From a virus (lineage: Duplodnaviria > Caudoviricetes): a DNA stretch of 42,685 nucleotides. Shown here in pieces: positions 1 to 42,685 of this stretch. The notes under the pieces were generated by a model. That model saw only the letters and a list, made by a program, of their open reading frames with translations. It was not told the origin of the DNA and did no database searches. The position numbers and the translations under genes are program-made. How positions within the stretch are numbered: position 1 is the first letter of the stretch; every line of letters starts with the position of its first letter. The stretch covers positions 1 through 42,685 of the IMG/VR virus record IMGVR_UViG_3300032305_002598. One strand, written 5' to 3'.

Positions 1-17
1 CCCCCGAATCTGATAAA

Positions 18-521
18 ATGGAGTTTGGCAACAAAGTTTATTTACATACCAAGGATTTAATGCAAAAAGGCAAAGAATTTCAGGTTGAATTTAAACCTTT
101 CGTTAAATCTAAGTCTTACGATCAGCTTAAAGGAATTCATAAGCTTTGTGAGATTTACGGCAATTATATGTCGGAAAGTCTGGGGTTTAAGGTTAGCGAT
201 GAAAATGCTAAGGAAAGATTAAAATACAATATCAATTATACTCGATTGGCTAACGCTGACGAGGCTTTAGCCGAAGCGTTGAGAATCAGGAGAGAAAAGG
301 AATTAGAAGGTAAAAATATGACGATTAAAGAAATAAAATCTTTAGTCGAAGGTTTACAAGAACATTTTCGGGTTCCCGCTTCATTTGCCGATGCAACTCT
401 TGAGAAAATGCAAGTGTTAATCGAAAAGGTTCATGAATTAGGGCGAGAAAGAGGCTGGCGTAACTTGATTTTGACGAATCAGGAAATGCAAGAAATGGTT
501 AATTATTATGAACAAAAATAA
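18..521 (+). CDS. NinB/Orf (DUF1367)-like recombination accessory protein, possibly 5'-truncated by the window
   Basis: KSYDQLKGIHKL...AKERLK...SFADATLEKMQVLIEKVHELG follows the NinB pattern (RSxxQNxxxW...STSKMTxxEMxxLIExxxxxG). The frame is open upstream to the window edge. Confidence 0.55.
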   Translation: MEFGNKVYLHTKDLMQKGKEFQVEFKPFVKSKSYDQLKGIHKLCEIYGNYMSESLGFKVSDENAKERLKYNINYTRLANADEALAEALRIRREKELEGKNMTIKEIKSLVEGLQEHFRVPASFADATLEKMQVLIEKVHELGRERGWRNLILTNQEMQEMVNYYEQK

Positions 522-600
522 TTTGATTATCAGATTTAATTGGTTTTAAGAAACAAACAATTTTGATTATCAATTAGAATTACAACAAAAGGAGTAAAAT

Positions 601-807
601 ATGGCAGAATATGCGTTAATCTTGTTTTTATTCAGCAATGGCGGACATTTGGAACAAACAACTGACATAAATTTAGGTTTTAAAACAGAAAAATTATGCA
701 AAGAGGCTGGAGAAAAAACTACAAAAAGAATTTTAAATGAATCTTCGGCATTGGGTAATAAATATTATAATCCACAAATTAGATTTATTTGCGTCAAAAC
801 TAAATAA
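601..807 (+). CDS. small hypothetical protein with hydrophobic N-terminus and two Cys
   Basis: ORF preceded by AAGGAG; contains GFKTEKLC...FICVK. Confidence 0.6.
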   Translation: MAEYALILFLFSNGGHLEQTTDINLGFKTEKLCKEAGEKTTKRILNESSALGNKYYNPQIRFICVKTK

Positions 808-826
808 AAAAATAAAATATTAAAAA

Positions 827-1681
827 ATGTCTTATAATGATGTAATTTTAGAAGGAACTATAATTTCCGATCCAATATTTTATAAGTATTTGGATAGCGA
901 AAAAATAGAAATAAAATTATTAACACTAGAGGGCAGCTATACAAATAAAGAGGGCTTAACCAAAAGAATGAAGGCTTTTCATAAAGTTTTGATTTACAAT
1001 AAATATTATGTAGAGAAAGCAAAGAAAAGCCTGATTTCTAAGAATAGCAAAATAACTGTTCGTGCTAAAATGGCTTCTTTAGTTGATTCCGATGGCTGTT
1101 ATTCTTATTGTGCTTGCGTTATTGGTAATCATCATAACTTGCAAATTACATCAAATTACTTTAGAAAAAAAGGTGAGAAGCCTAATCTTTTAATAAAAGA
1201 TATAGAGAAAATTGAGGAATATTCAAGTTTTAGAATGCTTACAGTAAAATATGGTAGGAATATTTGGTTTGGAACAGGTGTAATGTCTTCTCATATAACT
1301 GCTAGAATGATAAAAGAAAATGCCAATAGTGATGCTCAATATAAGACGCTAGATTTTATGCTAAGAACTGAAAAGCTAGATTTTGATAAAGCTGGCAAAG
1401 AAAAAATTAGCTCACAAATGATAAAAATAGTTATTACTTCTAAAAAAATAATGGAAGAAGTCATAAAAAAGAAGTTAATGAGAGGAGATATTATGTCAGT
1501 TCAAGGAATGCTTATCACAAAAGAACTTTCTAAAGAAACTGGATATAATCGAACTCAATATATTCAAGTAAGTAGTTTTGTCGAACATAATATTCATGTT
1601 ATTCACAAATCAAAACTTGGCTTGGATTACGAGACATATACATTAGAAACGGGTGTTAATGAGGTTTTTTTACATGAGTAA
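827..1681 (+). CDS. tandem two-OB-fold SSB-like protein
   Basis: N-half: MSYNDVILEGTIISDP...FHKVLIY...KNSKITVRAKM. C-half: RNIWFGTGVM...IKIVIT...RGDIMSVQGMLITKE. Both match the SSB pattern (NxVxLxGxL, WHxV, KGxxVxVxGxL). Confidence 0.6.
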   Translation: MSYNDVILEGTIISDPIFYKYLDSEKIEIKLLTLEGSYTNKEGLTKRMKAFHKVLIYNKYYVEKAKKSLISKNSKITVRAKMASLVDSDGCYSYCACVIGNHHNLQITSNYFRKKGEKPNLLIKDIEKIEEYSSFRMLTVKYGRNIWFGTGVMSSHITARMIKENANSDAQYKTLDFMLRTEKLDFDKAGKEKISSQMIKIVITSKKIMEEVIKKKLMRGDIMSVQGMLITKELSKETGYNRTQYIQVSSFVEHNIHVIHKSKLGLDYETYTLETGVNEVFLHE

Positions 1682-1690
1682 AAATATCTC

Positions 1691-1718
1691 TTGCAATAAT
1701 AAAATGTTAGGTTAGTAT
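1691..1718 (+). promoter_or_regulatory. putative sigma70 promoter overlapped by a 22-bp operator-like site
   Basis: TTGCAA-N16-TAGTAT upstream of ORF 1753; 1706-1727 recurs at 34516-34537. Confidence 0.45.
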
Positions 1719-1752
1719 TAGCTAACAAATTAAATTTTAAAACATATAATAT

Positions 1753-2016
1753 ATGAAACAATCGGAAATCTTAAGTCATTTTTTATCTAAAGAAATGATA
1801 ACAAAAAAGATAAAACTTTTAATACCAAAAGAAAAAGGGAAATTGTATAATATAATTTTAAAAAATCTTAATGATTTTGAGATAGAATCTTATGAAGTTG
1901 ATGCTAATGGCAATCGCTCTTTGAGAATATACGCTAAAACAAAATCACCAATTGAACCAATCGAGCCACCAGCAATTAAATTCTTTCCGATTCCGACGGA
2001 TACGAGATGTTTATAA
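1753..2016 (+). CDS. hypothetical protein, Pro-rich C-terminus
   Basis: ORF in a tightly packed + strand run. Confidence 0.6.
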   Translation: MKQSEILSHFLSKEMITKKIKLLIPKEKGKLYNIILKNLNDFEIESYEVDANGNRSLRIYAKTKSPIEPIEPPAIKFFPIPTDTRCL

Positions 2017-2032
2017 ATTAAACTAAAAATAT

Positions 2033-2236
2033 ATGAAAGAAAAATATATATTATCAATTATTAGAATAATTATTCTAATAAAAATAAATTTAACAACATT
2101 TATTAGATATTTTCGATTATTTAGTAAAAGATGTCCTAAATGTAATACCTTTAAAGTAAATAATAAAAAACACACTAGTGATGATTGTATTTTACCCATG
2201 CTTTTGAAATTAAAAAAAGACTTAGGGATAAAATAA
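2033..2236 (+). CDS. hypothetical protein with CxxC...H...C
   Basis: CPKC...HTSDDC, possible Zn ligand set. Confidence 0.5.
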   Translation: MKEKYILSIIRIIILIKINLTTFIRYFRLFSKRCPKCNTFKVNNKKHTSDDCILPMLLKLKKDLGIK

Positions 2237-2240
2237 ATAT

Positions 2241-2447
2241 ATGAATTTTTTCTCACTACTTACAATATTATTTATTGGCTTAAAACTTACTAATTATATC
2301 AATTGGAGTTGGCTTATCGTGCTTTCTCCTGTGTTAATTCCGATTTCTATAGCAATAGGAGCATTAATTTTAATACCGACAGGAATTTTTCTCTATGCTA
2401 TTATTGTAGTTGCAATAAGCGAAATATTAAAAATTATAAAAAAATAA
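2241..2447 (+). CDS. small phage membrane protein
   Basis: LTILFIGLKLTNYINWSWLIVLSP is a pattern common in small phage membrane proteins; 2 hydrophobic segments. Confidence 0.7.
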   Translation: MNFFSLLTILFIGLKLTNYINWSWLIVLSPVLIPISIAIGALILIPTGIFLYAIIVVAISEILKIIKK

Positions 2448-2453
2448 TAAATT

Positions 2454-2882
2454 ATGAAAGACATCAAATGGAATAAAACTAATTTTAAAAACCCTATTGC
2501 GATTGCTTGCGGGACTACAGAAAGAGAAGATGGCAATGGGCTATTATATCACTTTAAATTGCTTCCCGCTGTAAAAAAAACTTTTTGGCAAAAAATTTGG
2601 GAAAAGCTTTTTAAAATGAAGTATAAAATATCAATTTTTACAATAATTTTTTTAGTATTATATAATAAAAAATTTATATTCTTTTTATTGACATATTCTT
2701 TTTTAATGTATGAATATGCTGAAGTAATATATTGGTCATTTATTTTATTGCTTATTTTTATGTTATGGCTGTTTGTTCACATACATGTAGCAATATGCAG
2801 ATCGCCTATAGTTAATCAGTGCAAAGAAACGGACATTAAATTACCAGCACCAACGCCATTACCGAATAATAATATAAAATAA
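2454..2882 (+). CDS. hypothetical membrane protein
   Basis: 2-3 hydrophobic segments in the C-terminal half. Confidence 0.55.
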   Translation: MKDIKWNKTNFKNPIAIACGTTEREDGNGLLYHFKLLPAVKKTFWQKIWEKLFKMKYKISIFTIIFLVLYNKKFIFFLLTYSFLMYEYAEVIYWSFILLLIFMLWLFVHIHVAICRSPIVNQCKETDIKLPAPTPLPNNNIK

Positions 2883-2902
2883 TAATATAAAAATTGAAAT
2901 TT

Positions 2903-3352
2903 ATGAAACAAAGCGATAAACCTAGACCAATAATACCGCCAGCTGTTCCATGTGAGTATATCGGTGAAAAAAGTGATTATTCTTCTATTTTTGGTGTAAT
3001 TCTTCTTTTTACTGTGGGCATCATAATGATCCTAGCTGTATTTTTTTATAAACAAACTATCAGAAAAGAAGCAATAACAATCGATTGCAAATTGTTGAGT
3101 CGTAGCTTTAAAGGTTCGACATTAGAAACAAACGCAGTTCCTGTTGTTGGTATGGGAATGAATGGCGGTGCTACTGTTGGAGTTGGATTAGCTACTAGCG
3201 GTCATGGTGAGGAATTTATTTCGTCATTTGATTGTGGTGATTATGGCATTTTAATTTCTGATGATAAAGAAATTTTTAGAAAAGCTAAAGAGAATAATTG
3301 GCTAACTGTTTATTTTGGTAATAACGATTATAAAATTTTAAACATACGATAA
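2903..3352 (+). CDS. single-pass membrane protein with Gly-rich segment
   Basis: TM segment IFGVILLFTVGIIMILAVFFY, then GMGMNGGATVGVG; ATG 2903 preferred over TTG 2894. Confidence 0.6.
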   Translation: MKQSDKPRPIIPPAVPCEYIGEKSDYSSIFGVILLFTVGIIMILAVFFYKQTIRKEAITIDCKLLSRSFKGSTLETNAVPVVGMGMNGGATVGVGLATSGHGEEFISSFDCGDYGILISDDKEIFRKAKENNWLTVYFGNNDYKILNIR

Positions 3353-3353
3353 A

Positions 3354-3629
3354 ATGGAAGAAAAACTAAAATTATTACAAGAAATGGCTTCATCTGAATC
3401 TGATATTAGAGACGGCAACATAGGCTCTTTTTCTCAAGGGGTTGTTGTCGGAGAAAGGAATGCTTCGAGGTTAGCTTTAGAGATTATTGAAAGTATAAAG
3501 AGAGGCGGTAAAGAGCCTTATATCCCAAGTCCTATTTACATGACAAATTTAGAAAAGGGTTTAGTTGAGACTTTAGATAAGCCTAAAGCTTTTTTTTGGA
3601 AGCCTGATTCAACTAAATCAATGGGGTAA
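3354..3629 (+). CDS. hypothetical protein
   Basis: ORF abutting both neighbours. Confidence 0.6.
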   Translation: MEEKLKLLQEMASSESDIRDGNIGSFSQGVVVGERNASRLALEIIESIKRGGKEPYIPSPIYMTNLEKGLVETLDKPKAFFWKPDSTKSMG

Positions 3630-3631
3630 AT

Positions 3632-4639
3632 ATGAGAGAAATTTTAAAAAAATATAAAGAGTTAGGTTTATTGAGAAGTCAAAGGCATCCTAAGTTTCCT
3701 CTAGAAATATGGAACTATACTGAAAAAGTCCAGTATGAGGATTTGTGGGATAATATAACTCTATCACATAGAGGGACTATTAGGGATTTAGATGGCAATT
3801 TGATAGCAAAGCCATTTTCTAAATTTTTTAATATAGAGCAAAACCGCCATAAAGAATCGAAAAGTTTTGAGATTTATGATAAAATGGACGGATCGCTTGG
3901 CATCTTATTTAATTACCAGAATCAATGGATATTAGCAACAAGAGGTAGCTTCACTAGTGAGCAGGCTATCAAAGGTTATGAAATATTGCAAAAATATAAT
4001 TATCAAAATCTTGATAAAAATTTAACTTATTGTTTTGAGATTATTTACCCAGAAAACAGGATAGTCTTGAATTACGGCAATAAAGAAAGCCTAGTATTGC
4101 TTGCAATTTTTGATTTACAAGGCAATGAATATTCAATTGACGACTTTTCATCAATATTTGAAATTGTTAAAAAATATGATTTTAAGGAATATAAAGAAAT
4201 TCAAAAACTAAACTGGGATAATTCAGAAGGTTTTATTGTTAGATTTTCAAATGGAGAAAGATGTAAGATTAAATTTGAAAATTATGTTGAGCTTCATAGA
4301 AAGTTAAGCTATATATCAGAAAAAGCGGTTTGGGAATTGATTTGCGAAAAGAAAGATATTAAAGAATATCTCGATATAGTTCCTGATGAATTTCATAAAC
4401 AAATAAAAGATTGGTATTGGAAAATTATGCTAGATTTTAGTAATACTGAAATCAGGGTAAAAAACAAATTTTATCAGTTGCCTAATTTTGAAACTAGAAA
4501 AGATTTTGCTCTTGCGATCAAAGATGATGAAGATAAAGCAATGTTATTTAAACATTTGGACAAGAAAGATATTTATGAAGATATTTGTAAGTTAATAAAA
4601 CCGAGTAATGTTAAATCTTTAATTTTTGATAAGGAGTAA
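3632..4639 (+). CDS. T4 Rnl1-like RNA ligase
   Basis: PFSKFFN; motif I KMDGSLG; ATRGSF; FEII; motif IV EGFIV; motif V RCKIK. Confidence 0.92.
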   Translation: MREILKKYKELGLLRSQRHPKFPLEIWNYTEKVQYEDLWDNITLSHRGTIRDLDGNLIAKPFSKFFNIEQNRHKESKSFEIYDKMDGSLGILFNYQNQWILATRGSFTSEQAIKGYEILQKYNYQNLDKNLTYCFEIIYPENRIVLNYGNKESLVLLAIFDLQGNEYSIDDFSSIFEIVKKYDFKEYKEIQKLNWDNSEGFIVRFSNGERCKIKFENYVELHRKLSYISEKAVWELICEKKDIKEYLDIVPDEFHKQIKDWYWKIMLDFSNTEIRVKNKFYQLPNFETRKDFALAIKDDEDKAMLFKHLDKKDIYEDICKLIKPSNVKSLIFDKE

Positions 4640-4641
4640 AT

Positions 4642-5550
4642 ATGGCTAAATTAATTATAATGATTGGTATTTCAGGAAGCGGAAAATCAACAAAAGCAAA
4701 AGAAATTTCAGAAAGAACGGGAGCTTTAATTATTAATAGAGACAAGTTAAGAGAAATGTTGTTTGGTTATACAGAAAGCAATATTCATAATTATTATAAT
4801 TTACCTGATTTGTATTTAAAAGAAAATCAAATAACTAGTTTTCAAAATTACCTTGTAGAAAGAGCTTTAGTTAAAGGAAATGATGTTATTATCGACAATA
4901 CTAATTTAAAACAAAGCTATATAAATGATTTTATCAAATCTTTTTGTAAATATAAAATTGAGTTTGAATTAATAGAATCTGATTTATCCGAAGCTATAAA
5001 AAGAGATAAATCACGAACTAGAAGCGTTGGAGAAGAAGTTATTAAAAAACAATTTAATAATTTAAATATATTAAAGAAAAATTTTAACTTTAAACCTATT
5101 TTACCAAAAGAAGATTCTATTTTTAATGACATATCTAAACCAAGTGCGTTTATTTTTGATATAGACGGCACTTTGGCTTTAAAGGGAGATAGAAGCCCTT
5201 ATGATTATGCAAGAGTCTTTGAGGATAAATTAAATACATCGGTTGCTAAATGCTTAGATTTTATCAAACTTTGCAATAGCTATGTTTTTATTTGCTCAGG
5301 AAGAGAGGGAACTCAGCAATGTAAAAGCGAAACTCAAAGATGGTTAGAGGCTAATGGAATCGAGTATGATTGGATTCTAATGCGTGAAGAGGGCGATAGG
5401 AGAGCTGATTATATTGTTAAAGAGGAGATGTGGAGAAAAATTTGCAAACAATATTATATCGAGGCTATGTTTGATGACCGAAATCAAGTTGTAAATCATG
5501 CGCGAAAATTAGGATTTAGTGTATTTCAAGTAAATGAAGGGGATTTTTAA
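4642..5550 (+). CDS. pseT: polynucleotide 5'-kinase / 3'-phosphatase (T4 PseT-like)
   Basis: P-loop GISGSGKST, NRDKLR, IIDNTN, RDKSR lid; HAD motifs DIDGT, SGR and FDDR. Confidence 0.93.
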   Translation: MAKLIIMIGISGSGKSTKAKEISERTGALIINRDKLREMLFGYTESNIHNYYNLPDLYLKENQITSFQNYLVERALVKGNDVIIDNTNLKQSYINDFIKSFCKYKIEFELIESDLSEAIKRDKSRTRSVGEEVIKKQFNNLNILKKNFNFKPILPKEDSIFNDISKPSAFIFDIDGTLALKGDRSPYDYARVFEDKLNTSVAKCLDFIKLCNSYVFICSGREGTQQCKSETQRWLEANGIEYDWILMREEGDRRADYIVKEEMWRKICKQYYIEAMFDDRNQVVNHARKLGFSVFQVNEGDF

Positions 5551-5552
5551 AC

Positions 5553-5753
5553 ATGAAAAGACAATCACTAGAAATAAGAATTTTAAATTTGCTTAAAGAG
5601 CATTGCTTTGAATCGCAATGCAATTTGACAAATAAAGAAATAATGGATAAGGTAAAAACTAAATCCGTTGCCTCGGTCGATAGGGCATTAGCTAGATTAA
5701 AATTAAAAAATTTAATCGAAACTAAAAACGAAAGAGTAATTTTAATTAAATAA
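5553..5753 (+). CDS. winged helix-turn-helix protein
   Basis: TNKEIMDKVKTKSVASVDRALARLKLKNLIE resembles a LexA/HTH_36-type wHTH. Confidence 0.65.
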   Translation: MKRQSLEIRILNLLKEHCFESQCNLTNKEIMDKVKTKSVASVDRALARLKLKNLIETKNERVILIK

Positions 5754-5757
5754 ATAT

Positions 5758-6195
5758 ATGTCAATAAACAAAGTAATTTTAGTTGGTTCACTAGGGCAAG
5801 ATCCGAAAACTGGGGAAACTAATTCAGGCTTAAAATATGGTAGCTTTTCTTTAGCAACTTCAGACAGCTACAAAGATAAAAAAACAGGGGAGAAAAAAAC
5901 TGATACAGAATGGCATAATATATCTTGCTTCGGGACGACTGTTAATGCTTTACAATATATAGGCAAAGGTTCAAAAATTTATCTTGAAGGTAAAATTAAA
6001 TCAGATGAATATACTGATAAAAATACTGGAGAGGTTAAAAAAACTACTAAGATTATTTGCGATAAAATTGATATTATTCAGGGAAAAAATAATCAAGATA
6101 AGGAAACTAAGCCTAATCCTCATCAAGAAGCTAAACAAAATGGCTATCAACCTGAGGTAGAAAATATTGCCGATGAAGAATCAATTCTTTTTTAA
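5758..6195 (+). CDS. ssb: single-stranded DNA-binding protein
   Basis: MSINKVILVGSLGQDP, SLATS, TEWH, KGSKIYLEGK; acidic tail DEESILF. Confidence 0.95.
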   Translation: MSINKVILVGSLGQDPKTGETNSGLKYGSFSLATSDSYKDKKTGEKKTDTEWHNISCFGTTVNALQYIGKGSKIYLEGKIKSDEYTDKNTGEVKKTTKIICDKIDIIQGKNNQDKETKPNPHQEAKQNGYQPEVENIADEESILF

Positions 6196-6219
6196 AAATA
6201 CAAAATAAGTAAGAATATT

Positions 6220-6600
6220 ATGAAATTCTGGAAAAAATACAAGGCAAAAAAACAATTAAGAAAAGCTAAAAAAGAATTAAAACAAAAGCTTGAGAAAGCT
6301 AGATTTATTAATTTTTACGGCAATGAAATTGATTTAAGTCTTGGTCAAATTATAAAAGCCACTTGTTTTGATAACATAATTACTACAGTTTCTCTTTTCG
6401 ATAATGAGCATGATACAATATATTGCTATATTGTGTTAAAATATCAACTTTTCTTTGAAAAAAGGTTATTTATTGGCGAAAATATTAGAAGCGTTCGGGA
6501 TAAATATTGCATTGAACTTAATGAATTTATTAACTCTAGTAAATTTACGGAACGATTAAATAAATATAATGAATTAGAAAAAGAATATGAATTATTATAA
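6220..6600 (+). CDS. hypothetical protein, basic N-terminus
   Basis: ORF overlapping the start of the next gene. Confidence 0.6.
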   Translation: MKFWKKYKAKKQLRKAKKELKQKLEKARFINFYGNEIDLSLGQIIKATCFDNIITTVSLFDNEHDTIYCYIVLKYQLFFEKRLFIGENIRSVRDKYCIELNEFINSSKFTERLNKYNELEKEYELL

Positions 6601-7192
6601 AAAAAAACCAGTTATAGCAAATAAAACAACTGAATATATTGATTTAAAAAACATCGATAAATTAGTGCCAAAAGAGTTTTTACACAAAATCAATTTGTTG
6701 TTTAATAAAGATATTCCAAAAGAGCCAAAAACTCCTAACGAATTACTTATTTATAGATTGTCGCAATTGAAAGAAAGCGATATGCAACAATATTTTTATA
6801 AACAAGCGGTGTTATTGCAATATGAATTAAAGCAATTGGATAAATTTAACGAGCTTGAGTTTGTGCAAAATGACAATGGAGATAGTTCTGCTGGTCATTT
6901 ATCTCAAATTCAAAGAATGGCTTTGTTTAAGAGAAAAAAAGCGGAGGGGTCTAGGAAAGGGTTTTTTGACATTTCAATTTATTTTTATGCTTCAAATATA
7001 AACTATAGAGACACTGCTTTTTGTGAAGTAAAAAGAATAGGATCGCCAAGCGAAATACATTTAACAAGTGAGCAGTTAGACTGGTTTTTAAAGCTCAATT
7101 CAATGGGTTTTAATGCTTATATTACTAATAACCCTATTTTCTTTAAAGATGTAGTTCTTAAAGAAATTAAAAGCAATTTTATAGAGGTTTAA
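6587..7192 (+). CDS. VRR-NUC-like PD-(D/E)xK nuclease
   Basis: ESDMQ, KAEGSRKGFFD, FCEVK, LTSEQLDWFLKLNSMG. Confidence 0.8.
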   Translation: MNYYKKKPVIANKTTEYIDLKNIDKLVPKEFLHKINLLFNKDIPKEPKTPNELLIYRLSQLKESDMQQYFYKQAVLLQYELKQLDKFNELEFVQNDNGDSSAGHLSQIQRMALFKRKKAEGSRKGFFDISIYFYASNINYRDTAFCEVKRIGSPSEIHLTSEQLDWFLKLNSMGFNAYITNNPIFFKDVVLKEIKSNFIEV

Positions 7193-7333
7193 ATGTTATT
7201 ATTAGATATTTTACAAGATATTGCTATTATTTTTTATTGTTTCGGTTCGCAAATAACTAATAGACTTGGTTTGATTGGAGCTATTTTATTTTTAATTTAT
7301 TGCCCCTTAAAATTGTTAATGTATTTTTTTTAG
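7193..7333 (+). CDS. 46-aa membrane protein (not in ORF track)
   Basis: MLLLDILQDIAIIFYCFGSQITNRLGLIGAILFLIYCPLKLLMYFF; GAGG upstream; fills the gap exactly. Confidence 0.6.
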   Translation: MLLLDILQDIAIIFYCFGSQITNRLGLIGAILFLIYCPLKLLMYFF

Positions 7334-7341
7334 AGGTTTAA

Positions 7342-7620
7342 ATGGAAGAATTAAAATATTATTTAAAATCAAAATTTGAAAAATATAAAAGAAATGCAAA
7401 AATATTTTTAGGGTTTGATAAAAAACTTTACATAGAAACAATTTGGAATGATAATGAGCTTTTTGTTTTTTGGTGTTTATTTATTTCAACAATTCTTGTC
7501 ATAACGCCATTAACAATAATTGCATATATTTTTGACCTTTCAAATCTTATGCTAGTTTGCAATCTTTTTCATATTTTTATTTTTTGTGGTATATTAACTT
7601 TACTTGAATATGAGGATTAG
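7342..7620 (+). CDS. two-TM membrane protein
   Basis: two hydrophobic helices; same TAGAGGTTTAAATG start context as 7193. Confidence 0.65.
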   Translation: MEELKYYLKSKFEKYKRNAKIFLGFDKKLYIETIWNDNELFVFWCLFISTILVITPLTIIAYIFDLSNLMLVCNLFHIFIFCGILTLLEYED

Positions 7621-7621
7621 T

Positions 7622-7774
7622 ATGTTATTTATTTTAGTTTTTATTTTTATTTTTTTTCACAGCTTAATGTATAATAAATACTCACAGCTTCCTTGGAAAG
7701 AAAAGAGGATTGATTATGCTTTTGGTTGCATAATGTGCATGATTATTTTTGTTTATTTAATTTTTTATAGTTAA
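7622..7774 (+). CDS. 50-aa membrane protein (not in ORF track)
   Basis: MLFILVFIFIFFHSLMYNKYSQLPWKEKRIDYAFGCIMCMIIFVYLIFYS; stop shares TTAA with the convergent nuclease gene. Confidence 0.55.
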   Translation: MLFILVFIFIFFHSLMYNKYSQLPWKEKRIDYAFGCIMCMIIFVYLIFYS

Positions 7775-8190
7775 TCGCACCAGCTTTTTTTCTTATCACC
7801 ACTATAAGCCCTTGCAAGACCTCTTTTAAGCAATTCTTGAGCAATATCAACACCACCGACTTTAACATTAGCAATAAGTCTTCCGCCGTATTTATCCCAT
7901 TTTATTGGAGTTAAAAGCAATTCTTTATTACCGACCAAGTCAGTTGTAAATTTAGTTGCCTGCATCGCTAATTCGTTTTCTTTTTTACATTTAGCTCTTG
8001 AGCCTTTCTCTGGCGTATCAATACCATTGATTCTAACGCTTAAGCCAAGCTTTTTAACCAAAGGTGATTCTTTAGAAACATCAATTTTAATAGTGTCTCC
8101 GTCTGTTACCTTTAATGGTTTATAAACATACATTTGCTCTTGAGCTTGTGCAGTTGAGGTAAATAAGAATAAGATTAAGAATATTAGCAT
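7771..8190 (-). CDS. secreted staphylococcal nuclease-like thermonuclease
   Basis: signal peptide ending AQA; DGDT, VRINGIDTPE, DKYGGR, GLARAY. Confidence 0.92.
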   Translation of the reverse strand: MLIFLILFLFTSTAQAQEQMYVYKPLKVTDGDTIKIDVSKESPLVKKLGLSVRINGIDTPEKGSRAKCKKENELAMQATKFTTDLVGNKELLLTPIKWDKYGGRLIANVKVGGVDIAQELLKRGLARAYSGDKKKSWCD

Positions 8191-8738
8191 GATTTGTATT
8201 TGGTTATTAGTTTATAATTTTCTTCTTGATTTTCATCATCGATTTCTAAAGTGAATTCTTCTTTATCAACAATTTCATAAAGTTTTTCTAAAGCCTTAAC
8301 AGATTGGCTTCCATACCAATCATAAACTATTCCCGCTTTTAGAAAATTTGGAATTAATGCAGTTGCAGGTAAAATGCAACCTTGTGAATCATTAATTGAG
8401 TTTCCGCCGTGTAATCTTACGCCCGCTCTTTTTTTTGTGTTTTTGACTAAATATAATTTAGTTTTGAAACGGTTAGACCAAGTCATTACGCATTGATAAA
8501 CGTCAGCTAAAATACAACTAGATTCATTTTTTTTAGTAGCCAAAATATCTGAATTATTTTCTTTGTTTTCGTAAAATCTGGCTGGCTCAATAGTGTAAAG
8601 CAAAGGAGGGAAATTTGGTTTTAATGGATCAATTATAGCTCCAAGCGTAGTGCCATATTTAAAAACTTTACCTTCTTTTTTTACTTCGGAATAATTACCG
8701 TTGTTGCAATAATATCTTTTAAGAATCAGTTTTTTCAT
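8184..8738 (-). CDS. DUF5675-like protein, candidate endolysin
   Basis: LILKR, TLG, YTIE, SCI, RAGVRLHGGNSINDSQGCIL; lies directly after the spanins. Confidence 0.75.
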   Translation of the reverse strand: MKKLILKRYYCNNGNYSEVKKEGKVFKYGTTLGAIIDPLKPNFPPLLYTIEPARFYENKENNSDILATKKNESSCILADVYQCVMTWSNRFKTKLYLVKNTKKRAGVRLHGGNSINDSQGCILPATALIPNFLKAGIVYDWYGSQSVKALEKLYEIVDKEEFTLEIDDENQEENYKLITKYKSC

Positions 8739-8982
8739 GACAATTATTATTTTTTAAACATTTATAAAAAATCAACATTTGCTCAGCCCAAATTTTAAAC
8801 TGAATGGGTGTTGATGCTATTCTTTTTTGCTCTTCTTTACTAAAAGTATTACGCTTCGGATATTCTGGAAGCGTGTTGATATATTCTTGTAGTTGTTCTT
8901 GCGACAAACTTTTACTCAAGGGCTTTGAGCAAGAAGTCATCATCAAAATTACCACCATCATTATAATCAATTTTTTTAGCAT
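8719..8982 (-). CDS. o-spanin (lipoprotein)
   Basis: signal peptide with lipobox MTSC; overlaps the i-spanin 3' end. Confidence 0.7.
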   Translation of the reverse strand: MLKKLIIMMVVILMMTSCSKPLSKSLSQEQLQEYINTLPEYPKRNTFSKEEQKRIASTPIQFKIWAEQMLIFYKCLKNNNCHEKTDS

Positions 8983-9196
8983 TTTTAGCTTTATTTAAAG
9001 TTGTTTTTAATTCTTGGATTTTTTCTTGGTGAAATTCTTTAGTTTCTTGCTCTATTTTTTGGTACTCTTTAACCTTGTCTTGAGCCTCAAAATATTTATT
9101 TAAAAACCCGACAATAAATAAAAATAAAATCACGCCAATAATGCCAATGGCAAAGTTTTTGGATTTAAGAATTAGTGGCAAAATAAAATTAAACAT
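8912..9196 (-). CDS. i-spanin
   Basis: N-terminal TM followed by coiled coil; overlapped by a lipoprotein gene. Confidence 0.7.
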   Translation of the reverse strand: MFNFILPLILKSKNFAIGIIGVILFLFIVGFLNKYFEAQDKVKEYQKIEQETKEFHQEKIQELKTTLNKAKNAKKIDYNDGGNFDDDFLLKALE

Positions 9197-9411
9197 TATT
9201 TTTTTAAAAGTCCATTTATTAAATTGATATTTCCTAAGCCTATAATCGCAAAGAAACCACTTGAGGCATAAAATAGAAACTTTCCTAAGTTGTCAAATGC
9301 TTCTTTTTCTATTGGTTTAAAAATATCAATCCAAATAAAAATCAAATAAGATAATAAAGCAAGTAAATAAATGATTGCATAAACTTTTGCTCCACTTTCT
9401 TTACTTAACAT
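9196..9411 (-). CDS. holin candidate (2 TM)
   Basis: 71 aa, two TM segments, basic C-terminus, lysis context. Confidence 0.6.
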   Translation of the reverse strand: MLSKESGAKVYAIIYLLALLSYLIFIWIDIFKPIEKEAFDNLGKFLFYASSGFFAIIGLGNINLINGLLKK

Positions 9412-9742
9412 ATTTCTCCATTTTTTGAATTAATTCCATGTTTGATTTTACTAAACCAGTTAAAACATGTTTTTCGTTTTCGATTGCATGAGTTCTCTGT
9501 TTGTAGGCATTGACATCATTTTTTATTTCGTGGACTTCTTGATTTGTTTTATTGGTTATTTGAATTACTTTTTCAACATCAATTTTTATTTTCTTCATAT
9601 CTTCCCATTCATTTTTAACTCCAAACAATTTTGCAATTACTTTAAAAAACTTATTAAAAGCAAAATATATTATCGCAAAAAACGCCAAAACATCGGGCGA
9701 AACAACATCTTTTAAATATGTAAAAAGGTCTTTAAAGTCCAT
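9401..9742 (-). CDS. TM plus coiled-coil protein (holin/antiholin-like)
   Basis: one N-terminal TM, heptad-like C-terminus. Confidence 0.5.
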   Translation of the reverse strand: MDFKDLFTYLKDVVSPDVLAFFAIIYFAFNKFFKVIAKLFGVKNEWEDMKKIKIDVEKVIQITNKTNQEVHEIKNDVNAYKQRTHAIENEKHVLTGLVKSNMELIQKMEKYVK

Positions 9743-10025
9743 TTTTTAAATCTTTAAATTTATGGTCAATATAATCTTTCATTCTTATCTCTAAAAAACT
9801 GATTTGCTCTACGACAAAATGCTTCATGTTTTCTTGAAGTCTATTTTCCGAATCTTTTATTTTCTCAGCAAAAAAATTCTCCATTTTTTCTTTGTGTTTG
9901 TTGTCTCTTATTATAAAAAAACTCTTATTTTTATCGTATATCAAATAAATAACTAAAGCACTAACTATCATTGAAAATTCAGGTGCTTGCTTCATTAGAT
10001 TAAATATAGCGATAAATTCATTCAT
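9732..10025 (-). CDS. TM plus coiled-coil protein (holin/antiholin-like)
   Basis: same architecture as its neighbour. Confidence 0.5.
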   Translation of the reverse strand: MNEFIAIFNLMKQAPEFSMIVSALVIYLIYDKNKSFFIIRDNKHKEKMENFFAEKIKDSENRLQENMKHFVVEQISFLEIRMKDYIDHKFKDLKNGL

Positions 10026-10396
10026 CGTTTCTTATATTTTGATTTACCAAATAATCTAACTGCAACATACATTGCGTAGCGTTTAAATTTGCTAACTCCT
10101 AAGCATTCAAGCCCTTGTAAAAAAGCCATGTCGGCGTCCGCTCTAGTAATATGCTCGGGAGCTTGTTTTGAATATAAAAAGTCATGAACAACAGCGATTT
10201 CAATCCCTTTGCCCGTTTCACTTTGAAATGGTTTAAATAACTTAGGCGTTGAAAAGCCATCAGTATTAAAGCCCGCTGGAACGATAATAGTATTTTCCTT
10301 ACCTAAATATTCAAAAATATAAATAAAATCTTCTTGCAAAAAGAATCTTCCATCTACTATTTCGACTTTTAAATGTTTTTGAATTTTACATTCCAT
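10022..10396 (-). CDS. DUF1353 family protein
   Basis: IVPAGFNTDGFSTP, AVVHDFLY, RADAD, MYVAVRLFG. Confidence 0.9.
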   Translation of the reverse strand: MECKIQKHLKVEIVDGRFFLQEDFIYIFEYLGKENTIIVPAGFNTDGFSTPKLFKPFQSETGKGIEIAVVHDFLYSKQAPEHITRADADMAFLQGLECLGVSKFKRYAMYVAVRLFGKSKYKKR

Positions 10397-10398
10397 AA

Positions 10399-11076
10399 TT
10401 ATTCAAATTTAATTGCTTCGACTTCCTCAGCAGTTTTACAATTGTTGATTTCGTATTCTTTTATTTTAAAAAACTTATTATTATCAATTTCTCTTTGTTG
10501 TATATGGTTAGCCAATGTTAACACAACAGGGAAAATATTAACTACACCTGCAACTTGTTTATTATCTTTAGTTATTGTTGTGCTATAAGGAACAATTTTT
10601 TGTTTTATGTAATTAGTATAATTTGTTTTAAATGATGCAAAATCAGCACTGTTATTAATAGTATTGTTTATACAATCAACAGTATCTAATGTACATTTAT
10701 TTAAAATGCTTTCAGGTGTCAAATTGCTGTTTGGTATCGAGTCAACAAACCAAATAAATTGAACATCAGCTCCAAAAACATAAGGATTAACTCCTGTAAT
10801 TTCAGGTGCTTTATGAGTAGTAAATGGTGCTGTTTTTTTTGATAAAATAAAGGCTTCGAGTTTAGCAAGTTTTTCGTCTTTTGCTTTTTGAAGTTGAACA
10901 GATAAAGATTCAACATAAACTTGGTATTTTCCATTCAAAACACACATTTGTTTATCTAAAATTTGCTTATTATCTTCGATTAAAATCCAAGGCTCTGGAA
11001 TATTTTGGTAATTAATATCGCAGGGATAATACCCTTCAACTAGCGAACTTTTGATGTTGTAAGAAACTTTAATCAT
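10399..11076 (-). CDS. tail fibre assembly/chaperone-like protein
   Basis: GYYP...IPEPWILI N-terminus and INNCKTAEEVEAIKF C-terminus (DUF4376-like); follows the fibre gene; ATG 11076 avoids overlap. Confidence 0.65.
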   Translation of the reverse strand: MIKVSYNIKSSLVEGYYPCDINYQNIPEPWILIEDNKQILDKQMCVLNGKYQVYVESLSVQLQKAKDEKLAKLEAFILSKKTAPFTTHKAPEITGVNPYVFGADVQFIWFVDSIPNSNLTPESILNKCTLDTVDCINNTINNSADFASFKTNYTNYIKQKIVPYSTTITKDNKQVAGVVNIFPVVLTLANHIQQREIDNNKFFKIKEYEINNCKTAEEVEAIKFE

Positions 11077-11096
11077 ATATAATTTATTTAATTTTA

Positions 11097-11945
11097 TTAA
11101 TATCCAATTGAAATCCATGAACAATTAGCTGAACCAGTTCCAGATTTAAAGCCTGTAAAATTAGTTGTAGTTTTTGATTGAGCGACCATTGTTTGTCCCG
11201 CTACATCTCCATTTCCTAACACTACGGCATTTGTTGTCGTGTAGGCAATAGGTAGAGTCACAACTGTTCCAGCCGAAGAAACTGAGGCAGTCCCCCACTG
11301 TATTATGATTTCTACAAAAGCACCCGCAACTTTAACTGGCAATCTAGCGTAGCCGTTACTAGATCTATCACTTGTGCCGAATAAAGCAGCTAAGGCAGAA
11401 GGAACTATTGCTCTTTCGGTGTCTGTTCCCGCTGCTGTTTCAGCATTTGTTGCAATTTCAATAACACCTTGGTTGGTGGTGGTGGCTACTCCATATAAAG
11501 TTTTAACCCAATTTGTGCCATTATAAACAAATTCTACTTCACTATTAGCTGTAATATCACCAGTAGCTAAATTTGTTGAGCCATCACTTTTTTTACAAAT
11601 AATCGCAGAGCCACCGAAGGCGGTAATTGTTGAAGATCCCGTATTCGCATTTGCAGTCTTAAACCTAACTCTTGTTCCAGTTTTTAATACTGGATTGGTA
11701 AAGGGGGTAGAAGCATTAAGAATATAAACATTTGCTCCAGAGCTAGTATCGGTGCATAAAATACCCGCTTGAGATACATAGCTTTTTACAGCATTTGTAA
11801 GTTGATTATTTACTAATCCAGTTGAGTCAACTGAATCTCCAGCCATTGGAATAGCATTAGCAACCTCACCAGTAACCATGTTTAACCAAATTTGGTCAAC
11901 TTTTGGTGGACTATTATCTAAAAAACTGCTTGTTTTATTTGCCAT
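11097..11945 (-). CDS. short tail fibre with gp53-like C-terminal domain
   Basis: WLNMVTGEV, ATTTNQGVIEIAT, GYARLP...IIQWG...LPIAY...WISIGY. Confidence 0.85.
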   Translation of the reverse strand: MANKTSSFLDNSPPKVDQIWLNMVTGEVANAIPMAGDSVDSTGLVNNQLTNAVKSYVSQAGILCTDTSSGANVYILNASTPFTNPVLKTGTRVRFKTANANTGSSTITAFGGSAIICKKSDGSTNLATGDITANSEVEFVYNGTNWVKTLYGVATTTNQGVIEIATNAETAAGTDTERAIVPSALAALFGTSDRSSNGYARLPVKVAGAFVEIIIQWGTASVSSAGTVVTLPIAYTTTNAVVLGNGDVAGQTMVAQSKTTTNFTGFKSGTGSANCSWISIGY

Positions 11946-11950
11946 AAAAT

Positions 11951-12556
11951 TTAAGTAACAATTAATAAAGTGTTAGCTGGTTTAATACTCTGAAATAAAT
12001 CAATTAATAATGATTCAGAGCCAGTTGGAATAAAAGGAACATCATAAGGAGGATAACCTGTATCATTAAAATCCTTAGATGATATAACTAAAATAAATTT
12101 TGCACCTTCTCCGATAGGAATAAAAGGAACATCGTATGGAGGATAAGCAACTTCTTCTCCAGTTTTTATAGTCACAGTTAAGCCAAGTAAATTAGCTAAT
12201 GCTTTCATGTCTTCTAGGGTTAATACACCTAAGCTTGTTAGTTTAGTTAGAACTTGGTTTCTTCTTTGCTCAAAAGATAAGCTATTAGTTTGCTTAAAGA
12301 TATTATCAGGAATGCCAACACTCGATTCCCAGAGAGAAAGAAATTCTTCATTATCACAAGTCAAAATACTCATGTTGTTCCAATCTTTGGAAAATAAATC
12401 ATCTAAATCTTTAAAGCTTTTAGCCATGCCTTTTAAGAATTTATATAAATTGCTATTTTCATAGTTTTTAGCAAAATGTAAATTATCATTAGGCAAAAAT
12501 GATGCAGCTATAATAGTATGTTCCTGAACTGTTTTTATATTAAATTCGTCCTTCAT
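11951..12556 (-). CDS. baseplate protein (Mu gp48/DUF2313-like)
   Basis: FLP, LWESSVGIPD, RRNQVLTKL, IKPANT; follows baseplate J. Confidence 0.85.
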   Translation of the reverse strand: MKDEFNIKTVQEHTIIAASFLPNDNLHFAKNYENSNLYKFLKGMAKSFKDLDDLFSKDWNNMSILTCDNEEFLSLWESSVGIPDNIFKQTNSLSFEQRRNQVLTKLTSLGVLTLEDMKALANLLGLTVTIKTGEEVAYPPYDVPFIPIGEGAKFILVISSKDFNDTGYPPYDVPFIPTGSESLLIDLFQSIKPANTLLIVT

Positions 12557-14091
12557 GGGTAAGTAATTGTTCCTAATGTTGATATTTGATTTAAACCAAT
12601 TAAATTATCTTGAGTTGGAAACGATAAAGTAAAATCAGGTTTTTTTCCAGTTGGATCGAAAGTATTTTCTATAACCGCTTTTAAAGAAGCTAATTTATCA
12701 TTAACACCAATTTTGTTTTTACTTCTAAAGTAATTATCTAGTGAGTTTGATATTGCCGTTTTCATTGCGATTGTATTTGGATATAAATAACTAAATGTAA
12801 AATTTTGTGGCACTGCAATTGGAGAGAAAACTAGTAAATCAGTATCATCCATATTACTTGGTAATTTCTCTAATAATTTGTTTTTTACTTTTTCTACCTC
12901 AGTTGACGAAGGAATAATACTAGCATCATCATCTCTTAATATGCCGATTCTAACTTGTCCAGGTTGAACATAAGAAAAAGAAGCTATAATTGTTCCAGTT
13001 GGGTTAGAAGGAGTTCCTGCGACTTTATAAGCAAATCTATTAGCATCTAAAACAATAATTTTAGCTTGAAGATTATATGCAACTGGATTAGCTCCAGAAA
13101 CTATAATGGTCGTATTGTCTAATAAGCCATGGCTATTAGATGTAGCAATCGCAACATTATCATATCTTGTAATTGATGATATTGTTATTTGTGCAGTAGT
13201 TGTAGTTGGATTAAATATTTGAACTCTAGTGATTCCGCTAACTTTTTTACATTCGCTTTCAATAAAGGCATTATTAAAATAAGCAACTGGATTAGCCATT
13301 CTATCTTTTATTCTTTGTCTATAAGATACCGCATCTTCAACATCAGTTCCATTGCTTAATCCCGAATAATCAACATAACAATTTGTATTAACATCAACTA
13401 TTGCTTCACTTAATTTTAACAAAGTTCCATGATTTAAATTAGTTGTAATTCCAGCTGTTGAAGATTGAACTTTGACTAAGGCACTTTTCCATTGAACAAT
13501 TATTGTTCCACTTGCATTACCCTGAGTTCCAGCTTTATTAAATTGGATTGAGGTTGCTGAATTAACTGTGATTACTTGATTAGTAATATTAAAATCATCA
13601 GGAGTGCAACCAGTAATTGAATCAATTGTAAAGCCACTTGCTAAATTATGTGGCGTATTAAATGAAACAGTAACCAAAGTTCCACTTCTTGAAATAGATG
13701 CTGGAGTTACTTGTTGTAATCCGATAGTTCCATCAGTTTGAGTTGTGAACATCAAGCCAGTCGCCGATTGTATTGATGAACTAGCACTAATTGTTGCCCC
13801 ATTTAAACCACCGAATACAACATAACCCTCGGAAGGCGTTGCTAGATTTAAAGTTATTTCATAAGGTTCGCCATGAACAGATAAATATTCATCATCGCAA
13901 GTTGGTAAAAATGATTGCTTATTAATGTTTAATCTTTTTCTATATAAATCATATAAACGAGCAGAAATAGCACCAAGCATGGTTTTGACAGAATCTACCT
14001 TTAATGCTTCACCATCTGTCTCAATTGAAACATCAGCTTGCATTTTATTGTAAATATCTAACCTTGAATCTGGAGTGTTAAATTCAGCCAT
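12553..14091 (-). CDS. baseplate J (Mu gp47-like) with two inserted beta modules
   Basis: FLPTCDDEYL, GTDVEDAVSYRQR, VSGITRV, PGQVRI; inserts at about aa 127-200 and 301-372. Confidence 0.9.
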   Translation of the reverse strand: MAEFNTPDSRLDIYNKMQADVSIETDGEALKVDSVKTMLGAISARLYDLYRKRLNINKQSFLPTCDDEYLSVHGEPYEITLNLATPSEGYVVFGGLNGATISASSSIQSATGLMFTTQTDGTIGLQQVTPASISRSGTLVTVSFNTPHNLASGFTIDSITGCTPDDFNITNQVITVNSATSIQFNKAGTQGNASGTIIVQWKSALVKVQSSTAGITTNLNHGTLLKLSEAIVDVNTNCYVDYSGLSNGTDVEDAVSYRQRIKDRMANPVAYFNNAFIESECKKVSGITRVQIFNPTTTTAQITISSITRYDNVAIATSNSHGLLDNTTIIVSGANPVAYNLQAKIIVLDANRFAYKVAGTPSNPTGTIIASFSYVQPGQVRIGILRDDDASIIPSSTEVEKVKNKLLEKLPSNMDDTDLLVFSPIAVPQNFTFSYLYPNTIAMKTAISNSLDNYFRSKNKIGVNDKLASLKAVIENTFDPTGKKPDFTLSFPTQDNLIGLNQISTLGTITYP

Positions 14092-14563
14092 TTTTAATAT
14101 TTAAACTATATTTAATTTCATTTTTATAAAAAGGTTTTATTGCTATTTCTAATATAATGTAGCCAATTTGTTTTATATAATTATATATATCTTCTTCTGG
14201 CAATAAAACATTATTTTTATCAATAAAACTAACATTAAAATCCTCTATAACCTCATCATCAATTAACCATTGCAAGCTCTCCTCTGTGTATGCGAGAGCT
14301 AAATTAATGGTTTCATTATCTAGCGGAACTTGTTTTAAAGTCCATAGAAAGCTTCCTTGGTCAAAATCAGTTCCATTATGAACTATTAAATTTCCAAACC
14401 AGCCATTTTCAGCTATGTTTTTATTTAAAAATTCAGGAGATATTTCTTTTTTATTACAAAAAAGAGACATATAAATAGCATTCTTTAAAGGGTCTCCATT
14501 TCCCGCAAAGTCTAAATCAAACCCATAAGGCTTGCCAGAAACTTCTTTAAAACCTAAAGTCAT
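14084..14563 (-). CDS. baseplate wedge protein (Mu gp46-like)
   Basis: AIYMSLF, GWFG, GSFLWTL, EESLQWLIDD. Confidence 0.9.
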   Translation of the reverse strand: MTLGFKEVSGKPYGFDLDFAGNGDPLKNAIYMSLFCNKKEISPEFLNKNIAENGWFGNLIVHNGTDFDQGSFLWTLKQVPLDNETINLALAYTEESLQWLIDDEVIEDFNVSFIDKNNVLLPEEDIYNYIKQIGYIILEIAIKPFYKNEIKYSLNIKNG

Positions 14564-15072
14564 TATACTACTCCTCCGCTTACTCCACCACCTGGAGTAA
14601 CTCCAGAATGTGTATGAGATAAGAAATTTTTACCTGCAATAGTTGTCCCAGTTCCTGTTAATGTTGAGTCTCCAGAAACTTCTAAATTTCCAGTAATCTT
14701 AACATCTCCAGTAATTTCAACGCTATTACCTTTTAATGTGATTTTATTTTTATTACTAACAATGTCAATATTTCCATTGTCCATAAAATAAAGCTTATTA
14801 TCATTTTTTCCATAGATTACAATGCCATTTGCATCAGAGATTATATGCTCTAAATCGATAATTAAACCATAGCTTCTTGATGTATCGCAATCAGTATTTA
14901 TAACTATACATTGAGATCCAATAGTTGGATAACCACTAATGCCAAATGAGCTTACTATTCTTACATCATCAATTTCCATTTCGCTTCTTAATAATGCTAC
15001 TTTCGCATAAATAACATCTTTATTTAATTCTAAGCTAATTATTTTTCCTATATTTGTAAAATATTCTTGCAT
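14563..15072 (-). CDS. baseplate spike (Mu gp45-like)
   Basis: FGISGYP; beta-helix repeats; HTH metal-binding motif SHTHSGV. Confidence 0.9.
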   Translation of the reverse strand: MQEYFTNIGKIISLELNKDVIYAKVALLRSEMEIDDVRIVSSFGISGYPTIGSQCIVINTDCDTSRSYGLIIDLEHIISDANGIVIYGKNDNKLYFMDNGNIDIVSNKNKITLKGNSVEITGDVKITGNLEVSGDSTLTGTGTTIAGKNFLSHTHSGVTPGGGVSGGVV

Positions 15073-15084
15073 GATTATAATTGT

Positions 15085-16296
15085 TTAAATTTCTGGTCTA
15101 CCATCTATAATTACCTTATTTTCCTCTCTCTTGCCCCTTGGATTTCTAACAATTGGCTCAAATAAAGATTCGGTATAAGATTTCTCTTCAACTAAAGTTA
15201 AATTACTTCTAGTGCCATTATTATCCTTAGTATATCTAATTGATTTTATTAAAAATCTTCCAAAAACATCTTTTATCTCATCTTCAACATCAACTAAAGT
15301 ATTTACTTGCCATAATGGATTTTTTTTGATATCATCATCAAAATTTTGTCGGAATCCTATAACTGAACAATCATAAGAAAAAGATTGAGTTTTTCGTATA
15401 TTAGCTTCCCATTTCGCTAATTCAGTGGCTTGCTTTAAATTAGATACTTGTTTAAATATTGTTAAAACTCTTGTGTTCCTTATTTCATCATCATAATAAA
15501 TTCCAGTGCCATTTATTATTGAGCTTGAACCTCCCTCTCTGCCTTTAGTAATTATTTCTGATTCCCTTGGATCAATAGTTGCGTTAGTGGTTTGTTTAGA
15601 GCCAATGACAATAGATTTAACTATGTATTTATGGTATCTACTCGTATCGTCTCTATGGACTTTGGAGGTTAAAACATTAGATTCATTATTATTTCTATAT
15701 CTTAATAAAACTGTATCACAAACAGTATTTCCTATTTTATTAATAACTAAATTTCCATCTCCGTCAGAATTTAATATTAACCTTCTTTTGTCAGCACATC
15801 TTTTTATCACTTCAAATGCCGAATCATTATCTCTGTGGGCGACATCGTCATTAGCTTCTAAAATAGCAATATCTCCATAGTTATTAATAACGGAAATATC
15901 CTCCTCTCTACTGAACCTAGTTTTTTTATCAACGACATTATAATTTAAAGCTTTTAATACGCTTTTTGTTAGTTCGACAAAAGAAACTGGAGTTTTATAT
16001 ATTTTAGCACCTAATTTACTATCCACTAAATCGCATAAAGAATCTCTTCCCATTATAGTGACTATTGATTTATCTTGTTGGTCTGTTTCTAAAACATCTT
16101 CTATAAAACCAGTTAAAAAACTTTCTCCATCAATTTTAATAACAACTCTATTTCCCGCTTTTATTACCCTTCTATCTTCTGGAATGTTTAGGGTTAAAGA
16201 GAATGGCTTTAATAAGCCTTCAATATCCCTAGAAAACTCATAAGATAAAAAGTTTGAATATTCTTGTTTGTTTATTACTACCGATACTTTGTTCAT
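15085..16296 (-). CDS. baseplate hub (Mu gp44-like)
   Basis: TGFIE, GRDSLCDLVDS, DGDGNLVI, LWQVNTLV. Confidence 0.9.
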   Translation of the reverse strand: MNKVSVVINKQEYSNFLSYEFSRDIEGLLKPFSLTLNIPEDRRVIKAGNRVVIKIDGESFLTGFIEDVLETDQQDKSIVTIMGRDSLCDLVDSKLGAKIYKTPVSFVELTKSVLKALNYNVVDKKTRFSREEDISVINNYGDIAILEANDDVAHRDNDSAFEVIKRCADKRRLILNSDGDGNLVINKIGNTVCDTVLLRYRNNNESNVLTSKVHRDDTSRYHKYIVKSIVIGSKQTTNATIDPRESEIITKGREGGSSSIINGTGIYYDDEIRNTRVLTIFKQVSNLKQATELAKWEANIRKTQSFSYDCSVIGFRQNFDDDIKKNPLWQVNTLVDVEDEIKDVFGRFLIKSIRYTKDNNGTRSNLTLVEEKSYTESLFEPIVRNPRGKREENKVIIDGRPEI

Positions 16297-17486
16297 GATA
16301 CAAATACCTTAATATTTCCACCAATACTCGAAGGATCTTGGATTTTATTTAAACTAATAATATTTTCATATTGAGTTCCAGAGGCATTATTATAATAATT
16401 ATAAGCTAAGGCAATTGCAGGTAATGAATTGGTATTAATAATATTGACATAAGGTAATTTTAATTTAATATTTTTTAAACTAATTAAGCTTTCAGCTCGA
16501 ATAGTTTCAATAATTGTAAAAATTTCATCATCAATCAAGTTCGGATCTATACTTTGATACATTTGCTCCAATTCTTTAATAATGTTGTTAATATCACTTT
16601 GGTTATTAAAATTAATTGCAGTAGCTATTTGAAATGAATTTGACATTAATGCAATTTTTGTTGTATTCTGTATTAGATTTGCAATTTTGGTTTCAGCTAA
16701 AAAGCTAGGTTTAGCTATGGGAGTTTTATTAAATACATTTTTTTGTAAAGAAAAGGCATCAGAAAAATTAGAGGTAACTTGTATTAACCGATTTAAATTA
16801 GCTACAAATGCCGTGGCAAATTTTGATGGAAAGTTTACTACATCATTAATTGTATTTTTTATGTTGTTAATATCAGCTGTTAAGCCAGCGATTTCATCAT
16901 TAATGCCATTGATAGTTTCCATTCCTTGTTGCATAAAATCAGAAACAGCGGTAATGCCATCTCTAACTGCATTATAACTTTCTAAAGCATCATCTATGCC
17001 ATTAATCATGTCTTCTAGTCCTGCGCCTAATTTTTGTTTAAGGAATTCATCTAATTTGTTTAGCAGTCCCTTCTTATCATCAAGCTTTTTGGGATATTTA
17101 TTTTCATCAGCTTCTACAGCAAGGAATTTATAATTAACAAGACCTATTTGCCCTTGCATAGCTTCTGTTTGCTTAGGATTAACTACAACAACTTTTTTTC
17201 TACCAAGCGTAGGGTGAATTAATACTCCCAATCCTTCTTTCGCTAAAGCTTTTTCAAATTTCTTTTTATTTCTTTTATAACTTGATGGAGTAAGATTATT
17301 TGCTTGAATTTGCGCAGTTATTTCGTAAACACCCTTAACTTTACCCATATCCTCAACATATCTTGAATCAGTATTCGGATAATCAAAAATAGCTGTTTTT
17401 CTTCCAAGTTCTGGTATAGATGCTTCTAAGCATATGAATGGCACTCCATTAAGCTTTGGTGCATACCAATTTGAATTAACCGGCAT
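16293..17486 (-). CDS. Mu gpN/gp43-like 'DNA circularization' tail protein
   Basis: NGVPF, GRK...YP, VEDMG, GVLIHPTLG; LysM-like C-terminus PAIALAY...LNKIQDP. Confidence 0.9.
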   Translation of the reverse strand: MPVNSNWYAPKLNGVPFICLEASIPELGRKTAIFDYPNTDSRYVEDMGKVKGVYEITAQIQANNLTPSSYKRNKKKFEKALAKEGLGVLIHPTLGRKKVVVVNPKQTEAMQGQIGLVNYKFLAVEADENKYPKKLDDKKGLLNKLDEFLKQKLGAGLEDMINGIDDALESYNAVRDGITAVSDFMQQGMETINGINDEIAGLTADINNIKNTINDVVNFPSKFATAFVANLNRLIQVTSNFSDAFSLQKNVFNKTPIAKPSFLAETKIANLIQNTTKIALMSNSFQIATAINFNNQSDINNIIKELEQMYQSIDPNLIDDEIFTIIETIRAESLISLKNIKLKLPYVNIINTNSLPAIALAYNYYNNASGTQYENIISLNKIQDPSSIGGNIKVFVS

Positions 17487-19818
17487 AACTCATTCCCCCA
17501 TTTCCTGATAATATATTTTTTCCAATATTAAGTTTTGACCTTCCATCGGAAGTATAGATATTTGGACTAAAGCCTTCTGGCATTTTTTCAATTTTTAAGA
17601 TTAATTCTATTTGTTGTTTTGACGAGCTTGGAAAATCACCTTGCAATGGCTGTTCAGATGGTTGACTAATTTGTGGCGTATTCAAACCCATTAATGATTG
17701 ATTTTTTGGAAAATAATCTATTACTTTTAAAAAATCCTTAGCTGAGTCTGCTGGAGCTTTAATATAGCTGATATTCTGTTGTGGCTTTTTTGTTTGAGCC
17801 ATTAATGAATCAACAAATAGATTTGGATTCAAACTCATATTATTTTGCCCAGGTAAAACTGGGGCATCTTGCCTATATCTTCCCCTGTAAAAATCTTTAA
17901 ATTTATCTACTATTATTTGCTCTTTATCAGTAGAAATATTATTTTGAGCATTTTTTTGTCCAAAATCAATTGCTAGAGGTATCAAGTCACTAAGTGTTGA
18001 CGCAGCAAACGCAACTCCAGCTGCTTGCGGTCCGAGTAAAAACCTTTTTGCCACCTCTTTACCAAAAAACTTTTTAACTAATTTTCTTGCAGAATATACG
18101 CCTAACCCAAGACTAGCATTTGGTATAAGAGATTGGTCTATAAATTTTTTGCCAATAGCGGCGGTTTTTCTTAGTGGATTGACATCTTTTCCTTCATATT
18201 TGGCATTCATTATGTCATAATACGAATTATTTGGATTTAACTCATCTGATAATCCAATTTTATTAACATAGTGAATACCTGCGGAAATTTGGTCAATTCT
18301 TTTAGCTAGTTTAGCTGGAAATCCACCTTGCTGAGAGCTTAAATCAATAAATTGTTTTGAAACAGATGCAAATCTTCCGAGAGAGCCTGTCAGAGTATGG
18401 GATTTTTCATCAACCATTCCTCCCAACATGTCTTGCATAACGCCAAGTGTTTCTGTCAAAATGCCAGATCCTAAAACCCCATCTTCCATTAATTGGTCAA
18501 GGTTTATTTTTTTCTTTCTATATTTTTCGTAAACTTTATATAGTTCTGGATTTTTTTTCTTAATTTCTGGGCTGAAAATAACTCTTCTAATAGATTCTTC
18601 TATAACTGGACCAGAGATAGCCATTTGCTCTTTTAACTGCTGGTTTACTTCTTGCCCTTGAAGTTTACCCCTACCTAACATTTGAGAAACAGCCAAGAAG
18701 ACAAGTTTAGTTCTATTAGCATCTAAACCACTTACTCTTGACAATCCAGTAAATGCTTGAGTTATATTTTGAATATCTTTATCAGAAAATTTCTTACTAC
18801 CACTAGCTCTAACTGACTGCATTCTCATAAATTCAGGAGCAATGCTAGTATAATCTATGCCATATCTATTTCCTAAATTATATAAAAATTCTAAATCTTT
18901 CTTTGTTTTGCCCCTATATTCTTCTTTGCCTTTTAACCCGGAAGCAAAGTTCATTGCATCTAAAGAGGCTCTAACATTTTCTAACTCGATTGGAGTATTT
19001 ATAACACTTGATGCGGCAGTTTCAGCTCCAACGGCTACTCTATAAGCAGCATAGCCACCTAAAACTTGTCCAAAAGTTCTTCTTCCGCCTAGGAATCCAC
19101 CACCTCCATCATTAACCATTCCTCCACCTCTTCTATTGCCGTATCTTTGGGCTTCTTCTTTTGAAATTGCCCTTCCACCTAGATTTAAACTATTTGCAAT
19201 ATTAGCAGTTGTGGTTTTTTCTCCAGATACACCAATTACATTGCCTTTTTTGTCTCTTATATAATTGATTGGAGTAAATTTAGCATTCCTAACATCATTT
19301 AGATTTTTTTCAAATATCTTTTTATTTTCCTGCTCAATCCTTATTTGTCTTTTATAATTATCACCCTGCTCTTTTCTTAATGTTTTTTGATTTTTTTCTT
19401 GTTGTTTATTAAATTCTTTTTCTTGTTTTTCAGCGAGTTTTCTGTCTTTTTCTTTATTTTCAGTTGCTTGCTGTAATAAACTTTTCTCTTTTTCAAGATT
19501 TTGTTTTATTAAACTAATTGTTGAAATTTGATTTTGCTTTCTAGCATCTAAAATATTATTTCTAATTTTAATTTCTTGATTTAAGCCTTCATTTATTTTT
19601 TTAGAATTTTCTTTAGCCATTTTCTCATTTTGAGTAAATAACTGATTCATTTGACTTTGCTTTTTTGCATCTGATATAGGCATGCCAAAGCGCTCTTTGT
19701 AGGCTTTTTGTATTTCTGATTCTAAGTTTTTGCCAACACTCTTGGCTTTCTTGTCAATAGCATCTAATGTTTTGGAGGCGGAGTCTAATGCTGTAATTGT
19801 AAATTTTATATCACTCAT
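17476..19818 (-). CDS. tape measure protein
   Basis: 780 aa; ITALDSASKTL; AVSQMLGRGKLQGQEVNQQLKE tape-measure N-terminal motif; position after the chaperones. Confidence 0.9.
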   Translation of the reverse strand: MSDIKFTITALDSASKTLDAIDKKAKSVGKNLESEIQKAYKERFGMPISDAKKQSQMNQLFTQNEKMAKENSKKINEGLNQEIKIRNNILDARKQNQISTISLIKQNLEKEKSLLQQATENKEKDRKLAEKQEKEFNKQQEKNQKTLRKEQGDNYKRQIRIEQENKKIFEKNLNDVRNAKFTPINYIRDKKGNVIGVSGEKTTTANIANSLNLGGRAISKEEAQRYGNRRGGGMVNDGGGGFLGGRRTFGQVLGGYAAYRVAVGAETAASSVINTPIELENVRASLDAMNFASGLKGKEEYRGKTKKDLEFLYNLGNRYGIDYTSIAPEFMRMQSVRASGSKKFSDKDIQNITQAFTGLSRVSGLDANRTKLVFLAVSQMLGRGKLQGQEVNQQLKEQMAISGPVIEESIRRVIFSPEIKKKNPELYKVYEKYRKKKINLDQLMEDGVLGSGILTETLGVMQDMLGGMVDEKSHTLTGSLGRFASVSKQFIDLSSQQGGFPAKLAKRIDQISAGIHYVNKIGLSDELNPNNSYYDIMNAKYEGKDVNPLRKTAAIGKKFIDQSLIPNASLGLGVYSARKLVKKFFGKEVAKRFLLGPQAAGVAFAASTLSDLIPLAIDFGQKNAQNNISTDKEQIIVDKFKDFYRGRYRQDAPVLPGQNNMSLNPNLFVDSLMAQTKKPQQNISYIKAPADSAKDFLKVIDYFPKNQSLMGLNTPQISQPSEQPLQGDFPSSSKQQIELILKIEKMPEGFSPNIYTSDGRSKLNIGKNILSGNGGMSYAG

Positions 19819-19830
19819 TAAAATTATATT

Positions 19831-20444
19831 TTAATTTTTACTCATTATAGCTTCATATTCGCTAGATATATGAATCCAATTAAACAGCTCTTGTAAACTC
19901 CAATTTTCTATTTGTTGATAGTTAAACATAGGATTTTGTTTTAAGAAATAATATACTGCTATATCAATTTCTTCTTTGTTAAAAACAAAATTTTTATTAT
20001 TAGTGCCTTTAAAACAACTTAAAATTAGAGTTTTTTCTCTACTAATTCCAAGTTGTAAGCTAACAAAAAACTCGTTATGTATTTATTAAATAAAAGTTTA
20101 CAGATTGCATAAGGAACGTGTGATAACTCTAAAATACCTTCTGGGCTATTTGTTGGAACAATGCACTTCTTCCTAATTAAATATTGAAGGCAAGCTGATA
20201 AATTAGCTTTATCAATATCTAACCCTAATACATCTTCAAATTCCTTGCCATCCATCATTTTTAATGCTTTCAAAGTAATTGAACTAGCTTTCTCAACTTG
20301 GGATGATCCAGAAAGCGAATATTGCCACTCATAGCCAATCGACTCTCTCTTTATTTTATCTTCCCCAGACTCATCTTTTCCATCAGAGCTAAGAAGATTT
20401 ATAGAATCAATTATAATACCAGTTGTTAAATAATTATTAGACAT
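19831..20444 (-). CDS. frameshift-extended tail assembly chaperone (gpGT / E+E'-like)
   Basis: T TTT TTG slippery site at 20070-20064; -1 frame open for 79 codons to TAA at 19833-19831. Confidence 0.8.
20025..20444 (-). CDS. tail assembly chaperone (gpG-like)
   Basis: between tube and tape measure, with a slippery site near the end. Confidence 0.75.
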   Translation of the reverse strand: MSNNYLTTGIIIDSINLLSSDGKDESGEDKIKRESIGYEWQYSLSGSSQVEKASSITLKALKMMDGKEFEDVLGLDIDKANLSACLQYLIRKKCIVPTNSPEGILELSHVPYAICKLLFNKYITSFLLAYNLELVEKKL

Positions 20445-20470
20445 AGTTCAATATTTAAATTTGTAAATTA

Positions 20471-20878
20471 TTAATTTTCTAAAATAGTCGCAGGTTCGCC
20501 GCTAAATTGGAAAGATATTACAGCATCAGAACCAACTGTTGTATCAATATCATTTAATAATGTCATGCTATTATAAACTAAAGTTCCAAAACCTTCTTCT
20601 GGTGGAACTGTGATTTTTATATCATGTCTTGTTTTTAAAGATTTAAAAAACAATAAAGGATTGGTTAAGCCTGCATTTGCATTCATTCTAATACCGAAAC
20701 TTACAGTTCCAAAGGCGTTTGTATAGTCTGGAACATTGGTTACCTTTCTTTGTGAACCATTTACTTGAACGAATTGGTTATAATTTGGCAAACCAGTTTT
20801 AACTGATAAAGAGTTTGAATCGATAAATAAATCAATTCCATCAACTTGAACCTTAGGAATATAGGGAGTTGTAGTCAT
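20471..20878 (-). CDS. tail tube protein
   Basis: 135 aa, beta-rich, directly after the sheath; KVQVDG...ISFQFSG. Confidence 0.75.
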   Translation of the reverse strand: MTTTPYIPKVQVDGIDLFIDSNSLSVKTGLPNYNQFVQVNGSQRKVTNVPDYTNAFGTVSFGIRMNANAGLTNPLLFFKSLKTRHDIKITVPPEEGFGTLVYNSMTLLNDIDTTVGSDAVISFQFSGEPATILEN

Positions 20879-20884
20879 ATAATT

Positions 20885-22414
20885 TTATGAATTTGCTGTT
20901 AAGTTAAATTTAATATTTTCCAATTGACCCATATTTCTATAAGAAGCACTTCCACTTAAAGTGTTTGTAGCTGTATTAATTGAAATATAAAGATTTTTTT
21001 CAAACTCAGATAATAAAACTGAGTTATCTAAGTCAACTAAACCAAGACTTGCCATCTCGACAAATATTGAAACAATAGAATTTTTAGCTGATTTTTGATT
21101 TACATAAATAACATCTCTAACGGTAGATGGAGGTGTTCCAGCAATTAAAACAGCTTGTGAATATGTTTTTTTCCATTGTTTATATAGATATTCTTTTACA
21201 GTAGCTGAGTTCAAAAACTTATTTAAATTCATGTAAGTTTGACCATCATCTGTTAGATTAGCTTTTTTGTAAACAGTCATGAATCTAGGTCTAGTTACAA
21301 CATTTAAATTAGATTCGTCCATAACTAAAGTTGAGCCACCTAATTGCTCAATTCCAGTAAGTTCTTCATCCAACCAGCCAAGACCTTGTGGAATTTTTGC
21401 TACATTTAATAATTTAACATTATGGAATGGAACGGCAACTTTATTTAATCCGCCAGAAACATTTGGAGCTTGCATAAAGCTAGAAATTGAAGACTCTGGC
21501 ACTAATCTCAAAGAATCAGTTGCTAATAGTTCTGCACTAAGAACAATTGGTAATTCTGGGCAAGAAGAACCTTTGATATTAGATTCATTAGCAAGTTTAA
21601 CAAATACATTGTTTATAACTTTAGAAGCTATGCTTCCTAAGGCAGTTTGAGCATCAGCATAGCTATTAACTTGAGTTATAACAGCATAAGACTCATAAGC
21701 TTGATTAGTTGTGTTAAATTTAGCTTCTAAATGATTTTTAACCTCAGTCATAAAACATTTTTGAGTGCAAATGTCATATCTTGCTGTTTTAATTTTATTT
21801 AAAACATTTGTAATAACTGGGTCAGTTGCTCCACTAGAAAATGCAGTAATTGTAGCAGAAACTCCAATTGGAAGAGATTCAGCGTAAATAGTATATTGAT
21901 TTGCTTCCGTTCCTTTGTTTTTTGCAGTAAAAGTAATTGTTCCGGTGGTATTCGATGCGCTAACTGGAGCATTTTCATCAGCATTAACTAAAGCAGCTAA
22001 AGAATCTCCTAAAGTAGTTGCAGTAGTTGTTGATAAAACATCAATCTCATATTTATTTCTAAAACCTGAGCCAATAGTGAATACGGCTTTGCCATTTTTA
22101 GGAGAAGAAACTGTTAAAGCAATTGAACCAGTTGCTGCTACTCCAGAACCATTATCAGCTACAATAATTGCGCTTAAAGGAGATTCTTTATTTAGCTCTC
22201 TAAAAGTTTTAATTGCAAGGTAAGCTTGTGAACCAGCGCCGCATAAAGCCTTTAATTCATCATTTGAAGTTGGAACATTTGTAATAAGATTTCCTGTAGT
22301 AAAACTACCAGCTGAGGTTCCTTGTGCCAAAATAAGTTGCTGTCTTAGATTCAAACCGAACGCTGCTGAACCAGCAATTAATTGTATGTCAGTATTAGGA
22401 GATGTTTGTGTCAT
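20885..22414 (-). CDS. tail sheath protein (Mu gpL-like)
   Basis: LCGAGS, AATGSI, TFTAKNKG, FSSGATDP. Confidence 0.92.
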   Translation of the reverse strand: MTQTSPNTDIQLIAGSAAFGLNLRQQLILAQGTSAGSFTTGNLITNVPTSNDELKALCGAGSQAYLAIKTFRELNKESPLSAIIVADNGSGVAATGSIALTVSSPKNGKAVFTIGSGFRNKYEIDVLSTTTATTLGDSLAALVNADENAPVSASNTTGTITFTAKNKGTEANQYTIYAESLPIGVSATITAFSSGATDPVITNVLNKIKTARYDICTQKCFMTEVKNHLEAKFNTTNQAYESYAVITQVNSYADAQTALGSIASKVINNVFVKLANESNIKGSSCPELPIVLSAELLATDSLRLVPESSISSFMQAPNVSGGLNKVAVPFHNVKLLNVAKIPQGLGWLDEELTGIEQLGGSTLVMDESNLNVVTRPRFMTVYKKANLTDDGQTYMNLNKFLNSATVKEYLYKQWKKTYSQAVLIAGTPPSTVRDVIYVNQKSAKNSIVSIFVEMASLGLVDLDNSVLLSEFEKNLYISINTATNTLSGSASYRNMGQLENIKFNLTANS

Positions 22415-22419
22415 AAGAT

Positions 22420-22605
22420 TTATTTTTTTGCTTTTTTATTAAAATCTAAATTAAAATGTCCATTATTAAACTTAATTTGCTCATACCAGAAGCTATCAAT
22501 AGGATTTCCTTCTGAATCGACATCAATCTCTATTTTGTCATTAATTTGATATTCTTCGTTTTGATTACGATAGAATTTTATTAAAAATGTTAATGTTGCT
22601 TTCAT
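22420..22605 (-). CDS. small pre-sheath protein (Mu gp38/DUF2635 positional analogue)
   Basis: 61 aa, GNPIDSFW, immediately upstream of the sheath. Confidence 0.5.
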   Translation of the reverse strand: MKATLTFLIKFYRNQNEEYQINDKIEIDVDSEGNPIDSFWYEQIKFNNGHFNLDFNKKAKK

Positions 22606-22619
22606 TTATATAAAAAAAT

Positions 22620-22668
22620 TATTGTTTTTTAATATCATTAAAATACATTAAAAATAAAAAGTTGTCAA
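22620..22668 (-). promoter_or_regulatory. tail-operon promoter with conserved downstream 16-mer
   Basis: minus strand TTGACA-N17-TATTTT (preceded by TG), then ATATTAAAAAACAATA; same design at 33056-33103. Confidence 0.7.
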
Positions 22669-22694
22669 CAGCAATAGGAATTTAGCTTTATTTT

Positions 22695-24173
22695 ATGGAA
22701 ATAAACGATAGAAAAATTAATAATATTATAGAAGAAAAGAAGAATAAAATTTATAAAGAAAACTTTTATGAATTTTTTTGTAATGTAGCTTTTCCAGCAA
22801 TATTTCCTAATAAGCAACTATTACCAAGCAAATCAACTAGAATATTGTGCAAAATAGCTGAGGCGACATCAAAAAAAAAGCTCGGCTTTAGAAAAGTAAT
22901 TGTTAATATTCCACCTGGATTAATGAAATCCACTATTGTTTCAGCAGGTTTATCAGCTTGGCATTTAGGAAGAAACCCCGCAGAAAGAATGTTTGGAGTA
23001 TCTAACAAAGATAAACTAGTGACTAGGAATGTTGGCTGGACAAAGTTAATTATGGAATCAAAAAAATATAGAGATATTTTTCCTGATTTATTAATAACAA
23101 AAGATACAGAAAATCATATTAAAACTTCCTTAGGTGGAGAAAGGCAAGGCTTTGGAACGTTAAGTAGGGTAACTGGTGAAAGATGCGACTTTTTATTGCC
23201 AGATGATTTTATTTCTTCGGACATGATATACAAAGCAGATGGCACAAGCGCATTAAAAGCTTGGGACGAAAGTTTCTATTCAAGGGTCGATAAAGTTAGT
23301 GGAAGTATTTTTATCATCGAACAAAGATTGGGCATAAACGATTTAACCGGATACTTAACTCGAACTAGACCAGGTGAATATCTAGTAATATCTTTACCAG
23401 CTTACTTTGAAGAGAGAACTGTTATAGTAGTTGATGATGAAGAGTTTGTGTTTGAGAAAGATGAATTATTATCACCAGATTATTTACCTTGGCATGAAAT
23501 TAATAGCTTAATGAATAGGGTTGTTGATCCAGAAACTGGTATAGCCAATGGAAAGCAAGTTTTCTTTGCTCAATATATGCAAAACCCAGTTGCTGATGGT
23601 GGCAATATGGTTGATATAAATTGGTTTCAACCATTTAGAATTAGCGATGTTTCTTCTATGAAATTTGATAGAGTTGTAGTATCGGTTGACTCAGCTCAAA
23701 AACCCAATGAAATCAATGATCCAAGTGCCTTTCTTAAATTTGGAATCATTGGTAAATCGAAATATTTAATTGATTGTTATTGCGAAAGAAAAGTTTATCC
23801 AGAAACAAAGGAGGGGTTAATAGCTTTTTGCAACGATGGACATAGAACAACTGATTTAATAATTGAAGATGCCAACACTGGCTCTAGTTTATTGCAGGAG
23901 CTTCCTAATGAGCATAAATTATATGGAATAACAATTATTCCTATTTCTCACGGTGGTATAAAAAAAGAAATAAGATTTTTAACCGCAACTGGTGCATTTT
24001 CAAATAGAAGTTTTTATTTTCCAAAAGATGCTACTTGGTATCCAAATTTTGAAAGCCAATTAATGCAATTTCCTAAGGGTCGCCATGATGATATGGTTGA
24101 TTGTTTAGGTCAATTTGCACATTGGCATATTGAGTTAGAAAGATTCTTCGATTATTGGTGTATCGAAGTTTAA
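22695..24173 (+). CDS. terL: terminase large subunit
   Basis: Walker A VNIPPGLMKST; GERCDFLLPDD; QRL; AQYMQNP; nuclease motifs SVDSA, IEDANTG, FPKGRHDDMVD. Confidence 0.93.
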   Translation: MEINDRKINNIIEEKKNKIYKENFYEFFCNVAFPAIFPNKQLLPSKSTRILCKIAEATSKKKLGFRKVIVNIPPGLMKSTIVSAGLSAWHLGRNPAERMFGVSNKDKLVTRNVGWTKLIMESKKYRDIFPDLLITKDTENHIKTSLGGERQGFGTLSRVTGERCDFLLPDDFISSDMIYKADGTSALKAWDESFYSRVDKVSGSIFIIEQRLGINDLTGYLTRTRPGEYLVISLPAYFEERTVIVVDDEEFVFEKDELLSPDYLPWHEINSLMNRVVDPETGIANGKQVFFAQYMQNPVADGGNMVDINWFQPFRISDVSSMKFDRVVVSVDSAQKPNEINDPSAFLKFGIIGKSKYLIDCYCERKVYPETKEGLIAFCNDGHRTTDLIIEDANTGSSLLQELPNEHKLYGITIIPISHGGIKKEIRFLTATGAFSNRSFYFPKDATWYPNFESQLMQFPKGRHDDMVDCLGQFAHWHIELERFFDYWCIEV

Positions 24174-25483
24174 TTATTTAAGCTAATATTGCTTATAATA
24201 TTACCATTAACAGCATCTTTTAAATCAAAGCTAATATTGACCAATGCATTTAAATCATATTGACTCACTTCTTGACTATTTGTAAATTCTATAAATGTTT
24301 CAAACAAGAAGGTATGAGAATAAAAAGTCAATTCAGATTCTTTTCCTTGGTCAAGAACTGGTGTTAATTTTTGGTATACAGTGTTGCCAGTGAAAGGAGA
24401 GCTTGGTATAAATCCAGCTATGGATTGGCAGATTGGTTGCAAATAATTGGATACCTTGTCTTTTTCATTAGCTAAACTGAGAGAAGACGCGTTTTCTCCT
24501 AGATTTATAAAAACACATAATTCTATTGCTTGTATAATTTTAGCAGATATTCCTTGACCAAGATAATTCTCAACATTTATATCAGTCTTGCCATTTGGAT
24601 CTTTTCCAGTTGTTCTTGGCAAAGTATAAACAAAAAGCCATGATTTAGTTGCACTTGTTGAATCAATAGCATTAAGAAACATTTGCTTTGCCCTTTCGTA
24701 ATCAACAGTGCCAATAATTCTAATATTGCTTTTTATTATTCCAATTGGACTGCCTTGTAGATATGGTAAACCAACTAAATTCGGTATAACACAAGTAATT
24801 GTGTTGTCAGTATGTGATGCCACTAATTTATAACCATTATATCCAAAATTTCTTGCTTCTAATAATTTAATGCTACCAGTTGGACTAGCGTTAGCAGTTT
24901 CATCAACTTGATAAAAAAATAAATGCAATGAGGATTTTAAAGAAATCTGAGTTAAAATAGAGTCATTAGCTATTCCCATAAAATTATCAACAATAAATGT
25001 TGTTGAGTTTACTATGGACTTTATTGCGATTAAATTGCCGTTAATATCTATTTTATAATTTGCGTTGACAATAAAAGGATTACTTTCCGTAGTAGTTATA
25101 GTTAAAGTATCATCATTATTAACAACCTTAGATGCAACATTAAAAATAATATCATTTTTTGATAAAGTTTTTGTTCCGTTATATTTTACATCACTTGCTC
25201 CAGTCATTTCAATGCTAGATTGGTCTCTGGTTATGTTATGATGAGAGTTTGCTAACGCAATTGCAATGTTATTATATCTTTTTAATGATGTTATTTCATA
25301 ATAATTTTTAACATTACAGATTAAAAATGTATTATTATTTTGAAGGTGGTGATTGCCATCAGTTGTAAAGGTTACATTATTGCCATTTACAACAATATTT
25401 GTAATATTTACACTATCAGAAAAATCATTTGTAAATTTAGGCAAAACTGCTTTTAATTGATGGACTATTTCACTTGTTTGCAT
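24170..25483 (-). CDS. enlarged tail terminator/completion protein with nested beta-module inserts
   Basis: last gene of the head-neck block after the gp10-like gene; aa ~25-250 contain repeats similar to the baseplate J inserts. Confidence 0.55.
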   Translation of the reverse strand: MQTSEIVHQLKAVLPKFTNDFSDSVNITNIVVNGNNVTFTTDGNHHLQNNNTFLICNVKNYYEITSLKRYNNIAIALANSHHNITRDQSSIEMTGASDVKYNGTKTLSKNDIIFNVASKVVNNDDTLTITTTESNPFIVNANYKIDINGNLIAIKSIVNSTTFIVDNFMGIANDSILTQISLKSSLHLFFYQVDETANASPTGSIKLLEARNFGYNGYKLVASHTDNTITCVIPNLVGLPYLQGSPIGIIKSNIRIIGTVDYERAKQMFLNAIDSTSATKSWLFVYTLPRTTGKDPNGKTDINVENYLGQGISAKIIQAIELCVFINLGENASSLSLANEKDKVSNYLQPICQSIAGFIPSSPFTGNTVYQKLTPVLDQGKESELTFYSHTFLFETFIEFTNSQEVSQYDLNALVNISFDLKDAVNGNIISNISLNN

Positions 25484-25484
25484 T

Positions 25485-26048
25485 TTATAAATTCCTCAAA
25501 TTATTATTAATAGCATTTCTAATTTTAGTAGCAATTAATGTTCTATTTTGTGCTAATGGTCTTCTAATATTATTTCTTGGAGCAACTCTTGCCGATCCAA
25601 ACTCCTGTATTGAAGCGTAAGGAGCTGTTGCGCCAATAATTTGCTGACTCCCACCATTGCTTTTAGTGTAAACGCTTTTACTTAATTTGCCAGTTAAAAT
25701 TGCTGAACTTTCTTCTCCACTAGCATTTGATGCTTTGTGTGTATATGTGCTTCCTGCGGCGATTTTTAATCCTTTAGGAGCTGGATATCTCAACACTTTT
25801 GCAGAAGTGCTTCCCAATGAATAACCTGTCGATGTAGCTCTAGTTCTTTGCATTGTTTTTTTACCACGGGTCTTAAAGAAAATGTAAGTATTGCCAGTTT
25901 TAGGAAGAGCCATTTGCCTTCTAACTTCTTGAACCATGTAATTACCAGAATGTCTTAGACCAGTTTTAATTCCATCTTTAATTGCTTTATTGATTTTATT
26001 TATAGCTCCTTTGCTATCTTGGCTTCCTAATTTAATTTCAATATTCAT
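25485..26048 (-). CDS. HK97 gp10-like neck protein
   Basis: HKASNASGE, TGKLSKS, APYASIQEFGS, PRNNIRRPL. Confidence 0.85.
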   Translation of the reverse strand: MNIEIKLGSQDSKGAINKINKAIKDGIKTGLRHSGNYMVQEVRRQMALPKTGNTYIFFKTRGKKTMQRTRATSTGYSLGSTSAKVLRYPAPKGLKIAAGSTYTHKASNASGEESSAILTGKLSKSVYTKSNGGSQQIIGATAPYASIQEFGSARVAPRNNIRRPLAQNRTLIATKIRNAINNNLRNL

Positions 26049-26470
26049 AAAATATTTAAATTAATATTTGCTGATCCACTATGAGAACATTTTAACATTG
26101 TAAAGATATTTTCTCCATGAAGATTTGGCAATACTTCGAGTATTTTATAAGCCTCTCCTTTGCAGATGATAATGTTTTCGATTTTTATTTTTTTAGTAGA
26201 ATCTCTTCTTATGTAAAAATGGTCAGTAACTTTTCCTAGTAAATTTGCTCCATTAAAAATATCCTCTCCATTAACAGTTACTTGCATTGCCCAAGTATTA
26301 GAAACTAGATTTTCTTGGTCAATTAAAACATCTTGAGAATTAATATTGTTAGCTTTCTTGATTCTAGTAGCAATTGTTATTGGAATGTTTAAATCACCAA
26401 TTTTAATATTGCGTTTAGGCTTGGTAATGAATTTGCAAGTATTTGTATCCATATCATATAAATGGTTCAA
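26045..26470 (-). CDS. head closure protein (SPP1 gp16-like)
   Basis: IGDLNIPITI, TWA, TDHFYIR, YKILEV. Confidence 0.8.
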   Translation of the reverse strand: MNHLYDMDTNTCKFITKPKRNIKIGDLNIPITIATRIKKANNINSQDVLIDQENLVSNTWAMQVTVNGEDIFNGANLLGKVTDHFYIRRDSTKKIKIENIIICKGEAYKILEVLPNLHGENIFTMLKCSHSGSANINLNIL

Positions 26471-27053
26471 TTTGATTTATATTAAAGAATCCATTAGCAA
26501 TACCCATATCATTACAACAAGCATCTCCTCTATTTTTATAGAGAAAGGCAACATATTCCATCAATCCTTGTTTGTAAGTGAATGGAACATTGGCATCAGA
26601 TGTGCCAAAGCCAGAAGTAAAGTTAATTATTACAGCATCAGCCCTATTGTCAATTGTTATTGGGTATTCTTTATCTTCTTTTAAAAATATATGTGAATAT
26701 TGATTAGTTTCATTAATATAATAATTTGAAGCATCAAAGGTTGTTAAAACGCTATTTAAATAATATTGTATAGAAATTATAGATTGTAGTTTAGCTCTTT
26801 TAATTTTAATCGGTGTATTATCAACTGGGAAATTATCTAAAAATGTTTTATAGGTTTTGGTAATTAAATCAATCGTGGTAATGTTTTCAAATCTTTCTAT
26901 GGCAGTTTTAATAAGATTTGTTAAATAGGCATCTTCTTGGGCAAAATCAATTCTTAAATGAGCTTTAACATCATTTAAAGAAATACCTAGCGCTAATTGT
27001 GAAAAATTAGACACTAGTATGTATTTTATTGGTTGAGAAAATTGAAAATACAT
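26454..27053 (-). CDS. head-tail connector (HK97 gp6 / phiE125 gp8-like)
   Basis: ISLNDVKAHLRID, EDAYLTNLI, FTSGFG, VP, LYKNR. Confidence 0.9.
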   Translation of the reverse strand: MYFQFSQPIKYILVSNFSQLALGISLNDVKAHLRIDFAQEDAYLTNLIKTAIERFENITTIDLITKTYKTFLDNFPVDNTPIKIKRAKLQSIISIQYYLNSVLTTFDASNYYINETNQYSHIFLKEDKEYPITIDNRADAVIINFTSGFGTSDANVPFTYKQGLMEYVAFLYKNRGDACCNDMGIANGFFNINQIEPFI

Positions 27054-27361
27054 TATTTATTTTTATTTTTTTTATTAGAATTTATTTTTTTGGTTTCAAC
27101 TACCAAATTATCTTCGGGAGTTTCGATTTCTACTTTATCCTCAGGGGTCTCTATTTGTAAATCTTGTTCAGGAGTTTCAACTACCAAATTATCTTCGGGA
27201 GTTTCGATGTGCAAAACTTCTTTTAAAGAAGTGCATTGTAAGCAAAAATTAAATTTATCTTCTGAACCATATAAAGAAACTAAATGACTTTTACTGTATT
27301 TACCTTTTTTTAGGGTAATGCCATTTTCACTATAGTCTTGTAATAGTTTATAATTTTGCAT
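27053..27361 (-). CDS. small post-capsid protein with ETPE repeats
   Basis: four 9-aa units ETPE(D/Q)xxxx, then a basic tail. Confidence 0.7.
   Translation of the reverse strand: MQNYKLLQDYSENGITLKKGKYSKSHLVSLYGSEDKFNFCLQCTSLKEVLHIETPEDNLVVETPEQDLQIETPEDKVEIETPEDNLVVETKKINSNKKNKNK
27093..27208. repeat. 27-nt tandem coding repeat
   Basis: 35-bp perfect duplication GTTTCAACTACCAAATTATCTTCGGGAGTTTCGAT at 27093 and 27174, 81 nt apart. Confidence 0.9.
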
Positions 27362-27382
27362 AATAATTGTGATTTTAATTAA

Positions 27383-27407
27383 CCCCCTTAGTTTTTAAGT
27401 AAGGGGG
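27383..27407 (-). terminator. stem-loop after capsid/decoration genes (leaky terminator or mRNA stabiliser)
   Basis: CCCCCTTA-N9-TAAGGGGG with a weak U tract. Confidence 0.6.
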
Positions 27408-27415
27408 CAATATAA

Positions 27416-27862
27416 CTAAGCTTGAATTTGTGGCTCGTCAAGATAACTCAACAAAACTTCTGATTTAAAAGTTAATGCTGTGTCAACACTTCCAGTTAAA
27501 AAATTAACTCTAAAATATTTTTGATCATTTAAAGCTAAGTTTTTTAATGATATAGATTTAGTTCCAGTAGCAGATAGACTTGTTTGGTCTATAGCAGAGG
27601 TAGCAGATTTTCTATCATTTTTATTAAGATAATCATCGCTAGTAAAAGTAGATGGATTTACACTAAAAGATGAGTCATCAGCAAACTGAACATTTTTAAT
27701 TTTTACAGAGCCAGTAGTATAAGCAGTTACATCAATAAATGCTTTAATTTCTTGAACTCCAGTAATTAAAATTGGAGAGCCATTAATAGTGGCATCTTCA
27801 GCTGTAGAAGCTGTTGATACCAAGCCTATTTTTTTTATTACTCCTGTTAATTTTTCAGACAT
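27416..27862 (-). CDS. putative capsid decoration/cement protein
   Basis: 148 aa, beta-rich, KYFRV motif, immediately after the capsid gene. Confidence 0.6.
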   Translation of the reverse strand: MSEKLTGVIKKIGLVSTASTAEDATINGSPILITGVQEIKAFIDVTAYTTGSVKIKNVQFADDSSFSVNPSTFTSDDYLNKNDRKSATSAIDQTSLSATGTKSISLKNLALNDQKYFRVNFLTGSVDTALTFKSEVLLSYLDEPQIQA

Positions 27863-27887
27863 ATAATTTATATTTAATTGTTAATAA

Positions 27888-29189
27888 TTAAGCTTTAGCA
27901 TATAAAACTTTAATACCTTGAGATCCTACTACACCTTGAGCTACGTAAGAAATTTTACCAGCTACGGTAGCGCCGCTTAATAAGCTAGATACATTAGAAT
28001 CATAACCAATCAAACCTATTGATGAAGGCACTATTTTGTAAGCATATTTAAGGTCACCAACAAAAGCCAATAACTTACCAGCGTTACCACTAGAAGCATT
28101 TACCCAATCAGCAGTAATATTTGTAGTTCCGTCTGTTAAAGCTTTATAAGTTCCAATTTGAGCATGTTCAAATGTTCTTACTGGAATTATGCCTTCTGGA
28201 GTAACAAAAGATTGAATACCATTATTAAAACTAAATTGCTCTAAAGGTAAATGACCATCAGAAGCTTCAATAGCAAATAAAGCATTAATAAACTGTCTGC
28301 TAACATAAATTACAGAATTACCAATGTATTCTTTTTTCAAAGTTGATAAAAAGTTTCTTAAATCTGTTCTAGCTTGAGCATTAGCGGGAGCAGAAGAGGT
28401 AGTGCTTTCAGTTTTACCAATGATGCCATCATTAGTTTTTTGAATAATATCTTTAAAGACTTTAGTAATAATTTTTTTCTCAAATTTACGATTTAAGCCT
28501 GCAATATTACCCTCTAAAACTGCAACTTGTTTTCCAGATGAAATTACATTAAGAATTACATCAGCTGAAATATTCATTTTAGCTTGATGTTTTTCCATTT
28601 GTAATTTAATATTACCATAAACAACTTCTTTCGATACTTGAGCTGAATCGAGTTCATTAGCTTCAAAAGCTTCAATCAAAGATTCGTCAAAAGTATCCCA
28701 TGCAACCGCGCCTTCATTTTCATTGATAGCTGGCAACACTTCAACATCATCAAGAATTGTAGATGGTATATCTTTGTTTATTTCAAAAGAACCTAGAACC
28801 GTAGCTGGATTATTAATAATATTTGTTGATGTAGCATCTCCAAAGCGTATAGTTTTTTTATCAAGAGCCACTACTCGAACTTGTTTTTGAGAATGAATAG
28901 CTTCTGCTATAGTTTTAGCTTCATTTTCACTTAAAGACTTGTAGCCTTTTGATGAAGGTTCTGATACATTTAAAAAACCACTATTAATAGCATCTTCAAT
29001 TTTTGAAATTGATTTTTTTGAAGTTTCTTCGATTTCTTCAATCTTTTTTTGCAAAGTAGTTTCCATTTCAGTAATTTGAGCTTTTAGCTCAGTTTTTACT
29101 TCTGATGATTTTTTTTCAGATTCAACAGAGGCATCAGCCTTCAATTTAACTGCTAAATCATCAATTTTTTTTATAATTTCTAATGACAT
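27888..29189 (-). CDS. major capsid protein, HK97 type with N-terminal coiled-coil delta domain
   Basis: position after the protease; ~110-aa coiled coil; ISADVI, AFVGDLKYAY. Confidence 0.85.
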   Translation of the reverse strand: MSLEIIKKIDDLAVKLKADASVESEKKSSEVKTELKAQITEMETTLQKKIEEIEETSKKSISKIEDAINSGFLNVSEPSSKGYKSLSENEAKTIAEAIHSQKQVRVVALDKKTIRFGDATSTNIINNPATVLGSFEINKDIPSTILDDVEVLPAINENEGAVAWDTFDESLIEAFEANELDSAQVSKEVVYGNIKLQMEKHQAKMNISADVILNVISSGKQVAVLEGNIAGLNRKFEKKIITKVFKDIIQKTNDGIIGKTESTTSSAPANAQARTDLRNFLSTLKKEYIGNSVIYVSRQFINALFAIEASDGHLPLEQFSFNNGIQSFVTPEGIIPVRTFEHAQIGTYKALTDGTTNITADWVNASSGNAGKLLAFVGDLKYAYKIVPSSIGLIGYDSNVSSLLSGATVAGKISYVAQGVVGSQGIKVLYAKA

Positions 29190-29923
29190 AATTGATTTAA
29201 TTTATTTAAGATTAAAATATCATCTATAGATTTAAGAATTGCTTCTTCATCGATAGATTCCTCGTTTTTTTCCTCAACATCTCGTTGGGTATCTGATTCT
29301 TCTTTAGCTTCATCACGAAGATTAGAAGATTTTAGAATTTCTTTCATTTTACTAATTACTGTTTTTGATTCAGTATGGGAGCAGCCTTTTTGTCTCAAGA
29401 ACTTTTCAACTCCTCTTTCATCTTTAATATTTTCCATTAAAGATTTAAAACCTTCAATTGTAGCTTCTGGGTTCATAGCTAGGGTAACAAATGAATATTC
29501 AAGTAATCTAGCTTTTTTTATAATTCTTAAATCATTTTTTTCATTTTCGCTATACTCATCAACAATAAATCCTACAGACATCTCTTGTAAAGAGCCATTT
29601 TCAAGCAATGGAAGAATTTCATCTCTTACTCTCCAATGGTTTTTTGGTAATCTACTTTCTACTAAGATACCTTTGGCATCTTCGCTAATTTTAATTGCGT
29701 GTCCAAGTAAAATATCCATATCATGTTGCCATAAGGCGGGAATATTTTTACCTTTATTCTTTCTTTCCATGATTGATTCAGTAAAAGCACCAGGCAATAT
29801 TACATCATTTCCTAAATCAACATCATAAGTTGATATATAAGAGCTTATATATAAATATTTACTAGCATCTTCTCCAGTGGAGGTTTCAACTTTTGCAGAA
29901 AATTGTTTAACTATTTTTTCCAT
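29180..29923 (-). CDS. HK97-family prohead protease
   Basis: DLGNDVILPGAF, ALWQHD, MSVGF, LLEYSFVTLAMNPEA; ATG 29923 preferred over GTG 29989. Confidence 0.93.
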   Translation of the reverse strand: MEKIVKQFSAKVETSTGEDASKYLYISSYISTYDVDLGNDVILPGAFTESIMERKNKGKNIPALWQHDMDILLGHAIKISEDAKGILVESRLPKNHWRVRDEILPLLENGSLQEMSVGFIVDEYSENEKNDLRIIKKARLLEYSFVTLAMNPEATIEGFKSLMENIKDERGVEKFLRQKGCSHTESKTVISKMKEILKSSNLRDEAKEESDTQRDVEEKNEESIDEEAILKSIDDILILNKLNQLCH

Positions 29924-29954
29924 AAGAAATTTTGAAGAATTTAAAAAAAAACAC

Positions 29955-29983
29955 TTGCAAAGGATATTTAATAATCGTATTTT
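29955..29983 (+). promoter_or_regulatory. putative promoter for the HTH-like/methylase pair
   Basis: TTGCAA-N17-TATTTT. Confidence 0.55.
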
Positions 29984-30014
29984 GTCCACTATTATTACCT
30001 TTTAATATTATTTT

Positions 30015-30302
30015 ATGGATATAAAAAAAGAAAAAAAAGAAAAGAATACTAGTGAAGTTTATTTCTTTTTAAATAGAGTAAAAGCCTTCACTCCCTTGCT
30101 TTTTGAGTTAAATCTTTTAAAGAAAAATTGTAAAAAGGAATGCTTAAGCTATCTTGGAATGAAAAATGCTAAATCTAATTGGTATACTTTTGGAATAACT
30201 CCAAAATATAAAGTTATGCTACAATTAATTGAGAAATTAGAAGAAAGTAATAAAAATGCTAAAAGACTTCAAGAGCAGGTAAATAAATTTTTAAATAAAT
30301 AA
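30015..30302 (+). CDS. hypothetical protein, possibly Cro/XRE-like HTH
   Basis: KKECLSYLGMKNAKSNWYTFGITP loosely matches an XRE HTH. Confidence 0.45.
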   Translation: MDIKKEKKEKNTSEVYFFLNRVKAFTPLLFELNLLKKNCKKECLSYLGMKNAKSNWYTFGITPKYKVMLQLIEKLEESNKNAKRLQEQVNKFLNK

Positions 30303-30304
30303 AA

Positions 30305-31333
30305 ATGAATTATAATTGGTTATTAAAAGATACTATCTTTACCAAAGATAAGGGGAAGGTTTTTACATGTTTTTCTGGCGGAGGTGGAAGTTCTCTTGGT
30401 TATAAACTAGCGGGCTTTGATGTGATAGGTTGCAATGAAATAGATAAGAGAATGATGGATGTTTATATAGCTAATCATAATCCTAAATATAGTTTTTTAG
30501 AATCTATTTCGACATTAAAAGTTAGAGATGACTTACCTAAGGAATTATATGATTTAGATATTTTGGAAGGAAGTCCTCCCTGTTCAGCATTCTCAATGGC
30601 TGGTCAGAGAGAAAAGAATTGGGGTAAAGAAAAAAAATTTAGAGAAGGACAAGTGTCTCAAGTTTTAGACACTTTGTTTTTTGATTTTATTGATTTAGCT
30701 AAAAAATTACAGCCTAAAATTGTAATTGCTGAAAATGTTAAAGGACTATTACAGGGTTTAGCTAAAGAATATGTAAAAAAAATATACCAGGAATTTAATA
30801 ATGCTGGCTATAATTGCGATCATTATTTATTAAATGCCTCAAATATGGGAGTGCCACAAAAAAGAGAAAGAGTTTTTTTCATTGCCTATAGAAAAGATTT
30901 ACCTTTTAGCCATTTTCACTTAAATTTAGATTTTAATGAAAAGCCAATAACATTTGGAGAATTTTACCAAAAAGGAGTTAATGATAGAAAAGTTTCAACT
31001 GGTAAAATGTTTGAGTATTGGCAAAATAGACGAAATGGTGACGCTAATTTTGCTGATACAATTATGAGGGTTGAGGGTAAACATAGATGCTTTAATAATT
31101 ATTACCTTCATCAAAACAAAGTATGCAATACTTACACTAGTAATGATTATGTATTATTTTTATTTGATGAATATAGAAAGCCTAATAAATCAGAGAGTTG
31201 TTGTATAGGAAGTTTTCCTCAAGATTATAATTTTGTTAAAGAAAAGTATAATTATGTTATCGGAATGAGTGTGCCACCACTTATGACAGCTAAAATATCA
31301 AAAGAAATTTATGACAAATGGTTGAAATTTTAA
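30305..31333 (+). CDS. C5 cytosine DNA methyltransferase
   Basis: motif I FSGGGG, IV GSPPC, VI ENV, VIII QKRERVF, X IGMSV. Confidence 0.95.
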   Translation: MNYNWLLKDTIFTKDKGKVFTCFSGGGGSSLGYKLAGFDVIGCNEIDKRMMDVYIANHNPKYSFLESISTLKVRDDLPKELYDLDILEGSPPCSAFSMAGQREKNWGKEKKFREGQVSQVLDTLFFDFIDLAKKLQPKIVIAENVKGLLQGLAKEYVKKIYQEFNNAGYNCDHYLLNASNMGVPQKRERVFFIAYRKDLPFSHFHLNLDFNEKPITFGEFYQKGVNDRKVSTGKMFEYWQNRRNGDANFADTIMRVEGKHRCFNNYYLHQNKVCNTYTSNDYVLFLFDEYRKPNKSESCCIGSFPQDYNFVKEKYNYVIGMSVPPLMTAKISKEIYDKWLKF

Positions 31334-33033
31334 TCACCTCTTTCTCTTTTTATTTCTTCCCACTTTCTATTAGCCCAAGACTTACCAGGATTGCCACCCC
31401 ATAATTGCCAAGCTATTCGACCAGCACTTGGAAAACCTTCTTCACCTTGATTAAATCCTTCTGCTTGTTTATCAACTTCATGTCGCGCAAAATAAGAAAC
31501 CATTCTGCCAATTGTTCTTGGTGTTAGATTTTCACGGTTCTTTAATTGATTAGCTCTTGCAACTCCGACAGCTGTCCCACCTCTTCCAAATTCTTCTCTC
31601 CATTTTAAGCCTTGTTGAGCTTGATTTGCCATTTCTGCGGTTGGTTTTAAATCAATATCGCTAATAGCTTTAAAAGATTTATTAATTTGAGACAATGGAA
31701 TCCCAATAGCGTCGCTAGTATTGGTATCTTCCCCAATAGGAGCTTGGTTTCCATCAACATAGACAGCATTTAAGCCTTCAATATTATTTAAGCCAATTTG
31801 TCTTCTTAGCTCATTTTTAGTAGCAATATTTGCATTAGAAATCAAATTAGCTAACTCAGCATTCCTCATGGCAATTGCAGGGATTTCTGATTCAATGTAT
31901 TTTATTTCAGTGATTTTTGTATTTGGATAAAAATCTTTAATGAAAAAAAGGTAAATAAATTCGTAATAAGATTCTAATGTTGGTAAAATAGCAGAATCAT
32001 ATAAATTTAAGTTAGCTTCCTTCATATTCGAGTTAGAGGTAAACTCGCCTTCCACAAGTGGCAATGGAATGTTAAAAGCATTATAAAAAGCTACTCTTAG
32101 CCTTCTTAAGCCAATATTAAACTCTAAATCCTTTGCCATGAAAGGGTTTTGAAGGTCAACTGGGTTAATATCGAGGGTTGTAATAAGGGTTTTGCCATTA
32201 TTTACAGAGCCAGTGAACTTACTTTCTAAATCTTTTTTCCATTGATCAACTAATTGCTGGTTAGTTCCAGCCGGAACTTTAGTCAAATCTATTTTAAACA
32301 TTTTTTTAGCAGCTAGAGAGTTTTTAAAACTAGCTCGATTACTCGTGTTGCCTTCTTGGTATAAAATCATTTCATCTCTTAGTGGTGCTAATTTACTAGT
32401 TCCCCAACCAGATGTTATAACCATATTATTTGTAAGAACTTTTGCCTCTTCTTCGCTATAGTGTAGTAATTCTCTAGTTACACCATCTTTTATAAATTTG
32501 TATCTAATAGGATTTTCATAAGAACTATCTAAATTTTTATTATATGTTATAATCACACCATTCTCATCAGCATATTCGTAATAATTAATTACCTCATTGG
32601 TCTTATTTATAGCAATTTTAGCTGGATTAATGTTTGTAATAGCTGAAATATCATTTTTATTTTTATATTTTATTTCAATAAAATTATTTCCAGTAGCTAG
32701 AAAATGTAGCAATGCTTCTTTACGAAATTGTATTCCAGTTTGTTTGGGATTGGGTTTTCTAGCCCATTTGTCAAATGCCATTACATCTGGTGGAGTTTTT
32801 TTAGCATCATTTACATATGGAATACTTCCTTGAAAAGCATAGGGCTTGATTGTTGATCCAAAAGTATTAATTTTGTTTATAGCGTCAGCGAGTGGAGCTA
32901 CAGTATAATAGAAATTTAAGAAAGTAGAGGCATCGTAAAGAATGGTAAAAGACATGTTCGGGTTAGAACTAAAATCTCCAATCATGTAGTTGGAGTTTCT
33001 TCTAAAAAAATTAGTTAAACCGAAAAGTGCCAT
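31330..33033 (-). CDS. HK97-family portal with an extra C-terminal domain
   Basis: KPNPKQT, ATGNNF, GTSKL, FTGSVNNGK, AFNIP, TKNELR; ~108-aa appended domain. Confidence 0.92.
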   Translation of the reverse strand: MALFGLTNFFRRNSNYMIGDFSSNPNMSFTILYDASTFLNFYYTVAPLADAINKINTFGSTIKPYAFQGSIPYVNDAKKTPPDVMAFDKWARKPNPKQTGIQFRKEALLHFLATGNNFIEIKYKNKNDISAITNINPAKIAINKTNEVINYYEYADENGVIITYNKNLDSSYENPIRYKFIKDGVTRELLHYSEEEAKVLTNNMVITSGWGTSKLAPLRDEMILYQEGNTSNRASFKNSLAAKKMFKIDLTKVPAGTNQQLVDQWKKDLESKFTGSVNNGKTLITTLDINPVDLQNPFMAKDLEFNIGLRRLRVAFYNAFNIPLPLVEGEFTSNSNMKEANLNLYDSAILPTLESYYEFIYLFFIKDFYPNTKITEIKYIESEIPAIAMRNAELANLISNANIATKNELRRQIGLNNIEGLNAVYVDGNQAPIGEDTNTSDAIGIPLSQINKSFKAISDIDLKPTAEMANQAQQGLKWREEFGRGGTAVGVARANQLKNRENLTPRTIGRMVSYFARHEVDKQAEGFNQGEEGFPSAGRIAWQLWGGNPGKSWANRKWEEIKRERGD

Positions 33034-33055
33034 TTTTTAATAGATTTTTAATAAA

Positions 33056-33103
33056 TATTGTTTTTTAATATTGATAAAATATAATAAAAGAAAAATTTTG
33101 CAA
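33056..33103 (-). promoter_or_regulatory. portal promoter with conserved downstream 16-mer
   Basis: TTGCAA-N16-TATTTT then ATATTAAAAAACAATA, matching 22620-22668. Confidence 0.65.
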
Positions 33104-33110
33104 CATAAAA

Positions 33111-33371
33111 ATGAAAATTGATAAAAAATTATATAAAATACTTATAAAAAAGTATCAAAATAAGTTAGAAATATCAACAAAAAATACTGATTGGCAGAAA
33201 TGTTTATATCCTCCGAAGCTTAAAGAGATGGATAAAGCAATTGCTATACTTAATAATGATGACATGATTGAGATATATGCCAAATCTAAGAGATATGTGC
33301 TAAAATTAACTGAAAATACTCCAAATAATATAAGAAAAGAGTGTGAAGAGTATTATAGAGGATTTAAATAA
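33111..33371 (+). CDS. hypothetical protein
   Basis: 86-aa ORF filling the gap between portal and RNase H. Confidence 0.6.
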   Translation: MKIDKKLYKILIKKYQNKLEISTKNTDWQKCLYPPKLKEMDKAIAILNNDDMIEIYAKSKRYVLKLTENTPNNIRKECEEYYRGFK

Positions 33372-33374
33372 AAT

Positions 33375-33779
33375 TTATATTGTTATACCTTTAGCTTTAT
33401 TCCGAGCCATAATATCCACACTCTCATTAAAGAAGTTATCGCTATGAGCTTTCACCCACTTAAATTCTAAATCAACGAGATGAAGTATGTCTCTAATCTT
33501 AGTAATTAAGTCTTCATTTGTAGTAAATTGTTTTTTACAAGATAAAACAGTTATAACATATTGAGAATCGGTAAATATGGTGATTTTTTTACCGTTTAGC
33601 TTTAATTCGATTATTTTCTCAATAGCTTTTAAACATGCGGTTAATTCCATGCGATTATTTGTAGCATTCTTAGGAACTCTTCCCGAATTAGAAATAATGT
33701 TTTCCTCATCATTGATTATTATATAAGCCCAACCACCTTTTTGACCGATACATGAGCCGTCAGTATAAATATTTATCAT
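33375..33779 (-). CDS. rnhA: ribonuclease HI
   Basis: IYTDGS, GGWA, TNNRMEL, FTDSQY, NEDL, WVKAH, NESVD. Confidence 0.95.
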   Translation of the reverse strand: MINIYTDGSCIGQKGGWAYIIINDEENIISNSGRVPKNATNNRMELTACLKAIEKIIELKLNGKKITIFTDSQYVITVLSCKKQFTTNEDLITKIRDILHLVDLEFKWVKAHSDNFFNESVDIMARNKAKGITI

Positions 33780-33782
33780 AGG

Positions 33783-34505
33783 TTATACATTTAGTTCTTT
33801 GTTAATTAAATCATCAAGTCTATTTCTAGCTTTGTTTATTAATGTTTCAAGTATTCTTTTATCCTCTATTTCATCAATAAAAGCTTCAATTACCATTTTA
33901 ATCTCTTGAGGACTATTGCTACTGCCATTATTGATCTGAGTATTGTTGTTGATAACTGTTTTAGCATTTTCCCCGTATCTCTCAGGGTTTTTCATCTTAG
34001 CTACGGTAGATAAAGCCTTTGTAATCGAATTTAACCCAACTGCGTCTATATGGGGGGCAGAGTTACCTTGTATAAAGTCTTTTGTTATGCTATCGAGGTC
34101 ATCAACTAAGAAAACCGCACCTTCACTAGAAGCTTTAACATATTCGTAATGGAAAAAGGTATCCGAGGTTATAATTTCCTTAATTTGAGAATATGAAGGC
34201 ATATCTTTAATCTTAGAAATGTTTTCGATTGTTAAACCATTCCTTGTGTGGTCTATGATTTTGCTTTTAACATCTAGGGTGATTTCATAGAGCTTATCTA
34301 ACTGGTCATCTTCTTTTAAATCTAATGAGCCATATAATTCCTTGAATCTTCTTTGGAGATATTCTTTAGCCGCCATTCTCGATAACTCATTTTGATATTT
34401 CACACTCATGGAGGTTTCTACTATCATTCCAGTAATGGGAGCTATATCTCTTCCCCGAGTATAATGTTTTTCCTTATCGATAATGTTTTTTTTGTCATTT
34501 TCCAT
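33783..34505 (-). CDS. terminase small subunit (Sf6-like)
   Basis: MPSYSQIKEII...FHYEYVKA...VAKMKNPERYG matches the MPSxxT...FxxxYxxA...KLxPxxYG pattern. Confidence 0.7.
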   Translation of the reverse strand: MENDKKNIIDKEKHYTRGRDIAPITGMIVETSMSVKYQNELSRMAAKEYLQRRFKELYGSLDLKEDDQLDKLYEITLDVKSKIIDHTRNGLTIENISKIKDMPSYSQIKEIITSDTFFHYEYVKASSEGAVFLVDDLDSITKDFIQGNSAPHIDAVGLNSITKALSTVAKMKNPERYGENAKTVINNNTQINNGSSNSPQEIKMVIEAFIDEIEDKRILETLINKARNRLDDLINKELNV

Positions 34506-34515
34506 GCTCTAGGAG

Positions 34516-34537
34516 GTTAGGTTAGTATTTGCTAATA
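34516..34537. repeat. 22-bp operator-like site, second copy
   Basis: GTTAGGTTAGTATTTGCTAATA; 20/22 identical to 1706-1727. Confidence 0.75.
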
Positions 34538-34544
34538 GGCAATT

Positions 34545-34573
34545 AAAGTAATAGAATCAACTATGTAAGTCAA
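34545..34573 (-). promoter_or_regulatory. putative promoter for terS-rnhA
   Basis: TTGACT-N17-TACTTT. Confidence 0.6.
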
Positions 34574-34659
34574 GAGAAAATTTAACTTACTACTCTAACT
34601 TAGGTTTTGAAGGGTGAATAAGCCATGACACTTACAGTATCAATAAGAAAAAAAAATAA

Positions 34660-35260
34660 AAAAACCCCTTGACAAAATAATTTACTTGACAATGATTATT
34701 GCAGGGGATTCTCTTTTTTAAAAATGGCAAGCCATTAATATACACTGTATATGGGTTGCAATTTTTTGTAAAAAGGTTGTTTCCAGATTTGGCAGAATTC
34801 CCAATAACTGACAAATTGAAATTAGCATTCAGCAGGGGGTGTTATTCTCACAGAAAGGAGTTTACTCCAGATGCTTACATCTTGCATGTAAGTAGCTGGA
34901 ACTAAGCATCTCAATTAGGTTAATTTACTACAATACTCCCAAGCCTCTTATAGGAATAAACCATATTTTGAAATTGTAAAATTAAAAATTGACTATTTTT
35001 TTTTCTTTATGGTGAATTTAAACTATACATAAACCACCCCCATACCTAGACCTTAACTACATACATAATTAACTATAATACTAATATCATAGCTTAAAAG
35101 TGGCTATAAATTAGTTTATTTGATGGTTTATGGGGAAGATAAGTTTATTTTGATGAAAGTGTATTTTAGTAGGAGAAGATGGGAGGGGGGACTATTACTC
35201 CCATGCACCCCTCCCCCCTTTCTATTCTTGCCAATACCCCCACCCCACCAAGTCCAACCA
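34660..35260. other. hairpin-rich non-coding region with G-to-C strand switch; candidate genome terminus/packaging site
   Basis: inverted repeats at ~34665-34707, 34866-34900, 35028-35131 and 35179-35218; upstream of TerS. Confidence 0.45.
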
Positions 35261-35774
35261 CAACAACCAATAAAACAAATTCAACACTAATCTTTTTTTA
35301 TAACTCAACAATTTATTTCATCAACTAACTTTTATTTATTTCAAAACTAAAATTAATAATCCTAATAATCTTACTTTAATTTACTCACCAATAATTATTA
35401 TTTATTTTATAATATAATTTATTAAATCTTATTAATATTTATTGAACTTCACCAACAGTTAAACCAACTCAAAGCCATTAATCAAATTGAAACAACTAAA
35501 ACATTTTCAACAATTAATTAAAATAAACATTGACACAAAGTTTAATCAACCAACTTGTTAAGATTTATTAACTTATTTATTTATTATTATATTCTAATTT
35601 GATACTTCAATTGACACTTTGAGCAAGCAATTAATAATTTTAATTCATCAATTTAAAATAATTTATTTATTTTGTTTCAATTCCTTCAATCAAAACCCCT
35701 TCAAGCTTACAGTCTCAACACTTCACAAACATTGTTTCATTTTGTGAACACTTGAAAATAATTAAAAATAGTTA

Positions 35775-35803
35775 TTGACATATTGAAATAAAGAATCTAT
35801 AAT
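35775..35803 (+). promoter_or_regulatory. consensus sigma70 early promoter
   Basis: TTGACA-N17-TATAAT with an A/T-rich UP region. Confidence 0.9.
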
Positions 35804-35848
35804 TATCTCAACAAATTAACTTATTAAAAACTTAAAAAAAAATACTTT

Positions 35849-36094
35849 ATGAAAAATTATTTAAATCAACAAAAACAAAAACAAAACAAAAAAGAAAAAA
35901 TTGAAAATATTGAATTAATTTGCTGGATTTTAGCAGCAATCTTTTTTGCAACATCTTTTTTAAATATTAATTTAATTTTTACAAAAGAATTTATTGAACT
36001 TTTTTCTTTAAAAATATTTATTTCAACTTCAATTTTGACTTTAGTTTTTTCAACAACTGCAGCAATTTTTTACAATAAATCTTTAAGAAATTAA
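35849..36094 (+). CDS. early two-TM membrane protein
   Basis: first ORF after the promoter; two hydrophobic helices. Confidence 0.65.
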   Translation: MKNYLNQQKQKQNKKEKIENIELICWILAAIFFATSFLNINLIFTKEFIELFSLKIFISTSILTLVFSTTAAIFYNKSLRN

Positions 36095-36100
36095 ACAACT

Positions 36101-36220
36101 ATGCAAAAACTTTTAAACAAAATTAAAAAACTTTTAAAAATCAAAAGTAAAAAACAATATATCAAAATCAATAACTTTTTAGAAATTGATAAAGATTTTC
36201 AAAAACTATTAAAACTTTAA
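36101..36220 (+). CDS. 39-aa basic peptide (not in ORF track)
   Basis: MQKLLNKIKKLLKIKSKKQYIKINNFLEIDKDFQKLLKL; fills the gap. Confidence 0.5.
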   Translation: MQKLLNKIKKLLKIKSKKQYIKINNFLEIDKDFQKLLKL

Positions 36221-36232
36221 CTCTTAAATTAT

Positions 36233-36343
36233 ATGCAAATTGACTTCATTCACAATTACAAAATTAAAGATTGTAGAACTTTCTTGAATTTATCAAGAAA
36301 TAATATTATCACAAAAATAATATTTTTTATTAAACATTATTAA
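36233..36343 (+). CDS. 36-aa peptide (not in ORF track)
   Basis: MQIDFIHNYKIKDCRTFLNLSRNNIITKIIFFIKHY; fills the gap. Confidence 0.4.
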   Translation: MQIDFIHNYKIKDCRTFLNLSRNNIITKIIFFIKHY

Positions 36344-36353
36344 TTTTTATTTT

Positions 36354-36656
36354 ATGTCAATATCCAACAAAGAAATTTTAAACAAAAAAAATATAACAAT
36401 AAGCTTAAGAAAATTTGAAGTTTTAAATCAAGATTTTCAAAAAAATTTACAGGCAAGAATTGATTTTGGAGCCTCTTTAAATAGAAACTTTAAAGAAAAG
36501 GGTATTAATTCACAAGATTACTATTGCAGACTTGATAATTTTAAAGAATTTTTACAAATTCAATTAATTTTAAAAGCTTTAAAAAAAGGGTTTAAACTTC
36601 AAAAAATAGAAGTTGGTAATTTTGCAAATTCTTATTTTTTCAGTAAAGAAAATTAA
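36354..36656 (+). CDS. early hypothetical protein
   Basis: 100-aa ORF. Confidence 0.65.
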   Translation: MSISNKEILNKKNITISLRKFEVLNQDFQKNLQARIDFGASLNRNFKEKGINSQDYYCRLDNFKEFLQIQLILKALKKGFKLQKIEVGNFANSYFFSKEN

Positions 36657-36758
36657 TTAATAACCAAAATCACCACAAAAAACCCATCTTAATAATCTTT
36701 ATGATATAATAATAAATTTATTATATTTTATTAGTTATTAACTTAAATATTTATTTTT

Positions 36759-37211
36759 ATGAATGATAAAGAAAAAATTTTAAATAAAAAAACACAAGAT
36801 TTAATGCTTGATTTTTGCCCCTTTGGTTTTGGTGATATGCAAGCAGTTGTTGAAACAATTGAATCAGTAGGAAAATCAATAAATGATGCTTATAATATGA
36901 TTATAAATAGAGCTAATGAAATAAATGATGGTAAGCTTGATAATATAGACCCAGTTGCCTGTGTTTATGATGCTTTAAGATGTGAAGCAACTAAAGAACT
37001 TCAAAAAGAAATTAATTTAAAATATTTTGATTTTGATTCAATTGAAGTTTATGGTAATTATTTATGCACTAGTTTACAAATTGAAAATGAAACAAAACAA
37101 GAATTAATTGAAATTTTAAAAGATAATAATATTAATTTTGAAAATTCTAGTGCTTTAATAAGCTGGTTTTTTGACTCTTTAGACATTAACGAAAATGATT
37201 TAACAAAATAA
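36759..37211 (+). CDS. acidic early protein, candidate DNA mimic
   Basis: about 29 D/E against 14 K/R in 150 aa (hand count). Confidence 0.55.
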   Translation: MNDKEKILNKKTQDLMLDFCPFGFGDMQAVVETIESVGKSINDAYNMIINRANEINDGKLDNIDPVACVYDALRCEATKELQKEINLKYFDFDSIEVYGNYLCTSLQIENETKQELIEILKDNNINFENSSALISWFFDSLDINENDLTK

Positions 37212-37220
37212 TTTAAACAT

Positions 37221-37538
37221 ATGAATAAAGAAAATACTATTTTGATAATTTCACAAGAAATTTTTCAACGTGAAATTGAAAGCGCCGAAAAAATATTTGA
37301 AAATAAAAGTTTGTTAAAAAATAACTTAAAATACCACAACGAAGCAATAAACAAAGCTTTAAAATCAATTTTTGATTTAGCAAGTGAAGTTTTACAAAAT
37401 GTTATTGATGATAATTTAAAATCTTATTTTGAAGTGCCTAAATTTTTAAAAATGAATTTGGAAAATTTCAACGAAACATTTAATCACAATTTGCAAATTT
37501 TAAATGCTTCAAAAAAACTATTAAAATTTATTAATTAA
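37221..37538 (+). CDS. early hypothetical helical protein
   Basis: 105-aa ORF. Confidence 0.65.
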   Translation: MNKENTILIISQEIFQREIESAEKIFENKSLLKNNLKYHNEAINKALKSIFDLASEVLQNVIDDNLKSYFEVPKFLKMNLENFNETFNHNLQILNASKKLLKFIN

Positions 37539-37558
37539 CAACTCAAATTTAAATTCAT

Positions 37559-37969
37559 ATGCAATCAATCCAAGTTAAATATTTACCAGCAACCAACACG
37601 CAACCAGCACGCTTAAAAGCAACCTGTGAAGGTGGAAGCATTACCGAACCCCGCGACCACTTAGAAACAAGCGAACAGGGGTTAAACCTAGCTTTCAAGC
37701 TATCTAACCAATTAAACTGGAATGTTAAAGAATTTTCGCGAGGTAGCTTTAAAAATTGCGATTACTTCAATATTGTTAAAATAGCGCCGTTAAAATCTCT
37801 TTTTTTTCAAGACTACTTTAATAAAGAATTTGACAAATTTAAAGACGCTACATCTTTAAAAATTAAATTTACGGGTTATCAAGAAATTACCCCGGTTAAT
37901 TCTAATTTTATTTCAATCAGCAAGGAGCAACTCGAGCAAATAAAACAAATTCTTATCAACTCAAATTAA
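37559..37969 (+). CDS. early hypothetical protein
   Basis: N-terminus IQVKYLPATNTQPARLKA resembles a recurring uncharacterised phage motif (TKYLxPTNxxGxRIKA). Confidence 0.7.
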   Translation: MQSIQVKYLPATNTQPARLKATCEGGSITEPRDHLETSEQGLNLAFKLSNQLNWNVKEFSRGSFKNCDYFNIVKIAPLKSLFFQDYFNKEFDKFKDATSLKIKFTGYQEITPVNSNFISISKEQLEQIKQILINSN

Positions 37970-37976
37970 ATAATTT

Positions 37977-38360
37977 ATGAAACAATTTTATTTCAATGTC
38001 AACGCCACTATTTATAAAGATGATTATAAAGAGGGGCAAGGCGACCAAGTAAACTCTTGGCAAAATCAAGAATTAATTAAAGCCGAAAATCTAACGCTAG
38101 CAATCGAAAAATTATTTGAAACAAAACTTTATTTTACTTATAAAAAAGAATTTGCACAAGTAAACGATTGCAATGATTCAATTAATAATATTCTAGAATA
38201 TTGTAATATGGTCGATAACGATAATTGCGAAGTTTTGGAAAGCGACAAAAAATATCAAGATTGGAAAGCTGGTAAAATAGAACTCTATTCTTGCGATTTA
38301 TCAATTGAAATTTTTGAATTAAACGCCGTCGATTTAACCGAAAATTATTTTAAACTTTAA
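37977..38360 (+). CDS. early acidic hypothetical protein
   Basis: 127-aa ORF. Confidence 0.65.
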   Translation: MKQFYFNVNATIYKDDYKEGQGDQVNSWQNQELIKAENLTLAIEKLFETKLYFTYKKEFAQVNDCNDSINNILEYCNMVDNDNCEVLESDKKYQDWKAGKIELYSCDLSIEIFELNAVDLTENYFKL

Positions 38361-38371
38361 TTAAAAAAAAC

Positions 38372-38995
38372 ATGAATACTCTTGAAAAAAATCTATTAAA
38401 CGCGGTCAAATTTATAAATTTAAAAAAGCTTAGCAATGCGGGGTTTATTGTCGAAAAAAACCAAGCCATTTTTTACTCCGGCAAAATTATTTTTAAATTT
38501 AGGGTTGAAAATATTCAACATACTACGCGCCATTTTTTGGTTGATATGGTGAAGCCGGGTGAAATTTACGAGTCAATTAACGATAAAAACACTCAACCAA
38601 TTTTAAAAGCAATCAATAATTATTTTAATGTTAGTTTTGAAAATCAACTTAATTTGCCAAGGGGTGAATTTTTTGACTTTTTAGACGCAATTTTTATAAG
38701 CGATAATGAATTGACAAAATACCATAACCAAACAAGCGTTAAAATTGAAAGCGATATTTTAAAAATCGAAAATAAATTTAAACAAGATTCAAGCGAAAAT
38801 TTTAAAGAGCTAAGTTTTGAATATGAAATAAACAATCAACAAAATTTTGATTTTAAAATATATACTCCTTTTAAATTTTTTCTCAAATTCATAAAATCGA
38901 AAAAACAAGATTTTAATTTTTTTGGAAAAAAACATGGTCAAGACAGTTTATTTTTAGCAAAAAATAACGACTTTGAAATTTTAACAATTTGTTAA
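38372..38995 (+). CDS. hypothetical protein, possibly sliding-clamp-like fold
   Basis: C-terminal half has a beta-clamp domain-III-like strand/helix pattern (by eye). Confidence 0.4.
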   Translation: MNTLEKNLLNAVKFINLKKLSNAGFIVEKNQAIFYSGKIIFKFRVENIQHTTRHFLVDMVKPGEIYESINDKNTQPILKAINNYFNVSFENQLNLPRGEFFDFLDAIFISDNELTKYHNQTSVKIESDILKIENKFKQDSSENFKELSFEYEINNQQNFDFKIYTPFKFFLKFIKSKKQDFNFFGKKHGQDSLFLAKNNDFEILTIC

Positions 38996-39001
38996 ACAAC
39001 A

Positions 39002-39256
39002 ATTAAAAATATCAAGCCCGAGCAAGATATTTTTAAAACAATAACAAAATGGCAAAATAAAATTTATACTTTAAAAAATCTAAATTATCAATTATTAGAA
39101 ATTAAAGAATTATCAAAAAAAGAAATTTCAAAGGATTTTGAAACTAAGGTTGATGATTTAAAATTTTATCGATTAAAAACTTGCGAGGTCGGCAACTCTC
39201 AATTTTATTTAACTTTGATTTTACAAAATAATTTAATTCATCAAATAATTTATTAA
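39002..39256 (+). other. ATG-less open frame (ATT start or pseudogene)
   Basis: 86 sense codons from 38996 to TAA at 39256, no ATG, followed by a terminator. Confidence 0.45.
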
Positions 39257-39277
39257 AATTACTAATTTTCAACCCCT

Positions 39278-39310
39278 AACCCGTCAAAATCATATTTGCC
39301 GGGTTTTTTT
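39278..39310 (+). terminator. intrinsic terminator of the first early operon
   Basis: AACCCG-TCAAA...TTTGC-CGGG followed by T7. Confidence 0.8.
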
Positions 39311-39853
39311 CTATTCTATTTATTCAACTTCTTAATAAACCCCCTTTTTAAGCTTTCTTATTACTTTTAATTACCTCAATTAGTATTTGCCTATATTTAT
39401 TTTTTCAACCCCTTTCTTGCTCCTTAAAATTATCCATTATTTTCTATTAAAAGCATTATTTTTTAATAAATACTAATTTTCTATCTTGCCACCCCTTTTT
39501 TATAAAAATCAATAAATGATTATTATTAATAAATCTATTATAACATAATTATTTTATTAACCCTTAAAAAACCACTTAGGGAGGGGCAATTTTTTATTTT
39601 CTCGAAAAAATACAATATAGAAATAATTATCATTATTTTAATCTTTTTGCTTGACAGTCTTTTTTACTATTATTTTTAATTAAATTATAATAAACATTTA
39701 TTTTATAATTTATTTAATTCACAAAGTTTTTAATTTTAATCAATAATCTTTTTTTAATATTTTTTTATTTCTTTTACATAATCGAATAAACAACCCTAGG
39801 GACTCTAGGCTTGTCTCAATTTGAATAACCTTTAAAATAATTATAATTGCCTA

Positions 39854-39881
39854 TTGACATATAAAAAAACATAATCATAAT
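39854..39881 (+). promoter_or_regulatory. second early sigma70 promoter
   Basis: TTGACA-N16-CATAAT; upstream AAAATAATTA...TATTGACATAT is shared with the 35775 promoter. Confidence 0.75.
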
Positions 39882-39937
39882 GTGTTTTATTAAATGAAAT
39901 AAATTTATTTCAAATATTAACTTAAATAAAAAAAAAT

Positions 39938-40939
39938 ATGAAAAACTTGAAACAATTTATAAAAAATCATAATCGTATTTTAAACCTACTAGCAATTTTT
40001 AAAGATAGTGAGGGACGAATTGAAATTGCTAAAAGATTTACAAAGCTTAATGATTTCGCATTTAATTCAAATAAAGAAAGCATTGAAATAAAATTAAATG
40101 ATATTGATTATTGCAATATAGATGATGCAATTTTAAACCTCGAAATAATTAATAAAGATACAATTGAGCAAATAAAAGAAAATGTTAATGAAGAAGATAG
40201 TTGCCAACACGCGAACGATAATCTTTTTGAAGATTTTGGTTGTTTCGATGATAGTTTTTATAAAAAATTTTATTATAAAAAGTTTGATTATTCCAAAGAA
40301 AAAGAAGTGCTTGAAAAAAATTTTGAGTTTACTGATTGGGGATATGGTCAAAGTGGCATAACCTCAGAGAATTTTGAACTTGATAATAAATTTTGGCAAC
40401 AAGATTTTTGCACATATTATTTAGACGAATTAACCCCGATTAACAATTATCAAGACTTAATTAGGAATGTTAGAATTTATAATAAATTTGATAATGATAT
40501 AATTGGCGGGCAACGGGGGTTTTTAAGCGATAGTTATCATTATATTAAAAACTTTGTTTACGATTTAAGGGCAATGCTTAGTGTTGTTAAAATTCATAAT
40601 GAGTCAGCAGAAACAATCGCACAGGAGCAATTAGAATGTGATATTGAAGATTTTATAGAAAATGAAAATCTTTTAAAAGATGGCGATATTGAAAAAGTAA
40701 AGTTTGATTATATCGCTAAAATTGAGGGTGAGGAAATTATAACAAATAAAGGAGCTAAAGCACCCCTTGATGATTGTAAGAAAGCCTTAGAAGTGTTTAA
40801 AAGTGGCGGAAGTTTGGAAGGTTTAAAACTTGGGGTTTATACAATTAATAAAATTTTCAACATCAAAGAAAATGTCTTTTTTCGAGCCGGGTGCCACTTG
40901 GTAAGAATTGACGATAATTTAATTAATCAATTAGCTTAA
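39938..40939 (+). CDS. early hypothetical protein: acidic middle, conserved-looking C-terminal AGCH domain
   Basis: ITNKGAKAP...GLKLGVYTINKI...RAGCHLV. Confidence 0.7.
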   Translation: MKNLKQFIKNHNRILNLLAIFKDSEGRIEIAKRFTKLNDFAFNSNKESIEIKLNDIDYCNIDDAILNLEIINKDTIEQIKENVNEEDSCQHANDNLFEDFGCFDDSFYKKFYYKKFDYSKEKEVLEKNFEFTDWGYGQSGITSENFELDNKFWQQDFCTYYLDELTPINNYQDLIRNVRIYNKFDNDIIGGQRGFLSDSYHYIKNFVYDLRAMLSVVKIHNESAETIAQEQLECDIEDFIENENLLKDGDIEKVKFDYIAKIEGEEIITNKGAKAPLDDCKKALEVFKSGGSLEGLKLGVYTINKIFNIKENVFFRAGCHLVRIDDNLINQLA

Positions 40940-40942
40940 TTT

Positions 40943-41233
40943 ATGAAAAAATTTCAATATTTTAATGTCGCAAGTAATAGCAAAATAACGGGAGTAAAGA
41001 CGCAATTGGTCAAAGCACTTGAAGTTATTGAAGTTGCCGGCAATCAATGTTTTTTCTATAAACAAGATTATTTTGCCCTAGTCCACTTGAAAACTGGATT
41101 AATAATTTATCCATCGTTTCAAAACTCTTTTAAAAAAGCAAGAAACGAGATAATGGAGCGAGTAAACGATAATATCGAGTCAATCGAGAAAGGCTTTATT
41201 AATAAGGCCGGAGATTTTGAAATTATTAATTAA
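40943..41233 (+). CDS. early hypothetical protein
   Basis: 96-aa ORF; LVHLKTGL. Confidence 0.65.
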   Translation: MKKFQYFNVASNSKITGVKTQLVKALEVIEVAGNQCFFYKQDYFALVHLKTGLIIYPSFQNSFKKARNEIMERVNDNIESIEKGFINKAGDFEIIN

Positions 41234-41256
41234 CAATTTAATTTAAAACAAAAAAT

Positions 41257-41499
41257 ATGGCACAATTCAAAATAAAATGGTCTTTCATTAACTCTAAACA
41301 AGCAATAAAAGCAATTGATTTATTGGGAGCAAAAAGTCTTGATAAAATCACATATTACAAAAAAAACAAAAAAATTGACGAGGAAAATTATTCTTGGACG
41401 GATTCTTTTTCGGCAGATAAAAAAGCTAAAAAAGATATTAGAAAATTCTTTAAAGAAAATTCTGGAATGAATGATTTTATAGAATTTATTAAAAATTAA
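41257..41499 (+). CDS. early hypothetical basic protein
   Basis: 80-aa ORF with the shared leader motif. Confidence 0.6.
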   Translation: MAQFKIKWSFINSKQAIKAIDLLGAKSLDKITYYKKNKKIDEENYSWTDSFSADKKAKKDIRKFFKENSGMNDFIEFIKN

Positions 41500-41515
41500 C
41501 AATTAATTTAAACAT

Positions 41516-41758
41516 ATGGAACAAGCACATAATCCACAAAGACTTTATTTATATAAAGCCATCGACGAAAATAACGAAGTATTAGCGGAAACATTATTTT
41601 TCAATTTAGATGACGCAATCGAGCAACTCAAGATTGACGAGAAAGATTTTGATTTAGGCTATACGCCACTTTTTCAAGCTAAAAGTAAATTTATAATTTC
41701 ATTACCTACACCTAAGCAATTAAGGCGCTTAACTAAAAAAGGGGTAAAGATTTATTAA
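41516..41758 (+). CDS. early hypothetical protein
   Basis: 80-aa ORF with the shared leader motif. Confidence 0.6.
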   Translation: MEQAHNPQRLYLYKAIDENNEVLAETLFFNLDDAIEQLKIDEKDFDLGYTPLFQAKSKFIISLPTPKQLRRLTKKGVKIY

Positions 41759-41759
41759 A

Positions 41760-42131
41760 ATGGAGGAGCAATTTTATTTTAGAATTGAAATTTTTGTCAA
41801 TAGACTAAAAGTTTTAGAATCTTGGTTGATAAACAACCATGAAAGCAAGATAAATTTAGAAGCTAATGATTTTTTCTTTGAATATGCTAAAAACAACGAT
41901 TTTAAGCATAAAGTATTAAAAGATTGTATCATTGAGGCAATTAACAATAAAACCATTAAAATTGGCGATGTTATCAATGATAATAGCAATTTTAATAATG
42001 ATATTATTTCAAAAACAAACAATCCCGTTATTAATTGGGGAGAAAATGTTTTTGCTAGGGGCAATATCAAGTATAATCTTAATGGCCGGGAGATTTATTA
42101 TAAAATTTTTAAACAACCAATTTTACATTAA
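41760..42131 (+). CDS. hypothetical protein
   Basis: 123-aa ORF abutting its neighbours. Confidence 0.6.
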   Translation: MEEQFYFRIEIFVNRLKVLESWLINNHESKINLEANDFFFEYAKNNDFKHKVLKDCIIEAINNKTIKIGDVINDNSNFNNDIISKTNNPVINWGENVFARGNIKYNLNGREIYYKIFKQPILH

Positions 42132-42132
42132 A

Positions 42133-42270
42133 ATGGAAAAAGAAGTTAAAAAAAAGAAAGGCGATAATTGGAAGCTATTCTTTGGAATAATAGGAATAAT
42201 TTTGCTTTTACTCGCTTGCAATTACCTAATATTGCCGTTATTAGCAATATTATTTCTTCAAAAAAAATAA
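42133..42270 (+). CDS. 45-aa single-TM protein
   Basis: MEKEVKKKKGDNWKLFFGIIGIILLLL...; ATG right after the upstream stop. Confidence 0.55.
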   Translation: MEKEVKKKKGDNWKLFFGIIGIILLLLACNYLILPLLAILFLQKK

Positions 42271-42278
42271 ATAAATAT

Positions 42279-42563
42279 ATGAAAAATCAAATTTTAAACG
42301 ACTACATAGACAACAATAAGAGTATTCAAAAAGCGGCAAAGCTTAACAACATTACTAGCTACAAAGCTAGGAAAGTTTTAGTTAGTGCCGGAATTGATTT
42401 TAGTAAAAAAAGAAGAGGTCCAGAGCCAAAATTTGATTTAGAACAATTTAAATTGCTTTTAGAGACTAAGTCAATTGTTGAAATTGCTAAAGAGCTAAAA
42501 GTAAAGTATAACTCAGCTTGGTGCTACGCTAAAAGACATAAACTAATTACTAATAATAATTAA
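42279..42563 (+). CDS. tandem HTH DNA-binding protein
   Basis: SIQKAAKLNNITSYKARKVL and SIVEIAKELKVKYNSAWCY linked by RRGPEPKF; ATG 42279 preferred. Confidence 0.65.
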   Translation: MKNQILNDYIDNNKSIQKAAKLNNITSYKARKVLVSAGIDFSKKRRGPEPKFDLEQFKLLLETKSIVEIAKELKVKYNSAWCYAKRHKLITNNN

Positions 42564-42586
42564 ATATTAACTCAAATCCTTAAAAT

Positions 42587-42685
42587 ATGAAAAAATTAAA
42601 AAAATCAAAACGCGAGCGACTTAATGAAATTCGTTTCAAACTTTGCTTTCGTTGCTCATCAAAATTTAAATTTACTGAAGCAAGA
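42587..42685 (+). CDS. partial ORF with CxxC, runs off the window
   Basis: MKKLKKSKRERLNEIRFKLCFRC... Confidence 0.45.
   Translation, partial: MKKLKKSKRERLNEIRFKLCFRCSSKFKFTEAR

What the first reader, a model, noticed from the sequence alone, without database searches (positions are those of the whole stretch)
34480..37189. 2.7 kb with no CG dinucleotide at the putative entry end, then an abrupt switch to CG-rich DNA
Seen: no CG between the CG at 34478-34479 and the CG at 37190-37191, although GC, CC and GG are common. The next 2.1 kb (37190-39310), similarly AT-rich and in the same operon, has roughly 60 CGs by hand count. The zone spans the candidate terminus, the consensus promoter and the first five ORFs, and ends 20 nt before the stop of the acidic 150-aa gene. 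Known: T5 pre-early DNA is depleted of restriction sites, and T7 expresses Ocr from first-entering DNA. Inference: a staged-entry stealth leader against a CG-directed (or methyl-CG-directed) host defence, which becomes unnecessary once the inhibitor encoded at its end is made. This is the best candidate for an undescribed system here.
Basis: partly seen in the sequence, partly recalled or inferred. Interest (0 to 1): 0.85.

Follow-up and report, generated by a model that had tools for sequence, protein, structure and literature searches.

The report
Position-fixed CG-free zone in lake phages
A group of uncultured freshwater phages keeps a 2.3-2.7 kb stretch beside its packaging gene free of the two-letter word CG even when the genes inside are swapped, which likely marks DNA that enters the cell first and must dodge a still unidentified CG-recognising host defence.

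Summary
Confirmed: 34480-37189 holds no CG (about 36 expected; next-longest gap 432 nt). The window is part of an uncultured freshwater myovirus. The zone straddles a conserved G-run/C-run junction between terS and the first early promoter.

A distant relative (L033, terS 49% identical) has a 2,343-nt CG-free gap at the same place. It ends 1.92 kb from the junction (2.0 kb here), yet its genes are mostly different and it has no homologue of the 150-aa protein. Three more relatives are CG-poor upstream of terS. So the zone is set by position, not by a donor cassette, and the 150-aa gene is not required. All flanking contexts are missing, and CG is not hypermutable in the family. That argues against palindrome avoidance and methyl-C decay.

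Best reading (0.5): end-proximal, first-entering DNA under selection by an unknown CG-recognising host defence. Not shown: the genome end, the entry order, the host, the enzyme and the inhibitor. T5's first-step DNA is CG-rich, not CG-poor. This scan earlier noted CG-poor early or control regions in three unrelated phages (unchecked), one of them T4-like, which would favour timing over entry order.

The parts
34480..37189 (.). CG-free zone: 714 nt on the terS side and 1,997 nt on the early side of the junction
33783..34505 (-). Terminase small subunit (Sf6-like); the zone reaches 26 nt into its 5' end; first gene of the leftward late block
   Evidence: phrog_1482 E 2.8e-8; PF20901 E 3.2e-6
35170..35260 (.). 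Conserved G-run/C-run junction with local G/C strand inversion; candidate packaging or terminus site (inferred)
   Evidence: conserved in L001, L010, L022 and L033; G30/C4 then G3/C41 in adjacent 100-nt bins; no unusual fold
35775..35803 (+). Consensus sigma-70-type promoter (12 of 12); a second 11-of-12 match at 35611-35638
   Evidence: pattern match only
35849..36094 (+). 81-aa ORF with two hydrophobic segments (predicted membrane protein); the zone gene best conserved in L033 (85% over 55-62 aa)
   Evidence: no PHROG or Pfam family above cut-off
36101..36220 (+). 39-aa basic ORF, no homologue found in L033
36233..36343 (+). 36-aa basic ORF with a 35-aa homologue in L033's zone (62% over 21 aa, E 1e-4)
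36354..36656 (+). 100-aa basic ORF, no family, no homologue in L033
36702..36748 (+). 47-nt AT-rich element identical in L033, directly upstream of the swappable last-gene slot
36759..37211 (+). 150-aa acidic protein (pI 4.2) of a large unnamed family; fills the last slot here, replaced by an unrelated 109-aa gene in L033
37190..39310 (.). CG-enriched (O/E 1.7), CAG/CTG-poor (8 vs 18) early genes right after the zone
30305..31333 (+). C5 cytosine DNA methyltransferase of unknown specificity, between portal and protease; bears on the methyl-CG rival
   Evidence: PF00145 E 1.5e-49

Best explanation
A 2.3-2.7 kb segment around a conserved junction between terS and the first early promoter is free of CG in this phage group whatever genes fill it, likely because it is the genome-end DNA that enters the cell first and meets a host nuclease or sensor that recognises CG itself. 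Shown: the absence; its fixed position (about 1.9-2.1 kb on the early side, 0.4-0.7 kb on the terS side); its independence of gene content and flanking bases; no CG hypermutability in the family. Inferred: (1) selection rather than mutation keeps CG out; (2) a genome end or terminal redundancy lies at or near the junction, so both flanks are among the first DNA delivered; (3) entry pauses or is slow for about 2 kb while host RNA polymerase expresses the leader; (4) a leader product then removes the threat, the best candidates being the conserved 81-aa membrane protein and 36-aa peptide, or whichever gene fills the swappable last slot; (5) the DNA that follows can carry CG freely.
For: Zone significance. 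L033 has 0 CG in 2,341 nt against 25.8 expected, and NNC|G 0 of 31 in zone genes vs 51 of 182 after; 1 of 2,000 conservative simulations reached that length. Its zone shares only 2 of 5 ORFs with the window, and its early-side edge lies 1,918 nt from the junction against 1,997 nt. DNA upstream of terS has 1, 0 and 2 CGs against 18.5, 18.5 and 16.7 expected in L001, L010, L022, although this DNA barely aligns with the window. These make three lineages: window; L001/L010 at 93-95% identity; L022/L033. Non-palindromic NCGN contexts: 18.2 expected, 0 seen. GATC occurs twice in L033's zone, so the rule is CG only. Non-coding DNA at 39263-39937 keeps 4 CGs against 5.5 expected. Strain relatives: 0 CG gains among 54 listed zone changes (2.9 expected), and the boundary CG is absent in 3 of 3 runs covering it. 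The layout, with late genes running away from a non-coding junction and small host-promoter genes on the other side, matches the place of genome ends in T5, T1 and lambda (recalled). Site-free first-entering DNA is established for T5-like phages and murciaviruses (PMC10644984, PMC12455610).
Against: No terminus was demonstrated: all contigs read through the junction, and only assembled contigs, no raw reads, were available. The best terL matches (26-28% identity) include T1-like coliphages and a Rickettsiales chromosome; these are recalled as headful-type. PMC12455610 argues that early-region avoidance should not apply to headful phages. Both sides of the junction are CG-free, which a simple cos end would not explain. 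No natural restriction enzyme for bare CG turned up in the listings, and I recall none. T5's first-step DNA is CG-enriched (O/E 1.34 vs 0.79). G002, a myovirus sharing modules with this one, has no such zone in 34.7 kb (72% complete). The SNP test alone is weak (P about 0.06; only 40 of about 395 and 40 of 62 rows were shown). The host is unknown. The CG enrichment right after the zone is unexplained and weaker in L033 (13 vs 15.3 in the next 1.9 kb, then 90 vs 60.4).
Confidence: 0.5

Rival explanations
1. Timing or control-region effect, not entry order: CG must be absent from the divergent control region and the first-transcribed genes because a CG-binding or CG-methylating host factor would silence them, or block packaging or origin proteins, until an early product acts.
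For: The zone is centred on divergent promoters and a conserved junction. Unchecked scan notes report CG-free divergent control regions in a prophage and CG-free early arrays in a T4-like phage, a group recalled as circularly permuted.
Against: The second strong promoter (39854-39881) and its genes have ordinary CG. The absence covers synonymous sites up to 1.4 kb downstream of the promoter and ends at a similar distance despite different genes.
Confidence: 0.18
2. Methyl-CG version: the phage's late C5 methyltransferase (or a host one) methylates CG in virion DNA, and the leader lacks CG so that it carries no m5C for Mrr/McrA-type enzymes until an inhibitor is made.
For: A C5 methyltransferase sits between portal and protease in the window, L001, L010, L022 and L033. 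Mrr and McrA act on m5CG (reference titles in PMC12707154). Carriers of this methyltransferase type have lower late-gene CG (0.50-0.55) than G001/G004 (0.71-0.73).
Against: No CG hypermutability at synonymous sites: G001 vs G004 saturation 0.24 before G vs 0.20-0.22 elsewhere; L019 vs L022 0.05 vs 0.08-0.15 on small counts. L001/L010 carry a different enzyme (21% identity) yet keep the pattern. 2 of 2 Flavobacterium phages with a 55-61% orthologue have no CG-free zone (O/E 1.07 and 1.56). ACGT is nearly absent genome-wide, which CG methylation should make unnecessary (inference).
Confidence: 0.14
3. Self-sparing: a leader gene encodes or recruits a CG-directed activity that destroys host DNA (T5 A1-like scorched earth), so the only phage DNA in the cell at that time must lack CG.
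For: T5 degrades host DNA from its first-step region, and how it spares itself is unresolved (10.64898/2026.04.02.716235). T5's first-step DNA has its own sharp dinucleotide signature. This needs no unknown host enzyme.
Against: No zone ORF matches a nuclease family. The only genes shared by both full zones are a hydrophobic 81-aa protein and a 36-aa peptide.
Confidence: 0.1
4. Local mutational decay of CG to TG/CA, a CG-poor donor cassette, or an assembly artefact.
For: The TG plus CA excess in the zone (41) about equals the missing CG (37). Gene swaps occur inside the zone in strains.
Against: One contig spans it and runs X2-X4 cover parts of it. The zone crosses terS, non-coding DNA and unrelated genes in two lineages. 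There is no CG hypermutability. A distant homologue of the 150-aa gene sits in ordinary-CG DNA (7 CG in 500 nt). Transitions are also the easiest escape under selection.
Confidence: 0.08

Closest known systems
T5/BF23 first-step-transfer (pre-early, terminal repeat) region
   Same: A bounded segment beside the terS end of the late block with host-promoter small genes; restriction works only if sites lie in it (PMC10644984, passages); a sharp compositional step at its edge.
   Different: About 10 kb against about 2.5 kb; T5 avoids sites of particular enzymes, and its first-step DNA is CG-rich (485 vs 361 expected in 9.1 kb). Two-step injection and terminal repeats are shown for T5 and not here. 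No zone ORF matched any PHROG family.
T7 leader with Ocr; Murciavirus early-injected region
   Same: Motif avoidance confined to the first-injected DNA, with a variable early gene cassette (PMC12455610, abstract and Discussion). The 150-aa protein is acidic like DNA mimics, and a distant homologue lies 5 kb from an ArdA-like gene (E 1.5e-5, below cut-off).
   Different: Those avoid long bipartite type I motifs, not a dinucleotide in all contexts. They are podoviruses with transcription-driven entry. The 150-aa protein shows no sequence or fold match to Ocr or ArdA and is dispensable for the zone.
CG-specific methyltransferases M.SssI/M.MpeI and m5CG-directed Mrr/McrA
   Same: The only bacterial activities I found that read CG as such (search listing; reference titles).
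   Different: They methylate CG or need methylated CG. Mollicutes lack a wall, whereas this phage has a contractile tail and a DUF5675 putative lysin. Methylation of CG is not supported here.
Leading regions of conjugative plasmids
   Same: First-entering DNA with distinct composition and anti-defence genes (10.1101/2025.04.03.647016, passages).
   Different: That study found no general depletion of restriction targets, and the word 'dinucleotide' does not occur in its main text.

Membership tests
T5-type first-step-transfer leader | Defined genome end with a direct terminal repeat holding the leader | not testable with these tools
   Only contigs were available; all read through the junction.
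T5-type first-step-transfer leader | Two-step injection with a stop signal | not testable with these tools
   Needs an isolated phage and host.
T5-type first-step-transfer leader | A1/A2/dmp homologues in the leader | tested here: not met
   No PHROG family for the 81-, 100- and 150-aa ORFs; no Pfam family above cut-off for all five; all are at most 150 aa while A1 spans 1,671 nt.
T5-type first-step-transfer leader | Motif avoidance confined to a bounded, position-fixed segment with host promoters | tested here: met
Type II restriction-site (palindrome) avoidance | Only palindromic 4-6-mers missing | tested here: not met
   18.2 non-palindromic NCGN expected, 0 seen. Ordinary avoidance of GATC, GTAC, GGCC and ACGT exists separately, window-wide.
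Methyl-CpG decay | Raised C-T turnover at CG relative to other contexts | tested here: not met
   Codon-controlled comparison of late genes in relatives; the zone itself could not be tested this way.
Ocr/ArdA DNA mimics (150-aa protein) | Strongly acidic small protein from early DNA | tested here: met
   29 D/E vs 14 K/R, pI 4.2; 148 of 150 family members net negative, median -0.13 per residue.
Ocr/ArdA DNA mimics (150-aa protein) | Ocr or ArdA sequence or fold | tested here: inconclusive
   Model pLDDT 90; best Foldseek E 0.19 (PDB) and 0.12 (viral); best VIA Z 6.2, rmsd 2.2, 56 aligned, for the N-terminal three-helix bundle only.
Ocr/ArdA DNA mimics (150-aa protein) | Inhibits a DNA-binding defence enzyme | not testable with these tools
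   Needs an assay.

The most novel reading that the evidence does not exclude
Freshwater bacteria carry an undescribed immune system that recognises the bare dinucleotide CG in incoming DNA, a bacterial counterpart of CpG sensing. These phages answer with a length-defined, CG-free first-entry leader holding a swappable anti-defence slot, and the 150-aa acidic family (371 clusters) would be one new inhibitor class.
Probability: 0.3. Interest if true: 0.92.

Novelty: new variant of a known kind. Interest (0 to 1): 0.74.

Why it matters
Site-free first-entering DNA is known, but for 4-13-bp motifs of named enzymes. A total ban on a dinucleotide in all contexts, fixed by position and surviving gene replacement, implies an activity with two-base specificity that I could not find described for unmodified DNA. 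The zone predicts the target (CG), the size of the exposed DNA (about 2 kb past the junction) and a short list of candidate inhibitors, so it can be tested directly. Compositional steps could also be used to map entry stages in uncultured phages; T5 shows such a step at its known first-step boundary.

Tried and rejected
Finding relatives. Scans of viral contigs with terS, the 150-aa alignments and the 136-aa ORF found none. The junction pattern gave 4 loci: L033 and L034 (the L022 record) are relatives; L031 and L032 had no protein match and were dropped as chance.

Host. Genome scans gave nothing or two terminases at 26-28% identity; an SSB search of plasmids was uninformative. TTGACA-type promoters argue against Bacteroidota (recalled), despite the Flavobacterium-phage methyltransferase hits.

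Terminus. L001, L010 and L022 end 720-900 nt upstream of terS, but at different offsets in AT-rich DNA, and L033 reads through, so these ends are not evidence of a terminus. Contig depth is higher right of the junction than left in X2, X3 and X4 (7.4 vs 4.5, 15.1 vs 6.7, 12.3 vs 3.9), but this is one figure per contig in strain mixtures, so I did not use it. No long repeats bound the zone, and the junction does not fold better than shuffles.

Function of zone proteins. No family or fold for the 150-aa protein and no match of two family members in named phages or plasmids. Of 25 longer or top family members scanned, one carries a GNAT domain and one a below-cut-off hit. The 100-aa Atlas hits were under 0.9.

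Motif tests. GATC as part of the rule was rejected. The uncorrected CG turnover excess (0.167 vs 0.06-0.09) vanished under codon control. My first non-coding control (38996-39937) included a probable gene remnant and was redone.

Literature. PMC8594841 passages had nothing relevant. The 'CpG' hits in PMC12455610 are a phage name. No supplements were read.
Full report
Observation. The window has 592 CGs, and none lies between 34478 and 37190. The gap is 2,712 nt and the next longest is 432 nt. About 36 were expected. No simulation out of 2,000 at the conservative late-gene rate reached this length, and it is the strongest absence among all 2-5-letter words. The following 2.1 kb holds 60 CGs (O/E 1.71). 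In coding DNA the effect is at synonymous positions: C before a G-starting codon occurs in 1 of 44 cases in the zone, 36 of 77 just after it, and 194 of 1,242 in late genes.

Setting. The window is a fragment of an AT-rich myovirus. TerS, RNase H, portal, a C5 methyltransferase, protease, terL, sheath, tape measure and baseplate genes run from 34505 towards 7.7 kb, and small unknown genes run rightwards from a consensus promoter at 35775. G000 is the window alone; a 53-kb contig carries the same 150-aa protein. Runs holding the stretch are mostly freshwater or plankton metagenomes from 10 studies; only X1 holds more than half of the words and it may be the source. Between terS and the promoter lies a G-run/C-run junction near 35190, where local G/C asymmetry flips. 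It is conserved in relatives whose surrounding DNA hardly aligns. The host could not be identified.

Relatives. Portal, motif and capsid scans gave L001, L010 and L022 (terS 58, 59 and 49% identical), which end 720-900 nt upstream of terS. That DNA has 1, 0 and 2 CGs against 18.5, 18.5 and 16.7 expected. A scan with the junction pattern gave L033, which spans the whole region: 0 CG in 2,341 nt against 25.8 expected, and by far the longest gap in its 36-kb record (next 644). Its zone runs 424 nt on the terS side and 1,918 nt on the early side, against 714 and 1,997 here. Only the 81-aa and 36-aa ORFs have homologues in it. Behind an identical 47-nt element it carries an unrelated basic 109-aa gene in place of the 150-aa gene. 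These records form three lineages. In strain-level relatives, 0 of 54 listed changes in the zone create a CG (2.9 expected; only the best-supported rows were shown), and the CG at 37190 is absent in X3, X6 and X13, which moves the edge to about 37269. In those strains and in L033 the first CG falls about 45 nt into the gene after the slot, so 'fixed distance' and 'end of the slot gene' cannot yet be told apart. G002, a different myovirus that shares modules with this one, has no zone in 34.7 kb.

What is avoided. CG is missing in every context, including 18.2 expected non-palindromic ones, so avoidance of palindromic type II sites does not explain it. Such avoidance exists separately for GATC, GTAC, GGCC and ACGT. 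GATC is allowed in L033's zone. Non-coding DNA outside the zone keeps CG (4 vs 5.5). The missing CGs are balanced by extra TG and CA, as both decay and selection would give. CG is not hypermutable at synonymous sites in the family, relatives with a different methyltransferase keep the pattern, and 2 of 2 Flavobacterium phages with an orthologous enzyme lack it. I infer position-specific purifying selection.

The proteins. The 150-aa protein is acidic (pI 4.2) and belongs to an unnamed family of 371 clusters at E up to 0.001, with 148 of 150 examined members net negative. Its confident model (pLDDT 90) has no convincing fold match. One distant homologue lies in a cluster with an ArdA-like gene and ankyrin genes, in DNA of ordinary CG content. 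It is a fair DNA-mimic candidate, but the zone does not depend on it. The 81-aa ORF has two hydrophobic segments and is the best conserved zone gene.

Mechanism. The best-supported reading (0.5) is a first-entering leader cleared of the target of a CG-recognising host defence until a leader product acts. The precedent is solid for longer motifs: T5-like phages are restricted only when sites lie in the first-step region (PMC10644984; passages read), and murciaviruses only when the motif lies in early-injected DNA (PMC12455610; abstract, passages and Discussion read). Several points count against it. No end was shown. The terL resembles enzymes I recall as headful-type, for which the latter paper expects no such avoidance. 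Both flanks of the junction are cleared, which requires terminal redundancy. T5's own first-step DNA is CG-rich, with a sharp step at 10 kb. Rivals are a timing or control-region effect (0.18), methyl-CG with type IV enzymes (0.14), self-sparing from a phage-encoded CG-directed activity (0.10; T5's self-protection is unresolved according to two passages of 10.64898/2026.04.02.716235), and decay, donor or artefact (0.08).

Novelty. Seven full-text searches (listings and abstract starts only, except the papers named) showed no report of a CG-free phage leader or of a restriction activity for unmodified CG. The library lacks most subscription papers, and no supplements were read. PMC12707154 (passages) cites only methyl-CG-directed Mrr and McrA, and 10.1101/2025.04.03.647016 (passages) found no general target depletion in plasmid leading regions. 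This scan's earlier notes describe CG-poor terminal, early or control regions in three unrelated phages. I could not check them; they suggest recurrence and, for the T4-like case, favour timing over entry order. I file this as a new variant of motif-free leading DNA. There is about a 0.3 chance that it reveals an undescribed CG-sensing bacterial defence.

Noticed in passing
window 37190-42685; L033 1-5870: Early genes after the zone are CG-rich (O/E 1.1-1.7) and CAG/CTG-poor (8 vs 18 and 12 vs 35; L033 6 vs 10.5 and 23 vs 36.8), while late genes have CG O/E about 0.55: a second compositional tier. The dinucleotide profile of 37190-39310 (AG low, CG and GC high) resembles T5's first-step DNA.
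   Followed up: partly
L030 (T5) 1-30000: T5's terminal repeat is CG-enriched (1.34) and AG/GA-poor with an abrupt step at about 10 kb; I did not find this described in the passages read.
   Followed up: partly
window 33594-34005 and 37191-37286: Outside the zone, 7 listed strain differences remove a CG present in the window and none adds one, as if the window's lineage is gaining CG.
   Followed up: partly
window 22695-24173: terL lies on the opposite strand inside the late block, 9.6 kb from terS; the arrangement is kept in L001, L019, L022.
   Followed up: no
window 30015-31333; L001 4701-6311; L022 6962-8499: Variable methyltransferase slot between portal and protease: two different C5 enzymes, plus a short adenine-type enzyme in some relatives.
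   Followed up: partly
window 31330-31657: The portal carries a C-terminal ~110-aa extension (phrog_2859) that is shared at 72-83% with unrelated phages.
   Followed up: no
window 38990-39260: Homologue of L033's 98-aa ORF (67%) without an ATG start in the window: a probable gene remnant or non-standard start.
   Followed up: partly
window 33934-42685: No GATC in the last 8.7 kb, though 29 occur elsewhere; not conserved in L033.
   Followed up: yes
L008 1-9897: Cluster of five ankyrin-repeat genes, an ArdA-like gene, a peptidase M28 gene and a homologue of the 150-aa protein.
   Followed up: partly
L033 late region; L022: ACGC/GCGT is almost absent (O/E 0.00-0.05) in these two relatives but not in the window or G001/G004: lineage-specific site avoidance.
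   Followed up: no
window 3632-5550: RNA ligase and polynucleotide kinase pair, a possible RNA-repair counter-defence.
   Followed up: no
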